A DNA stretch of 62,081 nt, filler included, from Globobulimina sp. (taxonomy: Eukaryota): the NCBI GenBank assembly GCA_003354225.1. It is 20 parts of 20 records of this genome, joined end to end, with 100 filler letters (N's around TTAATTAATTAA, not from the genome) between each part and the next. Parts side by side here need not be neighbours in the genome. Positions count along the whole stretch, not along the records: positions 52,860 to 55,867 come from PIVH01004046.1; 19 more parts are not named here. The stretch is one strand, 5' to 3'. Shown here piece by piece: positions 1 through 62,081 of the stretch (positions are counted from its first letter, which is position 1; every line of letters begins with the position of its first letter). Under the pieces are notes generated by a model. It worked only from the letters and a program-made list of their open reading frames with translations. It was not told the DNA's origin and made no database searches. Position numbers and translations under genes: made by a program.

Positions 1-5
1 AGAAA

Positions 6-1146
6 ATGAATAAAATATACAAGGAATGCAAAATTAATATACAAAACCAAAGAAATGAGAAAGCGATAAATCCATCAATGATATTATGCTCATATATTGA
101 ATGTAAATCATTATGGCAACAACAACAAAATACGTTGGATGATATTGCCGATGTTGGAAAGAAGTTAGCTGGAAAGAAACGAGGATTGCAAGTTATGTAA
201 CTTTTAATTATATACATAAATTATAAATAACTTCTACCCATAGGATTGCGTCAAAAATCATGAGGAGAAAGCCGCCGATAAACATAAGCATTATGAACAA
301 GTATTAAATAATTATAACCAAATCAATGAAAAACGCGTTAAATTGGAAGTTAAGTTAAAAATGAAATTACAAGATTTAAATAAATGCTGTGATGCAGAGA
401 ATAAATTACATGAACGTAGATGCAAATTATTGGACGAATCCAATACATTAGAGATTGAATTGACTGAATATAAAACAATATTGAACCATTGCAGTGCGTT
501 AATGAAAGAATATCGAGAGTTTGATGGTGTAAATGATCGCATCATTGCGGAGATGCAAACCTATTTTGCGAATCTGTGGATTGAATGTATGAAAACATGG
601 TATAAATGGAGCGCAGAGTCAATAGTTTGTTGGCTACGCTATTTGCGCGAGACCGGAAGCTTAGTGTTATGCGGAAGTATTGATTTGGAGAAGATATTAA
701 AGCAAATGAGAATGGGTAAAGTGGATGGCAATTCATTGGAGAATATTGATAAAAATGATTTAAAATCGGTTGGTTTTGAAATATTAAGTGATCGGCAAAG
801 AGTATTTAATCAAATACGGAAATTAATATCAAAGTATCCGAACCCAACAGCTTTTGAGGAGGAAGGTAAGAACAATGATGACGATACATTTGAAGTTAAA
901 ATACCAAATGAATTCTTATGTCCATTGAGCAATAAAATAATGGAAAACCCAGTGATAATATTTGATGAGTGTAGCTATGAAAAATCGGAAATTGAACAAT
1001 ATTTGAATAAATATAAACAATCACCAAAAACACAAAGAAAATGTGACGATGATGGCGGCGATATCTGGTTCCTTCCAAATAGAAAATTAAAACAAAAAAT
1101 TAATGCATTTTTGTCCGTATATCCGCAATTTCGCGTCCATCCTTAA
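6..1146 (+). CDS. Coiled-coil, SAM-like and U-box protein (putative E3 ligase); may be 5' partial; intron 192-243
   Basis: U-box motif IPNEFLCPLSNKIMENPVI..YEKSEIEQYL..SPKT..PNRKLKQKI and SAM-like VDGNSL..IDKNDLKSVGF..DRQRV. A GT..AG intron at 192-243 joins ORF 6-200 in phase to the 343-1146 frame. Confidence 0.8.
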
Positions 1147-1646
1147 GATTTGTTTCTGTGTGTTTTTTTATTAATTTACTGTGCCATTTATTTTTATAAT
1201 TCATTAATTACTGTCAGCATATTATGACAATATCTGACGTGAATTATTGTTGAGCCTTTGAATTATTGTTTTATATTACGAAAGAATCCTCACTGAAGTT
1301 TTTTTGGCTTGATATTTATTACCAGTGCTTATAATAATTGCTTATATAATTGGTGGATTTAAAGAATCGAAAGCAAAGTCACTAATTCAGTGCAATTTTA
1401 TTCGTCCCAGCAACGATATCAAGGTTTCTAAAAACTTTATGATATTAAAAATGGAGGTAATTATGTATTATATCCTTTTCTACATAAATATGATTGATAT
1501 AATTAAACATTTATTCGATTAGTCTAATAAATATAGACTGTAGACGGATAAAATAAGCTTTCAATTCAGTTAAATGCACTAATTTTTATGGAAACTACTG
1601 TAGTATGAAAGTAATAAAACACGGAAACACATAAATCGATGTTAAA

Positions 1647-2692
1647 TTAGTCTGTTTGATCTCCTGCCATTAAACAATTATCCAACTCTGGGGCTGATTG
1701 AGAGCTGCGACAATCAAATGCAACATCTTTCACTCTGGTCCGTACAGAGCAACATTTAGTGCAACATTTATGGCAAGTTGCACAGCAACAGAAATAAAAA
1801 TATAATGCAAAGTCAAAACTGCAGAAAATGCACCATGCGTTGATACAACAATCCAATGCCCAGCCCATCTGCCATGCGACTGATGCCACCCACAATGGAC
1901 GACCAGTAACATGGGCGACATGCATATAAAATTCGATACCAAATATCATAAAAAATAGTTGTGTTGATATTACACTAAAACTTGTTAACAGCGTTATTTT
2001 TGCGGTGATATGATTTATTTTCAAATATTTTTTCATGTTTGGATTATTATTTTCAAGGTCCAATCGGTGAAGATCGAAATTTAAATAAAATAATTTCTTG
2101 AGAAACAGCCACAAAATGCTTGATGTTAATATTAAATCGATGGTCGATGACAAACTAAATTCAATGATGACCATAAAGTTTTTAAATTCGAGTGTTGGCT
2201 GAAACACAACAATGATTGCATCGTTAATAAGTTCTAATGCCATAAATAACAGACTTTGCAACAAAATAAATATAAACTCATCAATACACATCAAAATATG
2301 GACGTACAGTACCTTAAAACATATAATATAATGTATACAGATGGAGGTGATGCATATTTTGTGTTTTGAAATGCTTGTTTGAGTCTTTGAATAAAAATTA
2401 AATATGTGAATGTTTGAGCAATTCGCCAGAGTCCAACCGATGTCAATCCAACAACCCATTCTTTGGTGGTGTCTGGCTGTTGATCTGCATCAAATAATGA
2501 CATTGTATATGCCGTCAGAAAACATGTCATGGAATATAACACAATCGCACATAGTGACAATATGCTTATTTGTTTAATAGACGAATAAATTCTGGAATCA
2601 GACATGTAATATATTGCTAATGTCATTGCTATAAGAAAACAAAATACGCCGCCTGACAAATGTGTATAACATATTGTTTGTTGAAGTTCCAT
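1647..2692 (-). CDS. Seven-transmembrane (GPCR-like) protein; intron 2254-2312
   Basis: A 59-nt GT-AG intron joins two overlapping hydrophobic ORFs (AG|T gives Ser). About 7 hydrophobic helices, TM3 ending FIQRL, Cys-rich tail. Confidence 0.7.
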
Positions 2693-2727
2693 TGTTTAAA
2701 TTATGTGTATCACTTCAGTCAGTTATA

Positions 2728-3011
2728 ATGGCAAGCAAAGTTATATCTGTTCAAAAAGCGAATTATATTATCAATGAACATCTTGAAAGATTTAGATACC
2801 CCAAACCAATATATTATAAGTCTTGTTACAAAAAATGGATCATATTATCAACACCAGCACAGATATACAACAATAAAAATGGCGTATATGCATACGATGT
2901 TTCAAATAATTTTTGGAGATTATTTTGTAAATATCCACGGTCATTAAAATTAAAAAAGTATCAACATGTATTAGATGAACAAAACAGTAAATTATATATA
3001 TTTGATAGAAA
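2728..3011 (+). CDS. Kelch/beta-propeller-like protein, 3' partial
   Basis: GVYAYDVSNNFW..KYP and KLYIF resemble Kelch repeats; the frame runs off the contig. Confidence 0.45.
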
Positions 3012-3111
3012 NNNNNNNNNNNNNNNNNNNNNNNNNNNNNNNNNNNNNNNNNNNNTTAATTAATTAANNNNNNNNNNNNNNNNNNNNNNNNNNNNNNNNN
3101 NNNNNNNNNNN
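3012..3111. other. Artificial contig linker (N44-TTAATTAATTAA-N44), first of 19
   Basis: The same 100-nt spacer with a six-frame stop also starts at 6123, 9233, 12343, 15453, 18563, 21673, 24783, 27892, 31001, 34110, 37219, 40328, 43436, 46544, 49652, 52760, 55868 and 58975. Contig lengths fall steadily from 3011 to 3007. Confidence 0.99.
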
Positions 3112-3113
3112 GT

Positions 3114-4502
3114 AATGGTGAACATAACACACCAGATCTCACTGACAGATTTATTATTGGTGCTGGAAATACATATAATATTCATGAAACCGGTGGGAAT
3201 TTCTATGTTGAATTAACAATAAACGAATTACCTTCACATACACATAAACTACAAAATGACTCAATTATTATTGAAGAAACTGACGACGAACATTATCATC
3301 AAATATTTGCTGAAGACATTACAATCTCATTTGACACCGGCCATTCACACCAGATATCAACAAACAATGTATCACTGTCTGGTGAACATTCACATTCATC
3401 CAATTACAACCTATCCAATGCCGGCGATCATATTCATAAAGTTGTGAAACTCGAGAAACGTTATTTTAATTTCAATCCAACCACTACGCCAACACATAAT
3501 TCATCCATTGCACCCACATCAAATCCAAGCATTGCACCAACAATTCTACCAAATGTGGAAATATCTGCATCAAACACAGCCAACCCAACCACAGATATCA
3601 ACACCGCTGATTATTCAATAGATTTCGAACTGGAAACACTTTCGATTAGCAATGGATTATCGATTGACTCCGTATCTAATCACGTCAGTTCATGCAGTTT
3701 GTCAATGAATGCAGCAGGGAATCACCAGCACGTTACAATAAACCTGGGAGGCGTTGGTGTATCAGATGTGCAGGGCCAACATGCGCACAGTGTCGGTGGC
3801 ACTTGTAATGGCGGCGCACATTCACATGGAATTAGTGGTAACTCGGATTTGGAGCTAAGTGATGTTTATACGACACAGAAAGGAGCGCATTTGCATGCTA
3901 TTGAGGGGAAATCGAGTGTTGATGGGATGCACTCGCACGAATTGTATGCTGTTTCAGATAGGAATGACGGACATAATCATATTGTTTACGGTCAAACTGA
4001 TTATGGTTCAGATAACCATACACATGAAGTTATATTTGGTGAGACAGAATTTGTTGGCGATAATCAGAAAATTAATATTGTAAATCCGTATTATTCATTG
4101 GCATATATTATAAAAACATCGAATGTTAGATATAGTTTTGAGAATTCTGCAGCTGACACAATGTTATCAAAAGAGAATGATTCAGTTAGTAATGCAGCCG
4201 TTGTCTTATCTGTACTCGCTGTGATAGCTGTAATTATATTGTGTGTGGTGTTGGTTTTAATGCACAAATCATATAAAAATGAGAACGCTGTGAATGAGTT
4301 TGGCGAACAACATAATATTGAAAATGAGAAGAAGTATAAAAAAGTTGAAAATATTGAGTTAGAAGCAATTAATACATGTGATATTGGTGAAGTTATTGAG
4401 AGAATTGATGATAATGTGATTGATAACATTGAAAATAATGTGGAAAATGATGGAATTGACACCGGTGATATTCAAAATATAATAAACTATTTGCATAATT
4501 GA
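3114..4502 (+). CDS. Phage tail-collar/HxH-needle-like protein with C-terminal TM anchor, 5' partial
   Basis: Frame is open from the contig start: NGEHNTPDLTDRFIIGAG..GG..ELTINELPSHTH, 12 HxH motifs, INIVNPYYSLAYIIK, TM helix AAVVLSVLAVIAVIILCVVLVLM, acidic tail. Confidence 0.8.
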   Translation, partial: NGEHNTPDLTDRFIIGAGNTYNIHETGGNFYVELTINELPSHTHKLQNDSIIIEETDDEHYHQIFAEDITISFDTGHSHQISTNNVSLSGEHSHSSNYNLSNAGDHIHKVVKLEKRYFNFNPTTTPTHNSSIAPTSNPSIAPTILPNVEISASNTANPTTDINTADYSIDFELETLSISNGLSIDSVSNHVSSCSLSMNAAGNHQHVTINLGGVGVSDVQGQHAHSVGGTCNGGAHSHGISGNSDLELSDVYTTQKGAHLHAIEGKSSVDGMHSHELYAVSDRNDGHNHIVYGQTDYGSDNHTHEVIFGETEFVGDNQKINIVNPYYSLAYIIKTSNVRYSFENSAADTMLSKENDSVSNAAVVLSVLAVIAVIILCVVLVLMHKSYKNENAVNEFGEQHNIENEKKYKKVENIELEAINTCDIGEVIERIDDNVIDNIENNVENDGIDTGDIQNIINYLHN

Positions 4503-4766
4503 TAAAATAATATTATTGCATTAATTCCCTTTAGTTTTTTGTTGTTTGTGTGTTGTGTTTATTGTTCGTGTGTTTTTTGTGTGATATTTTTATTAATCTT
4601 TCTTTTTGGAATATAATGGTATAATTTATTGGTTCAAATACCATCTTATTTCTAAAATGTCTTCTTTGCTGTTTTTTGAGAAATAAACTGTTTTTTGAAG
4701 TTATTTGTCTTTAAAACTTTTTAGTTCACAACATCGTAATTCTACATTGTATTAACAACCAATACA

Positions 4767-5822
4767 ATGGGTATTACTTCAGTCATAGCAACATTCACAA
4801 TTTATGCGTCAATTCCAAGGCTTCAATGTAAATGCCGCAGACAAATATTAATGCAAACACAACAATTGAACCAAAGCGGATTTGATTGGAGTTTGTATGA
4901 GAAACAAATGAAACAAACATTCAACAATTTCACTTTTTTAACACATTCAAAAGAGGCTCAGTATGAAGCATTATCGTATAAACAGTTTGGACAAAAAGCT
5001 TTTGAACAACAGTATGTGTTACAAGGTCGGCAGTACATTATTATCAGTATTGGTTCGTCCTCAACGCAAGCATTTATAGTTCGCAATGACATGCATCATC
5101 ACACAATTCAAGTGATTCCGAATAAATACTTATTGTACGATCTCCGTACAATTGGTGCTATGTTGGATAATCAACACAAGGATGTACAGCAGTTTTTGTT
5201 TAATGTAAAACTAATCCAACACGGTGTATTTGGGGCTACTCCGTCCAAAATTATTATGGTCAATGCAATTGGTTACGGTGTCAATGATATCCGTTCAAAG
5301 GAGGTTGGAGAGGAATGTATGAAACATAACAAACAGTTTTTGGATGTAGGTTATGGGACAAATGGCGCTCTAACTTCTGTGGACAAACCTGCGGCGAAAC
5401 TCATTCATCAAATACATAATGCTGCATATTCTCTGCAGTTAAAAGTGTACATTCAGCCAAGATTAGCACCAAAAATTGAGACATCATGGGCTAAATATTG
5501 GGCATTTACATTGGGAGAGAATGAGGGTGTTATTGATATTGGAGGTGGACAGAGTTTAAATGTATATTATAAAATTGCTAATGACACTATGTTACATGGA
5601 GAAATACCTAAAAAAGTAAAGCCAGATTCAGGTATCAATGAGTTATTCGATGGAAGCGGTGATATTGATGGATCGGAAAAATATGTAACGGATGAAATTG
5701 AACGGAGAGTACAAATCGCAATCGAGACACTTGAGATTGAGAAGAAACCGGACTTAAAGCGGTTTAAAGTGGGTCAAACTGGTAAAATGAGAGACGCATA
5801 TTATTTGAGTATGGACTTTTGA
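4767..5822 (+). CDS. ASKHA-fold (GDA1/CD39 or Ppx-like) protein, apparently circularly permuted
   Basis: Motifs LTHSKEAQYE, IISIGSSSTQ, ETSW, VIDIGGG and GQTGKMR. Confidence 0.55.
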   Translation: MGITSVIATFTIYASIPRLQCKCRRQILMQTQQLNQSGFDWSLYEKQMKQTFNNFTFLTHSKEAQYEALSYKQFGQKAFEQQYVLQGRQYIIISIGSSSTQAFIVRNDMHHHTIQVIPNKYLLYDLRTIGAMLDNQHKDVQQFLFNVKLIQHGVFGATPSKIIMVNAIGYGVNDIRSKEVGEECMKHNKQFLDVGYGTNGALTSVDKPAAKLIHQIHNAAYSLQLKVYIQPRLAPKIETSWAKYWAFTLGENEGVIDIGGGQSLNVYYKIANDTMLHGEIPKKVKPDSGINELFDGSGDIDGSEKYVTDEIERRVQIAIETLEIEKKPDLKRFKVGQTGKMRDAYYLSMDF

Positions 5823-5961
5823 TCTCAGACGTCAGGTTTATCAGAATTTTAATTTCAGATTCTTTTCAATTCCATGCTCTTTCAACGCATATGTGAGAAA
5901 TGATATATTCCATTAAATAGTAAACTAACACGTGAAGTTTTTTACATTGACAGTTTGCATA

Positions 5962-6122
5962 ATGTCGAAGAGATGTTGCAGTGAACTGGATAAGAGTTTA
6001 GAACCACCATCTAAGCGTCAAAAATTAATGGAGGAAGAAAAAGATTCAGAAAACGCAGAAAACGCAAATGATATTGAAACCGAGAAGAAATACCGAACAG
6101 TTAGCATCAACGAAGAATGCGA
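5962..6122 (+). CDS. Hypothetical protein N-terminus with NLS-like motif, 3' partial
   Basis: MSKRCCSELDKSLEPPSKRQKL; open to the contig end. Confidence 0.4.
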
Positions 6123-6222
6123 NNNNNNNNNNNNNNNNNNNNNNNNNNNNNNNNNNNNNNNNNNNNTTAATTAATTAANNNNNNNNNNNNNNNNNNNNNN
6201 NNNNNNNNNNNNNNNNNNNNNN

Positions 6223-6822
6223 GCTAAAAAAGTAGCACCGCACTCATATACCATTCGATCTGTGCAAAAACACAAAAACAAATATAATTTGATTGTATAC
6301 TATCAATCAAATAACAATACATAACATACCATGCACAGAGGTCACAGAGGTCACAGAGCTTTCAGTTGTAAAAAATGTACTAATTAAATTACAATGAATC
6401 TGCACTTCGTAGCTGCCCGTCGATCCAAATGATATCGGAACTATGCCTATGTAATAAATTCCATTCTGCATCATGGGAATGGTAAAATTTTCTCCATATA
6501 TCCAATTTCCTGCATTCTTGCATGACCCACACCAGTCACCACCATCACAATATTCATTTGATATGTCAACACCATTGGAATTTGTAACCACTAAGGCAAC
6601 ATCTGCGTCACTGTAACAATCATCAAACCTAACATCATATGCATCTGTATCATAAATATTGAATTGGTAATAATTAGTTGACTGATTTACAGAACCGATA
6701 ATTACATCACCACATGATACATTAATTGCATTTGATTTCAAGTCAATAACGACGTCCATAACAATGCATGATCGGATTTCAATGTTTATTATCAACATTA
6801 AGTACAGGACAGAGAAACACAT
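6223..6822 (-). CDS. Secreted or surface protein with PPC-like beta-sandwich, 3' partial with probable intron
   Basis: Signal-peptide-like N-terminus, YYQF..VRFDDC..GIYYIGI..GSYEVQIHC, Ser/Thr linker, GT donor near 6329. Confidence 0.5.
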
Positions 6823-6850
6823 GGCTTATGTGGATGACTAGTTCACTTCG

Positions 6851-6987
6851 TGAAAACCTTAAAATCAGTGTTATCTTCAAACTTTACGTTCCGTCGCTAT
6901 ACTACTTTTAGATAAAAGATATAAGATATTTTTTCCCTAAGATTCAGTATTCAATATAAATCAGATTGGTGTATTGGGTTCATGGAC
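6851..6987 (+). repeat. Diverged direct copy of the promoter and start region at 8916-8994
   Basis: TGAAAAYCTTAAAATCAGTGTTATCTT and AGTATTCAATAWAAATCAGATTGGTGTATTGGGTTYATGGAC occur at both sites. Confidence 0.8.
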
Positions 6988-7243
6988 ACATTTGCAATCA
7001 TTAATATTTATATAAGGTAATATTAATATTTATATAAGGACACATTTGAAATCATTTGTTTTCTTTCTTCATTGGGTTGGATTCACAAATGCAAAGAAAA
7101 CAAATGTTAACGCAAAATCGCAAATAGTATTTTACCCATATTGTACATATTCAGTAAAAATGGTTTCGTTTCTATTTTCTGGACATATTGGGTCTGGAAA
7201 CGCGAAGTAAAGCCACTTTTACTGTGTTTTATGGGTAAAATCA

Positions 7244-7406
7244 CAAACAAAAAATTTAAAAACAACCAAACAAAACAAAAAAAAATTAAAACGTACAAAT
7301 AAAAGATTAAAAAAAACATTAAAACGTACAACCAAAAAATAAGTAAGTAAGTAAGTAACAAACAAAAAATTTAAAAACAACCAAACAAAAAAACATTAAA
7401 ACGTAT
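7244..7406. repeat. A-rich imperfect tandem repeats in the 3' UTR of the 7TM gene
   Basis: ACAAACAAAAAATTTAAAAACAACCAAACAAAA twice, ATTAAAACGTA three times, (TAAG)n. Confidence 0.7.
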
Positions 7407-7427
7407 ATATAATAAGTTATTTTAATT

Positions 7428-8648
7428 TTATGCATCAGGCAATTCAGACTCCATTTTCTCGATAGTTGCTGTAACTGTCGACATCACGTTCTCTTTTGAA
7501 TGCTGTTGAGATTGTAATTCTATTTCTATTTCTGTGCTGCGGCCGATTGTTTTTCCTAATTCTGACGATCTATGATCTGGACCTATTTCATTTGTTTCCT
7601 TTTTAGTTTTCATAATCTTACAACAGCAGCTGCATGAATAATATTTCAAACAATGTGGAGAAATCACAAAACTTTGAACGCGAAAACAACGCATTTTTTT
7701 GTAAACCTTGCCATGGATGGAACACATCAATAAAACGCACCATTGGTTGATCATCGTATCAATAGAAACCCAAAAAGAAGCTAACTCGAAAAATGCCATT
7801 AATACCAAAAATGTTAATGTTGTAACCACTGCAATTATTGTCAATAAGGTATATCTGGCCAACGTTTGGCAGACTATTTGGTTTTTGGTCAAAGCATCAA
7901 CAACGATGTCATCGGATTTCGTTTTTGTAGAATCGCAGTCATTAATATTGTCAGAAGCTGTATTGTAAAGCAGAGTCGTTATTGACATTAATAATAATCG
8001 TCTCGTGAATAAAATTGATATGAAAATACCAATGAAGAAATCACCAACGACTAGAATTCCAAGACCATAAACTGCAACATTTGTAACACAAATATTGAAT
8101 TCAGGGGAATAGTAATGATTGCTTGTTATAATTGAAAGTATAGCGAGAAATATTAACCATACAATTAGTAATATTCTGGAGCTCAAAATTTTATATCTTT
8201 CAAACGCATACATTGAGCCATTAAAGACTGTAAACAATCTTTCTACAAACAAAAAATATAAACAAATTTTGGAGCACATATAGCTAATTGCCAGCATATT
8301 GCTCCATATATCGCATGGTATGAAGTTTGGTTTAAGTTGGAATGATGTGAATATAGCACCACATCGTTGAACTGCCAACATAAACATTGCTAAACATCCC
8401 AATCTACATACTTTACTACGAACAACTTTTTTAAACTTTTTACTTTTGGAGTTACGTTTATATAATATATAAAGATGGTAAATTAATAAGATTGAATTAT
8501 GTATTAAAGACAATATTTCCCCACAAGTTGCAATGATTTGAGATTCTTCGTATTGGGTTAACGAATGCTTCCACTTCGCACTCATTGTTAGTGTAATTTC
8601 AGTAAAGAGTTTTCCTTTCGACCAACTGACTGCTGACATCCATGACAC
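7428..8648 (-). CDS. Seven-transmembrane (GPCR-like) protein
   Basis: 406 aa, 7 hydrophobic segments, Cys at the TM3 start and in ECL2, FVERL at the TM3 end, Cys-rich tail. Confidence 0.75.
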   Translation of the reverse strand: MSWMSAVSWSKGKLFTEITLTMSAKWKHSLTQYEESQIIATCGEILSLIHNSILLIYHLYILYKRNSKSKKFKKVVRSKVCRLGCLAMFMLAVQRCGAIFTSFQLKPNFIPCDIWSNMLAISYMCSKICLYFLFVERLFTVFNGSMYAFERYKILSSRILLIVWLIFLAILSIITSNHYYSPEFNICVTNVAVYGLGILVVGDFFIGIFISILFTRRLLLMSITTLLYNTASDNINDCDSTKTKSDDIVVDALTKNQIVCQTLARYTLLTIIAVVTTLTFLVLMAFFELASFWVSIDTMINQWCVLLMCSIHGKVYKKMRCFRVQSFVISPHCLKYYSCSCCCKIMKTKKETNEIGPDHRSSELGKTIGRSTEIEIELQSQQHSKENVMSTVTATIEKMESELPDA

Positions 8649-8988
8649 TAATCAAAAGGCAACTTTTTCCCATGAAACTAATAAAAAAAACAGAAACCAT
8701 AAATATTAGCATTACAAATTACGACAAAATTATTTCATTTGCATTGTTTCACTTTTCCTTATCTTTCGGTGTTGCTTGGAGTGTGGCACCGATTCACATT
8801 TGTAACCTACATTTATTGTGTTCAATGAACTTTGAACACTATTTATTGACCTAAACTGCACTGCAGACACAACTATTGAGCTAATTTATTGTGGTGAGCG
8901 ATTAACTCCAAAAGTTGAAAATCTTAAAATCAGTGTTATCTTAAATACTTTTAGTATTCAATAAAAATCAGATTGGTGTATTGGGTTT

Positions 8989-9232
8989 ATGGACGTGGTC
9001 AAATGGCAAATTATTGGCAGTTTGTTTGTTGCAATGTATGCAACACTAACAACAATTAATCAAACAATTGTTAAAGGATCAGGCTTAAGCATTGCTCAAT
9101 GTGTATTGGGTAGATATGGAGTACAATTTATTTGTGCAACTTTATGGTGGAATATTAAAAAACCAGAAAAACCATATTTATTTGATTCACTAAACAATAA
9201 TACAACAGCGGAAATTCACAATTGGTACGGTG
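8989..9232 (+). CDS. EamA/DMT (SLC35G-like) transporter, 3' partial
   Basis: TM helix followed by IVK..LSIAQCVLGRYGVQF, matching the EamA helix 1-2 pattern. Confidence 0.5.
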
Positions 9233-9640
9233 NNNNNNNNNNNNNNNNNNNNNNNNNNNNNNNNNNNNNNNNNNNNTTAATTAATTAANNNNNNNNNNNN
9301 NNNNNNNNNNNNNNNNNNNNNNNNNNNNNNNNTATACAAAATAAAATGTTATTAGGGGTAACATGTTGTTATAAAATCTGAAAATGTAATAACGATATAC
9401 AAAAAAGATACGTTTTTGATTTAACAAATGTACATAATAAATAGTTAAAAACAACACAAAACTAATAAAAAAAGCTCATGCAACAAAAGACCAAAATACC
9501 GCAAGAAATAACAAAAAAAGAGACACAAACAGAGCAATCAAAAAATAACCGGCCAGAATTATAATTATACAGTACAATATATATTATATTTACAATCACA
9601 TCAACTGTTAACTGTACTGTTTATTTATTTAGTGGGCAAT

Positions 9641-12294
9641 TCACGATATAGGAGCATGATCATCCGTAGATGCCTGACTATATTCAATCATTCTTCCTTT
9701 CGGCTCCAATGTAATGTTACAACTCTTGCCGTAATCCGTTCTATTTTGAGAGAAGACCGGCTTCTGAAACGGGTTGAATTTCTGTGGTAAAGATGGCTTT
9801 TCTATTTTTTTATATTCCTCCTCACAAAATGATCCTGGCATATATGTCATACACAAAGGTTTCTTGCGCAAAACACCAGCTTCTTGAAACAATGCGGCAA
9901 CTACACCAGAACAAATGTATCGATCTTTATAACCTTTTTTGACGCCCACTTCTTGTCGCATGATATCAATAAAATTAATATCAAGAAGTTTTGTGTGATT
10001 ATATTTGTTTCCAATAACTGTTTCTGCAAATTTTTTAATTTTTTCTTCCATATCTTTTCTCTTCGTACCATCTGCATCATCGCCGATATTCAATTTAAAA
10101 TAAGTGGCATTGGTTCGCATCATCTTCCCCAATGTACTCAAATGGATATTAAATTTGCCCGTTTCGACCACTTCTCCATCTTCGATCATTTCGGAGTTGC
10201 TTCCCGATGCTTGGAATATACCGATTGTATTTTCTTTCCCATACATTTTTCCATTTGTTTTGTTTTTGATGGTTCCACGAAATAAAATCCCCGAATGAGA
10301 AAATGCGGAGCAGGTAAACGTACGAATAAATTTGGAGCCATCATCTTCATCTAATCCGCTCCATAAAATAACGTCACCAGTTTGTCCTTTTTCTTCTATC
10401 TCACTTTGTTTAATTGGGTTTTCCCTACAAAAGCCCGGATATTTTGGTGCTTTCACGAAGTTATTCACCACATATAATATTTCGCGCAACCAATTTATTG
10501 AATGCTTTTTTTTGCCTGGTTTTTTTAAAATGAATTTTTTTGACCACTTAATCAAATTTTTGAATGGCTTTTTTTTCTTTTTCAACGGATTTTTCATCGT
10601 TGCTCCATTATCTTCATTTTCATCATCGTCATAAAAACCTTGCATTAATTTTCTTAATTCATCATCTTCATCGTCTGTATGTTCATAATAATGTCCAATT
10701 AAATGGCTTAATTCTTTCAATTGCTTGTCATCACAGGATTGCATTGCTAAACAGGTGCAGGAAACAAGCAAAGCCGTAGCTTTCTCAGCTGTCTGACTAT
10801 GACCTGTATTGGTATCATGATCATGCGGCGTTTTTTCGTCATCATATACAAATTCAGTGCTTTCCAGTGATTTTCCAGTTGTTTCTAAAGCTGATTGAAA
10901 CATATTACACGCAGCTTCGTAGTTACTTTCCTCAATCAATAACTCGCCGAGATATACCCGAATGACAGCCAACTTTTCTTTAAGTGCTTTTTGAGATTCA
11001 TGATCATCAGAAGCGCTCTCCGTCAGATTGACAATGATTGTTTCTGCCTCTTTCAACTTAGTCTTTGCTATTTGCACAATCTCATTCTTCTTTTTATTGT
11101 GTTCTGCATTATCTTTATTCGCCACATGTATTAATCGGAGTGATAGCTCCCCAAATAACACATAATCATCCACATTCATCGCATATTTTTCCTCATCCTC
11201 TGCGGTATCTTCGTCTTCTTCCTTTTCTTCATCGTCGCCGCCGATTTTGTCAACCCAGGCTTTAAATTCATCCAAACTCACCGTATCGCTTCCATCCTTA
11301 TCAATCGATCGAAATATTTTGGCTGCTTTAAATTTATTGATCTTTAATTTGTCTTTAACCAATTTCTGAAATTCTTTAATCTCAAAACTACCCGAATTAT
11401 CCTTATCTGCTTTTTTAAACTCATCAATAATTTGCGAATAAACCTTGAAATTGTCCAATCCTCCTAAATCATCCACATATGCTTCAAACTCTGCAAATGA
11501 TATATCGCCATTTTCGTTTGCATCTATCCGCTTAAATAAGTTTTTAGCTAAATTGGCGTCCAAATTCATTGCATCCTTTGCTAATCTTAGGAATTCATCC
11601 AAACCAAGCGATAAATTTCCATCTTTGTCTGCATCACGAAATGCCTATATATAACAACATATATTCTATTATTATTATTATATGCGATTTTGGGCATAAA
11701 TATTTTTACTTTTTTGAGTGCTTTATATTGTAATAATTTATCAATGCCACCACCACTTTTTAACCACGAATCAAACTCAGCGAAGGAGACCGATCCATTG
11801 CCGCTTGCATCAATCTGACGAAATAAATCGGAGGCTTCGTCATTGTCACATCCTAATTGGTCAGTTGCTAATGGTATAAACTCTTTCTCTTCCAAGGTTT
11901 TACTGCCATCGGTATCTAATTTTTTTAACGCTGCTTTTAATTGACTTATTTTTGATTTTTTAGACTTATTTTTGATTTTTTGTGCATCAATCTCTTTTTC
12001 TTCATCCATATAATCGAAGGAATCATCAGTTAATTTTTTTAAAATTAATTTACTTTGCACAAAAATGCCAAATCCAGGCGGACATTTAAAAAAGTATGGG
12101 TCCTGACCTTTATATCTTCCATCTGTTGTGCCCCTCTTCTCTGTTAATCGAATCCCATACCAAGTTCCCAATGCAAAATGTTTGGCTTTTCCTTTACCAC
12201 CATCCACTATCACAATTATTTGGCCTGTTTTCGATGGTTTGACCATAACTTTATCTCCAACTTCATAGGGTCCTGACGACTTTTGTTCTGCCAT
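9641..12294 (-). CDS. CAP-Gly, six EF-hands, TPR-like and permuted papain-like (YaeF/YiiX, C92) protein, 862 aa; intron 11645-11709
   Basis: CAP-Gly GTWYGIRL..GTTDG..FFKCPPGFGIFV. EF loops DTDGSKTLEEKE, DASGNGSVSFAE, DKDGNLSLGLDE, DANENGDISFAE, DKDNSGSFEIKE, DKDGSDTVSLDE. TPR-like LGELLIEESNYEAA. C92-like TGDVIL..SHSGI..ICSGVVA. Exons of 585 and 2004 nt join in phase. Confidence 0.85.
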
Positions 12295-12442
12295 TTTGGT
12301 TCACTGAAACTAGTTCACAAACATCCTTAATTTCAAATTATANNNNNNNNNNNNNNNNNNNNNNNNNNNNNNNNNNNNNNNNNNNNTTAATTAATTAANN
12401 NNNNNNNNNNNNNNNNNNNNNNNNNNNNNNNNNNNNNNNNNN

Positions 12443-14962
12443 GAATACATCAAACAATCCGGCGGTGTGTTACCGGAGACCACCACTACTATCACACACG
12501 AAGAGTATCAGCGGCGCAAAGAAGAAAATAAAGGGCCGAAAAAGCCGCCCATTCCGCATCAAAGCAGCCAACTCTCGCATCCCTTACCAGCGCCAGATGG
12601 CATCGGTTCGCTACGCTCGCAAATGTTTGGTGTAGGACGCGTAGGTTCGCTACGTTCGCAGTCCACGCCTGACGGCTTGGCGACGTATGGGCGCGATACG
12701 GCCACTAATGAGCCTCTGCCCATTGACAAGTTGCCGTCGCGTATACGTGGCATTGTGGTGCGTTTAGACGAAGACATTGCGAAAATATCCACGTATATCC
12801 AACAAGTGGCGTTGGAAAAGGACCAATTGAACCGCTACCAACGCCATTTGCACAAATTAATTGCTCGCCGTGGGCAATATGCAAATTGGTGGAAGGCGCA
12901 GCAGAAAAAGCAGCAAGTACTGGGCAGTGCGGCTGGCGACATTGCGAAACCCAATGTGTCCGTCGGCCTGCGACATACCAATTCGTTGCAGCAATTGGAG
13001 CATTACAAGGATTATTACAATAAGCAATTGGACAAAATGATAATCAGTGCGCAGACGGATGCGAAATTTAATACTTATGTCGATTATTACCGACAGAAAT
13101 TAAAAGCAGTGGAGAAGCGACAAAGAGAGTTGGAATCGCGACAGAAAGTCATCGTGGAAGCACCGTTGGAAGCACAGGCGTTGGATAAAGAGAAGGGGGC
13201 CTCGGCCATGGATGTGATGAATGACGAAGCGATTAAGAACGCCATTAAACGACAAAGCGATAACGCAGTCAAGGCACAAATGCCGCTCACCAGTAATAAT
13301 AACGCCGCGGATAATAATGAAGATCCATTTGCATCGTTGATGAATTTAAGTGATTTGGGCTACACTCAGGCCACTACGCAGCACAATAAGCCGCAAGCTA
13401 CGCCGGTCCATAAGGTCACGCAGCAGCAACCGGTGTGTAATAACGAAGAGGCGATGCATGCCTACATTTACGGCGCACCCCGGCACCAACAATCGCCGCC
13501 ACAGCCCCAAGTGCAGCCGCAGCCGCAGCCTCAAGTCCCTGTACAGCCGCAGGCACAGCCACAGCCACAGGCGGCCGTGCCACATAAAAGGGACATATCG
13601 CATCAGAAGCAAAAGCTAAAGGCGTATATACGTCAACATGCGCTGAAATATGTAAAACCTCCGCCGGATCCAAAGGACGAGACCTATCCACATTGGTATC
13701 AGGGATTGCGGAAGGTGGAGAATATCATTTATGCCAAATATATGAATAAACAGCGCAAACGCATGGAAGCGCAGCAAAAAGAATATGAACAGATGAAGAA
13801 ACACAATGAGCATGGCATGGATGGACGGTCTCCCCCTTCGCACCCACAACATGCCGCATACAGAGCGCCACCACACAATGCGCATCAAGCAGCCTCTTCC
13901 CATCCACAGCATGTGTCGCAGCATCATGGCCATGGTGGACATGCCCAGCATCCACACTCACCGTACGGACCTGGGCCCGGACCACATAGTATGCATAGAG
14001 GCATGCCGCACGGCAATGGTCCTCCGGCACAACATCCGCATTCGCCGTATGGGCCACCCAGCGGGGCACACAGCCATGGCTCGCCATACGGATCACTGCC
14101 ACCGCATGGCCCACCGATGCCCAATGGGTCGCCCCCTGTAGGCACCCAACACGGCGCATACGGACCACAACACCATTTACACCCTTCGCAACAATCGCCG
14201 CCGAACATGATGCCGCAACATGCACAGCAATATGGCGCACCTCCCGGACCCCCACCAGGTCCGCCCAACCCACATCAATATAACAAATCGCCGTATGGCC
14301 ATCCCTCCACACATCCCGTCAGTCATAGTGGACATGGCTCGCCGCAGCAGGTCTCGCATCATACGCAAGGGTCGCCGGTGTCGCATGGCACGCATTCCCA
14401 AGCGCCCCATCACAGAATGGCCCATTTAAATATCTCTCCCACGGCACAAGGACACAATCCGCCGCGCTCTCCGCCACCGCAACAACAGCCGCAATTGCAA
14501 GGATATCCTCCCGTGCCGCAGAAAGATGTGCATACGCACACTACGCATACGTTGCCGCCGCAGGCACAGTCGCATGGGCATCCCAGTGCGCAGCATCCAC
14601 AGTCCATGAATTCGCCGCCGATGGCCATGAGTTACTATGCAAACATGTCGCCGCCATTATCGCCACAAAACCAACAGCAACATAGTAATAAATATCACCA
14701 TGCGTTGGATAATAGATACCATCGAGGCTATGCACCGCATCCTGCACAACAACAATCGCCGCCCAATCCCGGCAATAATGGCAATGCACAGAATGCGCAA
14801 AATCCCACTACGACCTCGCATGGCTATACTACGTATAACACGCAGTCGCCTCCGAGCAATCAGGCAATGTATCAGCAACAACATCAATATCAAGCGTCGC
14901 AACGATCGCCTCCCAATCCACATCAATATCCGATGCATTATCAAGATATTGCCGATCAATAA
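12443..14962 (+). CDS. Gln/His/Pro-rich low-complexity protein with coiled coils, 5' partial
   Basis: Long frame open from the contig start, prion-like C-terminal half, AT-rich 3' UTR after TAA. Confidence 0.8.
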   Translation, partial: EYIKQSGGVLPETTTTITHEEYQRRKEENKGPKKPPIPHQSSQLSHPLPAPDGIGSLRSQMFGVGRVGSLRSQSTPDGLATYGRDTATNEPLPIDKLPSRIRGIVVRLDEDIAKISTYIQQVALEKDQLNRYQRHLHKLIARRGQYANWWKAQQKKQQVLGSAAGDIAKPNVSVGLRHTNSLQQLEHYKDYYNKQLDKMIISAQTDAKFNTYVDYYRQKLKAVEKRQRELESRQKVIVEAPLEAQALDKEKGASAMDVMNDEAIKNAIKRQSDNAVKAQMPLTSNNNAADNNEDPFASLMNLSDLGYTQATTQHNKPQATPVHKVTQQQPVCNNEEAMHAYIYGAPRHQQSPPQPQVQPQPQPQVPVQPQAQPQPQAAVPHKRDISHQKQKLKAYIRQHALKYVKPPPDPKDETYPHWYQGLRKVENIIYAKYMNKQRKRMEAQQKEYEQMKKHNEHGMDGRSPPSHPQHAAYRAPPHNAHQAASSHPQHVSQHHGHGGHAQHPHSPYGPGPGPHSMHRGMPHGNGPPAQHPHSPYGPPSGAHSHGSPYGSLPPHGPPMPNGSPPVGTQHGAYGPQHHLHPSQQSPPNMMPQHAQQYGAPPGPPPGPPNPHQYNKSPYGHPSTHPVSHSGHGSPQQVSHHTQGSPVSHGTHSQAPHHRMAHLNISPTAQGHNPPRSPPPQQQPQLQGYPPVPQKDVHTHTTHTLPPQAQSHGHPSAQHPQSMNSPPMAMSYYANMSPPLSPQNQQQHSNKYHHALDNRYHRGYAPHPAQQQSPPNPGNNGNAQNAQNPTTTSHGYTTYNTQSPPSNQAMYQQQHQYQASQRSPPNPHQYPMHYQDIADQ

Positions 14963-15684
14963 TTTGCAGATAAAGAAATAAAAACTTATAAATATTAAAT
15001 CGTTTAATTTTAAGTTCTAACTGACAAATAATTTATGTTTTTTGTAGCATACTCATACCGATCTTTCCTCTGTTTTGCTGATAAGTGTTTTATATTATTT
15101 TTTTGTTTTTTTTTCTTCCTCACATGTTCATCCTGTTTGTTTTCAATAATTCTATAAATGCGTTGAAATGTGAAATATTTTTATTCCCAAATTTATGCAA
15201 ACAACCTTCAAGCTTTAATTTTTTTTTTCTTACACTTTTTTTTTTCCATTGTTATTTTTTTGTGTACCATTTGTGTTTTTTTTTTTTTTTGAATGTGACC
15301 AAATTAACAAAACAAATTTTACAATTTTTTTATTCTATACACAATTGCAATTCTTTTCTCCCTTTTCATTCAATCCGAATTTTGTATGTTTGTTATATGT
15401 TATTTTGCTGACTGACTATTTTTTGCCCACATTTTATATTGTCATCACCCTTNNNNNNNNNNNNNNNNNNNNNNNNNNNNNNNNNNNNNNNNNNNNTTAA
15501 TTAATTAANNNNNNNNNNNNNNNNNNNNNNNNNNNNNNNNNNNNNNNNNNNNATAATTTTTTTCAGGTGCAATGTGAATGTGTGAGTTATGCATACACGA
15601 TAACCAAACTATTATTAGTTTAGTTATCTTGAGGCATGCATTTTTTTTTAAGTGAAGTGTTTTTTACTTGAACAGTTTTTTTAA

Positions 15685-17542
15685 ATGAATAATATGGAAA
15701 ATAAAGAATGCAAAGAAGCAGAAGAAAAACAAGAGATACGAATGATGACATTATCCTCATCGTTTTCAAACCATCGCTATATATTCTACCATTGTTTGCG
15801 TGCTGTAAATAGTATAATTATCAGCTCGACAGCATTATGGTATTCGCATTACTATTTGATACGTACAGATGATGATAAATCGTACTCTTACTTTTGCAAG
15901 AAACCCAAATTAAAACCACCCGCTCCCACACCGACGCCAACATGCACCCAACAACGCAAATTATGCGACAAAATCACGCAATTTTCCTTGTTATTTTGTG
16001 TGGCCACCAATCTGCTCTCCAAACTAAAAAAACGTGCATTAACCAAATTGCTGATAAATATCAAAAGCTCGCATTTCAAATCGCATGCACATGCCATATA
16101 TGTAAAACAATCTGATTTGCAATTATTAAACAAATGGAAGTGCTTATTAGGAGGACACAAATATTACTTTGGCAGCTTGGATACCTCCATATTGGTCATG
16201 TTGTATACGAGTTTAATCTCTGAAACCACGCTATTTGCCTTCAACAAACAAGCGGCGCTCTCTCTGACTGCGCCATCCGACTCAGATCCGTCTCAATCCG
16301 ATTGGAAAAACAGATATTTTCAGTTTGAACAAGAAACGCAGGAAATTGAGTGGCTAAATCCCACCCAAAGCCAACCTCAAATCAGTGACAAACCATCGCT
16401 GTATTCCAGCACTTACGCGGTTGTCACACAATATATTGCACTGTTCAGTGTGCCCAGTTTTGTATTAAGTTATAGCTTCTTTCCAATCTCAACCCTTTGG
16501 TGTGTTATATATCATATATGCAACAACTGAAATTTACGGAAATTTCCCCGAATTTATAGTGCAATCCGATAAAAAAAATCACTTTCAAACTGAAAAAAAA
16601 ACATATTATATGGTTGAAATTTTTTCCTTTCAGTTTGAAACTGATTTGTTTTGCTGTGACAGTGCATTGAATGTATTCAAATGTGGAATGAGTGTGGAAC
16701 ATCGACAAGAATGTAATACATTGGTTTGGTGGAATAAAAGATTGTGTTTTGTGGCCATCGCCAAACATATTTTTATGGCAATCATAAATAAATTGCATTA
16801 TTTGCGCTATTTTGCCATTCGTGAAGTGTCCATTGCGACGTACAAAAAGAACATCAATCCCGGCAATAAAAGTAAAAAAAAAAAGAATTCCAAAAACAAA
16901 TTAGAACGCAGACTAAAAAATTTATTAGCACTACGATCATTTACTTATGACATTGTAAATATATTTCCATGGTTTTGTGTATATTTTAGTTGCGTAGCCA
17001 CGCAATCCGCCACTTATTATATTAAAACCTTTGCATCGCAGACATGGTTTTATTCGAGTCTCTCCAAAGCGAAACATAACAAAAACAAATATTTATTAAA
17101 AATCGCGTCGGTGAGCACCTTACTAATCGGTGTTTGTGTTGCAGTTGGAAATGAGACCTATTTTGAGAGTGTGAAGTATGCAAAGAAATGGTTTCTGAGT
17201 GTTGATCAATATTCGATTGAATCGTATCAATCAGAAAAAAAAGCAAAAGAGATAATGGAACAGGATGCATATGATTTGGATGATAAGTCGCATGCATTAA
17301 CACCGGGGAAAGAAAAGGATGCGACCTATCAAATTGAAGGTGGCGAAGGATATAAAATAACACCAAAATATAGTGCATTGCAAGAGAAATTAATCAATGG
17401 TAATTATCAGCAGGATTCAGAAATGTTGCTATCAAAAAGATATTTTCATCAAAAGGCGCATGATTTGTTTGAATATATGACTGAAATTTGTGTTTTTTTA
17501 GAAGATAAGTTTCTAAACGCATTGATTGTTCCTGTTTATTGA
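15685..17542 (+). CDS. Hypothetical multi-pass membrane protein; probable intron 16500-16662
   Basis: Two long overlapping ORFs can be joined in phase (TG|GT..AG|T); several hydrophobic segments. Confidence 0.55.
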
Positions 17543-18753
17543 TTGACGTCCGTCGCAATTGAATCTTGTTAATAAGTACGTGCACGCGCTGGTTACATAC
17601 AATGACTGTTGCCAGGTAAATATATGTTTTTTTTAATTATGCTGACTGGCAACAACTATTGGTGGAAGATTATATTTCACGCTGCAACATACACCATATT
17701 CACATCCAAAAATAGCTGCAATATACACCATATATTGTGTATAATATTTGTGATAGCTACCTGTGGTATGAACTATGAATCCGTATGTTGACATTTGAAA
17801 TTGAATTTAACTATCAATATTGGCACAATCTCACTTTATTAATAAGTACAGTGCTCGGTTTTCCTTGTCATGTTCCTTGCTGCTTAGTATTGGAATCAAA
17901 ACAATATTTACATTCTATTTAAATATATTCCATGATGAGGATAAGGGAGCATGTCAAAAAGATGTAATCGCTATATTGCATATTTTGAAATTGGTCCCCC
18001 ACACAATCCATGGTACCAATGTGACTGACTCACACGGCAAAAAAACATTATTGACGGGAATTACTGGGATTGTTACAATTTTTTGCAACAGAGCGTCATG
18101 CAAAATATGGATCATAATTAGAGTTGCCACACAATATACACAAACAGTGATCTATAACTTATTATATTATGACGCTATAATAATATTAAAGAGATATAAA
18201 TACTGTTTCCTATACCATCGATTTATGGGATATCTAAACTTTGCATATGTTGGTTTATGGGATATCTAGATAACAGCCACGATTTTTCATTTTCACTAAG
18301 TTTTAGTAAGCTGGTACACGTTTGGATGGTAAAATCTAGACAGCTTCCATAAATCAATCGATGCTATAAGGAAACAATATTTATATCTCTGTAACGATGG
18401 ATAGTTAATTAATTAATGCAAGAGATGAGTTAATTTGGAACACTCGCTGTTAGAGTTAATAATAATTCTGCACCACTCCAACAATTCTTTAATTTAAGTC
18501 TATCAATAGAGAGTTGACTTAGCGTATTACCCAACCTTTTTATTTCAGAAGGTAATTTTTCANNNNNNNNNNNNNNNNNNNNNNNNNNNNNNNNNNNNNN
18601 NNNNNNTTAATTAATTAANNNNNNNNNNNNNNNNNNNNNNNNNNNNNNNNNNNNNNNNNNNNTGCACGAACAAAAAAGGACATTACAATCACTCCTTTAG
18701 TTGAGCACACAATCACATTGACCACTGATGTACCTATTAAACTCCCTCCATAT

Positions 18754-21103
18754 GAGTCGCTCAAAGCATAAATGTTCTTTGCACAGCTCGTGTGAGTTGC
18801 GTTTTTGAGAATATGCTCGTGTTTACAAACCCGTGCATTAAATAGTGGCGCGCTGCCGTCTGCCGAGCTAATAAATTTACGGATGGCAGCAAGTGGAGCC
18901 GTGTTTGGCGGCGTCTGTTTTTCACGAGCGTTTACGCTGCGGCGCATGTCAAGCTGACCATTATGCTCAATTGAGGCTGTAACCTTAAAAACGATTTTGG
19001 TCGGCCGAGTCCCAGGAGCGGTCAGTCTAATGATATGTAATTGAGGCCACCTTAAAAACGATTTTGATTTGGTCCATAGACAGTTACAAGGCAATAAATC
19101 TATTATACAACAACGCACACACTACATATCAAACATGTTTATGTTCAATTTTTATACTAGTATTACTAACTGAAATGACATGTTTTATTTTATGACATTT
19201 AGGAAATGGATTTCACTGTACTCTTGCTACATATGTACATTAACAAGTGATTGTCCATTTCTCAACATAAATAATGCGGTTATGTGACTTAACTAATTTA
19301 CTTTGTACGGTTTTGCGCGTTCGGTATTTTCTGTGACATAAATCAGCCAAAAAACAGCTAAATTTTAAAAATTTTGAAACATAAATGGTACCATCGTGTT
19401 CAGCGGACCATTCTGCTATACATACAACTCTTAACTCGATATTAAATATGAAATATATACGTATTTTGAACCCCGAATCCATTGCTGCTAAAAGTTTTTT
19501 AAAATTTTCAAAATTCGCTCACTTATGACCTAATTTACGAAAAAAGTGCCTGTTCGTCAGGCTAATAATATCATGAATGGATCAAAGCAGCACACGATTG
19601 TTGACCGATTTGCACAAAAGTTGTACCGAAACTTCAACATATTATTGGTTATCAAGCCTTCAAATATCTTTCGATTTGGTCAAGAAACTAAAAAGTTATA
19701 GCGTTTTTAAAAAAGTCAAAAAATGTCAATGTGAAAGTAAAAGTCTCTATCTCTGTATGTGCGGTTTCTTCATATGGTTCTTTTTTGTAAATAAAAGTTT
19801 TTGACTTTTTGGTTCATTTACCGATAATTAACCGATCCGGTCATCACTTTTATCAGTTAATTGGTCACCGAAGGGACAGATTAGGCCAAAAAGATCAAAC
19901 ATGCACAGGTTGTACATACAGGAACTAAACAGACAGTAATAGTAATCGATTTAGGCTGTCCGCGAACGAGGGTCAGTTGGTCAGTGGCCGTCGCCGGCAA
20001 TGACAATTAGATGTCCTACATTGTACATAATCACTATCGGAATACAATGTGTTTGAAGCAATGAACAATAACTTTTCAGTTTTAAATAGAAACATTTTTC
20101 TGAACCCAAATTTAATGAGGAATACGCCTGTTCATTCTATTTTCACGTCAAATTAATATTCATCCAGTTATTCGATATTTTAGACTGAAACGACAGTATT
20201 TATCAATACTCAAAAAATTGCAGTCTTATATAGACATGGTTATTGCTTTGACTAGATAGCTAATGGATTATATTTTATGACTTTCTATATAAATATTTGC
20301 CTCTAGAGCCGAATTTCATGAGGAACACGTTGGGATACTTTATTTTTCACGAAAAATTGTTTTCGACGAGATATGAACACTTTTACGACATGACACGGCC
20401 GTCAAAATGTCTGAAATATGTCAGTCGGCCGAAAATAGCGCCAAGGCTACACAAATGAATGAAACAATAATAGTTACGGCGGATTTCCGGTCACTCAATG
20501 TATAAACTACATCTTAAAAGTTACCAGTCTTAATAGCGAACTTTCCTTGCTGAAAGATAAAGAGTATTTGAGCAATTCGGACGCCTTCAATATGTACGGA
20601 CATTATATTGGAGATTTTAGGTTGTTCAAAAGGACTAATATTATGTATGTATGTATGCAACTGCGTATTTGTAAAAAGCGTTTTCTATTTATTTGGACAT
20701 AATTTATAATGTAAATATGTAGATGTTTTGCTATAAACTGACCACTTACAAAAAAACACAAGTACATACATACATACTTGCATAAGAACACAGAGGCATT
20801 TAGATGGGTCAGTTGGCCAAACTCTATTAGTCTGACTACTCCTTTATCAACCAAACCAAAATCGTTTTTAATGTTACCTGCCTCAATTGACCATAATGGC
20901 CAGCTGGGCGTGTGCCGCAGCCTAAACGCTCGTGAAAAACGGATGCTGCCAAACATGGCTCCACTACCTGCCGGCGGTAAATTTATTAGCTCGGCAAACG
21001 CCAGTGCGCCACTAATTAATGCACGGGTTTGTAAACATGAGCGTATTCTCAAAAACGCAACTCACACGAGCTGTGCAAAGAACATTTATGCTTTGAGCGA
21101 CTC
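18754..21103. mobile_element. Non-autonomous DNA transposon, Sola-like (GAG..CTC termini, ATAT TSD, about 280-bp imperfect TIRs)
   Basis: 18754-19031 is an inverted copy of 20826-21103. The outer 60 bp are identical and divergence increases inward. ATAT flanks both ends (18750-18753, 21104-21107). No transposase ORF inside. Confidence 0.75.
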
Positions 21104-22413
21104 ATATTAGCTTAAAACCAAAATATAATTATAAAAAAGCGAAAAGGTTTAGTCTGTTTAATGTTCCAGCTAGTGGTTCAGGTGGTTCTAGTGCTAACAT
21201 AGTACCTGTTTCAGGCTTATTTTTTACTGGTATGACCGATTTGGTTGAAATTTTGTGGAAAGATACAAATTTGGATACCCTACCAAACCCCAAAGCGGGG
21301 GTTCGGTACTCTTACTGTAACTTCTATTTTTCAAGCTAACATATTTTCCACTTCGTGTTTCATCGCATAGGAGTGTAAATATCGGTTTCGGACCAAGCTA
21401 GATGAATTCGCCGTGTTCGAATTACTCAGAAAGTATTGACCGCCAAGTCTTTCGTTTCATGCTTCCTAGGTTGTAGTGCTTCAAAACAATGTGTTTTCTT
21501 ATTTTTGAGTAATATGCAACTTTTTCCCCTAATTTTTCTTAACATGACGCTCCCACCCCCCAATAAAAATGCATTACTTTGGAACTGGTCTAATTTCGTA
21601 CTTTGTTTTGTTTTAGTAATATGCACATTTTTGTCCAAATATGAAAATCTTTAATAATGGTCGGTTTGAGTTNNNNNNNNNNNNNNNNNNNNNNNNNNNN
21701 NNNNNNNNNNNNNNNNTTAATTAATTAANNNNNNNNNNNNNNNNNNNNNNNNNNNNNNNNNNNNNNNNNNNNAAAATATGTTAAAGCGTGTTGGTTTAAA
21801 TAAATGTGTGGATATCTGGTAGAAAGCAAGAGAGAGCGAAGCAGCCGCCACCAAAGAGGTCCTTCAGATATATGACATCAATATTTCTGTGCTATTCGAA
21901 AACAACACATGGTACACATTACCATCGTTATTTACAAAACATTACGAAATACCTCTGCGGTTTGATGAGAATGTGTGGACTGATCAGCCGCCAGACTCAT
22001 TACCATCGATACTGTTAACTTTCTCTTTTTTGTTTTGTTAACTCTCAGTTAACGTTTTATTGGTCATTAAATTCAATCGTATTACTAATTGACAGAGATC
22101 CGATAAAATACGATTTAGAAATGTATCGCATCAAAAGTTTGCAATCTGAATCAATATTTATCTATAACATCTACAAAACAATACTTTGTTTTATAGATGA
22201 CATAAATAATAATTAATGAGACAAATATGCCAACAATTATTCCAATCACAACACCAACAAACATATCACTGTTAAAATTACTTTGTTTCTCATTCTTATC
22301 CAACATATATGGACAGATATTATTTTGTTTTCATTTAAATGTTTATTTAATTTTTGATGAATAAATCTTTAATTTTCAAGTGACAAAGTCTTAAAGTTTT
22401 GAGTTTTTTTTGA

Positions 22414-24176
22414 ATGGCTTTACCTCTCTTACCTTATTTTATTGTGACATATGCATGTGTAATTTCTGTGCATTCAATTGCAAGCAGCTCAAATGATCAT
22501 GACAGCGAATTGGATTTCAATTTGGATGATGTTTGTTTGCCAGAGTTCCATATTGAAAAATATACCATGGCTTCCAGTGATAGCTATCGCGACAACGAAA
22601 TGGCATTATTGATATTCCCCGAAGCAGAGCCTGAATATGCACCGCATTTTCAACAAGATCTTTGTGCCAGACAATCCAAAGTAAATTTGCCATATTCTTG
22701 TTTCAAAATCCATGGTATATTCATGCATGTTTCTGCAAATTTATATAAACTCATATTTCTTAAACCTGTACAGCTCCGCAAACAACCCAACATTCTGAGG
22801 GATATTTATCTGTCCAGTCATTGGAAAACGAATTCAGCAAAAAATTTTACGCCGTAATTCATGGATATTCAAACACTGAAATTAAAAAACAATTTGATGC
22901 CTTTTTTGATTATAACCTCGGTTTATGGGTCAATTATTTACATAAATATTTGACACAAATCAATGAGAATTCCGACGTATTGACAGATTATGTTGGCTTG
23001 AAATGGTATTATCCCTCGCCAATCGACAAAATATTCTATTCCCTCATCATTCACTCGCCGGCTTCGCAAACTATATATGAGTTAATCTCATTTAATGAGC
23101 CGGACTTGTCTTTGTATCCAAATCTGCGGAAACACTTTGAATTTAAAGAAATCAATGAATTGCGAGCCTCCTTTTTGCCGTATATTAACAAAGGCAGATT
23201 GCCATGGATTAGAAAGGACGGCGGAGATATTGTACCCATCAAAATATCATTTGGCTGTTCCGATTTAGCTCAACAGATTGAATTCTATAGCAATGTGATG
23301 GAAGCTACGCTGTTGTATCAAGAAAATAATGTTATATCGACATTGGATGGGCATGGAGTGAGTTATGCATTCTTGCAGCCGCTGAATGATATGATTGAAA
23401 TTGAATATGTGCAGAGACCAATTGATTACACATACGGTGCCTTCACAACTGAGTTATATAAGAATCTGTTGCTTAATACGCATAATGATAGGGTGACATC
23501 GCCGACTTGCGGCTTAGATCGGTGGTTTGATAATCACTATGGATTCAATACCCTGAGATATGCGGACAATGCTTATACTTATAACTATATGGACCGAGTG
23601 TTGAGTCGTTTGATGGGCAGAAAGTTGGTATGGAGACTGTACCACACACCGTATGAAGATGAGTCGCCTGAAGGCAAATATTGGCTGAAACAGTACGGAT
23701 TGACGGATTTATATACGTTGTATGTGTTTGATATGAATGGGCAATCTATTCAAATGAAGGGCGTCTTTCGAGATATTCAGATTGCATTCAATGTCCCGGT
23801 GCCCATTTATAATAAGCAGTGGTGTTATGTTCCATGTCCAGGCGATCAGGAAATGGGCGGATTTGATGAGAGTGAGATGTATGTTGAAGATAAAAATGAT
23901 GTGGTTTATAAGATCATTGTCGAACAGAATAAGAAATATAATAGAAATGAGATTATTGATCAGGAGTTACTGGATGATGTCGATAAAGAAGATGGAGGAA
24001 AAGGCACTGTTTATTTTGCTTCAATTGTTTGCATTGCAATTGCGATAATCGCGTGTTTATTGGTGACATTATGCATTTATCGATGTGCTGTCAAACATGC
24101 AAAGAATGCCCACAATTTGTATAATGCATATGGAGAGATGCAATATCTCCTTCATAATAAACAATGTGACCGCTAG
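22414..24176 (+). CDS. Type I membrane protein with glyoxalase/VOC-like ectodomain; intron 22715-22773
   Basis: Signal peptide, IKISFGCSDLAQQIEFYSNVM, LYVFDMNGQSIQM, C-terminal TM. A 59-nt intron joins the two frames. Confidence 0.6.
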
Positions 24177-24882
24177 TGTTTCTATATATTTGTAATTATA
24201 AATCTTTGCCAAGAGCATGAGGACCTTTGTCCATATAAGTATTCTATTTTTTGTATCCTCGCACTCAGTGCACAAATTTCCCTTTATGTGCCAGGATAGA
24301 AAAAAATAGAGTAAAATAGAATACTTCAGTTATTTTTTTAACTAACAATTTTCTACTAAGTAGACTTCCAGATCAGATGTTTAACACTGAAGAGAGCAGA
24401 TTTGTTGATTTGAGCATATCCTCTCTTTCAGACTTCGAGCAAGTATCAGATGGATTTCTGTCCACCATTCACAACATTGTTAATGTCTCATATCAAAGCT
24501 GTTTACACCATTTCAAACGAACCCAATCTTATCCATCCATTGATATTCAGCTAACACCGCAAAACCATTTATCATCACAAGCAAAAGTAACCAAATTATA
24601 TCAAAATAACAGATATGTTCGTTTATTTCAACTCGCTGTCCGAATCAAAGGAATCCAGTTCGAAAATCATTCAATTTCTTGGAGTTTAGTTTCTTTTTAA
24701 AACTCAATTTATAGACATATTACATTTTCATTTTCATTTTGCAGAGGATATTAATAAAAATGTTCTCGGCTGGAGTGCAGCANNNNNNNNNNNNNNNNNN
24801 NNNNNNNNNNNNNNNNNNNNNNNNNNTTAATTAATTAANNNNNNNNNNNNNNNNNNNNNNNNNNNNNNNNNNNNNNNNNNNN

Positions 24883-25592
24883 ATCATATCAATTAAGTTG
24901 ATATTTTCAAATGTAACATGCCTGAATGATAACCTATAAATATTATTACTAAATCCATATCCTTCGAGACCACCAACAGATATTAAACCAAATTGATGTG
25001 AATACATTAAGAAATTACTTGTTATTTCTGTTGGCAATGAAGGTAATGTCCATAAATAAGCATTCATATTCGTTTTGTTTGTCTCACTTTTCTCTTTAAA
25101 TTGTGTTTCATTCATAAGTATTGCCCAACATTGAGATGATATATCTCCGCCACATTTAAATATAGAGTTGTATTGATGATAGATTTCATTTTCATTATTA
25201 TGCTGCCAGTATGTTGAGATAAAATGTTTTGGTAAAATTAAATTTTCAGTATATGTCATTCCGGCATTTGATATGTTCCACTTTGTAAAATCTTTTCTTT
25301 GTCCAAAATTAATTGCTTTACACATATCATTCTTTTTTGTTTGTTTGAGTTCATATAAATTACATGAGATTGTCCATTTGCTGTTATTTTCATCTTTCTC
25401 TTTGTTTGGTATCTGTGCAATATATAATCCGTTTGGTTCTTTATATCCTGTATTAAGATACAATAATTTAGATCGATCAACTGTGAAATAATATTGATAC
25501 ACAATATGATGTATTGTAGACGGGATAATTAAATTTGACGCTAATGTCTGTTCTATCTCTTGCAGATAACCCCAAACTAGCAATGTATGCAT
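24883..25592 (-). CDS. Hypothetical Kelch/propeller-like protein, 3' partial
   Basis: N-terminal LVWGYL..IPSTI..YY motif followed by Kelch-like IFKCGG and LISVGG. Confidence 0.5.
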
Positions 25593-25676
25593 TGCAAAAG
25601 ATAACCACCCGGCCTGGTCGAAAAGTTGTTTACATTTGGTTCAGTTATACTTTAATACAAAAATGATTGGCTATAA

Positions 25677-25776
25677 CTTTGTCTGGACACAGATTGTTTG
25701 GACATAAAGTATTCCAAATCTAACCAAGTTACGTCAGTTTATACTTTATGTCCAAACAATCTGTGTCCAGACAAAG
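25677..25776. repeat. Perfect 36-bp inverted repeat with 28-nt spacer (MITE-like or hairpin)
   Basis: CTTTGTCTGGACACAGATTGTTTGGACATAAAGTAT (25677-25712) is the reverse complement of 25741-25776. Confidence 0.9.
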
Positions 25777-25856
25777 ATATGTGATCGTTCCCATGATGTA
25801 AACAAGAAAAAAAATGTTAAGTGAAACCTTTTTTGTTAAATCCTAAGTTCACAACA

Positions 25857-27885
25857 ATGAACACAGCTGCTGGCAAATCTAATTCGACAGTTTTTCCACG
25901 TCCGACACGCGGAACACAACGACTGCTAAAATATCCAATTCTCAGTTCAGTTCAGGTTTAAATAAAGTATTGAATAATGTTACATTAATTATTAACAAAC
26001 AAAAAAAATACCAGTCATTGTAATATTGGTGGTTTTGATAGAGTTATTGGCCTATTTTATTTTGCGCGGTGGAGTGATTATTTATGAATATTTTATGTCT
26101 CTTTGTCAATGTCGCTCTTCAAAAGTATGCATATGGCATAACTTAAGAAATGCGACAGATTATCAGCAATATGTTGAATACGCAAAAGAACTCGACACTG
26201 ACAATAAAAGAAACGAATGGAAACATAAAAAAGATTCATATTGTTATGACGTACAACTTGTTCAACAAAATCTTGATCAATTAAAAAATTTTCAGAAGAA
26301 TAAAGATTACAATAAACTGAGTGAGCAAACAATTGAAATATTTAATCACATTTTAAAATGGTTCGAAGAGGAATCGCTTTATACGCAATGCAATTATGGC
26401 ACCAAATATATTGTTGAAGAATTTATTTGCGAGCTGGAAAAATCCATGAAATTAATAAAAAAGTGCAATACTTTTGGCTGCGAAGATAAGTTAAAAATAT
26501 TTGTTCGTTTGCAACAAGAATTTGGTAGGACTTGTTTGTGTTTATCTGGTGGAGCAACCATGACATTTTATCAATTTGGTGTCATCAAAACATTATTTCA
26601 CAATGGTTTATTACCAAATATTATCAGTGGGACATCTGGCGGCTCGCTTGTTGGCTGTGCCATTGCAGTTAATTAATTTGTAGAGTTTCTCATAAACAAA
26701 ATCAAAAAAAAAAGTGGCTAACAAAATTAATTTTGGTTTTTTAATTATCAACTTTTTAATCAAAAAGCAAAATAAATTTTGTCATCAACGTTTTTTTTGA
26801 TTTTGTTATCAATGACATTCAATTTACTTTCTGCTCCAAAGTGTCGTACAGATGATGAGTTAGAAACACTTTTATGTCCAAAAATGTATAAATATATGAA
26901 TGCTGCATCAGAACCGTTAATAATTCGTATCCAACGTTTATTGCGTACCGGTTTTATGTTTGATTGGGAGGATTGGCGAAGCAAACTACGCCAGTTAACC
27001 AAAGGAGATATGACATTTTACGAAGCATATAAACTAACCGGAAGGATATTTAATGTCACTGCAATATCCACAAACCATACCGCAGTCTTATTAAACTACC
27101 GTACCACACCAGATGTTACTATATGGAGTGCAGTGATAGCATCTTCCTCACTTCCTGGATGTATGAAGGCGTCACCATTAATGGCTAAGAAATATGATGC
27201 TGCAGACACCAATAAATATAAATTAGTTACATTCACATCGTATGGTAAATTATGGTGTGATGGATCAATAAAATATGATGTACCGAAGCAGAGATTACTG
27301 GAAGACTTTAATGTAAAATATACAATATGTGTTCAATGCAATTTGCATGTTTTTATATTTTATTACAACGGACGTGGAACAGCGAATAATCCGATATCCC
27401 ATTGGGGCCGTTCAGGAATGCGTGGTGGGTTTTTGTCCTCTTTTTTGGAGAAAATACTAAAATTAGAATTGCGGAAATGGATGACTGTGTTGAGTGATTT
27501 CGATTTAATTCCGCAAATCTGGAGCATTGACCTGCGTTTTACTGCGATTCAAGAGAGCAGAGGAACGATAACAATCAGTCCCACGCCATCCATGGTTGAT
27601 GTGCTAAAAATAATAAGTGATCCCGATTTGCATCGATTTAAAAAATATTTAGAGGTTGGCAGCAAAATTACCTATCCGTATATTTATATGATTGAAAAGA
27701 GAATAAAATTGCAAAATTTGATAAGGGATTCAATTAAAGAGTTGAATATCTGTTTTAATAATAGCAATGGGAATATTAATACACTCAATAAGTTGTTAAC
27801 AATGGGCTATGATACATTGCCAGATACGCTTAGGAGTAAAAGTTTTACTGCGCGGGCTAATATGTTAAGGAGAGGCAGTATTTAA
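25857..27885 (+). CDS. Patatin-domain triacylglycerol lipase (TGL3/4, SDP1-like); introns at about 25950-26014 and 26668-26841
   Basis: FGRTCLCLSGG, GTSGG nucleophile motif, TFYEAYKLTGRIFNVT, LLNYRTTPDVTIWSAVIASS, WCDGS. Confidence 0.9.
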
Positions 27886-28229
27886 ATAATTNNNNNNNNN
27901 NNNNNNNNNNNNNNNNNNNNNNNNNNNNNNNNNNNTTAATTAATTAANNNNNNNNNNNNNNNNNNNNNNNNNNNNNNNNNNNNNNNNNNNNGATTGAACA
28001 ATCGGCCGAGAAAGACTCGGGACTGTCAGTCGCCAAATGAATTATTTAACGGGCTGCAAGTGGACTTACTTGCAGCGTAATCGAATTGCACTTATTACTT
28101 GAAAGCGCGGTTGATATAGATGACTAGACTCTACTAAATGAGGGCGAGCAGGTCTTGCGTTGTGCGCTAAGGCAAAATACAAGAGCTTCCCCGTAACTTT
28201 TTTTCTCATATAATCTATTGCGTTATCTG

Positions 28230-28586
28230 TTAGTAATAGAATAAGCGTTTAAAAGGTTTTTGTAGTATTTTAAAGAAGTATTCGCCCAAGGATACTTTAG
28301 GTTTTTTCCCAAAAATGGAGAGCATGTTATCGCGTTGGTAAAATTTAGCGGTTTGCCAGGCATCCATATCTTTAAAATCAACCTTGATACACGGATCAGC
28401 TCCTCGCTCTATCAGTAGAGAAACCACATCCGTATGCCCATTTCGAATGCTAGAGAACAAGGCAGTAAACATGATTTCGGGATGTTGATAGTTGGGGTCA
28501 ACACCTTCTGTGAGGTGATAACGTACGAGTTCTAAATCGCCAGCCTCCGCCGCTTGATACATATCTTTCCAGTTACCACCTGACAT
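28230..28586 (-). CDS. Bacterial-type small ankyrin-repeat protein
   Basis: MSGGNWKDMYQAAEAGDLELVRYHL..GVDPNYQHPE..NGHTDVVSLLIERGADP. Shine-Dalgarno-like AAAAGGA lies 7 nt upstream of the ATG; no introns. Confidence 0.8.
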   Translation of the reverse strand: MSGGNWKDMYQAAEAGDLELVRYHLTEGVDPNYQHPEIMFTALFSSIRNGHTDVVSLLIERGADPCIKVDFKDMDAWQTAKFYQRDNMLSIFGKKPKVSLGEYFFKILQKPFKRLFYY

Positions 28587-28609
28587 ATTTATATCCTTTT
28601 AATGACTCA

Positions 28610-31000
28610 CTGCATTTCTGTTCATTATCAATGGCATAAACAACTGTTATATTATCATTGCGCAGAACCGGCGCTAACTTCATACCAAACGGCTTGCTAT
28701 CAAATGATATCTCAAATAAGTCGTCTTTTGATTTTGGTACGCAACAAACCACCAACTCCTCCTGGTCAATGTCAGTGGCTCTGTACGCAATGGCTGCCAC
28801 TTCACGTGATAACAATGGATGTTTTAACAACACATTTTCCAATGCCACCGATGATACTTTTATTCCACTTAAATAGCACAGTAATTATCAAAAGAAGCAG
28901 TATTTAATTTGACAACGTTCCAACAGTCAACATTTGAAATATATTACTCGCAGTACATTACATTTCGAATTGCATCAAATACTGTTTCTAAATTGCATAT
29001 ATTTACTTGCTACAATACCTGATATTCATTGTATCATCGACACGGCCTAAATGTTGATAATACGCACCATATTTATCTGAATATGCAATAATTCGTAATT
29101 GGTCGCCATGTCTACGTAATACTGATCGCAAAATCCCACTCTCGTCACGTAAATCATTGGGCATTCCGCCATAATACACATTAAAATGATCTTTATTCAA
29201 TAAAGTCACACTTAACCCACACGATGGCGGCGATATTGCTAACTCACCTTCGCCATTCACACCACGACAACTTATTATCTTGCCACAATCGTCAATGATA
29301 TGAATATTCAGTCCAAAGCATGGCATACTAAATAAAAATATGCGACACTGTGCAGTTTTAGACTTATGCTGTAAGCAGACATGAGAGACTTAAGTAAAAA
29401 AAAAACTGTCTACTTCACTGAAAATGCATGCGCTCAGTACCTGAATGACGATAATATTTGTGGTTGGACCATAGTTCCGCCTAAGTATCCACCCGCAATC
29501 TCCGTGCCGCCCACATATTCCATCACCGGCGTGTAATATGAGCGTGATACCAACCAATGGTACAGCGTAGGATTGGACGCCTCGCCAGTCGACGAATACC
29601 GCCGTACGCACTTCCAATTGCAACCCTTCGTTGCATTGCTTCGCATCCATGCTTTGACAATGGATGGAATCACACCTAAATGTGCAATCTGCGCACATTC
29701 CACAAACTTACAGAATGATTTGGTGGAGGGAGAGCCTACAAACAATGCTATACTTGAACCTAAGCCAATTTGTGCAATTAGCCATGGACCCATCATCCAG
29801 CCCACATTGGTCGGCCACGCCACCACTTCGCCGGCACGCACATCATTATGCAAATAACCGTCAGTCAATGGCTTGATGAATGTGCTGTGATGCCATGGAA
29901 TGGCTTTTGGTTCACCAGTGGTGCCGGACGAAAATAATATATTTGCAATGTCCATTGAGTCGCATGACACGGAGTCAAACTGAGTGGAATTACTGGTTCC
30001 AGCCAGAAACTCTGTCCATGATATATCGCAATCCCTTTTTTGTTTGGAAAATATTCGAGTCAGTGAAGTCAAAGCATTAAATGATGTAAGTCACTCAAAA
30101 AAACTTCACTGGCAATTAACATCTTAACATGGCACCTTGTGTCCATGTCGCAAAATGAATACTATAACGTACCTTAATTCGCATTGTAATTTATTATCGT
30201 CAGTTTCCGCGAGCACAATGCATTGCAATGCCTTTGCTCGTACCACCCGTTCATACAACGGTATGGTTTTAACGCCCCTCGCAATCACATCTTGCGTAAA
30301 TACAGCTTTTGCGTTGGCTATCTTCAATCGAATCTGAATGGCATTCGGTGCAAAACTATCTGCGATTGATACCACAGTCATACCCGCCTTTAATTTTATA
30401 TTTTTACGTATTGCCAATGGAGTGCAAGGATATATATATTAACTTTAATAATCCCCAAATAGATAGCAACGCACTGCCAGTTCATAGGCATATCAATCCC
30501 GATACAATCGCCTGGTGATAATGACAAGTTATTCGTCAATGAATACGCAATATTTGTTACAGACTGCTTTAATTCGCCCAATGAGATTTTATTTAAAATA
30601 GGCTTTCCCTCTGAATCTATTACGCCTTCTTTGCTCCATACGATTGCCTCTCGGCTGTCACTCCCAATTAATATCAAATCGCTTGCATTCATCTGAATAT
30701 TTGGAAAATATATCGGTGCTTCCACACCTTTGGCGATATCAAATATGTCAATATCGGTTAATTCGGTTTGTTTGCATTCTGCAAAAGAAATATTTAATGT
30801 TTGCACCATTGATCGCCAGAAAGCTTCTCGATTTGCATCAGCCCAAACAAATAATTCGTTGATGTCCTTTTTATTTTGGGATTGCATGTATTTATAAAGG
30901 TTGGTGGCTTGTATTTCGTCGTTGGATGGTATCCAGATATAGTTTGGTTCAGTGCTGTTTTCATAGGTTTTTGTAAATAAATATTGGTGGACACTGAATG
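28610..31000 (-). CDS. Acyl-activating enzyme (AAE17/18, acetyl-CoA synthetase-like); multi-exon, 5' partial, 3' end cut by fusion to bacterial DNA
   Basis: ILFSSGTTGEPKAIPW, WPTNVGWMMGPW, YSSTGE, GGTEIAGG, LRRHGD and GRVDDTMN spread over ORFs separated by short AT-rich introns. Confidence 0.88.
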
Positions 31001-31154
31001 NNNNNNNNNNNNNNNNNNNNNNNNNNNNNNNNNNNNNNNNNNNNTTAATTAATTAANNNNNNNNNNNNNNNNNNNNNNNNNNNNNNNNNNNNNNNNNNNN
31101 GTTCTATGCCTACACATTGTTATAGAGTGATTGAGCAAATTGGCTCTGTGTGAC

Positions 31155-34109
31155 ATGCTGTAGCTACTTGATTTGAGGTTAATTGAGTTTTTAGAGTTCA
31201 AAAACAAGAAACATCAACGAGCTTAAACATGATCATTTAATGTGATCAAGCAATTTATATTGTTTATTGTTATCAACATTATAATTGACATTGGTTTTAC
31301 GTCTTTTTGATCTCCTTTGATTGGTAGATTCATTATTAATATCCAAATAAGAACATTCAAATGAACTTGTTTCTATATTATCAAATTCCATAATATCCAC
31401 ATCAGTTTCTTGTGCTATTCTTGTTCTTGCTCTTCTTGGTCTTTTTCTTTTGTTTTTTTTTCTTGTTGGTTTCACATTTTCTTTATTTGGTTCATTTTTA
31501 TTAGTTATAATATTTCCATTTTTTTTGCTTTTTTTTGCTTTTTTTTTTCTCCTTTTTATCTTTTTCATATGCTCGTTTTGATACAATTCCAATAATTTCT
31601 TTTGAGTTTCTTGTTCTTCATTTATATTTCTTTCAAATTGAGCCATATTAATTCCTGCTGCATCCTCCAAAATATCCTGTAATAATTGTTTTTGATTATC
31701 ATTTCCTTGAAATAATTTCAACAAAAAATGAACAATTCGATTATCTTTTGCGAGCACTTTAACTTTCAATAAATGTGTTGATATTTTCACACCGCAACGT
31801 TTCAAAATATGAGATGAAACAGAATGTGTTTTTTCAACGCGATCATTATTATTTCTGATATGCTGCGTTCCATTATGAGCTTGCAAAACTTTTACTTTCC
31901 AGCCACAATCATTTAGTAAATATTTATAAACAATATCCAATATAATTTTAATCGCTATTATTATTTGTAATATTTTCTCAAACTCCAACGAAAATAAAAA
32001 ATAAAGAAACCACGGTTGTAATGATAGTAAACCACTACATTCCACTTTTAATTGGTCCCAAATATGCTCACCAGTCTCCAAAACAATATCATATGATAAT
32101 GCTTCTTTATTTATATTTGAAATATCTGAAGCCATAAATAATGCTAACAAACTCATCAATGAATTAAAAAATAGAGTTTTTTCATATTGTTTTTTCAAAC
32201 CATTGGGAATTACCAATCTATTATTCGTTCTGCCATTAATTTCAACCATTGATTCCATACAAAATAATATTTTAACAATATGAAATTCAGATTTTGAACA
32301 CAATGAAATATTTTGTAAGCAATTTGTATAGAAATTACGTACAGTTTTTAAAGAATATTGTTTTGTGCAAATACTAACAGGCAGATACAAATTATAATAA
32401 AGAAATGCGCCTTGTATACATTCCAATTCTATAATTTTATTATTTAAAGCTTCCATTTGTGATTTTGAAGTGTGAGTGCAAATTGGCGTATTTCTCCATT
32501 TATATGATGTCAATTCAATAAAATATTCTCTTAATAACTGTACAAATATCATATTTTGTAATAAATTAATTTGACGCATTCCCTTAGTGAACAATAACTT
32601 TCTTAACCAAAAATTAATTAAAAATCTATTTTTGGATTGATTTTGTTTCAAATAATGTTGAAAATATTTTGCTTTGGCATGGCACCAAACACTATCCTCT
32701 TTCCACAATCTCGCCATATAAGTTGTTATTGACAAAGCGTGAGGAATGCCATGCAATCCATTCTCTTCTGTATGATATAAATCACAATGATATAATTGAA
32801 TTTGTACCCAACTGTTATTTAAATCATGCCTGCAACACGAAAATAATGGTTGCTCTTCATCTAATTTGCAACATTTTTCCTTCAATTCATTATTAATATT
32901 TCTATTTGCTGCAAATCTATCTGACTGAGTAATAACTATACGCTCATGGATTGGCGTAAAAATTAATTTTCGATCTGGAAAACATTGAGTGAGTTTTTCA
33001 ACATTTTCTTTGGTATTCCAATCTAAAATATATTCATTTAAAACGTTTATATTATTCCATATACTGCGAAAACCACCATCTGCTGCGCCATTGTGAGCTT
33101 CCTCATAACCAATACAAACAGACCCTACATCTGAGTTCTTTTTACAATCAAAAAAATTGGAGGCTAAACCTGGTTTATCTGCAAGCCACTCACTTTGTAA
33201 ATGACTCGCCATAAATTTTCTTTGTTCCCTTGTTGTATCATCCCAAACCAGGCCACTTTCCTCACCAATAAATAAAATGACATATAATGACAGTACTAAA
33301 TAAATTATGTGCATTAATTTGTAAAATAAATATCTCCGTATTGTGCTGCTCGACCATATATATTCATCCTCAAAATTATTTAATATACTTTGCAATTTTA
33401 AATGTTTATAAATTTTACAATCTGCAATGTCAGTAATAATGGAACTTTCCAACACCTTCATAGCCATCACAGAAGAGTCACTCATAATATTTAAACTCTC
33501 CTCTTCTGCTTCAATGGCATCCCAATCAATATCAATTTGGGAATAAGTTTTATTTAAATCATAAAATTCATAATCATCATCAAATAATAGCATATGTTCC
33601 ATATCATTTTGTATACTTTGCTTCGATTTTTTTTCACATTTTAATTTTTCAGTCAATGATAATATCTTAGCTTCACAGTCTAACTTTGCTTTTTTCTCTC
33701 TCTTTAAATCTCTCCGTGTTTTCTTAAGTGCTTTTAACTGTGTACTACAATATTTCTTTGTATGTTTCCCTTTGGTTTTCGTTGAATATTTCTTCCTCCA
33801 ATATCTATATTTTTCAGATCCTCGCTCAGAATTTTTCTTTCTGCCACGTTTGAAATTTGTTGGTGTTGCAAATTGTACGTCCAATGAAGGCAATGAAATT
33901 CCCGTATTTTCAGATGAATCGCATATGTTATTTTTCAAATCCTTGCTAATTATAACAGTTGGAATATGTTTAATATCTGGCGCTTGTTTGGCTGATTTTG
34001 TTGCTGCAAAATGGTTCAAATCTAATTCTGACATTTAAGCAATGCGTTGATGTTTCTTGTTTTTGAACTCTAAAAACTCAATTAACCTCAAATCAAGTAG
34101 CTACAGCAT
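31155..34109. mobile_element. DNA transposon with inverted repeats of at least 65 bp flanking one transposase ORF
   Basis: 31155-31219 is the exact reverse complement of 34045-34109. The contig ends inside the right repeat. Confidence 0.85.
31233..34034 (-). CDS. Putative DDE transposase, CxxH class (hAT/hATm-like motif pattern), 933 aa
   Basis: LVWDDTT (D1), TQSDRFAAN (D2), SCCRHDL (CxxH), a long helical insertion, NNNDRVEK (E), basic NLS-like tail; intronless and bounded by inverted repeats. Confidence 0.7.
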   Translation of the reverse strand: MSELDLNHFAATKSAKQAPDIKHIPTVIISKDLKNNICDSSENTGISLPSLDVQFATPTNFKRGRKKNSERGSEKYRYWRKKYSTKTKGKHTKKYCSTQLKALKKTRRDLKREKKAKLDCEAKILSLTEKLKCEKKSKQSIQNDMEHMLLFDDDYEFYDLNKTYSQIDIDWDAIEAEEESLNIMSDSSVMAMKVLESSIITDIADCKIYKHLKLQSILNNFEDEYIWSSSTIRRYLFYKLMHIIYLVLSLYVILFIGEESGLVWDDTTREQRKFMASHLQSEWLADKPGLASNFFDCKKNSDVGSVCIGYEEAHNGAADGGFRSIWNNINVLNEYILDWNTKENVEKLTQCFPDRKLIFTPIHERIVITQSDRFAANRNINNELKEKCCKLDEEQPLFSCCRHDLNNSWVQIQLYHCDLYHTEENGLHGIPHALSITTYMARLWKEDSVWCHAKAKYFQHYLKQNQSKNRFLINFWLRKLLFTKGMRQINLLQNMIFVQLLREYFIELTSYKWRNTPICTHTSKSQMEALNNKIIELECIQGAFLYYNLYLPVSICTKQYSLKTVRNFYTNCLQNISLCSKSEFHIVKILFCMESMVEINGRTNNRLVIPNGLKKQYEKTLFFNSLMSLLALFMASDISNINKEALSYDIVLETGEHIWDQLKVECSGLLSLQPWFLYFLFSLEFEKILQIIIAIKIILDIVYKYLLNDCGWKVKVLQAHNGTQHIRNNNDRVEKTHSVSSHILKRCGVKISTHLLKVKVLAKDNRIVHFLLKLFQGNDNQKQLLQDILEDAAGINMAQFERNINEEQETQKKLLELYQNEHMKKIKRRKKKAKKSKKNGNIITNKNEPNKENVKPTRKKNKRKRPRRARTRIAQETDVDIMEFDNIETSSFECSYLDINNESTNQRRSKRRKTNVNYNVDNNKQYKLLDHIK

Positions 34110-34209
34110 NNNNNNNNNNNNNNNNNNNNNNNNNNNNNNNNNNNNNNNNNNNNTTAATTAATTAANNNNNNNNNNNNNNNNNNNNNNNNNNNNNNNNNNN
34201 NNNNNNNNN

Positions 34210-35371
34210 AATATAAAACGGAGGCAAAGGAAACATACATTTTACTGTCGGAAGACTCCGAAGACTCCCAAGACGTCGTAGGCGCAGAGGTATGCACAGA
34301 GGAAGACGCAGATGAAGGCACAGAGGAAGGCGCAGCTGTACACGAATTACATTCACATTCTCCAATTACATTCATCTGGAAAAAGCCGGTGGCGATATTT
34401 TCGGGGCCATGTAATTCATCATGATCATATCCATCCACTTGAATATAATATTCCACACATTGGGTAATGTTGTTGCTAGTATTAAACGGCAATATATGTG
34501 CCGCATAATTGGCGGGACTTTGGTTGTCATTTGCTTTCACCAACGTAAATGTGCTAAAATCACCACAATCGGTGGCAGTATAAACAGCCAATTGAGTATC
34601 GATACAAACACCGGCATAACACACCATTTCTAATTCTAACTCGAATGCTGTCACTTTGTACCATAGTGAATTTTGTACATTTTGGTCAGACGGACACCAT
34701 CCACTTTGACCGTAACAATCCGCGTTATTTGGACGTATTTCATTGGTTTGATTGGTGCCGTACTGAGTCAATACATCAATGACAACATCGCCCACTGCAA
34801 TTTGCGTGGCCTCACAAACATTGTCATTTGTCATTGCCGGACATTCGCCTTCTTCCATTCCCGCCACATCCATTTGGAAGGGGAAGGAACCTGTTTGACC
34901 GTAAAATGAATCAACCTGAATGTAATATTCCTGCGTTGCACACTCAGTAAAAGGTAAAATACGTGCAGCGAGAAAACATCCCCCCGCATCATCATTTGCT
35001 TTGATCAATGTAAATGTGCCAAAATCTGCGCAATCTGTAACAGTATACACAGCTAATTGTGTATTAAGACAAACACCTGAATATTCAACCATTTTTAATT
35101 CCAATTCAACTGCGGTTACTTTGTACCAGATGGAATTTTGAACATCAGTATCGAAATAGGACCATCCATCTTGGCCTTGTGCAAAATAATCTGCAACAGG
35201 ACCGGGAGATATTTCACCGGTCTCTTTGGTAGCTTCGTCCGTCAAATTAGCTACGACAGAATCACCAATATGAATAAGTATTGCATCACATGCATTATCA
35301 TTTGGTGGAGGCTCTGCGACCACGGTGCACATTAAAAATAAAATGGAAAACGCAATACACATCGTTTCCAT
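34210..35371 (-). CDS. Secreted protein with two bacterial-type PPND-C/PPC-like domains, 3' partial
   Basis: Signal peptide; two repeats of NDNxCxA..QNSxWYK..TQLAVYT..ANDD/N..YYIQVD; Ser/Thr linker; GTATGT donor near 34240. Confidence 0.75.
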
Positions 35372-35946
35372 GGTTGTATGTATTTGTATTGGATGTTTGT
35401 GATAGCGATCGATAGTTTGTGGTTTATTGTGATGTTTTGATTTTGTGGCCTATTTGTGGAGTAGTAATGGTCGGGAGTAAGAATTGTTAAGGTGGAGAAT
35501 TAAAAAATTGTGTGTTTTTGACTACTGGCCACTGCTTAATATATAATTAATATTCAAATGAAGACGAAAATATTAATATTGGTGTGAATAAATAAGCAGA
35601 AACAACATACAAATTATGCGCAGAAAATATATTTACCAGAAGAGATTAGCTTATGAAATAATTATACGGAGGAGATATTCGAAGAGGAAATATGTGCACA
35701 AAAGGAAGTGAATCAAGTACAACAAACATTGGGTGATGATAAACAAAATGAAGCAGAAAGAAAAGAATATGAAACACCGGAAGTTATTACGCCATCACCA
35801 ACAAAAAAAGAATCAAAGAATGATGAAAATAGGAGTGCCGAAAAACGAAACAAAAAAAGCAGAAAAAGAAAAAGAAACAGAACATGTGACATAACGCATT
35901 TTTGAAATGTATATACCGCAGTATTTTTTATGAAAGCTACAAAACA

Positions 35947-37218
35947 ATGGCAACTTTGGATCCTAATTTTGACTTCACACATGAGAATAAATTGGAAGCA
36001 TTAAATGACAGACTATCAGTACCAAAATCATCATTGCGTAAAGTAAGAATCACACAAATTGAGGAACGAAATGAACAGCATCGATTAGCAACATCTAAAT
36101 ACACTGTTTATACCATTACATGCTCGCCGCCAGTCATCGATGGCATAAATATCTCAGTTTGTCGTCGTTATAATGATTTTCGATGGCTTCGTAAAGTATT
36201 TCTACAATGCTTTCCATCCATATTTATTCCACCAATTCCACCGCAAAAAATCATTGGTCGTTTTGATAAAAAATTTACGTTGCAACGAAAACAAGATTTG
36301 GAGAGATTTTTGAATCGTATCTGTTGCACAAAACCGTTATCGCAGTCATTTATATTTTCAGTGTTTCTGTCGCGCCCCGAAGAAACATTTAATATGTCCA
36401 AGGATGAAATTGCCCAAAATCACATACCAAGCACCAATGACAAGATACATTTCCTCAATAAACTATTTCCAAACTTTGCCATAAATAATACAGTAATCAA
36501 TGAATATAATAACGTAATTTTGCTTAATTTATCGGATAATAAATACTTATTAAATCGAGATATTATAAAATATAAAAAAGAATCGGATGCGATGATATTT
36601 GGTGAGGATATCAATGAAATTTATGAATTCTTAAAAACGATTTGTAGCAAAATAAGTGTGTTATGTGATATGGTTAAAAAAATAAATAGCAAATTATATA
36701 AATTGTCGCAAGATACGCGGACATTTCATGAATCGTTTTGGAGATTGCATAGCAATGGAAATGGTGACACCATATTTGGTGACGACAAAAGTGATTTTTA
36801 TGCGTGGTATAATTATAATAAATCCATGTTTGATATACATGATTCACTTTTTTATGTGCATTTATTGTATCAATATCAAGATATCAATGCGTTTCTGGAT
36901 ATATTTACGGATCGAAATAAATATTTATCGCAGTTTAAAAACGTTTTATCGCGAAATAAAAATTGGCAGAATTTAATTGATGCAAAATATGATTTGCAGC
37001 CCCATCAAATCACGCAAATTCAAATTGATTTTAAACAAGAAAAGTCTTTGCGAGGTTTATTATTAATTAATACAAAAATTATTTTAGGTTATAATTTAAG
37101 CAAAATATGGAAACAAATTATCAGTGATTGGAAAAATATGTGCCTTACATATGCACAAAACCAATTGTTATCGCATCAGATATTATATGCTCAAACATAT
37201 CAAAATGATGACAGTGAT
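35947..37218 (+). CDS. PX-domain (sorting nexin-like) protein, 3' partial
   Basis: YTVYTI..VCRRYNDFRWLR..IPPIPPQK..RKQDLERFLNRI..FL followed by a helical BAR-like region. An upstream exon near 35708-35905 is possible. Confidence 0.85.
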
Positions 37219-37318
37219 NNNNNNNNNNNNNNNNNNNNNNNNNNNNNNNNNNNNNNNNNNNNTTAATTAATTAANNNNNNNNNNNNNNNNNNNNNNNNNN
37301 NNNNNNNNNNNNNNNNNN

Positions 37319-40130
37319 AAACAACGCAGAGTGTTATTTTATGATTTATTGCTGCATGAATACTTTACCTTATCTGACATGAATGTAGCAAATCTAATCC
37401 AAATCTTGCATAAAATGACACGCGAATTGAACGTATCGCACACAGATTTTGTGAAGATCAAAGAGATTCTATTGAATAAGAAATTGAATGGCTGTAAGTT
37501 TGAAAACTACTCCAATGCTGAATTTGAGAAATTATTTCGTTTTATACGCAATGTTAAATCATCGATTTGGTCGTTGGTTTACGAAGAAATTATGTATTGG
37601 GCCTATCAAGAGTTTGAAAAAGGAAATGAGATCGATTGGGAATATATTGGTGCCGTGTTGTGGAAGAATAATTTCTGTCATGATCAGGATGAATTAAACT
37701 CGTGTTTGGATGAATTAGTTTTGTATCCATTGTATATTTAATTTGCTACAAATTGAAATTAATTATAATGTGTTGTTTTGTGTTGACAAGGAATCATATT
37801 TCCTGCGCGAGAATATTGGACCAAATATATTAAAGCAAGAGCTATGTATTTGCTATGGACTTAACACGGATAAACAGAGTATTTTACGCCAGGTATTGTT
37901 TGATATTATGCATTATAATAAACAGACGAGATTGGCTTTGTATGATATATTATTGCATAAATATATTGATTTGGAAAACCTAAATTCAAAGCAATTAGCA
38001 ACTGTGTTGAAACGCAGTGTGACTGAGATAGATAAAGACGGCGTGATTGCTTTAGATAAGTTTGAATCGATTGTGATTGATAATAAATTGTGTGGCAGTG
38101 ATTTAGCTGCAATGGGGAATGCGGAATGTTTTGCAAATATGTTTGAATGTATGAGTATGAATGTGAATATATCGGATCTATTTGAACGAATTTATGAATT
38201 TGAAATGTCGAAATGGCAAACTACACCGACTGAATATGAAAAATCGCCCACTGCTACGTTGACAGCCACAGTCACGCCGAGTATGAAAGGTGTTAAAATG
38301 TTTGAGATTGCTGATACAAACGGAAAGGGAAAGGATCCGAAACAGAAACAGACCAAAAAGAAGCAATTGATTCAGAAGACACAATTATTAAAAAACAGAT
38401 TAACATCACCGAGGAATTCGAAAAACAATAAAAATAATTATATGAAAATAGCGAATGACTGCAGTATGGACGGTGGTGATAATAATGAGATTGCCGAAGC
38501 TTTAATTGATATCATCGAAGATGTTGTGTTGTCGCAAAAATCATCATATGTACCCTCAAAACGAGCGTTATCACAATCTCGGTCGCGGTCAAAAAGACGG
38601 CTTCACAAAAAAACAAAACGACGGCGCCCGTCCACCGCACACAAAATATTTCCGCGGAAAAGGAAACGAAAAACGAAGAATATATCACGCGGTGATACTG
38701 TGATGAATGTAATTGATTATGATTTTAAATATATATTTGAAGCTGGCACACATTTCAAACAAACGCAATTGTTGTCATTTATTATCGATGCATTTCAGTT
38801 AATTCGTTTGAATCAATTTATCGCAGCAAATAATACACATTATGATATTTCCCAATTTATAAAAACATATGTTCCGTTTCAGAATCTTGAAGAATATATT
38901 TTAAATAAATATAATTTGCAACGAAAATATAAGAAATCCGGCGATTTTTTATCCAAAACACTGCATCAATATTATTTATTATTTGGTCATGAAATATCAT
39001 TGAATCCAACCATAAAAATAAAAGATTCGTTACCTGCATTTATGTCGTATACATTGTGTATGTCGAATGCAATAAAAAAGTATACAGCGAGTCAGTTGAA
39101 TATTATCCATCCATTAATCATTGATTTGTGGATCATACCCAATAAAACCATGGATTTTATCAATGATATTGGCGATATTAATAGAATATTATCCCGCGAT
39201 AAAATAGGATTTATTAAAAAAGACTGTTGTCCCAATAATATGCGTCAAACAGAATATAATATTTACGAATGTTTCTGTTCTGCAAATATTAGAAACGGAT
39301 TAAAGCATAAAAATACAAATCGAGTGATTTGTATAATTGATCGGAGATATAAAGATAAAGATCGTTTATATTGTTTTATTCCACCTGTCAAATATGGCAA
39401 GTTACACGCAAATGATATGAATGATCGCTTGCACATAAATCATACATATAACACATCGAGATACTTATTACCAAACATTGGCGCATCTGATACTTGTAAT
39501 GGATATATGTTTGCATTGTCTTTTATTGTTTATAAATATGACTACCAATATAAAACAAAACTGTATTTTTATTCGCAAGGTGGAAAGATACGGTTTTTAC
39601 CCAATCAAATTGCGAGGTTATGGCCAAAATATTTTGTCAATGATAAGAATTATAATTCAATAAATGATATGGATAAGTTTGTCAAAACATTGTTTACGTT
39701 AAATATTAATGATCCATATTTTGAACAAAACGCAGATTTGCAAATTTGTGTTGGGTCACAAATGCAAAAACAATTTATTTTGGAGGCAAATGAAGTTGAA
39801 TTGGAAGACAAACAGAGAGAATACATTTATTTTTGTGAAAAATTACAAGAATGGAGCTTATATGAAAAAACATTTTGTCAAAGTAACATAACAGAATATA
39901 ATAATAAACAAGCAACAAAGAAACGGTATGCTTCAGTTTCAAGCAATACAACACCCACAATGCAAATGAGTCAAATTACGCCACTTAGTAATCGATTTTC
40001 AAATAATATGAACTGTTTTGATGATAATGGTGATGATGAAAAGAGATTACATCCAATAGCTGTTGAACAGCAACAGCAACACAAAGAAACATTTGTTGAG
40101 GATGGACATAATCGACTTATTGTATTGTAA
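37319..40130 (+). CDS. Large hypothetical protein, 5' partial; probable intron at about 37718-37790
   Basis: Two consecutive long ORFs share a repeated LF/YDxLLHxY unit; basic central tract. Confidence 0.6.
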
Positions 40131-40427
40131 TATTTATATTTTGATGACGGAATGAATTAATTGTACTGACCAGCTATTAGTGTTTAATGTTTTTTTGTGA
40201 TGATTAGTGTCTTACTTTAGGATCAGCACACTAACTCTTTCGTCATTTTGTCGTTCATGTTTTAGGATGGTTCATGATCTATCTTAATTTTATTCGAAAT
40301 CTTACCATTATGATTCTTGAACCATATNNNNNNNNNNNNNNNNNNNNNNNNNNNNNNNNNNNNNNNNNNNNTTAATTAATTAANNNNNNNNNNNNNNNNN
40401 NNNNNNNNNNNNNNNNNNNNNNNNNNN

Positions 40428-43326
40428 ATTGCAATTCAAATTGCTTCTCAATGTTGGGTTCGTTGACGTCGATGCGATGCAAAGTCAGCACTTGGATTTT
40501 ATCGCCGATATCAAAGGCTTTGCATCGCACCAAATCCACACTACGCTGTCCGGCATCGGATAAGTGATCAAACGGCAAAACCGAATACAATTTCAATTCC
40601 TGAAAGGCATTGCCATCGTCGTCTGCCGTATCACCGTCGCTGTCATCGTCAGGCTGGGACTTGGTTGTGTCGTAATTTGTCAGTGTTTTGACGATGAAAC
40701 AGCCGTTCTTTTTGCTCACTATTTTCGTCCAAAATAGGCGCTCTGTGTATGGTTCTTTGGCGACGGTATTTAAATTGAGGCTGCATACCATGCGTTTCTG
40801 TCGAGGCACACTTTTGATGACTCGCACTTGGACAACCTGTCCGATGTAGAATTCTTTGGACGGCACTTGGAAGTAGCCATTGTGGCGCAAATTGGCTTTG
40901 GTTATAATGGCCGTGATGGAGTTATAGAAATGGACTACGATGTAACCCACAACGTCGTTCATTTTGTGTATGATACCGGCACTGATGGTGTTTTTGGGCG
41001 TGTTCCACGAAGAGATGGTGATTGGATCGGAGGCTCCGGAGATTAGGCTCGGTTTCGCAGTCAGACTGACGAGTTTTTTCCAACGCATTCGGACCAATAC
41101 ACGGCATTTGACGCGAGCGCCAATTTTATACTTTGCGGCGATTCGGGGCTCGTCTAACGATTTTGGAGGCAATTCGCTGCAGTGTAAGAGAGGGATTTGT
41201 CCAGTTAATCCATTGCAAAATGTCACTTTGATAATGTCGTTTTTCTTGTCCATGGAGGTTACGGTACAATTGAAGATCATGCCGTATCTGATGTCTTTGT
41301 AGAATAGCACTTGTGAGGTTACTTCGGATTGTTTTAAGGTGCCGGAAAATTCACCGGTGAGCGAATCGAACCATATTAATTTGACTTGAAGGTTGCGGCG
41401 ATCTTTCCATTTAGCAATAGCGTCATCAGCGTACAATGAACCTTCAAGATGCCTTTGCTAAAAAAACAAACATGTTTAAGAGTTGCCATCATGCGACGAC
41501 TCAGTCCACTTAAAAACTTTTTAGAATTAGTGATTGCAGATTTTAAAGCATGTCGTTTGCTGCTTAAAATCTGAAACAATTGCTTCTAAAACATGTTTGT
41601 AAGTGATGCGGAACTTAACGTGGACTCTGATAGGTATCATTTGTAACAATGGATTCACGTTTTTCGCTGGGAATAATTTCCTCTCCGTCTCCTCATCGCC
41701 GGTTACTTCTTCTTTATTCAGCCACTCTGGATCCAATAGCTTGGAATATAGATACAACGAATCATACGCAATTCGCCTCACGTCTGCTTTAATGATCTCG
41801 CCACAGCGTCGTGGTACATTGTATTGATAATCCATTCCGCGTGGCAACAATTGCTCGTCGGATTGGAGGGTTAGATGCGGTTTGATGGATAACTGAATCG
41901 CATTACGCTCGGGATGCACTAATACAATCCGTGCACGAATCTCCTGTCCAACCTCATAAGCCTGCTTCCAATGCACATCCACCAACTTATCCATATGCGA
42001 ATAGGACACCACGCCTTGATACACTTTGCCAAATTCCACCACCAAGCCATCCTTTAAAATGCTTTTCACATTGCATTGCACACAAAACCCCGGCTTCAAC
42101 GCCGCAATCGGCACAATGGGCAAACTGGTCAATTCTCGATAATATTTCCGGAACTCCAATGTCAACCAAACAGCATGCGATGTCGGGTCACTTTTCTTGA
42201 CAACCAAATCCAATGGAAATCCAATCGGCAACTGTAAAATATGAAAATATTTTTTGATTGCTTGCAATTGAAGTATTCAAGAAAAAAAATATCAAGCACA
42301 TTTTTTCATTTTTGATTGCTTGCCATTGTATTTTTCACAACAAACCTTTTTAGTCTTCCTGCGGTACATTATCCTCTTCAACATTGCCAACGGCACATCT
42401 TCGTAACCCATAAAGGCGCGTACTGCGATTTCATTGACACCGCCCTTATCCTGCACATATATGCCAGTGTCAATGACGTAGCCCTAATCCTCAATGCTCT
42501 GCACACTGCACAACAGGCAATAGCCCACAATCAAGTCATTCATTCGCAGCTTTGCATTGAACAAACTCGGCCGCAACGATACGCGCAGACCGTGCTTGTT
42601 GCGGTGGGTCACCATACACCGAATTATCTGATGTGTGGTGAACATATCAATGCAAGTCGGGACCTCTTCGAACGACTTATAGAAAAACATTCGTTTTGCG
42701 CTTTGTCTCGAAACCAAAGCATTTGGTTCCATGGACTTTTGGATGTCCAACAATGTATTTGCTGGCTTCGCGATTTCGACGGTTGCCGGCCTTGTGGTTA
42801 AATGGTCGATTTCGTGCGATAATACGTCAGAAACTTCGCGAATTGTTAGCGTTGCTGGAATGGAGCCGTATAAAAGTAACCGGACACAATGTTCAGTGAC
42901 ACTTCGTACTGTGGCGAGTACCAAAGCATGGTCTAAGACAAATTTCTCCTTTCCAATGGTGCCGCGCTCGGGAACTTGGCCTTGGAGGTCGAGGCCGCCG
43001 TGTTCTAAGTGCGCGTCTTCGCGGATTTTAGACTGCAACCACTTGGATTGTGCGACTAGTTTATGTTTGAGATATTTGCGTTTGAGCACGTCTTTGCGGA
43101 AATGCTCGTATGACAATTCATTTGATGAGGGGGCAATGTTTAATTTCATGTCGTCGTAAAAGGGAATGTCGTGTTTTTTGGGCGTGACTGGCTGTTTGGG
43201 CTTCGCTTTGGGTTTGGGTTTGGCGTAGAATTTATAGCGGTAATGGGACGTGGGATGGTTCCGTTTCTCGTCGGATAACGGCTTGGGTTTCTTGTACACG
43301 TTTCGAAATAAAAAATCATGAGTCAT
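40428..43326 (-). CDS. RRP5: rRNA biogenesis protein RRP5 (S1 repeats), 3' partial; introns 42232-42345 and about 41458-41619; in-frame TAG at 42484-42486
   Basis: Serial S1 domains: VSLRPSLFN, VQSIED*GYVIDTG, LKPGFCVQCNVKSILKDGLVVEF, GQIPLLHCSE, VSLTAKPSLI, FYIGQVVQVRV. Confidence 0.85.
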
Positions 43327-43535
43327 CGTATGCAACGCAGGCGTTACGGGATAGAATTTCTGTTTTTTTTCTGTTATGTTTTGCGTTTTTATGTAACGTT
43401 ATTTATAGAGTTTAAGGCGAGTCACAGACCAAAATNNNNNNNNNNNNNNNNNNNNNNNNNNNNNNNNNNNNNNNNNNNNTTAATTAATTAANNNNNNNNN
43501 NNNNNNNNNNNNNNNNNNNNNNNNNNNNNNNNNNN

Positions 43536-44387
43536 TTTTTCTTCTTCTTTCCGCTCCCTTCCATTTAGCCGCTCTCTGCATTCATCAAAACCTAAATGCG
43601 ATGGCCACCATTTATATTCTTCTTTGTTTTGCCTATCCACACATTTTTTAATTGATTCTCTATTCTTAATTAACGTAAAATGTCGATATAAAATAGAATG
43701 TGTATCGATAAATAATTCTTTTTTTCTCGCATCCATAATATCAGCAATACCTTCGCAAATATTATATATCGCAATATCGACCGCTAAACACCGATTATCA
43801 AAATAATACTTTTGCGTTTTCGAGATCGTCAATGGTTTTTGTAAAATATCCAACCATATTTGCATTCTTGTGGCAAAAAAACGATTTAAATCTCGTTCCG
43901 TATCATTTCTGTGATTAAATATTTCTGTCAATATGTCGTTGGCATTGGCCACCAACATTTGCGATTTATAAAAATTCTCCAAAGTAGCCGGTCGAAGATT
44001 AAATTCTGTGGACAAAAAGGACACAATTGCTGCGGTTTGGGAGATTGCAACAATATCTTCTTTTGAATTCTTATCCAATGGATAACGTATAACAGCGGGA
44101 GGTGCAAACATATCACATTTTAATTTCTGAGAGTTTGATGGTGATAATTTCTGTCCGCATGCAAAATATGACATTACTTTGTTCCAATCACATATATCAT
44201 CATAGGGAACGCCAGCTTCTTCAAATAATAATCTTACAAAATTACCGCGATTCTTGAACGCATAATATACCACCTCATAGCGATATTTTTTGCATTTGTA
44301 ATGAACTAAAGATTTTAATGTTGATTCAAGAGCTGATATGTGTTCATCTGTTTGTTTGGCGCGTTGTTTAAACGAATCAGCATCCAT
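43536..44387 (-). CDS. Glutathione S-transferase-like protein, 3' partial
   Basis: YY..RGNFVRLLFEEAGVPY, FAPPAV, ISQTAAIVSFL, helical C-terminal domain. Confidence 0.85.
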
Positions 44388-44500
44388 TATTTATGATATT
44401 GCGGCAATATTTCAAGTCGAAAGCATGCTAATGATCAACTTGCAAGTTTTCATATAAAAAACATTTCCAATCATCAAAACACCAAACATCACAGGCAACG

Positions 44501-45852
44501 ATGCCCAGAAAGAAAGCGAAAGCAAAGAAAATTCAAATCGGCGATAAATTATTGACATATGGTACGCAAGTCAGCGACATGATTGATTCAAACGAAATGT
44601 ATAATAAAAAGGACTTCGTCGGATTGAGACGAAAATTAGAAGTCGAGGGTTATCTATTTGTGAGAGGTGTAATCCCCAAAGAAATCATTGCCAAAGCTCG
44701 AAATGCGATGTTAACGCAAGCTTTTGCCGAAAATTCAATCGTTACAAACGACAAATCCTCGTTAAACGATGCAAGAATGTTTCGAAAAGGCGCAAAATGG
44801 AGCGATGGATATTGCATTGATGGACTGACCGGTTCAGAAACCAATGAACGAAATAATATTGATATTGAAGCGTGGGAAGAAATCGGTCCCTCAAAAATAT
44901 GCCAAAATGTATATATCGGCGCACATATTCAAGCATTTTGGAGATCGCTATTTGGTGAAACATCCACAGTGCCATTGGTGAAACAGACATTTTTGCGCTT
45001 AATGGGCAGTTCCGGCACTGTCCAACATGCGGACTATTATTATTTTAAACGCGATACGCATATTTTCAGTGGAAGCGATGGTCTGAACGCACAAAAGGCT
45101 GCGAAACAATACTTGACTGCGCAGAATCTGTGGAAGCCGGAAATATTTGTTTAGTAACAAGCTAAGCGGAAAAATAAAATCTTTCTACATTTGTTGCTAT
45201 ATAGGAAGTAAAAGAGTGCCGCAGCGATGATGAGAAGAATGGAGATTTGCTGTGCAATATTTGCGAGAGAGCATATTTGAAATCAGATTTGGATGAAAAG
45301 AGAAGGAATCGAATCGATAAATCATTGAAAAGCAATGGCGACTTTGGAATGGAAGGACCGTGGCATTGTCCTTTATGCGCAGCTGCACCGTTGGCGATAT
45401 ATACAACTTGGATATCATTGTCACAATTAAAGGCACCGAGGGATAGCATCTTAGCTATGGTGCCGTATTCGCATTTATTGCAGGAATGGGACTCACCGCA
45501 AAGTAACTCGCAAGTGCCTGGCGATTTTAATTGGAAAATGAAATGGGTCATTCCCAAAACTGCCGGTTATGGAGATATTGTTATATTTAATATCAAGACT
45601 GTTCATGCTTCGTCAATCAATAAATCATCGCCGCGGTCATTCAGATGCTCCTTTGATACGCGGTTACAATTATTACCTGTTAATATTGCACCGATTGCAA
45701 AAAAATCGAGAAGAAAAAGTAAAAAGAAAAAGTTTATGCCTTCGCCTCATCCGGCAAATAAAGTAAAAAGATTTATTGATGATGATCAGGAAAATGATGA
45801 CCCTGAGGCTGAGCAAGATATTTCTGAAGGATTGAATTCATTGAAAATATAA
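44501..45852 (+). CDS. PhyH-like Fe(II)/2OG dioxygenase with inserted degenerate PHD-type zinc finger; intron 45149-45204
   Basis: EGYLFVRGVI, HADY (HxD), YTTWISL, GDIVIF..TVHAS, RCSFDTR; insert LLCNICERAY..WHCPLC; 56-nt phase-0 intron. Confidence 0.8.
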
Positions 45853-46643
45853 ATTAAATTGATTTCATTCTGACAATTTTGACTATTTTTTTTGATTTGT
45901 GGGTATTTATGTGTCAATTATCCTTATTGATATGTTCTGGATACGTTTAGGGTTAGCAACTGAACCTTGGCAGTTTGTTGGAAAAATGAGCGAAGAGAAA
46001 ACCCCACTCACTTTGAAAGAGGTGGAGTCGAAAAATACGGCGCGGACATAAAATAAATGTGATGATGACACGTTTGGTATTACGCAAAGGCATCCATTTG
46101 GCAATCACAGTAATACCAATTATCTGTCCAAAGAAAGCATTATTGCATAAAATGATCGATGAATATGAATTTTTGCAGTTAATTCGCGGTCTGATTTTCT
46201 TAAATTGTTCATTGACATTTTGTTGTGGATTATTTGTTGTTGCAAGCGATATTGCCCACAAACTAAGGCATGTTATAAATAATAAGATAATATCGATATT
46301 GCCACAAGATATATATTCGTGGCAATCTGTGGCGGCGTGAACAGAAAATGTTTATTCAGAGATTTTAAAGAGATGAAAAAATATTATGATATCGGACCAT
46401 TGTAAAAGCAGTTGATTTTGCAAATGTGTATGACATTCTTGTGATGATAATGAAAAGGGTTTCAATCTTCTTATCAATCGCAAAAATTAAAAATTTACAA
46501 CAAAAAAATTAAAATTAAACTAAATCAAAAAATATAATAAGTCNNNNNNNNNNNNNNNNNNNNNNNNNNNNNNNNNNNNNNNNNNNNTTAATTAATTAAN
46601 NNNNNNNNNNNNNNNNNNNNNNNNNNNNNNNNNNNNNNNNNNN

Positions 46644-48459
46644 AACGCTCTTTGTAGGCAAACAAAATCTGTATACAATTTTAATGAGATAACATGGTTT
46701 ATCGTGATTGCACTTCCGACGGCAATATTAAATTTCTCATTGTTTATGCCTATATCTTGAGCCTTATAAAATATTATAAAAATGAAGATAAACATTAAAG
46801 TGACATGATTGGAAATGTTTTTTAGTTGGTTTTTCTGTAGTTTTTCTTACATTTTACTATCATGGCATGCAACTGTAAATAAACAGAGGAACAAACCTTA
46901 TGTTTCCAGCCATGACGTTGCATCAATTTGCTACATTCTTTATACAACCAATAATAATTTTTCTTTGATATTTGCCGTATTTTATTCTTTAATAATTCCT
47001 GTTTTAATGTACAATACTTTGCAGTAACACTATCTGGATATCCATCCTCCCAGAAATTTAAATATTCACCAAAATTAAAATCTGTTGAATATAGTTTCTG
47101 TTCCTCATTATTCGGATTCATACTAAAATCATGCATATATTTATCATTTGAACCATTGTCTTTTAATTTACATTCAGTACTTTCATGAACACTGTTTTTA
47201 ATAAAATCAATATGTGTCAACCAGGCATGCCTTAAATTATTACTCTCTAATCGACAAACTATAGAATCACTACCAACCAAAATAAACATAAACCCATCGC
47301 ATGCACTATTATTAATACATTTTATTTCTCGAAATCTTCGTAATTCAATTACTTTTAGCTCAGAATGCGTAAATCTAATTTTATTCAAATACTCAGATCC
47401 ACCAACCGTTGGTATATCAGCATCACTAAATTTTCCTTCATTCTCATCCAACTGAAATAATTCACACAAACTTGAAATTTTATTTTGATTCAATAATATA
47501 TTCAATTTTATTTGTTTCTTAGTATGCCCACGTATCGAACTCCTAATTTTCATTAAATCCTCGTTATTGTCATTTATATTTAAATTCTTTGCTAATTTTT
47601 CTGCAATTTTGTCATCAATCTGTTTATATTCATTTCTATTTTCTTGATTGATTAGCTCATCAATTTTTGATTTGCTTTTAAATTCCAACCAAATATCATA
47701 ATTTCCCGGCGATGTTAAATACAAATCGTTTTTGGTCATAATAGCTGCATAATCAATGAATGCTTGTTTAGATTTCGAATAAATACCAATCAAAGAATCA
47801 AATATAATCTCTATATTCTCTTCTTTTAATACAGTCATTAATTGTGATTCTAAAATGATTTTTAATCTATAAAACGGATCATTATTTTTGTCAGAAACGT
47901 TTTCAAATAAATCATATGTTCTGTCACTGTCAAGTGTTGTTGTGGCTGTTCGCGTATATTCAATTCGAACATCCTCCAAATTATTCATATTTATATCATT
48001 TTTATCCTTTGTAGAATCAGTAAAATCAATTAAATGTTTTGGAGATTGATAGTTTGATTGGAATTCATTCGCAGATCGTTCAGGTTGGGATATGTTTAAT
48101 GGAGAGATGGATTGTTTGCTATTTATTCGTCTTTGTTGAGGTAACATGTTATATTTATTGGCAGTAATCACTGATTGTAAATGTTGAACCCATGTTATCA
48201 TTTCTACGCTATCGCTTGCCGCAAATACTCGTTTTTTCTTTGTTTTGCCATTACTTGCTATCAATTCAAATCGATTTTGAATTTTACTAATTCTAATTAC
48301 AGTAAACTTGCGTAAATTGATTTTTTCTGTGATTTTACTATTTTCATAACATATGAGGTTTGATCCATTCAATACAACCCAACGTTTGCGTAATTTTTTG
48401 AGATATAATGACTGTTTATAAAGATACCCTTGTTTTATATAAAAATCTTTAGACGTCAT
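46644..48459 (-). CDS. PH-domain protein (two PH-like domains), 3' partial with intron at about 46764-46897
   Basis: KQGYLYKQS..RKRWVVL..FAASDSVEMITWVQHL; a second PH-like end RHAWLTHI; the frame resumes at AQDIGINNEK after the intron. Confidence 0.75.
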
Positions 48460-49751
48460 TTTTGCATTTCGTTGTTAGATAAAAAGTGCTGACATGCCAC
48501 AGTTGTGAAAAACAGCATATTTTGAGCATCTACTTTGAAGTTACTAGCAATGCGTTTTTAGTACTTTTTACGACGAAAATGGAAATATCAAATATTATGC
48601 TATGGATCGATTACCAATGAATATTTACACACTTTAATCATATTTTCGCGGTTCTTGACAAGAAATTTCATTATTTATTACCTTTTCCATTTCTGTACAT
48701 CTGACAATATTTTGAGATGTAATCAAATATGTTTTCCCCATTGTATATATGTAATAATAATAAAAGCATGGATATCGCATGCAATAGTTACAAATCCAAT
48801 ACCAATATGTATAGATTCTCTGCATAAATATGGCTTGAATATGGGTTTGCTTTAAATAATAAAACATATCAACAAACAAAGTCAGTTAAAGTGTCAATAA
48901 GAATTAATGCCATAATGTATTGATATTTTTCTTTAAATTAACTGAATGTTCCATTACGAATTTCTACCATAAATACACGGAATTTTAATCAAAATAATTC
49001 AATTCCTATTCATTGCAGATTTGTAATGCATCCATTGTAATGTGTATTTTATTCTTCAAATCATTAGAACATAATATATAATCTGACACTGTATACATAC
49101 TTTCAATGCATAAATCATTATATTTCTTGTCAAGTCGCGCGAGATTCGGTGGATTCAGGTCCTAGGCGATGGAGAACTGATTTCTAACGTTCGTTTGACA
49201 AAGATTGGTTTAACAGACTTTTATGTCAATGCTGGCATGGTCTTTGGTCTCTGTTTTGTTTCATCTGACAATATATTGTATTGGAAGCGATCATTGGATG
49301 CAATTTCTAACTTTGTCAAATCGAAGAATTGAGGAAGGAAAACAAGTTAAAAATATAATGTTAAAAGAGTCGGTTTCTTAGTGAACTCATTGGTTTCTTA
49401 GTGAACATTTTTAAGGTTTTTTATGTAATGTTAAAAACGAAAACCGTAATTAATCGTTCCGGATTTCAAAAAAAACATACTCGCACCCAGAATAAACTAA
49501 TATACAGATAATTAACATTTCATATTTCATCATGCTTCAAAAAAATGTTTTTAACATTATTAATAAAATGTTATCTTTTAACATTTTATTTATAACCTAT
49601 TTTCCTTCCAGAATTGAAGTCTTTCCTTTTAGATCCTATCTGATTGATACANNNNNNNNNNNNNNNNNNNNNNNNNNNNNNNNNNNNNNNNNNNNTTAAT
49701 TAATTAANNNNNNNNNNNNNNNNNNNNNNNNNNNNNNNNNNNNNNNNNNNN

Positions 49752-50194
49752 GACCAATAATAACACCTACTCTTTCACCAACATTAATATTTGCTACAAT
49801 TGCAACACAAACTGGATCAGATAATACTGCTGATACTAATACTAATTATACTAATTATAGCAATAATAATTATAGTAATACTGCAGTAAATGCATCATCA
49901 TCATATACAACACAATCGATAATTGGTATGATTTTTTTGGTTGCTATTATTGTATTTTTGCATAGTATATTTATATTTGCGTGTATATCTAATCGGTGTA
50001 TTTGTAAAAAATGTGAATGTAAGAATGATTTGGATATATTCAATTGCAAGTCATGCAACACATTTTGTGATTTTATACTGAAACTTTTTCATCATTTGTC
50101 ATCAATGCGTGGTATAAACGACAGTGATAAGGACAGTGACATTGAAGTAGAATCTGTGCAAACTGATACGGAATATACGGAATCCAATGTTTGA
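49752..50194 (+). CDS. C-terminus of a single-pass membrane protein, 5' partial
   Basis: Thr/Asn-rich stalk, TM helix IIGMIFLVAIIVFLHSIFIFACI, short acidic tail. Confidence 0.45.
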
Positions 50195-50587
50195 TAATAT
50201 TATTTATTTTGATTTATTTATTGTTTTTAATTCATATCTTTCGAATTCCATACTGTTTCAGATTTAGTTTGCATTGCATTTGTTACAAATACTGAACCAG
50301 TTTGAGATCAGTCAGTGTGTGGCGTTGCGTAATGTGTGTATTGTTTTATTATTTGTTATTATTTGTTATTATTTGTTATTTATTTTATTATTATTAATTC
50401 TTATTTTTTCGTCACATTTTTTTTCTCGTCAATTTTTCATGATTTTTGATTTTTAATGACTTTATTTCGTCATTCTGCTCATAAACATCAAGGTCAAGGT
50501 ATGCAAATAATACAATTAACATAAAAAAAAATGATTATTCTCTCATATAAAATATAGTCATGGAAGCAGTTAAACTCCGAACAAGAA

Positions 50588-51814
50588 TCAACTGAAAAAA
50601 ATAGCACAGTCTCTTTTGGAGCGATATGTAGTTATCTGCTTTGCATCTACTTGATGCGGCTTACAATATCGATCATTGCACAAAAACCAGTGTTGATTCC
50701 ATTTAGTTAATGTCCAATAATGACTACCTCCAAACTGCATCTTTGCTGATAGCGAATAACGTTGAATAGCACCATCATAACCTTTTTTTAAATCATAATA
50801 TCCGACATCAATACCACTCATATTTTTTCCCAGAGTCACACAAACTACACTCGGCACAGATTCACCAGCAATTAACCGTTCACTTAAATGCACCAATCCG
50901 TTATCTACAATGACACTGTACTTCACTGCATTTCTCAGCATGGTAATACCGTCAAAATGCCCAGTTAACATTTGAATTGAGTCTTGAGTAGAAAACCTTT
51001 GCTGTCCACAAAAATCAATTAACAATAAAGCATAATATTTAAAAGTATCTGAATTGATAATCTGACTATAATCCTTATTCAGATACGTTTTCATAATTTC
51101 TACAAACATATCCACATCGGTATCTGACCCATATTGTGTATGAGAATAATCAGAAACCTTCCTAACTAATCCTTGTTGAGCCACCAAACATTGTAATAAT
51201 GCATTCATATAACATGTATTCCCGGCATTTGCTATTCCCATTGGACTCCGTCTTAATGTCATGTTTCTATTGTGTGGGAATACAAATACTCTTAGTTTTC
51301 TACCTGGATTATCAAATAAAAAATGAATTTTCAAATGTGTGGCTGTGTATTCATGGACATTTTTCAATGGCATTGATGTCTGTTTTTGTTTATTATCATG
51401 CTGTCCTTCAATAAGCAAAGTAAAGTCGTCTGTTAGTTGATGAGTATTTGATGCGAAGACTACACAAAATAATGTAGCTCCATCTCCGTGGTTTGTACAT
51501 ACTGAACCATTAATTTGTATGGTGGTTAATAAGACATCCTGTTTGTCGATGATTTTAATTTGCGATAATGTGCATTTCTCATTCCATCCAATGGTAAACA
51601 CATCATTAAAGTGTGATATTCCAAAGGGCTCTGTATGGAATCCTGTATTTGCGGAGATAACTAGAATGATAACGATTACAATACACAATACAAATAATAG
51701 CAAAATACAAATTGATTCGTCGTCCCAACTGCAGAAATTCCTTTTGGTTTTGACAGCGTTAGTATCTGTTTGATGATTATATGCGGAATCATGCATCTCA
51801 TAAATGTTCTGCAT
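50588..51814 (-). CDS. USP-like (peptidase C19) protein with N-terminal TM helix
   Basis: Cys box GIANAGNTCYMNALLQCL, QD box, His box GGSHYWT..WFLCND, TM ICILLLFVLCIVIVIILVI. Confidence 0.8.
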   Translation of the reverse strand: MQNIYEMHDSAYNHQTDTNAVKTKRNFCSWDDESICILLLFVLCIVIVIILVISANTGFHTEPFGISHFNDVFTIGWNEKCTLSQIKIIDKQDVLLTTIQINGSVCTNHGDGATLFCVVFASNTHQLTDDFTLLIEGQHDNKQKQTSMPLKNVHEYTATHLKIHFLFDNPGRKLRVFVFPHNRNMTLRRSPMGIANAGNTCYMNALLQCLVAQQGLVRKVSDYSHTQYGSDTDVDMFVEIMKTYLNKDYSQIINSDTFKYYALLLIDFCGQQRFSTQDSIQMLTGHFDGITMLRNAVKYSVIVDNGLVHLSERLIAGESVPSVVCVTLGKNMSGIDVGYYDLKKGYDGAIQRYSLSAKMQFGGSHYWTLTKWNQHWFLCNDRYCKPHQVDAKQITTYRSKRDCAIFFS

Positions 51815-51994
51815 GCGAAAGAAGAAAAGCTAAATGTTTTACCAGGTGATTCACAGCATGAGAATAAGCGTAATCATGTCATGCAGCTGCGTGATTTATA
51901 TTTGTTTTTTTTGAATATGCGATATATTATGTCATAGTTCCTGCAAAAAAAAACTGTGCTTCTGGGTTTTTTCATTTGACAAATAATTATAAAT

Positions 51995-52759
51995 ATGGCT
52001 CAACAAGCTTCAAACGTGAGTTATGTGACAGATCAAAAGATGTGGTGTTGGCAATCCAGCGACGGGTTTAAACCATATGAACAAAGTGTAGCATCAGAAA
52101 TTGACAGATTAAAAATTGGAGAATCTTACACGATGACTCACGGCCATACAAAATATATTATTATCAAAATTTCAAACATTTTTGCCAGACAAATTAACCC
52201 AAAAACTAATTTTCGCAGAGATGTAGTTCTGAAATCAATCAACAACACAACAAATAACAATATGCAAAGTGATGGTTGGTACTGGCAACGTAGTAACGGT
52301 GATTATGCAGCCTTTGATAATTCTAATTCTTCACAAATTGATAAATTACAAATTGGTCAAGTTTACAGCATCAAAGTTAATAATATCAAATATGACATTA
52401 AGAAATTGTCACACAACAAATGCGAGCAAACTAATGTCCAAAATGGCTATAAAAGAGAAGTTATATATCAATCAACAGCGTATAAATGGTTTTGGAGAAA
52501 TTCTCAAAATGAATATAAACCGTATTCAGATAAAACGTCACAGAAAATAGAGATATTAAAAATAAATGAGACGTTTTCGTTTTCTGTGAATAATTCGCAA
52601 TATGAGATTATAAAAAAAACAAATGATAAATGTCAACAAAAAAACATTGACAATAATTATTCGCGGCCTGTTATTCGTAAAATTATCGCTGACAAGAAAC
52701 AAAATGTTGACAATGACGATGTTGACCTGAAAGATAACACTGATACAAAGGAAGAGATC
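51995..52759 (+). CDS. Tandem WWE-domain protein (three copies), 3' partial
   Basis: Three repeats of WxW...Y..QxN..xRxV. Confidence 0.75.
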
Positions 52760-52861
52760 NNNNNNNNNNNNNNNNNNNNNNNNNNNNNNNNNNNNNNNNN
52801 NNNTTAATTAATTAANNNNNNNNNNNNNNNNNNNNNNNNNNNNNNNNNNNNNNNNNNNNTA

Positions 52862-55006
52862 CGTAAATTATATCTCTTTCTTAGATCCTTGTCTAGAAAA
52901 AATTTACTACTTATAAATGAAGCCATTAAAACTGGTAATGCAGATTATTGGCATACTGATGCTAAATTAGCTACACTTGCATATATGGCTGGATATTATA
53001 AAACTAAAACTAAAATTAAAGATAAAAATAAAGGAATTATAATTGTTGCTACATACCCCAATAAGGGTATTGAATTACTTAAATTGGAAACAATTTACAG
53101 GGACAGACGATTACAAAAAGCATTAACTATCAATAATAAAAAGCAAGAATTACCAATTATTACATATAAATATGAACCTCCAGTTAGTTGTAAATTATTT
53201 AATTACAATAAAACACTCAAACAGTTACAAAATAATACACTACAAAATATCATACAAGGCAATTGTAATTGTAATAATTCAAGTTATGTATATGGTCATT
53301 GTGGGCACATAATGACTGGTAATCTTGACATTATCAAAGATGAAAAACTTAAAGAACTCTTTCGGAAAGGAGCTAAGTTTCGAGAACCTAAAGCATTCAA
53401 CTGGATAGAAGTGAAAGAAGCTGCTATGGAATTGGTTGATCAATATTTCAACAAAATATTCAAAAGGATAAAAGCTTACGTGGATATAACACATATTACT
53501 GACAAGTACAGAAGACTCTACACGAACATTGTTGACAACAGAATTAAGTTTCTGTCAATGCATATTAGTAATACAGAGAAGAAATCATGTTTACTACAGA
53601 AGAAATGTCTAACGGAACTGAACCGGTTGCAGTTGGAATATGTCATTGCTCCAGCAGATAAAGCCAGCAATAATTTTATATTCATTTGCAAAAAATATTA
53701 TATTGAGGTTATGTGTAAAGAACTTGGTGTTAGTAGTTTTACCAATGGTACTTGTATTGCTGTGGGTAATAAAGTTTATAGGCCCTGTAGTATAACAGAA
53801 AGTTATCTTATAGCTAAACATAAAGAGCTCACCTTACATACAGGAAGCATAACATTTGCAAAGGATGACGAATGTTTACCAGTTATATTTGCTACACCAA
53901 AATTACATAAAAATCCATATAAATTTCGATTCATTGCTGGTGCTAGTAATTCATCAACTAAACCAGTTTCAATTATATTGCATAGAATTTTGTCACATTT
54001 TCAGCAGCATTTTGAAAAATATTGCAATACAGTTAGCAAAAGAAAAGGTTTCAACTGCTACTGGTCAATCAAAGGCAGTTTAGAAGCACACAGGCGACTA
54101 GAACATAAAATACAAGCTAATAAATTACATACTATAGTTACAGCGGATTTCAGTGCATTGTATACAATGTTTCCACATGACATTATAAAACAGCAACTGT
54201 TTAAACTTATTGATATGTTATTTGGGCATGCAAACAAAAGATTCATAGTAGTTAGTTATAAGAATGTATATTATGCAGACCAGGTAACCAGCAAAAGTTT
54301 AGCAATATTGGATATAAATGAAACAAAAGGCTTAATTAACAATGTAATAGATGAGACATATGTAAAGTTTGCTGGCCTTATATTCAAGCAAATATGTGGT
54401 GTACCTATGGGAGGAAATGCTAGTCCACTAATTGCAGATCTGGTATTAAGTATGATGGAATATAATTTCCTCACTGATAATGACAATAAAATTATAGCAA
54501 AAACAATGACTGACACTATTAGATATATAGATGACATTTTATCTATTAACTGTGAAAAATTCTTAGAATATGCTGAACTTATATACCCCAGTTGTTTAAC
54601 ACTAGAAAACACAACTAAGTCAAAATATGACAGTTGTTTTCTAGATTTAATGATTAGCCTGAGTCCTGGGAAACACAGAATTGCAGTATATAATAAGACA
54701 GATGATTTCAATTTCCATGTTGTTAGATATGGTTTTGCTTGTAGTAATGTACATACATCTACAGGTTATAAAGTGTTTTACACTCAATTAATTAGATTTG
54801 CACGAATTTGTAATAATTTTGATGATTTTGCTCCTAGAATTGGGCAGTTAATACATACATTACTTACTAATGGATATAATAAACCTAATCTGTATCATAC
54901 ATTTTACAAGTTTGCTTCGATATATAGTACTTTATTATTAAAATTCAAACTTGACAATAAAGAGAAAATAGCAAAATTTTTCATTTCTCAAATAGAACAA
55001 TTTTAA
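52862..55006 (+). CDS. Penelope-like reverse transcriptase, 5' partial
   Basis: CNC..GHIMTG, KGAKFREP, PADKASNN, PKLHKNP..RFI, ADFSALYT, GVPMGGNASP, RYIDD, FLDL, QLIRFARIC; frame is open from the contig start. Confidence 0.93.
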   Translation, partial: RKLYLFLRSLSRKNLLLINEAIKTGNADYWHTDAKLATLAYMAGYYKTKTKIKDKNKGIIIVATYPNKGIELLKLETIYRDRRLQKALTINNKKQELPIITYKYEPPVSCKLFNYNKTLKQLQNNTLQNIIQGNCNCNNSSYVYGHCGHIMTGNLDIIKDEKLKELFRKGAKFREPKAFNWIEVKEAAMELVDQYFNKIFKRIKAYVDITHITDKYRRLYTNIVDNRIKFLSMHISNTEKKSCLLQKKCLTELNRLQLEYVIAPADKASNNFIFICKKYYIEVMCKELGVSSFTNGTCIAVGNKVYRPCSITESYLIAKHKELTLHTGSITFAKDDECLPVIFATPKLHKNPYKFRFIAGASNSSTKPVSIILHRILSHFQQHFEKYCNTVSKRKGFNCYWSIKGSLEAHRRLEHKIQANKLHTIVTADFSALYTMFPHDIIKQQLFKLIDMLFGHANKRFIVVSYKNVYYADQVTSKSLAILDINETKGLINNVIDETYVKFAGLIFKQICGVPMGGNASPLIADLVLSMMEYNFLTDNDNKIIAKTMTDTIRYIDDILSINCEKFLEYAELIYPSCLTLENTTKSKYDSCFLDLMISLSPGKHRIAVYNKTDDFNFHVVRYGFACSNVHTSTGYKVFYTQLIRFARICNNFDDFAPRIGQLIHTLLTNGYNKPNLYHTFYKFASIYSTLLLKFKLDNKEKIAKFFISQIEQF

Positions 55007-55010
55007 CACA

Positions 55011-55100
55011 TTACCGGCTTATGTCGGTGGATTATTACTAGCTTTGCTAGTGGATTATTACTAGCTTTTGCTAGTGGATTATACTAGCTTTTGCTAGTGG
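55011..55100 (+). repeat. Four tandem hairpin units of about 23-24 nt directly after the RT stop
   Basis: TTACCGGCTTATGTCGGTGGATTA, TTACTAGCTTTGCTAGTGGATTA, TTACTAGCTTTTGCTAGTGGATTA, TACTAGCTTTTGCTAGTGG. Confidence 0.85.
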
Positions 55101-55640
55101 TTTATATGTAATTTAAACTAAAATAATTTAATAATCAAATTAATTAAAATTTGTAGTAAAGCTAATATAAAGCACACATTAAACATTTATTTATTTTCAC
55201 ACTTCTATTTGCTCTACATTTACAGTAATCAACTTTAGCACACAGTTGTTTATGGCACAGGATCATGATATCTTTTCAATGGGACAGGGCCCTAACTGAA
55301 CTTTATTGTGACATAACTGAAATGTCCTGTTACAGTAACCTAGTAATGTGCCATTACGAGTTTGCATAAAAGTGGGCATAGAATGGAAAAATGTTTTTCA
55401 TTTATTAATTAAAAATTAATTTATAATAATTTGGTTTTGTGATAATCTACAATGAGTGCCTCCCAGAAGAGACCAAGAGGCGAGTATTCAGATGGAGAAG
55501 AAGAGGTAACTACAAATATTGAGGTTGTTAAATTCATATTTTATATTAATCAATTTTTACTGGTTTTTTGTCCATCCTCCCCCTAACTGAGAGTAGAATT
55601 TTATTAAAAAATTTTTTTTTATACTTTTTGCTGAGTGATT

Positions 55641-55740
55641 CGCCTAGCAGCTTTCTACTGAAGAGCTGTCCTCTGCTAGTGCGTTATTGAATTGGGTCTA
55701 GAAATTAAAGGACCGAAACCTAATTCAAATAGGTTATAGA
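55641..55740 (+). ncRNA. Candidate hammerhead ribozyme with non-canonical strand order
   Basis: CTGAAGA 55658-55664, GAAA 55715-55718, GTC 55696-55698. Stem I TTTCTA/TAGAAA; stem II G-C plus GTCCT/AGGAC; stem III A-CCTAATTCAA/TTGAATTGGG-T. Confidence 0.6.
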
Positions 55741-56086
55741 CAATTTTTCAGATTTTATTGAGCTAGGGTAAAACTTTATTAATGTTTCTCAACTTTATCT
55801 TACTATTTGTTTTAACAATACGTTTTTTATTATTAAGCTAATTATTTAAGAACTGTCACTAACGTTCNNNNNNNNNNNNNNNNNNNNNNNNNNNNNNNNN
55901 NNNNNNNNNNNTTAATTAATTAANNNNNNNNNNNNNNNNNNNNNNNNNNNNNNNNNNNNNNNNNNNNGGGAGGAGTGGAATGAGTACTTTTAATTAATCC
56001 ACGCTCCTTGCATGCAATTCACTAAGTGCTTTTCGAAGTTTTAAGTATTAGTACTTAGAAAAAAGTTAGTTAGCACTAGTCAATTG

Positions 56087-58251
56087 CTACTTTATTTGTT
56101 TTAAACCAATGGTTTTATCAATATTTTCATATCCAATGCTTTCTTTCCTTCTTCGAATTACAATGAAAGCAGTTATAGCTACCACCAAAAGCAATATAAT
56201 TGCTCCAATTATGGATAGAAGCAATACTTCCATATTGTCCTTCTTCTCGCTACGCAATTTCATAGAAATCATCATATCTCCATTCAGATCAAATGACAAA
56301 CCATGATTTGCCAAACCACAATAATATAAAATACGATCATCAATGACTGTGATGCCATTCTGCATTCCGCCCCTTCGCGTCACGCCATCATCATCAACAA
56401 AGGTTGGACACGAAATCGTTTTTATAAACGCTCCATCAAACACATTATGAACAAATATGTCTCCAGTCACACTCGCTATAAATAACAAATCATTACTAAT
56501 TGTAGCCGCACTCCGAAATAAAGCCGATCTGTTCGCGTTGCGAGGTACAAACGAATCCCTTTCTGGTACAATAATGTCAGGAACCACTACATCCGACCCT
56601 GCTGCTAATAAATTAATATCACACGTTCCTTCTGCCGCAATATCCACATATTCATCATAGACTGAATTATCACATCCTCCCTCTGCCCCAATATGGCCAT
56701 ACGGATTGATGATATTATATAAAACATTGCCAGTTTTTAAATCTAAGCCATAAATTATTCCCGTATCACAGACAACAGTCTCACCGTCAGATGCAACATA
56801 TTTATATGCTTTGCTTGAATAATCATTCTGTCTCTCATCGTCGTATGGCCTGCCTCCGGTATTGGCAGTCACCAAAATCCCCAGTTTGGCATCAAGCGCA
56901 ACCCCCCAATTTGGAGCACCGCCATCGCGACTCCACGGACCAAACTTCTTTGAAAATAGCACATTCCCACTCGGCATTTCTATTATATACAACTGGCCGG
57001 ATTTTTGGTGCACTGCAGCATAAACAGTGCCATTCCGGGTATAGGTTGCAATGGATGTTACGTCGGAGTCTGGTCCCGCAACAGCTGGGCATCCCAACGC
57101 CATTTGTTCTGCGCCACTAAACATGTCTGGACATCCATTGACATAGTTATCCACACCAAACAATGGCAAACTTATAATTTCATCCAATGTCAATTTATTT
57201 AACACAATAAAGGAATCCGTCCATATATTCTTTTCCAGACAATTCCACCATTTTATATGTGCTTTGTTCTCACCACAAGGATTGATAGGATAGGTTGCAT
57301 TCAATTGACTGCTGTTATTATTCAACAAACAGTCGGCAATTCTCGCCGGATACGAATATAAATTCCCTGTACCAAATACCAGATAGTCGTCGATTATGGA
57401 GGGAACGCCCCATATACCAATGCCAGTGTAGCTGTCCCTCCACTCACTGCTGTTGTCGTTGATAATATGCGCTGGAAACGGATGCCATGCATTTAAAATC
57501 TCACCACTGTCCACATCCAATTTGAGCATTTTGCCACGAAATAATTGCATGCTGCCTTTTTTTTGTGAATATTTATAAATACAGATACCTGCTATATTTC
57601 GTGTAGTCGTGTACCTGCTATATTTGCTATACTGCTGACCCCTCCATAAGCAAAGTTGCCATCGACAATCAAAGTATGCAATCTGCACCGATTGCAATGG
57701 CTGGTTCCAGGAATTGCAGTTTTCCATAATAATGTACCGTCAGATATTGACAAAGCAACCGCGTAACAATTTGATTGGCAATTTGCAGGATCGATTAATG
57801 GATCCGGTCGTGCTCCAAACAATAAACCTTTTCGACCCATAGCATTTCTGAATAAAGTTACACTGTTTCTTGCACGGAATGGTATATTTGAGGAATTATA
57901 ACCTAATATTTCAGCGATATTTATCCGCCAAATTGCATTGCAATTATTCAAATCTACTTTTGTGATAAATCCAGATCTATCTGATAGATATCCATTATTT
58001 TGAGCGTCGACTGCTATATAACCAACGCGGCTTTGTCCATTGTTTGAGATGTAAATACAATCAGTCTCTAATGAATGAATATTATCCGAGTTCAATTGAC
58101 TTGGCATTGATTTCTGGTTTTCTAAATTACCTCCATGTATTGGCCATTTCCCATATAAATCACAATTGACGCCTACTACCAGCATATAGATTATTGTTGT
58201 TGCAGCATAAAGATAAATCGTGTCCATGGCAGGCTGCAGAGTGGGTTTCAT
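56087..58251 (-). CDS. PQQ-type beta-propeller (PVA dehydrogenase-like) type I membrane protein; intron 57556-57614
   Basis: Signal peptide, WPIHGGNLEN, YGGVSS..FRGK, GIGIWG..FGTGN, QKSG, C-terminal TM. Confidence 0.8.
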
Positions 58252-58656
58252 TAAATGCCCAGTTACACTAGATACTAGTAATGAAAACTAAATTGTCATA
58301 TGCCGAAATGACGCATTATTGACTTAAAAAATGACATGCAACCGATTGAGATTCTCGCTGAATCGGAAACGTTTAGTTTTATTAGTTATTTCTGATATAT
58401 TTGTTGCAAATAATGAATTAAATGGAAAACAGAATCCGAATGCAAAGCGAATGAATGATTACATGCCATATTCATCGCCAATGAAAGGGAAAGAAGCGAA
58501 AACAAAATGGAATGACTGGATGGAAATTGAACTGTGAAGACTTTGGAAATACAGAACTTTGGGTGCCAGCAAATTGAGGAGATATTAGAGAGTGTACAGT
58601 TATAATGCTATTTGTTAGGGAGAGTTTTTTGATCCTTGCACTTGTAAGTTGTAAGC

Positions 58657-58827
58657 ATGTCAGGCCAAGCAGCAGCGGATGAGAAGGACGATAAGTATAA
58701 AATAATTGTAGTCGGAGCAGGAGCCGTCGGCAAATCATCGCTAACCATTCGCTATGTAATAGGTGATTTCTTTGAACATTATGACCCGACCATCGAGGAT
58801 TATTACCGTAGGCTGGATGTTTTTTAA
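58657..58827 (+). pseudogene. Ras-family GTPase N-terminal fragment (missed by the ORF track), cut at a chimeric junction
   Basis: [57 protein letters not shown]-loop plus the Ras effector loop YDPTIED. Confidence 0.85.
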
Positions 58828-58953
58828 CATTTCAAGCCCCTGCTCCCCATTCTCTGCAAAGAATATTTCGTAGCCTTGTTTTTTGAGGGCCTTAGTAATT
58901 ATTACTCTGATAGATTCTTCGACGTCAATGACAAGAATTTGAGTTGTCTCCAT
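58792..58953 (-). pseudogene. Prokaryotic response-regulator receiver fragment, cut just after the phospho-acceptor Asp
   Basis: ILVIDVEESIR..GYEIFFAENGEQGLEML..PTVIILD, with a GGGGGTG SD-like site upstream. What follows is Ras antisense sequence. Confidence 0.75.
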
Positions 58954-59074
58954 GATTTGGTTACACCCCCGAATNNNNNNNNNNNNNNNNNNNNNNNNNN
59001 NNNNNNNNNNNNNNNNNNTTAATTAATTAANNNNNNNNNNNNNNNNNNNNNNNNNNNNNNNNNNNNNNNNNNNN

Positions 59075-61774
59075 AGGAGCAAGTGGACCATTATTATTAC
59101 CTGGAGGTTAGTGCCCTGTCCATTGTGCAAGGATATAAAACGCAAAACACACCCATATACAACCCAATATACACAGGACATCTTCTTATTGGGTCTCCGT
59201 CCCTTATCCGACAAATTAATGAACCAACTCCTGTCCCACTTAGTATTGCCGGTCTTGGTGGGCAGTCTCGTCGACCTCGACGACCTAATCCAAAAACAGC
59301 AAGACCTCGAAAACGAGTATCAACGCGAAATGGATGGCATCGACAACGGCCTCGACGACAACGACGACACTTTTATGAGTATGGACGAAAACAAAAATAA
59401 TCTCAGCGTCAGCACCTCGGCCATCGAGATCGGCGACGACGACACGCAAAAAGCCAGCAACATACGCAAATTCCTGCAGCGCCGCACCCGGATCAGCAAG
59501 CAACTGTCGCTGTTCCTGTTGCCGCATGTTTTGACTGTCTTCAGTGACGGCAGCTTAATCAACGCCGTCATCGTGGCTCTGATGCACCCCTCGCCGCCCA
59601 AATTAGTCAACCAAATCGTGCTGAAGCCACCGCAGCACGCCGTGGAATGCAGCATCCCTATCTCGGACGTGCTGTGTCAGAAACGACATATGAAAAACAG
59701 CTACCACGAGGAGCAAAAAGGCAGCGGCATCAGTTCAGAGGACGTGGAACACCACGCATCCGTATCCGCGTCCACTACAATGAAAGATTTGTTGGACTCA
59801 GACGTGCAAAATACAATACACCGCTCGCGCATAGAATCCGTAGAAAAGATGGACATTATCTGCGCGGACAGCAACCTGCCGGAAGATAGCAATTTGTATC
59901 GCAACGGATTGCTGTTTATGTTGAATAGCGACCCGACGCAGACGCAGAACGAGCAGTTGATTGCGTCGACGGCGGCGTTGATTCTGACCATTATCCGGAA
60001 CCGCGCCACGAGTGAGGAGCTGTTGATGAATGCCGGGATCTGTCCACAAAAACGCAAACGCAAACGGCAGCTATTCAGCGAGAAACGCGTCCACGTCAAC
60101 ACCTCTTCGTATGCGACCAACTCCGCCGCGGTGAACAAACGCGACTTGTTGTTGGAGAATGAAGCCACGATATCGTCGCATAACCTATTCAAGGAACAGA
60201 AGGAGATCATGGGAATGGATCTGGAGATGGAGCAGGATGGAGACATCGACAGTGTGTCGGAGCCGGACATGAATCTGTTGTCGCACTCGTTGCCTTCGCC
60301 CATGCCGCCCTCGCCCAACCACGGTAAGTCCCAGCGGCACAGGAAGAAATTGACCAAATCCAAATTGTCTCAATTGAGCTCCACGTTGCCATCTCCCATA
60401 AAATCACAGCAAGGCCGAGCCAAATCACAACCTCCCATATACACAGAACATAATGGACATGGGCCGCACCACGGGGTCGTCCGCCGCAACTCTCTCGATA
60501 TCAGCATCGAAGTGCCCAGCATGAGCACCAATACGCTGACGTTTTCCCATCGGCTTCGCTCGCACTCTGCGGATTTGTCCGTGTCATCGCTCTCTTGCAA
60601 GAAGAAGAAGGCGGTGAAGGCCAAAAACGGCCTGAAAATCACCACCAAGCCATGCGAGCCAACGTGTGATTATCCCTTTGAATTTGTGGAGTGTATCATC
60701 AACGTCTTGGCGCAGTGCAGCAAGTTGTCCGTGTTCACCATTCGCGTTTTGTCGGAGTTGCTGATTGATTTCGTACAGGACCGAACCATGGAAAACAATG
60801 GCTTGAACAGCAAACATCACATCTCGCTGCTGTCGGTGTGGCAAAACGTGAAATTGCGCTTGGCGCAGTATTTGCCGCTGCAGTCCACGGCGATGGAGAC
60901 CTATTTCATCGACACTTTTGAAGAAGAATGGCGGTCCGTACGGCAACAGCCTCGCATCGATACGCTGATTTCCAATCCCATTCGAATATTACCACCGCAC
61001 GTCTTCCACGGCAGCAACACCGAAAATGCGCATAAAAACAAAGCGAAAACGCAAGAGAATGGCACCAGTAATGGCGCCGATATCGGGAAGGAGGTGGAGC
61101 GAGAAGTGGACGATCAGCAACAATTAATCCGCAAATTGGAGCGAATCCGCAAAGCCATCCACAATTTATTGCATATCTCGCGACTGAAGACGGAGTTGTT
61201 GGGCGGAACGGTGTCGTTGCCGTTTCTGCCTCGCGCGGAGTTTAAGTATTATTATCGTTTACAAGTGGCACTCTCCAACATCGCGCCCGGATGCCTAAAT
61301 TGTTTGGTTTTGATGCAGTCCAAGAAGCGGCGCCGTGTTTTGTTCAGCATCCGCGAGCCGGACTGGCTGTTGCTGTTCAATCGCATGAAAGGGAGAGCCG
61401 GCTTCGCTATGATTTATATGGCCATTCCCATCCATACCATCGAGGGCGTATTGAACAAATTGGATCCGCGCGTGATTCATTTGTCGATCCGGTCCCCGGT
61501 GCGGCCGCACGATGCGGCGATTCCTATTTCGAGCCAGAAGAATAAATGGAGCATCACTTTGTTTTTTGATTCTATGTTTCCCAACAATAAGACGGACAAA
61601 ATGCCGCTCGATGGCAAGAATTGCAACAAAGAGCAAATTGGACACAAGGACGCGTTGACTGCCTTGGATTACATCACTATGAATCGGATGAGAGTGAGAA
61701 GGAAGATGATGAAGCAAATTGCGGTGTTAGTCGGGGAGAATACGGCTGAGACTGCGACTGCGACAGCGGAGTAA
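59075..61774 (+). CDS. CLEC16A/TT9 (FPL)-like protein, 5' partial; intron 59107-59176
   Basis: DHYYYLE|DIFLLG..LLSHLVLPVLVGSL and ISKQLSLFLLPHVL..LINAV match the CLEC16A pattern; 70-nt GT-AG intron. Confidence 0.7.
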   Translation, partial: RSKWTIIITWRLVPCPLCKDIKRKTHPYTTQYTQDIFLLGLRPLSDKLMNQLLSHLVLPVLVGSLVDLDDLIQKQQDLENEYQREMDGIDNGLDDNDDTFMSMDENKNNLSVSTSAIEIGDDDTQKASNIRKFLQRRTRISKQLSLFLLPHVLTVFSDGSLINAVIVALMHPSPPKLVNQIVLKPPQHAVECSIPISDVLCQKRHMKNSYHEEQKGSGISSEDVEHHASVSASTTMKDLLDSDVQNTIHRSRIESVEKMDIICADSNLPEDSNLYRNGLLFMLNSDPTQTQNEQLIASTAALILTIIRNRATSEELLMNAGICPQKRKRKRQLFSEKRVHVNTSSYATNSAAVNKRDLLLENEATISSHNLFKEQKEIMGMDLEMEQDGDIDSVSEPDMNLLSHSLPSPMPPSPNHGKSQRHRKKLTKSKLSQLSSTLPSPIKSQQGRAKSQPPIYTEHNGHGPHHGVVRRNSLDISIEVPSMSTNTLTFSHRLRSHSADLSVSSLSCKKKKAVKAKNGLKITTKPCEPTCDYPFEFVECIINVLAQCSKLSVFTIRVLSELLIDFVQDRTMENNGLNSKHHISLLSVWQNVKLRLAQYLPLQSTAMETYFIDTFEEEWRSVRQQPRIDTLISNPIRILPPHVFHGSNTENAHKNKAKTQENGTSNGADIGKEVEREVDDQQQLIRKLERIRKAIHNLLHISRLKTELLGGTVSLPFLPRAEFKYYYRLQVALSNIAPGCLNCLVLMQSKKRRRVLFSIREPDWLLLFNRMKGRAGFAMIYMAIPIHTIEGVLNKLDPRVIHLSIRSPVRPHDAAIPISSQKNKWSITLFFDSMFPNNKTDKMPLDGKNCNKEQIGHKDALTALDYITMNRMRVRRKMMKQIAVLVGENTAETATATAE

Positions 61775-62081
61775 TAATTAAATTTTTTATCGAATCGAAT
61801 CGAATCGCTTTTTTTTTCGCATTTCTTAATTATTGTATTGTAACAAGTGTTAATTAATTTTGTTTTTTTTTAAGTTTATTGTTGTAAATAAAAGCAAAAT
61901 TAAATTTGTTTGCTTGTTCTTGCTGTTCTGTTTTAATTTCCTTCTTTTTGTCTCTTTCTTATAGCTATATAATATAAATAATATTTACGCCACTTCAATT
62001 TTTATCGGTACTAATTTACATCTGCATGTGCTGACCGACTTTCTTTTCTTTTTTTGGTTTGTTTTTTAGTTTTTTCTCTCG

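Follow-up and report, generated by a model that had tools for sequence, protein, structure and literature searches.

A membrane-anchored foraminiferan protein family with an ectodomain resembling the fibre tips of phages and contractile injection systems

The open reading frame (ORF) at 3114-4502 is probably the larger part of a foraminifer-like gene, the ectodomain of which is a fibre-tip module of the kind carried by phages and contractile injection systems and would serve recognition or adhesion. The window (the whole stretch of DNA that was analysed, 62,081 nucleotides from Globobulimina sp.) consists of 20 separate contigs of ~3.0 kb joined by 19 linkers, one of which (N44-TTAATTAATTAA-N44, 3012-3111) lies directly 5' of the ORF. 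Because these contigs are not linked to each other, the genuine context of the ORF is confined to 3112-6122. Translation of the plus strand yielded 462 residues followed by a stop codon. A start codon was absent, the 5' end being truncated at the contig boundary, so that the missing SD site cited in the initial annotation is no argument for this gene. In all four sequencing runs compared, contigs extend 212-556 nt beyond this boundary in the upstream direction. All features named in the initial annotation were recovered from this translation, in the order collar N-half, five HxH motifs, Pro/Thr-rich tip, seven HxH motifs, collar C-half, transmembrane (TM) helix and acidic tail (Table 1).

Table 1. 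Coordinates of the ORF segments and of the region downstream, with the evidence for each
Feature	Residues	Position	Strand	Evidence
Collar N-half, 5'-truncated	1-47	3114..3254	+	PHROGs; aligned to 9qgo, 6ov6, 9nxk
Outbound needle segment	48-108	3255..3437	+	HxH at 60, 77, 92, 106; identity 0.54
Variable tip region	109-203	3438..3722	+	Identity 0.22; alignment gaps; composition
Return needle segment	204-304	3723..4025	+	7 HxH motifs; YmaF 26.4 bits; gp37 profile match
Collar C-half	305-335	4026..4118	+	Ends ..INIVNPYYSLAYIIK; aligned to 9qgo, 6ov6 C-termini
Juxtamembrane linker	336-358	4119..4187	+	Identity 0.21; length varies
Transmembrane helix	359-383	4188..4262	+	Hydropathy; model; same place in P0002, P0009, P0010, P0011
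Acidic cytoplasmic tail and stop codon	384-462	4263..4502	+	Charge count; tandem repeat
T-rich downstream region, candidate 3' UTR		4503..4660	+	T content; contig ends in runs

A split collar was defined by the motif ..W.G...P.GW..CDG..TPDL.D.F..G.G, followed by an insert and then by PYY.LAYI.K. The window protein contains NTPDLTDRFIIGAGN and NPYYSLAYIIK, and the full N-terminal motif is present in its homologues. The N-half carries TPDLTDRFIIGAG..GG..LTINELPSHTH at residues 6-44 and has a mean pairwise identity of 0.58 among five family members. The C-half, to which NPYYSLAYIIK belongs and in which INIVNPYYSLAYIIK occupies residues 320-334, is the best-kept region among these five (0.67). In homologues the collar is longer by ~25 residues (G.I..W.G...P..W.LCDG), and a spacer as well as a hydrophobic segment at the N-terminus is present. 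The proposed homology to tail collars was borne out by the PHROGs tail-fibre families, which matched at 1.4e-9 (phrog_8469, on residues 1-98) and 1.3e-6, and by a profile built from foraminiferan sequences only (A2), in which both collar halves aligned with the solved fibres 9qgo (2.3e-8), 6ov6 (6.8e-8) and 9nxk (7e-7). The Pfam cut-off, however, was not reached. The window protein, in which the first ~25 collar residues are missing, gave no match to PF07484 at E ≤ 1 (cut-off 24 bits), and its full-length foraminiferan relatives scored 13.8-20.7 bits over profile positions 1-27 of 57 only; the PF07484 model leaves out the last collar strand. Pfam Collar was matched at E ≤ 0.01 by 26 of the 38 rows of a mixed alignment (A3) that includes bacterial and phage sequences. 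Scores near to the threshold were obtained for YmaF (PF12788, cut-off 27; 26.4 bits over residues 190-279, and 15.9-26.8 bits in relatives) and, in relatives, for Gp10_C (P0079, 25.6 against a cut-off of 27). When the single protein was compared with the PDB by phmmer, only chance-level matches to ribosomal protein L2 were returned (E ≥ 0.06).

The five HxH motifs of the first set start at residues 42, 60, 77, 92 and 106 (spacing 14-18 residues), the one at 42 closing the collar N-half, and the seven of the second set at 204, 223, 236, 259, 273, 287 and 302 (spacing 13-23). A gp37-type needle is expected to repeat such motifs on its way out as well as on its way back. The total of 12 in an ectodomain of 335 residues, which equals the five plus seven motifs of the initial annotation, was not attained in any of 20,000 shuffles, for which the mean was 2.24 and the highest count 10. 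The likeness to the T4 gp37 needle was weaker than that to the solved tail fibres. With the mixed profile A3 the gp37 tip (2xgf) matched at 6.9e-8 over positions 164-292, which correspond to the HxH-repeat part, but this score is inflated because the motif is repetitive and rich in histidine; with the foraminiferan sequences alone (A2) the match to gp37 was marginal (E 0.011).

The same motifs could indicate a surface protein for metal handling, i.e. for the capture or storage of Fe or Zn or for test formation, rather than for ligand recognition. Of the 28 ectodomain histidines 24 belong to HxH motifs, and the HxH columns are invariant across seven family members. The number of motifs ranges from 0 to 29 among 160 proteins, the relative P0020 having 29, and a role as marine iron ligands has been proposed for tail fibres with HxH motifs (PMC11705849). 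However, the seven iron ions that are held by the HxH motifs of gp37 (PMC11705849) would, on a structural reading of that work, be a fixed part of the fold and not an exchangeable cargo, and at most 12 ions per trimer would make a small store. Moreover, the region that diversifies is the tip and not the HxH part. A function in metal handling instead of recognition is considered unlikely.

Between the two HxH sets lies the tip, in which the announced Pro/Thr-rich, mucin-like insert was located at residues 119-168 (nt 3468-3617; 7 P, 10 T, 7 S and 8 N in 50 residues). It is not shared with the four close relatives: the tip region measures 95 residues here against 43-56 in the relatives, and in this comparison the insert is peculiar to the protein of ORF 3114-4502. 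Tandem repeats were not detected within it. As the identity of the tip region is 0.22, while the outbound needle and the two halves of the collar have 0.54-0.67, we infer that the tip would be the specificity end of the molecule.

The trimeric state was addressed by structure prediction. The AlphaFold2 monomer of the window protein was poor (pLDDT 50.7), the TM helix being its sole confident part (pLDDT 86-94). Residues 65-395 of the homologue P0010, which is 37% identical to the window protein, were modelled as three copies and gave an ipSAE of 0.76 in 3/3 runs, while the best of three controls reached 0.00. In the calibration of the ipSAE mark, 20 of 30 proteins with a pair of the same chain attained it versus 1 of 23 single-chain proteins. 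The runs agreed in at least 76% of the contacts, and the partner pLDDT was 56-62. In this model a histidine of 9 of the 12 ectodomain HxH motifs is in confident inter-chain contact, and the contacts of lowest error are made by the collar N-half of one chain with the collar C-half of another; the tip and the three distal HxH motifs are not confident. The passing of P0010 may reflect the memory that the model has of solved fibres. The ectodomain of the homologue P0010, not that of the window protein, is predicted at this low pLDDT to trimerize with its proximal HxH histidines at the interface.

The membrane anchor was assigned from a hydrophobic window of 19 residues (363-381) with a Kyte-Doolittle mean of 3.56. 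The tail that follows contains 19 D+E against 7 K+R in 79 residues and includes two copies of a 24-nt (8-residue) unit at 4395-4442; variants of ~95% identity in the sequencing runs differ by in-frame indels in the tail. A dileucine-type sorting signal at its conserved end (..D..I..IN..) was considered and dropped, as it does not fit all members. The order collar, needle, TM helix and acidic tail is common to four transcriptome proteins from two foraminifera, and in each of the runs X1, X2 and X7 the tail lies on a single contig with the TM helix and the collar C-half. The TM part is therefore not a chimeric join, and the tethering to a membrane that had been proposed is maintained. All four of these relatives (P0009, P0002, P0010 and P0011) have, besides the TM helix past the collar C-half, an N-terminal hydrophobic segment. 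This segment is 14-15 residues long, contains the conserved motif ..Y.V..TTYLL and may be a signal peptide, as the type I topology of the initial annotation would require, or else an anchor that is not removed. P0013 and P0016 have the appearance of type II proteins. An N-terminus that would attach to a baseplate or shaft was not found; the full-length relatives begin with the short hydrophobic segment, followed by a spacer and the collar.

A search of 1.84 billion representative proteins yielded 1636 matches at E ≤ 1e-3. Only four were found at E ≤ 1e-30, namely P0009 (4.9e-68), P0002 (5.5e-60), P0010 (3.7e-55) and P0011 (2.2e-54), all of them EukProt transcriptome proteins from Bolivina argentea or Nonionella stella. 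The next match was at 2.7e-22, and from there down bacterial or phage collar proteins followed, the named non-foraminiferan matches being bacterial or metagenomic collar proteins such as 'microcystin-dependent protein'. Eight further foraminiferan members were recognized (P0013, P0016, P0031, P0043, P0063, P0100 from Elphidium, P0079 and its cluster member P0163), which brings the family to at least 12 members in Bolivina, Nonionella and Elphidium, with several diverged paralogues per species; four share the whole architecture. The foraminiferan setting was confirmed by the origin of the four closest relatives.

These searches also bear on contamination, i.e. a bacterial or phage contig in which the TM helix and tail arose by chance or by chimeric extension. 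Such an origin could be suspected since bacteria and phages account for the great bulk of this domain, with only the 4 close matches among the 1636, and since the window combines contigs with a GC content of 0.28 to 0.48. However, every one of the closest relatives is foraminiferan and carries the same TM helix and acidic tail, single contigs cross from the collar into the tail, and no close relative was found in prokaryote genomes (best 6e-11) or in metagenome contigs (best 2e-14). Contamination is considered extremely improbable. With collar homology found, an intact junction to the TM helix and foraminiferan closest relatives, the view that a virus- or injection-system-derived needle was adopted by a eukaryote is supported.

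A tree was calculated from 136 rows and 114 columns after 20 of 156 proteins that did not have both collar motifs were dropped. In this tree all 11 labelled foraminiferan rows fell into one cluster of 16 tips, and the rows P0115 and P0108, which bear no organism label, were placed among foraminiferan rows. When 12 foraminiferan rows were constrained as a clade, the tree was not rejected (p-AU 0.817) and lay 52 log-likelihood units above the free quick tree; the branch that unites the two foraminiferan subclades had no support (SH-aLRT 0-79). Within foraminifera the family has, judging from these sequences, expanded into subfamilies. Compared with the ~95% variants in the runs X6 and X7, 27 of the 38 listed base differences (99 further ones exist besides) were synonymous and 28 of the 38 were at codon position 3. 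This pattern indicates that the gene is real and that the family is under purifying selection.

The contig itself (3112-6122) is AT-rich (GC ~0.32). Its ORFs are all on the same strand with short spacers of 264 and 109 nt, and an intron is not needed. The 264 bases 3' of the stop codon (4503-4766) contain T at a fraction of 0.50, in line with the T-rich 3' UTR suggested initially. Among the contigs over the ORF, that of X2 stops at 4526, that of X6 at 4583 and that of X7 at 4660, and in X2 cover is lacking from about 4527 to 4777; X6 and X7 are RNA by guess only and the kind of X2 is not established. Together with the T-richness these ends give a weak hint of a 3' UTR downstream of 4502. From one of the three ORFs to the next the contigs are broken and differ in depth, which would tell of expression only if these runs were RNA. 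Joints were not seen in the four runs over the contig, which bears on introns only if the runs are RNA. The neighbouring ORF 4767-5822 had no relative at E ≤ 1e-3 and belonged to no Pfam or PHROGs family; its single-sequence model was useless (pLDDT 29.8), and an atlas lead to GDA1/CD39 (0.87) lay under the trust level and was rejected. The other neighbour, which had been called NLS-bearing, does show a KRQK patch but is only a fragment of 63 residues (5932-6122). Phage or injection-system genes were not detected on the contig by Pfam, PHROGs or protein search, and Rfam gave 0 matches in the window. On another contig of the window an EF-hand ORF was observed, for which two relatives were found.

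The compact arrangement on one strand, the AT-rich contig that requires no intron and the orphan ORF at 4767-5822 would also fit a viral gene from foraminifera, whether of a large DNA virus, of a virophage or of an endogenous element, whose product would be a fibre in a viral or host membrane instead of a cellular receptor. Collar proteins do exist in viruses of the eukaryotic world: the three tail proteins of 45 virophages all carry PF07484 (PMC12724248), and a giant-virus MAG contig (L059) is among the distant matches. That match, however, is limited to residues 1-44 and is no closer than those of phages, and 2.9 million viral contigs contained no close relative (best 3e-14). Besides, the 3-kb contig has no viral hallmark gene, and the members, at least 12 with several paralogues per species, occur in transcriptomes of three named foraminifera. 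A viral gene is regarded as quite unlikely.

Collar and HxH fibre tips are the target-choosing parts of phages, tailocins and injection systems. The tip of T4 gp37 (2XGF) resembles the window protein in its split collar (residues 811-860 plus 1016-1026; PMC12724248), in its needle of repeated HxH motifs and in the position of the receptor-binding part, which is distal and separates the outbound segment from the return segment. It differs in having seven HxH motifs instead of 12 and a head where the window protein has a Pro/Thr-rich tip, and it terminates a long fibre of the virion, with neither membrane anchor nor cytoplasmic tail. The best solved relative is Pvc13 (9QGO; 4.3e-19 with the mixed profile), the trimeric fibre of the Photorhabdus PVC, an extracellular contractile injection system (bioRxiv 10.1101/2025.04.20.649488). 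The two halves of the collar can be aligned, the C-half at the extreme C-terminus, but in the alignments those of Pvc13 are only ~100 residues apart and a TM helix is absent, whereas N-terminal helices fix the protein to the baseplate and a long adenovirus-like shaft is present (bioRxiv 10.1101/2025.04.20.649488). The tail fibre 6OV6 of a Bizionia argentinensis prophage, which has been superposed on T4 gp10 and gp12 (PMC10097599), shares the collar N-half motif and the C-terminal PYY.LAYI strand. In contrast to the window protein, 6OV6, gp10 and gp12 are soluble phage parts with short inserts that form a globular head, and they do not have a needle of 12 HxH motifs.

The nearest non-foraminiferan relatives are stand-alone bacterial collar/HxH proteins. 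In proteins annotated as 'microcystin-dependent', such as P0015, P0065 and P0138, and in YmaF a series of HxH motifs likewise interrupts the collar, but the C-terminal TM helix and acidic tail of the foraminiferan members are lacking. A TM helix past the collar was seen only in foraminiferan rows (P0031, P0043, P0063 and the five of the close subfamily). Outside the tailed phages, the tripartite tail proteins of the virophage DSLV2, which are reported to bind lipopolysaccharide, combine a PF07484 collar with a variable receptor-binding region (PMC12724248). They are, however, short capsid-borne proteins that assemble as a heterotrimer and have no membrane anchor, and 'HxH' does not occur in the main text of that paper (PMC12724248).

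From these comparisons the following arrangement can be proposed. Three chains would intertwine into a trimer, with the split collar, built of both ends of the ectodomain, adjoining the membrane. From there the chains would go out and return as a thin needle, in which the HxH histidines of the three chains would point to the axis and hold Fe or Zn, at most one ion per HxH layer, and the metal would make the needle stiff, as it does in T4 gp37. The tip, which evolves fast and would be some nanometres off the cell surface, would be the ligand-binding end, and its extra Pro/Thr-rich insert is probably O-glycosylated. The most likely use would be recognition at the cell surface or on pseudopodia, or adhesion to bacterial prey, particles or substrate, by which the module would repeat on foraminifera the role that it has on phages. 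It would most likely have entered a foraminiferan ancestor once, from a bacterium or phage, and multiplied afterwards. The most specific version of this proposal, a phage tail-fibre tip in the foraminiferan plasma membrane that belongs to a family with fast-changing tips and holds bacterial prey or particles on pseudopodia, is rather doubtful, albeit conceivable.

In the main texts of the freely accessible literature, no description of a tail collar in foraminifera was found, and nothing that links Reticulomyxa with a tail fiber. Searches for phage tail collars together with eukaryotes and horizontal gene transfer retrieved only unrelated work. By title and abstract, the literature on PF07484 contained no cellular eukaryotic gene, and among the matches listed for foraminifera, horizontal gene transfer and phage none was relevant by title.

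Little is known of the molecular basis by which foraminiferan pseudopodia grip prey and particles. The module described here is anchored by a TM helix, provided with a cytoplasmic tail and present in a lineage of free-living eukaryotic predators. According to the model it would offer a natural membrane-displayed, metal-stapled trimeric scaffold. If its tip is indeed that of a phage fibre, the foraminiferan proteins would constitute a eukaryotic receptor family of phage origin. If the protein acts at the cell surface, it would plainly exemplify how a eukaryote reuses a recognition device of viral or bacterial origin, and it would be a concrete candidate for the gripping of prey and particles by pseudopodia.

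The ORF at 3114-4502 (frame 1, 462 open codons, stop TGA) lies on the piece 3112-6122 of the window and has no start codon, its 5' end reaching the linker. Translation showed all the parts described in the initial annotation, in the same order (see table). The ectodomain of the predicted protein (335 residues) contains 12 HxH (His-any-His) motifs, a number that was reached in 0 of 20,000 shuffles (mean 2.24). In the monomer model (pLDDT 50.7) only the transmembrane (TM) helix was confident. A 24-nt (8-residue) unit occurs twice at 4395-4442 in the cytoplasmic tail. The T-rich 3' region that had been reported was also found, T making up 50% of the 264 bases downstream of the stop codon, whereas the remark on the absence of a Shine-Dalgarno site is inapplicable because the gene start is absent.

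Parts of the ORF 3114-4502 and the ORFs linked to it (residues are those of the ORF product)
Feature	Position	Strand	Description
Collar N-half	first part of ORF 3114-4502		NTPDLTDRFIIGAGN..GG..LTINELPSHTH
First HxH set	residues 42, 60, 77, 92, 106		five motifs
Middle part (tip)			95 residues, includes Pro/Thr/Ser/Asn-rich stretch
Second HxH set	residues 204-302		seven motifs
Collar C-half			INIVNPYYSLAYIIK
TM helix	peak window, residues 363-381		strongly hydrophobic
C-terminal tail			79 residues, 19 acidic, 7 basic
Neighbour ORF	4767-5822	+	351 residues, 264 nt downstream of 3114-4502
Third ORF	5932-6122	+	begins 109 nt past ORF 4767-5822, cut by contig end

PHROGs tail-fibre families matched residues 1-98 (1.4e-9) and 18-111 (1.3e-6). 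A profile of seven foraminiferan sequences only matched the solved tail fibres 9qgo (2.3e-8), 6ov6 (6.8e-8) and 9nxk (7e-7) with both collar halves aligned, and marginally the T4 gp37 tip 2xgf (0.011). With a profile that included bacterial and phage rows the values were 4.3e-19, 1.7e-16 and 4.9e-12, and 6.9e-8 for 2xgf, across the HxH region. These matches bear out the collar homology proposed initially. The Pvc13 fibre 9QGO, a trimer, belongs to a Photorhabdus injection particle (bioRxiv 10.1101/2025.04.20.649488), and 6OV6 is a prophage tail fibre that was superposed on T4 gp10 and gp12 (PMC10097599). The collar of gp37 comprises residues 811-860 and 1016-1026, which flank the receptor-binding part (PMC12724248), and seven iron ions are held by the HxH motifs of that protein (PMC11705849). 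The window protein has the same topology as gp37, with its split collar. The collar motifs align to solved fibres, but the Pfam cut-off is missed. Pfam Collar had no match in the window protein and scored 13.8-20.7 bits in its relatives, below the cut-off of 24, and YmaF reached 26.4 bits in the window protein against a cut-off of 27. Formal Pfam membership thus fails for this protein. In 160 relatives that were retrieved, from 0 to 29 HxH motifs separate the collar halves; long HxH inserts are therefore already familiar from the wider bacterial and phage family.

Complex prediction was carried out on the complete ectodomain of P0010, a relative from Bolivina argentea (residues 65-395, three copies, 38-row alignment). 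P0010 was modelled in place of the window protein because the latter lacks the first collar strand and has a long, probably disordered insert. The ipSAE was 0.76 in each of three runs and 0.00 in the best of three controls, with a partner pLDDT of 56-62 and a contact agreement between runs of at least 76%. In the calibration of the tool this level was attained for 20 of 30 proteins with structures solved as one-chain pairs and for 1 of 23 with single-chain structures. The lowest-error contacts were between chains, with a collar N-half on one side and a collar C-half on the other. Twelve HxH motifs lie in this ectodomain, and 9 of them have a histidine in confident inter-chain contact; the tip (about residues 198-298) and three distal HxH motifs were not confident. 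The model supports, but does not prove, inter-chain binding of the P0010 ectodomain, and its score may reflect memory of solved fibres. To the window protein the predicted trimer would extend only via homology.

Contigs from four public sequencing runs (three organisms, four studies) were compared with 3112-6122. The collar C-half, TM helix and tail were spanned by single contigs in runs X1 (3870-4705), X2 (3503-4331) and X7 (3112-4660), which contradicts a chimeric join of the TM part, the outcome that the initial annotation had named as refuting its reading. All four runs contained 212-556 nt of further sequence upstream of the window contig, and the 5' truncation is therefore a matter of assembly. 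Runs X6 and X7 contained a variant about 95% identical to the window contig. Among its listed ORF differences (38; another 99 are unlisted) 27 were synonymous and 28 lay at third codon positions, a pattern that fits purifying selection on the protein. The TM helix, the tail and the region past the stop codon hold the listed indels, and the cytoplasmic tail evolves via indels. In-frame insertions in these variants were TGG after 4251 (TM helix) and GATGAC after 4409, and small indels clustered at 4315-4358.

The window (62,081 bases) is no single genome stretch: 20 pieces, each about 3.0 kb long and set roughly in order of decreasing length, are separated by 19 linkers (N44-TTAATTAATTAA-N44); only the two downstream ORFs are truly linked to 3114-4502. 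ORF 4767-5822 had no relative at E<=1e-3 and matched no Pfam or PHROGs family, and its single-sequence model had a pLDDT of 29.8. A language-model score of 0.87, below the trust level, gives as a lead that it may be a GDA1/CD39-type nucleoside phosphatase; its IIISIGSSSTQ and VIDIGGGQS stretches presumably resemble the phosphate-binding motifs of that fold. In ORF 5932-6122, which matched no family, an acidic run comes after a basic KRQK patch; beyond the contig end the sequence continues in contigs of X2, X6 and X7. Domains of eukaryote type (U-box with SAM, EF-hands, PH) were found in long ORFs of other pieces. These pieces are unsafe as gene context because GC differs from piece to piece (0.28 to 0.48); the pieces may be of mixed origin or contain repeats. 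Most have a GC of about 0.28-0.33, with 0.40-0.48 at 12.4-15.4 kb, 28-30 kb, 40-44 kb and 56-62 kb. On separate contigs, a 705-residue ORF at 52889-55006 (+) scored 21.4 bits for RVT_1, below the cut-off of 29.6, and may be a retroelement, and a 653-residue EF-hand ORF at 9641-11602 (-) had two relatives, 70% and 63% identical to it across about 19% of its length, both with CAP-Gly (PF01302) too in precomputed Pfam lists.

Searched exhaustively, a set of 1.84 billion representative proteins gave 1636 matches at E<=1e-3, of which only 4 were at E<=1e-30 (4.9e-68 to 2.2e-54), the fifth dropping to 2.7e-22. These four, from the EukProt transcriptome sets, belong to Bolivina argentea (P0009, P0010) and Nonionella stella (P0002, P0011) and have 35-41% identity to the window protein in the foraminiferan-only alignment. 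Their architecture is the same from the collar to the acidic tail, with the TM helix again following the collar C-half, and they also carry the parts missing from the window: first collar strand (G.I..W.G...P..W.LCDG), spacer and N-terminal hydrophobic segment. Further members with other anchoring arrangements came from Bolivina (P0013, P0016, P0031, P0043, P0063), Elphidium margaritaceum (P0100) and a Nonionella and Bolivina cluster (P0079). In P0013 and P0016 the sole anchor is N-terminal. P0043, of Bolivina argentea, also has an N-terminal hydrophobic segment; C-terminal to its collar-needle module come a Pro/Thr/Ser repeat stalk of about 190 residues (Pfam PT 37.8 bits, with the best stretch at 425-458), a domain of about 180 residues that matched no family, and a TM helix. 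The mucin-like stalk would raise the module off the membrane. The 90%-identity cluster of P0079 has entries from both the Nonionella stella and Bolivina argentea transcriptome sets, reflecting either a very conserved paralogue or carry-over between data sets, which bears on the independence of the two species as evidence. No close relative was found in 2.9 million viral contigs (best 3e-14), metagenome contigs (best 2e-14) or one genome per prokaryote species (best 6e-11, 5 matches), scans that depend on short peptide patterns and may miss relatives. That the gene sits in viral and not in cellular DNA is improbable.

The two collar halves and adjacent HxH motifs served as the basis of a tree (136 rows, 114 columns); of 156 proteins considered, 20 lacked both motifs and were left out. 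A single 16-tip cluster took in all 11 labelled foraminiferan rows; its other members were P0079 (later assigned to Nonionella), P0018, P0020, P0108 and P0115. The subclade of the window protein had an SH-aLRT of 90; the branch joining the two subclades was without support. Constraining 12 foraminiferan rows together was not rejected (p-AU 0.817), the constrained likelihood being 52 units above that of the free quick search; the tree therefore allows, but does not prove, one acquisition with subsequent expansion. No donor group could be named from the 136 rows.

In the set made up of the window protein and P0002, P0009, P0010 and P0011, the mean pairwise identity was 0.58 in the collar N-half, 0.54 in the outbound needle, 0.22 in the tip, 0.39 in the return needle, 0.67 in the collar C-half and 0.14-0.21 in linker, TM helix and tail. 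The tip has 95 residues in the window protein versus 43-56 in the relatives. By analogy, we infer that this conserved scaffold with a variable distal end resembles receptor-binding fibres. The core of the initial interpretation, a membrane-anchored fibre tip of phage or injection-system type in a foraminifer-like eukaryote, is supported. A literature search, with supplementary files and subscription journals outside its scope, did not find a eukaryotic transmembrane family with a collar module in print. The collar and HxH module itself is well known; its use as a transmembrane protein family in a eukaryote is what appears to be new.

What the first reader, a model, noticed from the sequence alone, without database searches (positions are those of the whole stretch)
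55641..55740. Split hammerhead ribozyme with non-canonical strand order in a Naiad/Chlamys-type Penelope element
Seen: all hammerhead core nucleotides are present in register. Strand A is TTTCTA-CTGAAGA-G-ct-GTCCT (55652-55672). Strand C is TTGAATTGGG-TC-TAGAAA (55687-55704), with a GUC triplet and a predicted cut after C55698. Strand B is AGGAC-C-GAAA-CCTAATTCAA (55709-55728). Stem I has 6 Watson-Crick pairs, stem III about 11 pairs, and stem II is G-C plus 5 pairs with a 2-nt bulge. The order is A-C-B, whereas types I, II and III are the cyclic orders A-B-C, B-C-A and C-A-B. Strand A sits in the loop of its own hairpin (CGC-CTAGCAG 55641-55650 with CTGCTAG-T-GCG 55673-55683), and the partner strands sit in the loop closed by stem III, so the core would assemble by loop-loop pairing, in cis or as a dimer. 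A degenerate second C strand (TAGGTTATAGA 55730-55740) allows a type-I-like fold with one extra nucleotide at the cut site. Established: canonical PLEs carry hammerheads, while the N-terminal-endonuclease Naiad/Chlamys clade was described as lacking canonical ones. Inference: this topology would escape standard descriptors and could explain that apparent absence. Whether it can fold in cis is uncertain.
Basis: partly seen in the sequence, partly recalled or inferred. Interest (0 to 1): 0.9.

Follow-up and report, generated by a model that had tools for sequence, protein, structure and literature searches.

The report
Permuted hammerhead ribozyme in Naiad retroelement
The stretch is a real hammerhead self-cutting RNA motif whose three parts lie in an unusual order (a form published in 2023 from two metagenome sequences of unknown origin), and it sits in the tail of a Naiad-type Penelope-like retroelement, a group that was thought to lack hammerheads.

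Summary
In the whole window my six-order hammerhead descriptor finds only this site (22 stem pairs). In 100 shuffled windows no hit reached 22 pairs.

The ORF upstream (52862-55006) is a 5'-cut Naiad-type PLE. It has the CxC and DKA motifs, and its relatives carry an N-terminal GIY-YIG domain followed by RT.

The order A-C-B is not a new topology. It is "type CSG" of Eckert et al. 2023 (PMC10085705), known there from two similar metagenome sequences that cleave in vitro.

The context appears to be new. Among 97 related Naiad loci, 10 more carry the same architecture on the sense strand downstream of the ORF, 4 of them with a 23-30 nt insert. Their stems differ in sequence, all have GUC and G10.1-C11.1, and all have a helix clamping stems I and II. 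No canonical-order hit reached 14 stem pairs, and Rfam found nothing in the 20 motif loci tested.

Thirteen further loci carry a form split between A9 and G10.1.

No paper in the searched library links type CSG to PLEs. Cleavage of this copy is untested, and its stem II has a CU bulge.

The parts
52862..55006 (+). 5'-truncated ORF of a Naiad-type Penelope-like element (714 codons plus stop): CxC linker, DKA motif, RT. The contig begins inside the ORF, so the N-terminal GIY-YIG part is missing.
   Evidence: translation; weak RVT_1 match, E = 2e-4; 281 relatives, best 41% identity, about 1000 aa, many with PF01541. GIY-YIG lies N-terminal to RT in 4 of 4 relatives scanned.
55641..55650 (+). Helix IV, 5' strand. 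This helix closes the loop that displays the CUGAAGA block and ties together the far ends of stems I and II.
   Evidence: An equivalent helix of 6-14 bp is present in 25 of 25 parsed motifs.
55652..55657 (+). Stem I, 5' strand (UUUCUA; positions 2.6-2.1).
55658..55664 (+). Core C3-A9 (CUGAAGA).
55665..55672 (+). Stem II, 5' strand: G10.1 (55665), CU bulge (55666-55667), GUCCU (55668-55672).
55673..55683 (+). Helix IV, 3' strand (CUGCUAG-U-GCG, with U55680 bulged).
55687..55696 (+). Stem III, 5' strand (UUGAAUUGGG).
55697..55698 (+). U16.1 and C17. Together with G55696 they form the GUC triplet. The predicted cut lies between C55698 and U55699.
   Evidence: GUC is present in 11 of 11 CSG-type rows. 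The cut position is set by analogy with the experiments in PMC10085705.
55699..55704 (+). Stem I, 3' strand (UAGAAA; positions 1.1-1.6).
55705..55708 (+). UUAA linker that joins the far end of stem I directly to the far end of stem II.
   Evidence: The linker is 1-6 nt in all parsed motifs.
55709..55714 (+). Stem II, 3' strand (AGGAC plus C11.1).
55715..55718 (+). Core G12 A13 A14 A15.1 (GAAA).
55719..55728 (+). Stem III, 3' strand (CCUAAUUCAA).
55730..55743 (+). Degenerate second site-like stretch (UAGGUUAUAGACAA). It resembles the true site block but is not conserved in relatives. It is probably a decayed duplicate and not part of the working fold.
   Evidence: and my own base-by-base comparison. 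No type-I-order hit in any related locus.

Best explanation
Positions 55641-55728 encode a type-CSG (non-circularly permuted) hammerhead ribozyme in the 3' untranslated region of a Naiad-type Penelope-like retroelement.

Proposed mechanism:
1. On the sense transcript two adjacent hairpins form. Hairpin IV displays stem-I strand, CUGAAGA and stem-II strand in its 22-nt loop. Hairpin III displays the GUC site, the other stem-I strand, a UUAA linker, the other stem-II strand and GAAA in its loop.
2. The two loops dock through stem I (6 bp) and stem II (1 + 5 bp). This rebuilds the ordinary hammerhead three-way core.
3. Helix IV on one side and the 4-nt linker on the other clamp the far ends of stems I and II together. 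This takes the place of the loop-loop tertiary contact of classical hammerheads.
4. The 2'-OH of C55698 then attacks its 3' phosphate. The RNA is cut between C55698 and U55699, leaving a 2',3'-cyclic phosphate and a 5'-OH.
5. Naiad copies often lie head to tail, so one cut per unit would trim read-through transcripts to unit length or remove downstream RNA. The same role has been proposed, but not proven, for the hammerheads of other PLEs.

Status of each step. Shown here: the sequence anatomy, its non-chance nature, recurrence of the architecture in related elements with different stem sequences, and tandem units in relatives. Taken from print: self-cleavage of type-CSG RNAs. Inferred: cleavage by this copy, and the biological role.
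For: (1) Anatomy at the stated coordinates. The nested fold gives the two hairpins.

(2) Not chance. This is the only hit in the window, with 22 stem pairs. None of 100 shuffled windows gave a hit of 22 or more.

(3) Recurrence.
- The strict descriptor on 97 Naiad loci plus this piece (both strands) gave 5 hits, all on the ORF strand. Four were in order A-C-B (this piece, L002, L019, L021). None was in a canonical order. Twenty shuffled sets gave 0 A-C-B hits.
- A relaxed A-C-B descriptor gave 7 hits on the + strand and 0 on the - strand, against 0.16 per shuffled set over 50 sets.
- Reading the 3' regions added L018, L073 and L083.
- Total: 11 loci with the CSG order, all downstream of the ORF stop. 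Seven have a contiguous CUGANGA block and 4 have an insert.

(4) Features the descriptor did not ask for.
- GUC in 11 of 11 CSG rows.
- G10.1-C11.1 in 25 of 25 parsed rows.
- C15.2-G16.2 in 22 of 25 rows.
- A 1-6 nt linker.
- A clamping helix of 6-14 bp in 25 of 25 rows. In 22 of 25, at most 24 of 1000 shuffles reach the observed length.

(5) Stem sequences differ between loci at every position (table).

(6) In the RT tree this piece sits in a clade with support 99. Of its 14 rows, 10 carry the CSG order: 7 clean, 1 with an insert and 2 irregular. Three of the other 4 have 64 nt or less of 3' flank.

(7) A covariance model built from this copy alone (helices IV and III) ranks the motifs of L065 (E = 0.007), L002 (0.056) and L001 (0.071) directly after itself, at the same coordinates.

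(8) PMC10085705 reports that two type-CSG RNAs cut at the expected site, with kobs 0.004 and 0.026 per min, and notes a helix joining stems I and II.

(9) Tandem units in L002 (about 5273 bp), L003 (5007 bp) and L065 (4022 bp).

(10) In the one run that holds this DNA, several other contigs share only the 55688-55746 part at 80% or more. One group has CUGAUGA followed by GGUCC upstream.
Against: - No cleavage or RNA data exist for this copy. No RNA run was listed, and the only holder is kept as contigs.
- Stem II here has a 2-nt CU bulge directly after the G10.1-C11.1 pair. None of the other 10 CSG-type loci has this, so the copy may be slow or dead.
- The uninterrupted part of helix IV here is 7 bp, which alone is not unusual (171 of 1000 shuffles). 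It reaches 10 bp only across a bulged U.
- The stems of the related hits were required by my descriptors, so their pairing is partly ascertained. The independent support is the enrichment over shuffles and the minus strand, plus the features listed under point 4 of the For line.
- I could not get a reliable structural alignment from MAFFT or from the single-sequence model, so no R-scape-type test was run.
- The single-sequence model did not retrieve L018, L021, L073 or L083 at E of 10 or less.
- Many Naiad loci with long 3' flanks show no core motif at all.
- The published type-CSG rates are slow.
- For a Poseidon PLE, hammerhead mutants did not affect in vitro insertion (PMC11167929, passages read). 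The biological role therefore stays open.
Confidence: 0.8

Rival explanations
1. The family motif is a real permuted hammerhead, but this copy is catalytically dead or very slow. It would be a decaying relic carried by a particular insertion.
For: The CU bulge next to G10.1-C11.1 is unique among the 11 CSG-type loci. Other contigs of the same sample show CUGAUGA followed by a regular GGUCC strand. A degenerate second site-like stretch follows the motif.
Against: The ORF upstream is open for 714 codons, so the copy is not old. All core nucleotides, GUC, the 6-bp stem I and the 11-pair stem III are intact. Relatives tolerate irregularities at the same corner: 1 extra U in L001 and L065, and inserts of 23-30 nt in four loci.
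Confidence: 0.15
2. The core is assembled between molecules or between neighbouring tandem units. The CUGAAGA hairpin of one unit would dock on the site/GAAA hairpin of another, as in the dimeric minimal hammerheads of other PLEs. It would not form within one unit.
For: The two halves are separate hairpins, so nothing in the sequence forbids trans docking. Relatives are tandem. That PLE hammerheads act as dimers rests only on the title of a reference cited in PMC10085705 (Lunse et al. 2017, seen in the reference list); I did not read that paper.
Against: The two hairpins are only 3 nt apart here and 1-12 nt apart in relatives, which favours cis docking. PMC10085705 has a methods section on cleavage kinetics in cis (heading seen) and reports rates for CSG-1 and CSG-2.
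Confidence: 0.04
3. The working fold is the type-I-like hammerhead that uses the second site-like strand (55730-55743), with the long insert lying in loop II. Alternatively the whole resemblance is chance.
For: A fold CCUA/UAGG followed by UUA and UAGA can be drawn.
Against: That fold needs an extra nucleotide at the cut site and a broken stem I. No related locus has a type-I-order hit even at 12 or more total pairs. Chance is excluded by the shuffles and by the strand and position bias: all hits are on the sense strand, downstream of the ORF.
Confidence: 0.01

Closest known systems
Type-CSG hammerhead ribozymes (non-circular permutation; Eckert, Friedrich, Weinberg and Weinberg, Nucleic Acids Res 2023, PMC10085705)
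   Same: Block order CUGAnGA, then cleavage site, then GAAA. All core nucleotides and stems I-III are present. A short linker joins one side of stem I to one side of stem II. An extra helix joins the other sides. Both are found in DNA from metagenomes. The 3' product is about 30 nt here against 29 nt there.
   Different: The paper had two similar sequences, modest covariation and no biological context. Here there are 11 loci with unlike stems, all in the 3' region of Naiad PLEs. This copy has a CU bulge in stem II.
Type-SGC hammerheads (HRIMA-1 motif; same paper)
   Same: The same kind of pseudoknotted, non-circular rearrangement. The site block is followed closely by the GAAA block, and a helix clamps stems I and II.
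   Different: The CUGAnGA block lies after the other two blocks, not before them. These RNAs were found in metatranscriptomes, apparently of circular RNA agents, not in retroelement DNA.
Type I minimal hammerheads of canonical PLEs (Penelope/Poseidon, Neptune, Nematis, Athena, Hydra; Cervera and de la Pena 2014, as cited in PMC8557442)
   Same: The same catalytic core. Both are carried by Penelope-like elements near the 3' end or in the pseudo-LTR of tandemly arranged copies.
   Different: Those have the nested order CUGAnGA, GAAA, site, and fit standard hammerhead descriptors (PMC8557442). The Naiad form is pseudoknotted and gave 0 Rfam hits at gathering score.
'HHR_core' and 'HHR_half_core' notes on Naiads (Craig, Yushenova, Rodriguez and Arkhipova, Mol Biol Evol 2021, PMC8557442, Methods passage)
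   Same: They report CUGANGA in the Naiad 3' UTR with GAAA 35-50 nt away 'on either side'. Here GAAA lies 40-57 nt downstream in the 7 CSG loci with a contiguous CUGANGA block and 19-33 nt upstream in the split form.
   Different: They treated these as unfitted core fragments and concluded that Naiads lack canonical hammerheads. That their cases are the motifs found here is my inference. Their list is in a supplement I could not open.

Membership tests
Hammerhead ribozyme (catalytic core) | C3 U4 G5 A6 N7 G8 A9 placed directly between stems I and II | tested here: met
   CUGAAGA at 55658-55664, flanked by UUUCUA and G10.1.
Hammerhead ribozyme (catalytic core) | G12 A13 A14 and the A15.1-U16.1 pair between stems II and III | tested here: met
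   GAAA at 55715-55718; A55718 pairs with U55697.
Hammerhead ribozyme (catalytic core) | N-U-H cleavage triplet followed by stem I | tested here: met
   G55696 U55697 C55698, then UAGAAA. GUC in 11 of 11 CSG-type rows.
Hammerhead ribozyme (catalytic core) | Three helices I, II and III supported by covariation | tested here: inconclusive
   Helices of 6, 1+5 and 10+1 pairs here. Pair types differ between 25 parsed loci at every position. However, the pairing was required by the descriptors, and no R-scape-type test on a curated alignment was possible. Enrichment over shuffles is strong.
Hammerhead ribozyme (catalytic core) | Site-specific, Mg2+-dependent self-cleavage | not testable with these tools
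   No RNA run holds the stretch.
Type-CSG permutation (PMC10085705) | 5'-to-3' order: block C (CUGAnGA), block S (site), block G (GAAA) | tested here: met
   55652-55672, then 55687-55704, then 55709-55728. Definitions from section 13 of the paper.
Type-CSG permutation (PMC10085705) | A helix bringing stems I and II together, and a short direct linker on the other side | tested here: met
   Helix IV, 55641-55650 with 55673-55683, and the UUAA linker 55705-55708. The paper's wording was read.
Type-CSG permutation (PMC10085705) | Sequence relationship to CSG-1 and CSG-2 | not testable with these tools
Classical hammerhead types I, II and III (Rfam models) | Match to an Rfam hammerhead model, or a nested (cyclic) strand order | tested here: not met
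   0 Rfam matches at gathering score in the window. At E of 10 or less on 55300-55870 there was only an unrelated snoRNA model, E = 8. The strand order is non-cyclic.
Naiad clade of Penelope-like elements (PMC8557442) | GIY-YIG endonuclease N-terminal to the RT | tested here: inconclusive
   The contig starts inside the ORF, so the N-terminus is absent. Relatives at 36-41% identity have GIY-YIG N-terminal to RVT_1 in 4 of 4 scanned. No endonuclease follows the RT here.
Naiad clade of Penelope-like elements (PMC8557442) | CxC motif in the linker, and the DKG motif changed to DKA | tested here: met
   C-N-C and A-D-K-A are present in the translation. Both are invariant or nearly invariant in the alignment of 32 relatives. 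The motif definitions come from passages read.
Naiad clade of Penelope-like elements (PMC8557442) | Naiad as opposed to Chlamys (animal host; CCHH motif in the endonuclease) | not testable with these tools
   The endonuclease part is missing and the host is unknown. The only named eukaryotic relative listed is from a pearl oyster.

The most novel reading that the evidence does not exclude
Permuted hammerheads are the normal hammerheads of a large part of the Naiad clade, so the hammerhead would be a shared feature of nearly all PLE lineages rather than absent from this one.

The Naiad set also goes beyond the six block orders considered in 2023. In 4 loci, 23-30 nt forming two small hairpins are inserted between A9 and G10.1. 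In at least 13 loci the chain is opened at exactly that point. There the stem II strand beginning with G10.1 lies 68-94 nt upstream, a helix P encloses the site-GAAA hairpin, and CUGANGA comes last and is followed by unrelated sequence.

If these forms cleave, the hammerhead core tolerates a break between A9 and G10.1. The CUGAnGA block, which the 2023 paper assumed to be indivisible, could then be split.
Probability: 0.45. Interest if true: 0.85.

Novelty: new member of a known kind. Interest (0 to 1): 0.7.

Why it matters
Two open points in two separate literatures meet here.
1. The 2023 paper that discovered non-circularly permuted hammerheads had only two similar type-CSG sequences from metagenome DNA. 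It called the evidence for their biological relevance weaker, and it gave no host or function.
2. The 2021 paper that defined Naiad and Chlamys PLEs reported that they lack canonical hammerheads, and used this in arguments about PLE evolution and about whether hammerheads are needed for proliferation.

If type-CSG hammerheads are the hammerheads of Naiads, three things follow:
- The permuted type gains a home and many diverse examples.
- The statement that Naiads lack hammerheads has to be qualified.
- Retroelement annotation needs pseudoknot-aware descriptors.

The insert-bearing and split forms seen in related loci would further widen what counts as a hammerhead.

Tried and rejected
- **Own genome.** None is held for this window, so no copy census was possible.
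- **Rfam.** There was nothing at gathering score in the window or in 20 related loci. The only match at E of 10 or less near the site is a snoRNA model at E = 8, which I regard as chance.
- **MAFFT alignment of six CSG motifs and of twelve split-form motifs.** Stems were misaligned by variable spacers, so I ran neither count of structure pairs nor fold_alignment. I used my own position-by-position parse instead.
- **Covariance model from this copy alone.** It found some relatives. Its alignments misplace the GUC, the GAAA or helix IV in L001 and L002, so I did not iterate it.
- **Very relaxed descriptor (one core mismatch, stem II strand anywhere).** It was noisy, with 10 minus-strand loci. 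Only L070 was kept, and only as tentative.
- **The BAC-order hit in L003.** It is at chance level for that order (0.5 per shuffled set). I re-read the locus as a CSG motif with an insert.
- **Sequencing runs.** No RNA holder was listed. One holder (X1) is probably the source sample and is kept as contigs, so no RNA ends could be read. X2 and X3 laid nothing.
- **Earlier notes of this scan.** Nothing turned up on permuted hammerheads or on this sequence. Seven notes concern canonical rotifer Athena hammerheads and do not bear on this finding.
- **First tree run.** It timed out and I repeated it with FastTree.
- **L031.** It is sister to L019 and has a 764-nt 3' flank, but shows no motif and no 3' UTR similarity to L019. 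This is unexplained.

Full report
**What the window is.** The 62,081-base window is not one locus. It consists of 20 pieces of 3007-3011 bases, joined by spacers of 44 N, TTAATTAATTAA and 44 N. GC content ranges from 0.29 to 0.48. The finding lies in piece 18 (52860-55867, GC 0.30). No whole genome is held for it.

**The observation.**
- Stem I: UUUCUA 55652-55657 with UAGAAA 55699-55704, 6 pairs.
- Core: CUGAAGA 55658-55664.
- Stem II: G55665-C55714, a CU bulge at 55666-55667, then GUCCU 55668-55672 with AGGAC 55709-55713.
- Core: GAAA 55715-55718.
- Stem III: 55687-55696 with 55719-55728, 10 pairs including one G-U, plus U55697-A55718.
- C55698 occupies position 17.
- The CUGAAGA strand lies in the loop of a hairpin formed by 55641-55650 and 55673-55683.

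A nested fold of 55636-55733 returns exactly these two hairpins with open loops: -25.4 kcal/mol, z = -2.0, and 8 of 200 shuffles fold as well.

My descriptor allows any of the six strand orders. It finds this one site in the whole window, on either strand, with 22 stem pairs. One hundred dinucleotide-shuffled windows gave 0.09 hits per window at 14 or more pairs and none at 22 or more.

**The element.** The ORF 52862-55006 runs from the contig start. It has a weak RVT_1 match, a C-x-C motif and an A-D-K-A motif. Craig et al. 2021 (PMC8557442, passages read) give CxC and DKA as diagnostic of Naiads.
- A search of the large protein collection gave 281 relatives. The best is 41% identical, and most are about 850-1060 aa with PF01541.
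- In 4 of 4 relatives scanned, the GIY-YIG domain lies N-terminal to the RT.
- No endonuclease follows the RT here.

The element is therefore a Naiad-type PLE. Its own N-terminus is missing from the contig.

**Related loci.** An alignment of 32 relatives was used to fetch DNA. This gave 17 loci from prokaryote genome bins and 80 loci from metagenomes, the best 80 of 436 confirmed matches. The loci filed under bacterial bins are presumably mis-binned eukaryotic DNA.

On these 97 loci plus piece 18 (about 340 kb, both strands):
- The strict descriptor gave 5 hits, all on the ORF strand. Four were in order A-C-B (piece 18, L002, L019, L021) and one in order B-A-C (L003). None was in a canonical order.
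- Twenty shuffled sets gave no A-C-B hit and 0.1-0.65 hits per set for other orders.
- A relaxed A-C-B descriptor allows an insert after A9. It gave 7 hits on the + strand (L001, L002, L003, L019, L021, L065, L090) and none on the - strand. Fifty shuffled sets gave 0.16 per set.
- Piece 18 itself fails the relaxed version because of its bulge.
- Reading every CUGANGA downstream of an ORF added L018 (clean) and L073 and L083 (with an insert). L078 has the same form cut by the contig end. L020 and L022 are irregular.

**Features that were not asked for.** In the 11 CSG-type rows the triplet is GUC in 11 of 11.
Over 25 correctly parsed rows of both architectures (a 26th row, L070, carried a coordinate I mis-set):
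- G10.1-C11.1 occurs in 25 of 25.
- C15.2-G16.2 occurs in 22 of 25.
- The linker between the 3' strands of stems I and II is 1-6 nt.
- Every row has a helix of 6-14 bp joining the far ends of stems I and II.
- In 22 of 25 rows, at most 24 of 1000 shuffles of the two flanks reach the observed helix length. The exceptions are piece 18 (7 uninterrupted pairs, 171 of 1000), L019 and L021.

Pair types differ between loci at every stem position (table).

Two further independent checks:
- A covariance model made from piece 18 alone, with only helices IV and III as structure, ranks L065 (E = 0.007), L002 (0.056) and L001 (0.071) directly after itself, at the coordinates found by the descriptor. L019 comes at E = 2.1. 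L018, L021, L073 and L083 are not found.
- Rfam finds nothing at gathering score in 20 motif-bearing loci.

**Distribution.** In a FastTree of 84 RT rows, piece 18 falls in a clade with support 99. Its 14 rows are 7 clean CSG, 1 CSG with insert, 2 irregular and 4 without a motif. Three of those 4 have 0-64 nt of 3' flank, and one (L031) has 764 nt. Other clades with long flanks show no core motif at all, so not every Naiad has one.

L002, L003 and L065 contain more than one unit in tandem, with spacings of about 5273, 5007 and 4022 bp. In L003 the repeated end stops about 95 nt after the predicted cut site.

**What is known.** Eckert et al. 2023 (PMC10085705; sections 7, 13, 15 and part 1 of 18, plus passages, read) describe non-circular permutations of the hammerhead. 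They divide it into block C (CUGAnGA), block S (site) and block G (GAAA).
- They found two similar type-CSG sequences, only in metagenome DNA.
- Both cut at the expected site, giving 5' products of 48-49 nt and 3' products of 29 nt. The rates were 0.004 and 0.026 per min.
- They note a helix bringing stems I and II together.
- They state that the evidence for biological relevance is weaker than for type SGC.
- In the main text (find) a Penelope element appears only in the title of one cited reference.

Craig et al. 2021 state that Naiads lack canonical hammerheads. In their Methods they add that some Naiads have the catalytic core without fitting descriptors. They mention eight cases with CUGANGA in the 3' UTR and GAAA 35-50 nt away 'on either side'. 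Here GAAA lies 40-57 nt downstream of CUGANGA in the 7 CSG loci with a contiguous block C. It lies 19-33 nt upstream in the split form. That their cases are the motifs found here is my inference, because their list is in a closed supplement.

Literature searches:
- 'type-CSG' with 'hammerhead': 1 paper.
- 'non-circular permutation' with 'hammerhead': 8 papers, 6 listed.
- 'Naiad', 'ribozyme' and 'retrotransposon': 4 papers, 3 listed.
- 'Penelope-like', 'hammerhead' and 'permut': 8 papers.

None links the permuted types to PLEs, judged by the listings and by passages from two of the papers. Subscription journals are outside this library.

**Second architecture (outside the given finding).** Thirteen loci carry this order on the + strand: stem II strand beginning with G10.1, helix P 5' strand, site block, a 2-5 nt linker, GAAA block, helix P 3' strand, stem I strand, and CUGANGA followed by unrelated sequence. 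One more instance lies on the - strand of L090. Thirty shuffled sets gave 0.23 per set. Helix P is 8-12 bp and was not required by the descriptor.

This order equals the CSG form circularly permuted at the A9/G10.1 junction. That is the same point at which L003, L090, L073 and L083 carry 23-30 nt forming two small hairpins. The 2023 paper assumed block C to be uninterrupted, with inserts of at most one or two nucleotides.

L032 and L033 are near-identical and count as one.

**The same sample.** One run holds the piece (share of words 0.85). It is probably the source sample and is kept as contigs, with no RNA. Laid at 80% likeness, several other contigs match only 55688-55746 and continue with unlike sequence. 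One loose-end consensus just upstream reads CUGAUGA followed by GGUCC, which would give a regular stem II with GGACC. The site-GAAA hairpin is thus shared by other element copies in that sample, and the bulge of this copy is not general.

**Verdict.** The feature is real and correctly read, and it is a member of the published type-CSG hammerheads. What I could not find in print is its home in Naiad PLEs, the number and diversity of examples, and the insert-bearing and split relatives. Self-cleavage of this copy remains to be shown.

Noticed in passing
window 1-62081: The window is 20 separate pieces of 3007-3011 bp, sorted by length. They are joined by N44-TTAATTAATTAA-N44 spacers, and GC ranges from 0.29 to 0.48. 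ORFs that seem to run across a spacer, such as 51980-52807 into 52808, are artefacts.
   Followed up: yes
L025, L029, L030, L032, L033, L040, L041, L044, L046, L048, L049, L067, L093 (for example L030:4368-4443): A second hammerhead architecture lies in Naiad 3' regions. The stem II strand starting with G10.1 lies 68-94 nt upstream of CUGANGA. An 8-12 bp helix P encloses the site-GAAA hairpin, and CUGANGA is followed by unrelated sequence. It occurs in 13 loci on the sense strand, against 0.23 per shuffled set. It equals the CSG form opened between A9 and G10.1.
   Followed up: partly
L003:4947-4976, L090:3233-3257, L073:3035-3057, L083 (same form), L078 (cut by contig end): CSG-type motifs in which 23-30 nt forming two small hairpins are inserted between A9 and G10.1. 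The hairpin sequences differ between loci.
   Followed up: partly
L090, minus strand, about 4063-4134 in + coordinates: A split-form hammerhead lies on the opposite strand, downstream of the sense-strand CSG motif, in a locus with an 82-nt inverted repeat. It may be an inverted second PLE copy, as is common for PLE insertions.
   Followed up: no
window 55730-55743 and L020 about 3440-3500: Both loci carry a second, degenerate copy of the site block after the true one. In L020 an 8-nt stretch holding the GUC site and the stem I strand occurs twice, about 45 nt apart. This may be a trace of local duplication, which could be how the permuted orders arose. It is unexplained.
   Followed up: no
window 55680-55746 (run X1): Summed contig depth rises from 7.9 to 30-56 over the site-GAAA hairpin. 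Several other contigs of the same sample match only this part, with unlike flanks. The ribozyme half is the most widely shared part of the 3' region in that sample.
   Followed up: partly
L093:2678-2767: Two CUGANGA cores lie 83 nt apart. The second fits the split form, and the role of the first is unclear.
   Followed up: no
L030 versus L032: The RT proteins are very close (tree distance about 0.1), yet four of the six stem II pairs are changed on both sides while pairing is kept. This is an unusually fast compensated change, or an exchange of the segment.
   Followed up: no
window 46822-48474 (-), 50588-51829 (-), 51980-52759 (+): Other pieces hold eukaryote-type ORFs with PH, ubiquitin hydrolase (UCH) and WWE domains. 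The assembly is therefore at least partly eukaryotic.
   Followed up: no
L045, L050, L053, L054, L034, L023, L082 and others: Whole Naiad clades with 1-4.7 kb of 3' flank show no CUGANGA or GAAA core motif downstream of the ORF. Either they truly lack a hammerhead or they carry a form my descriptors do not cover.
   Followed up: partly
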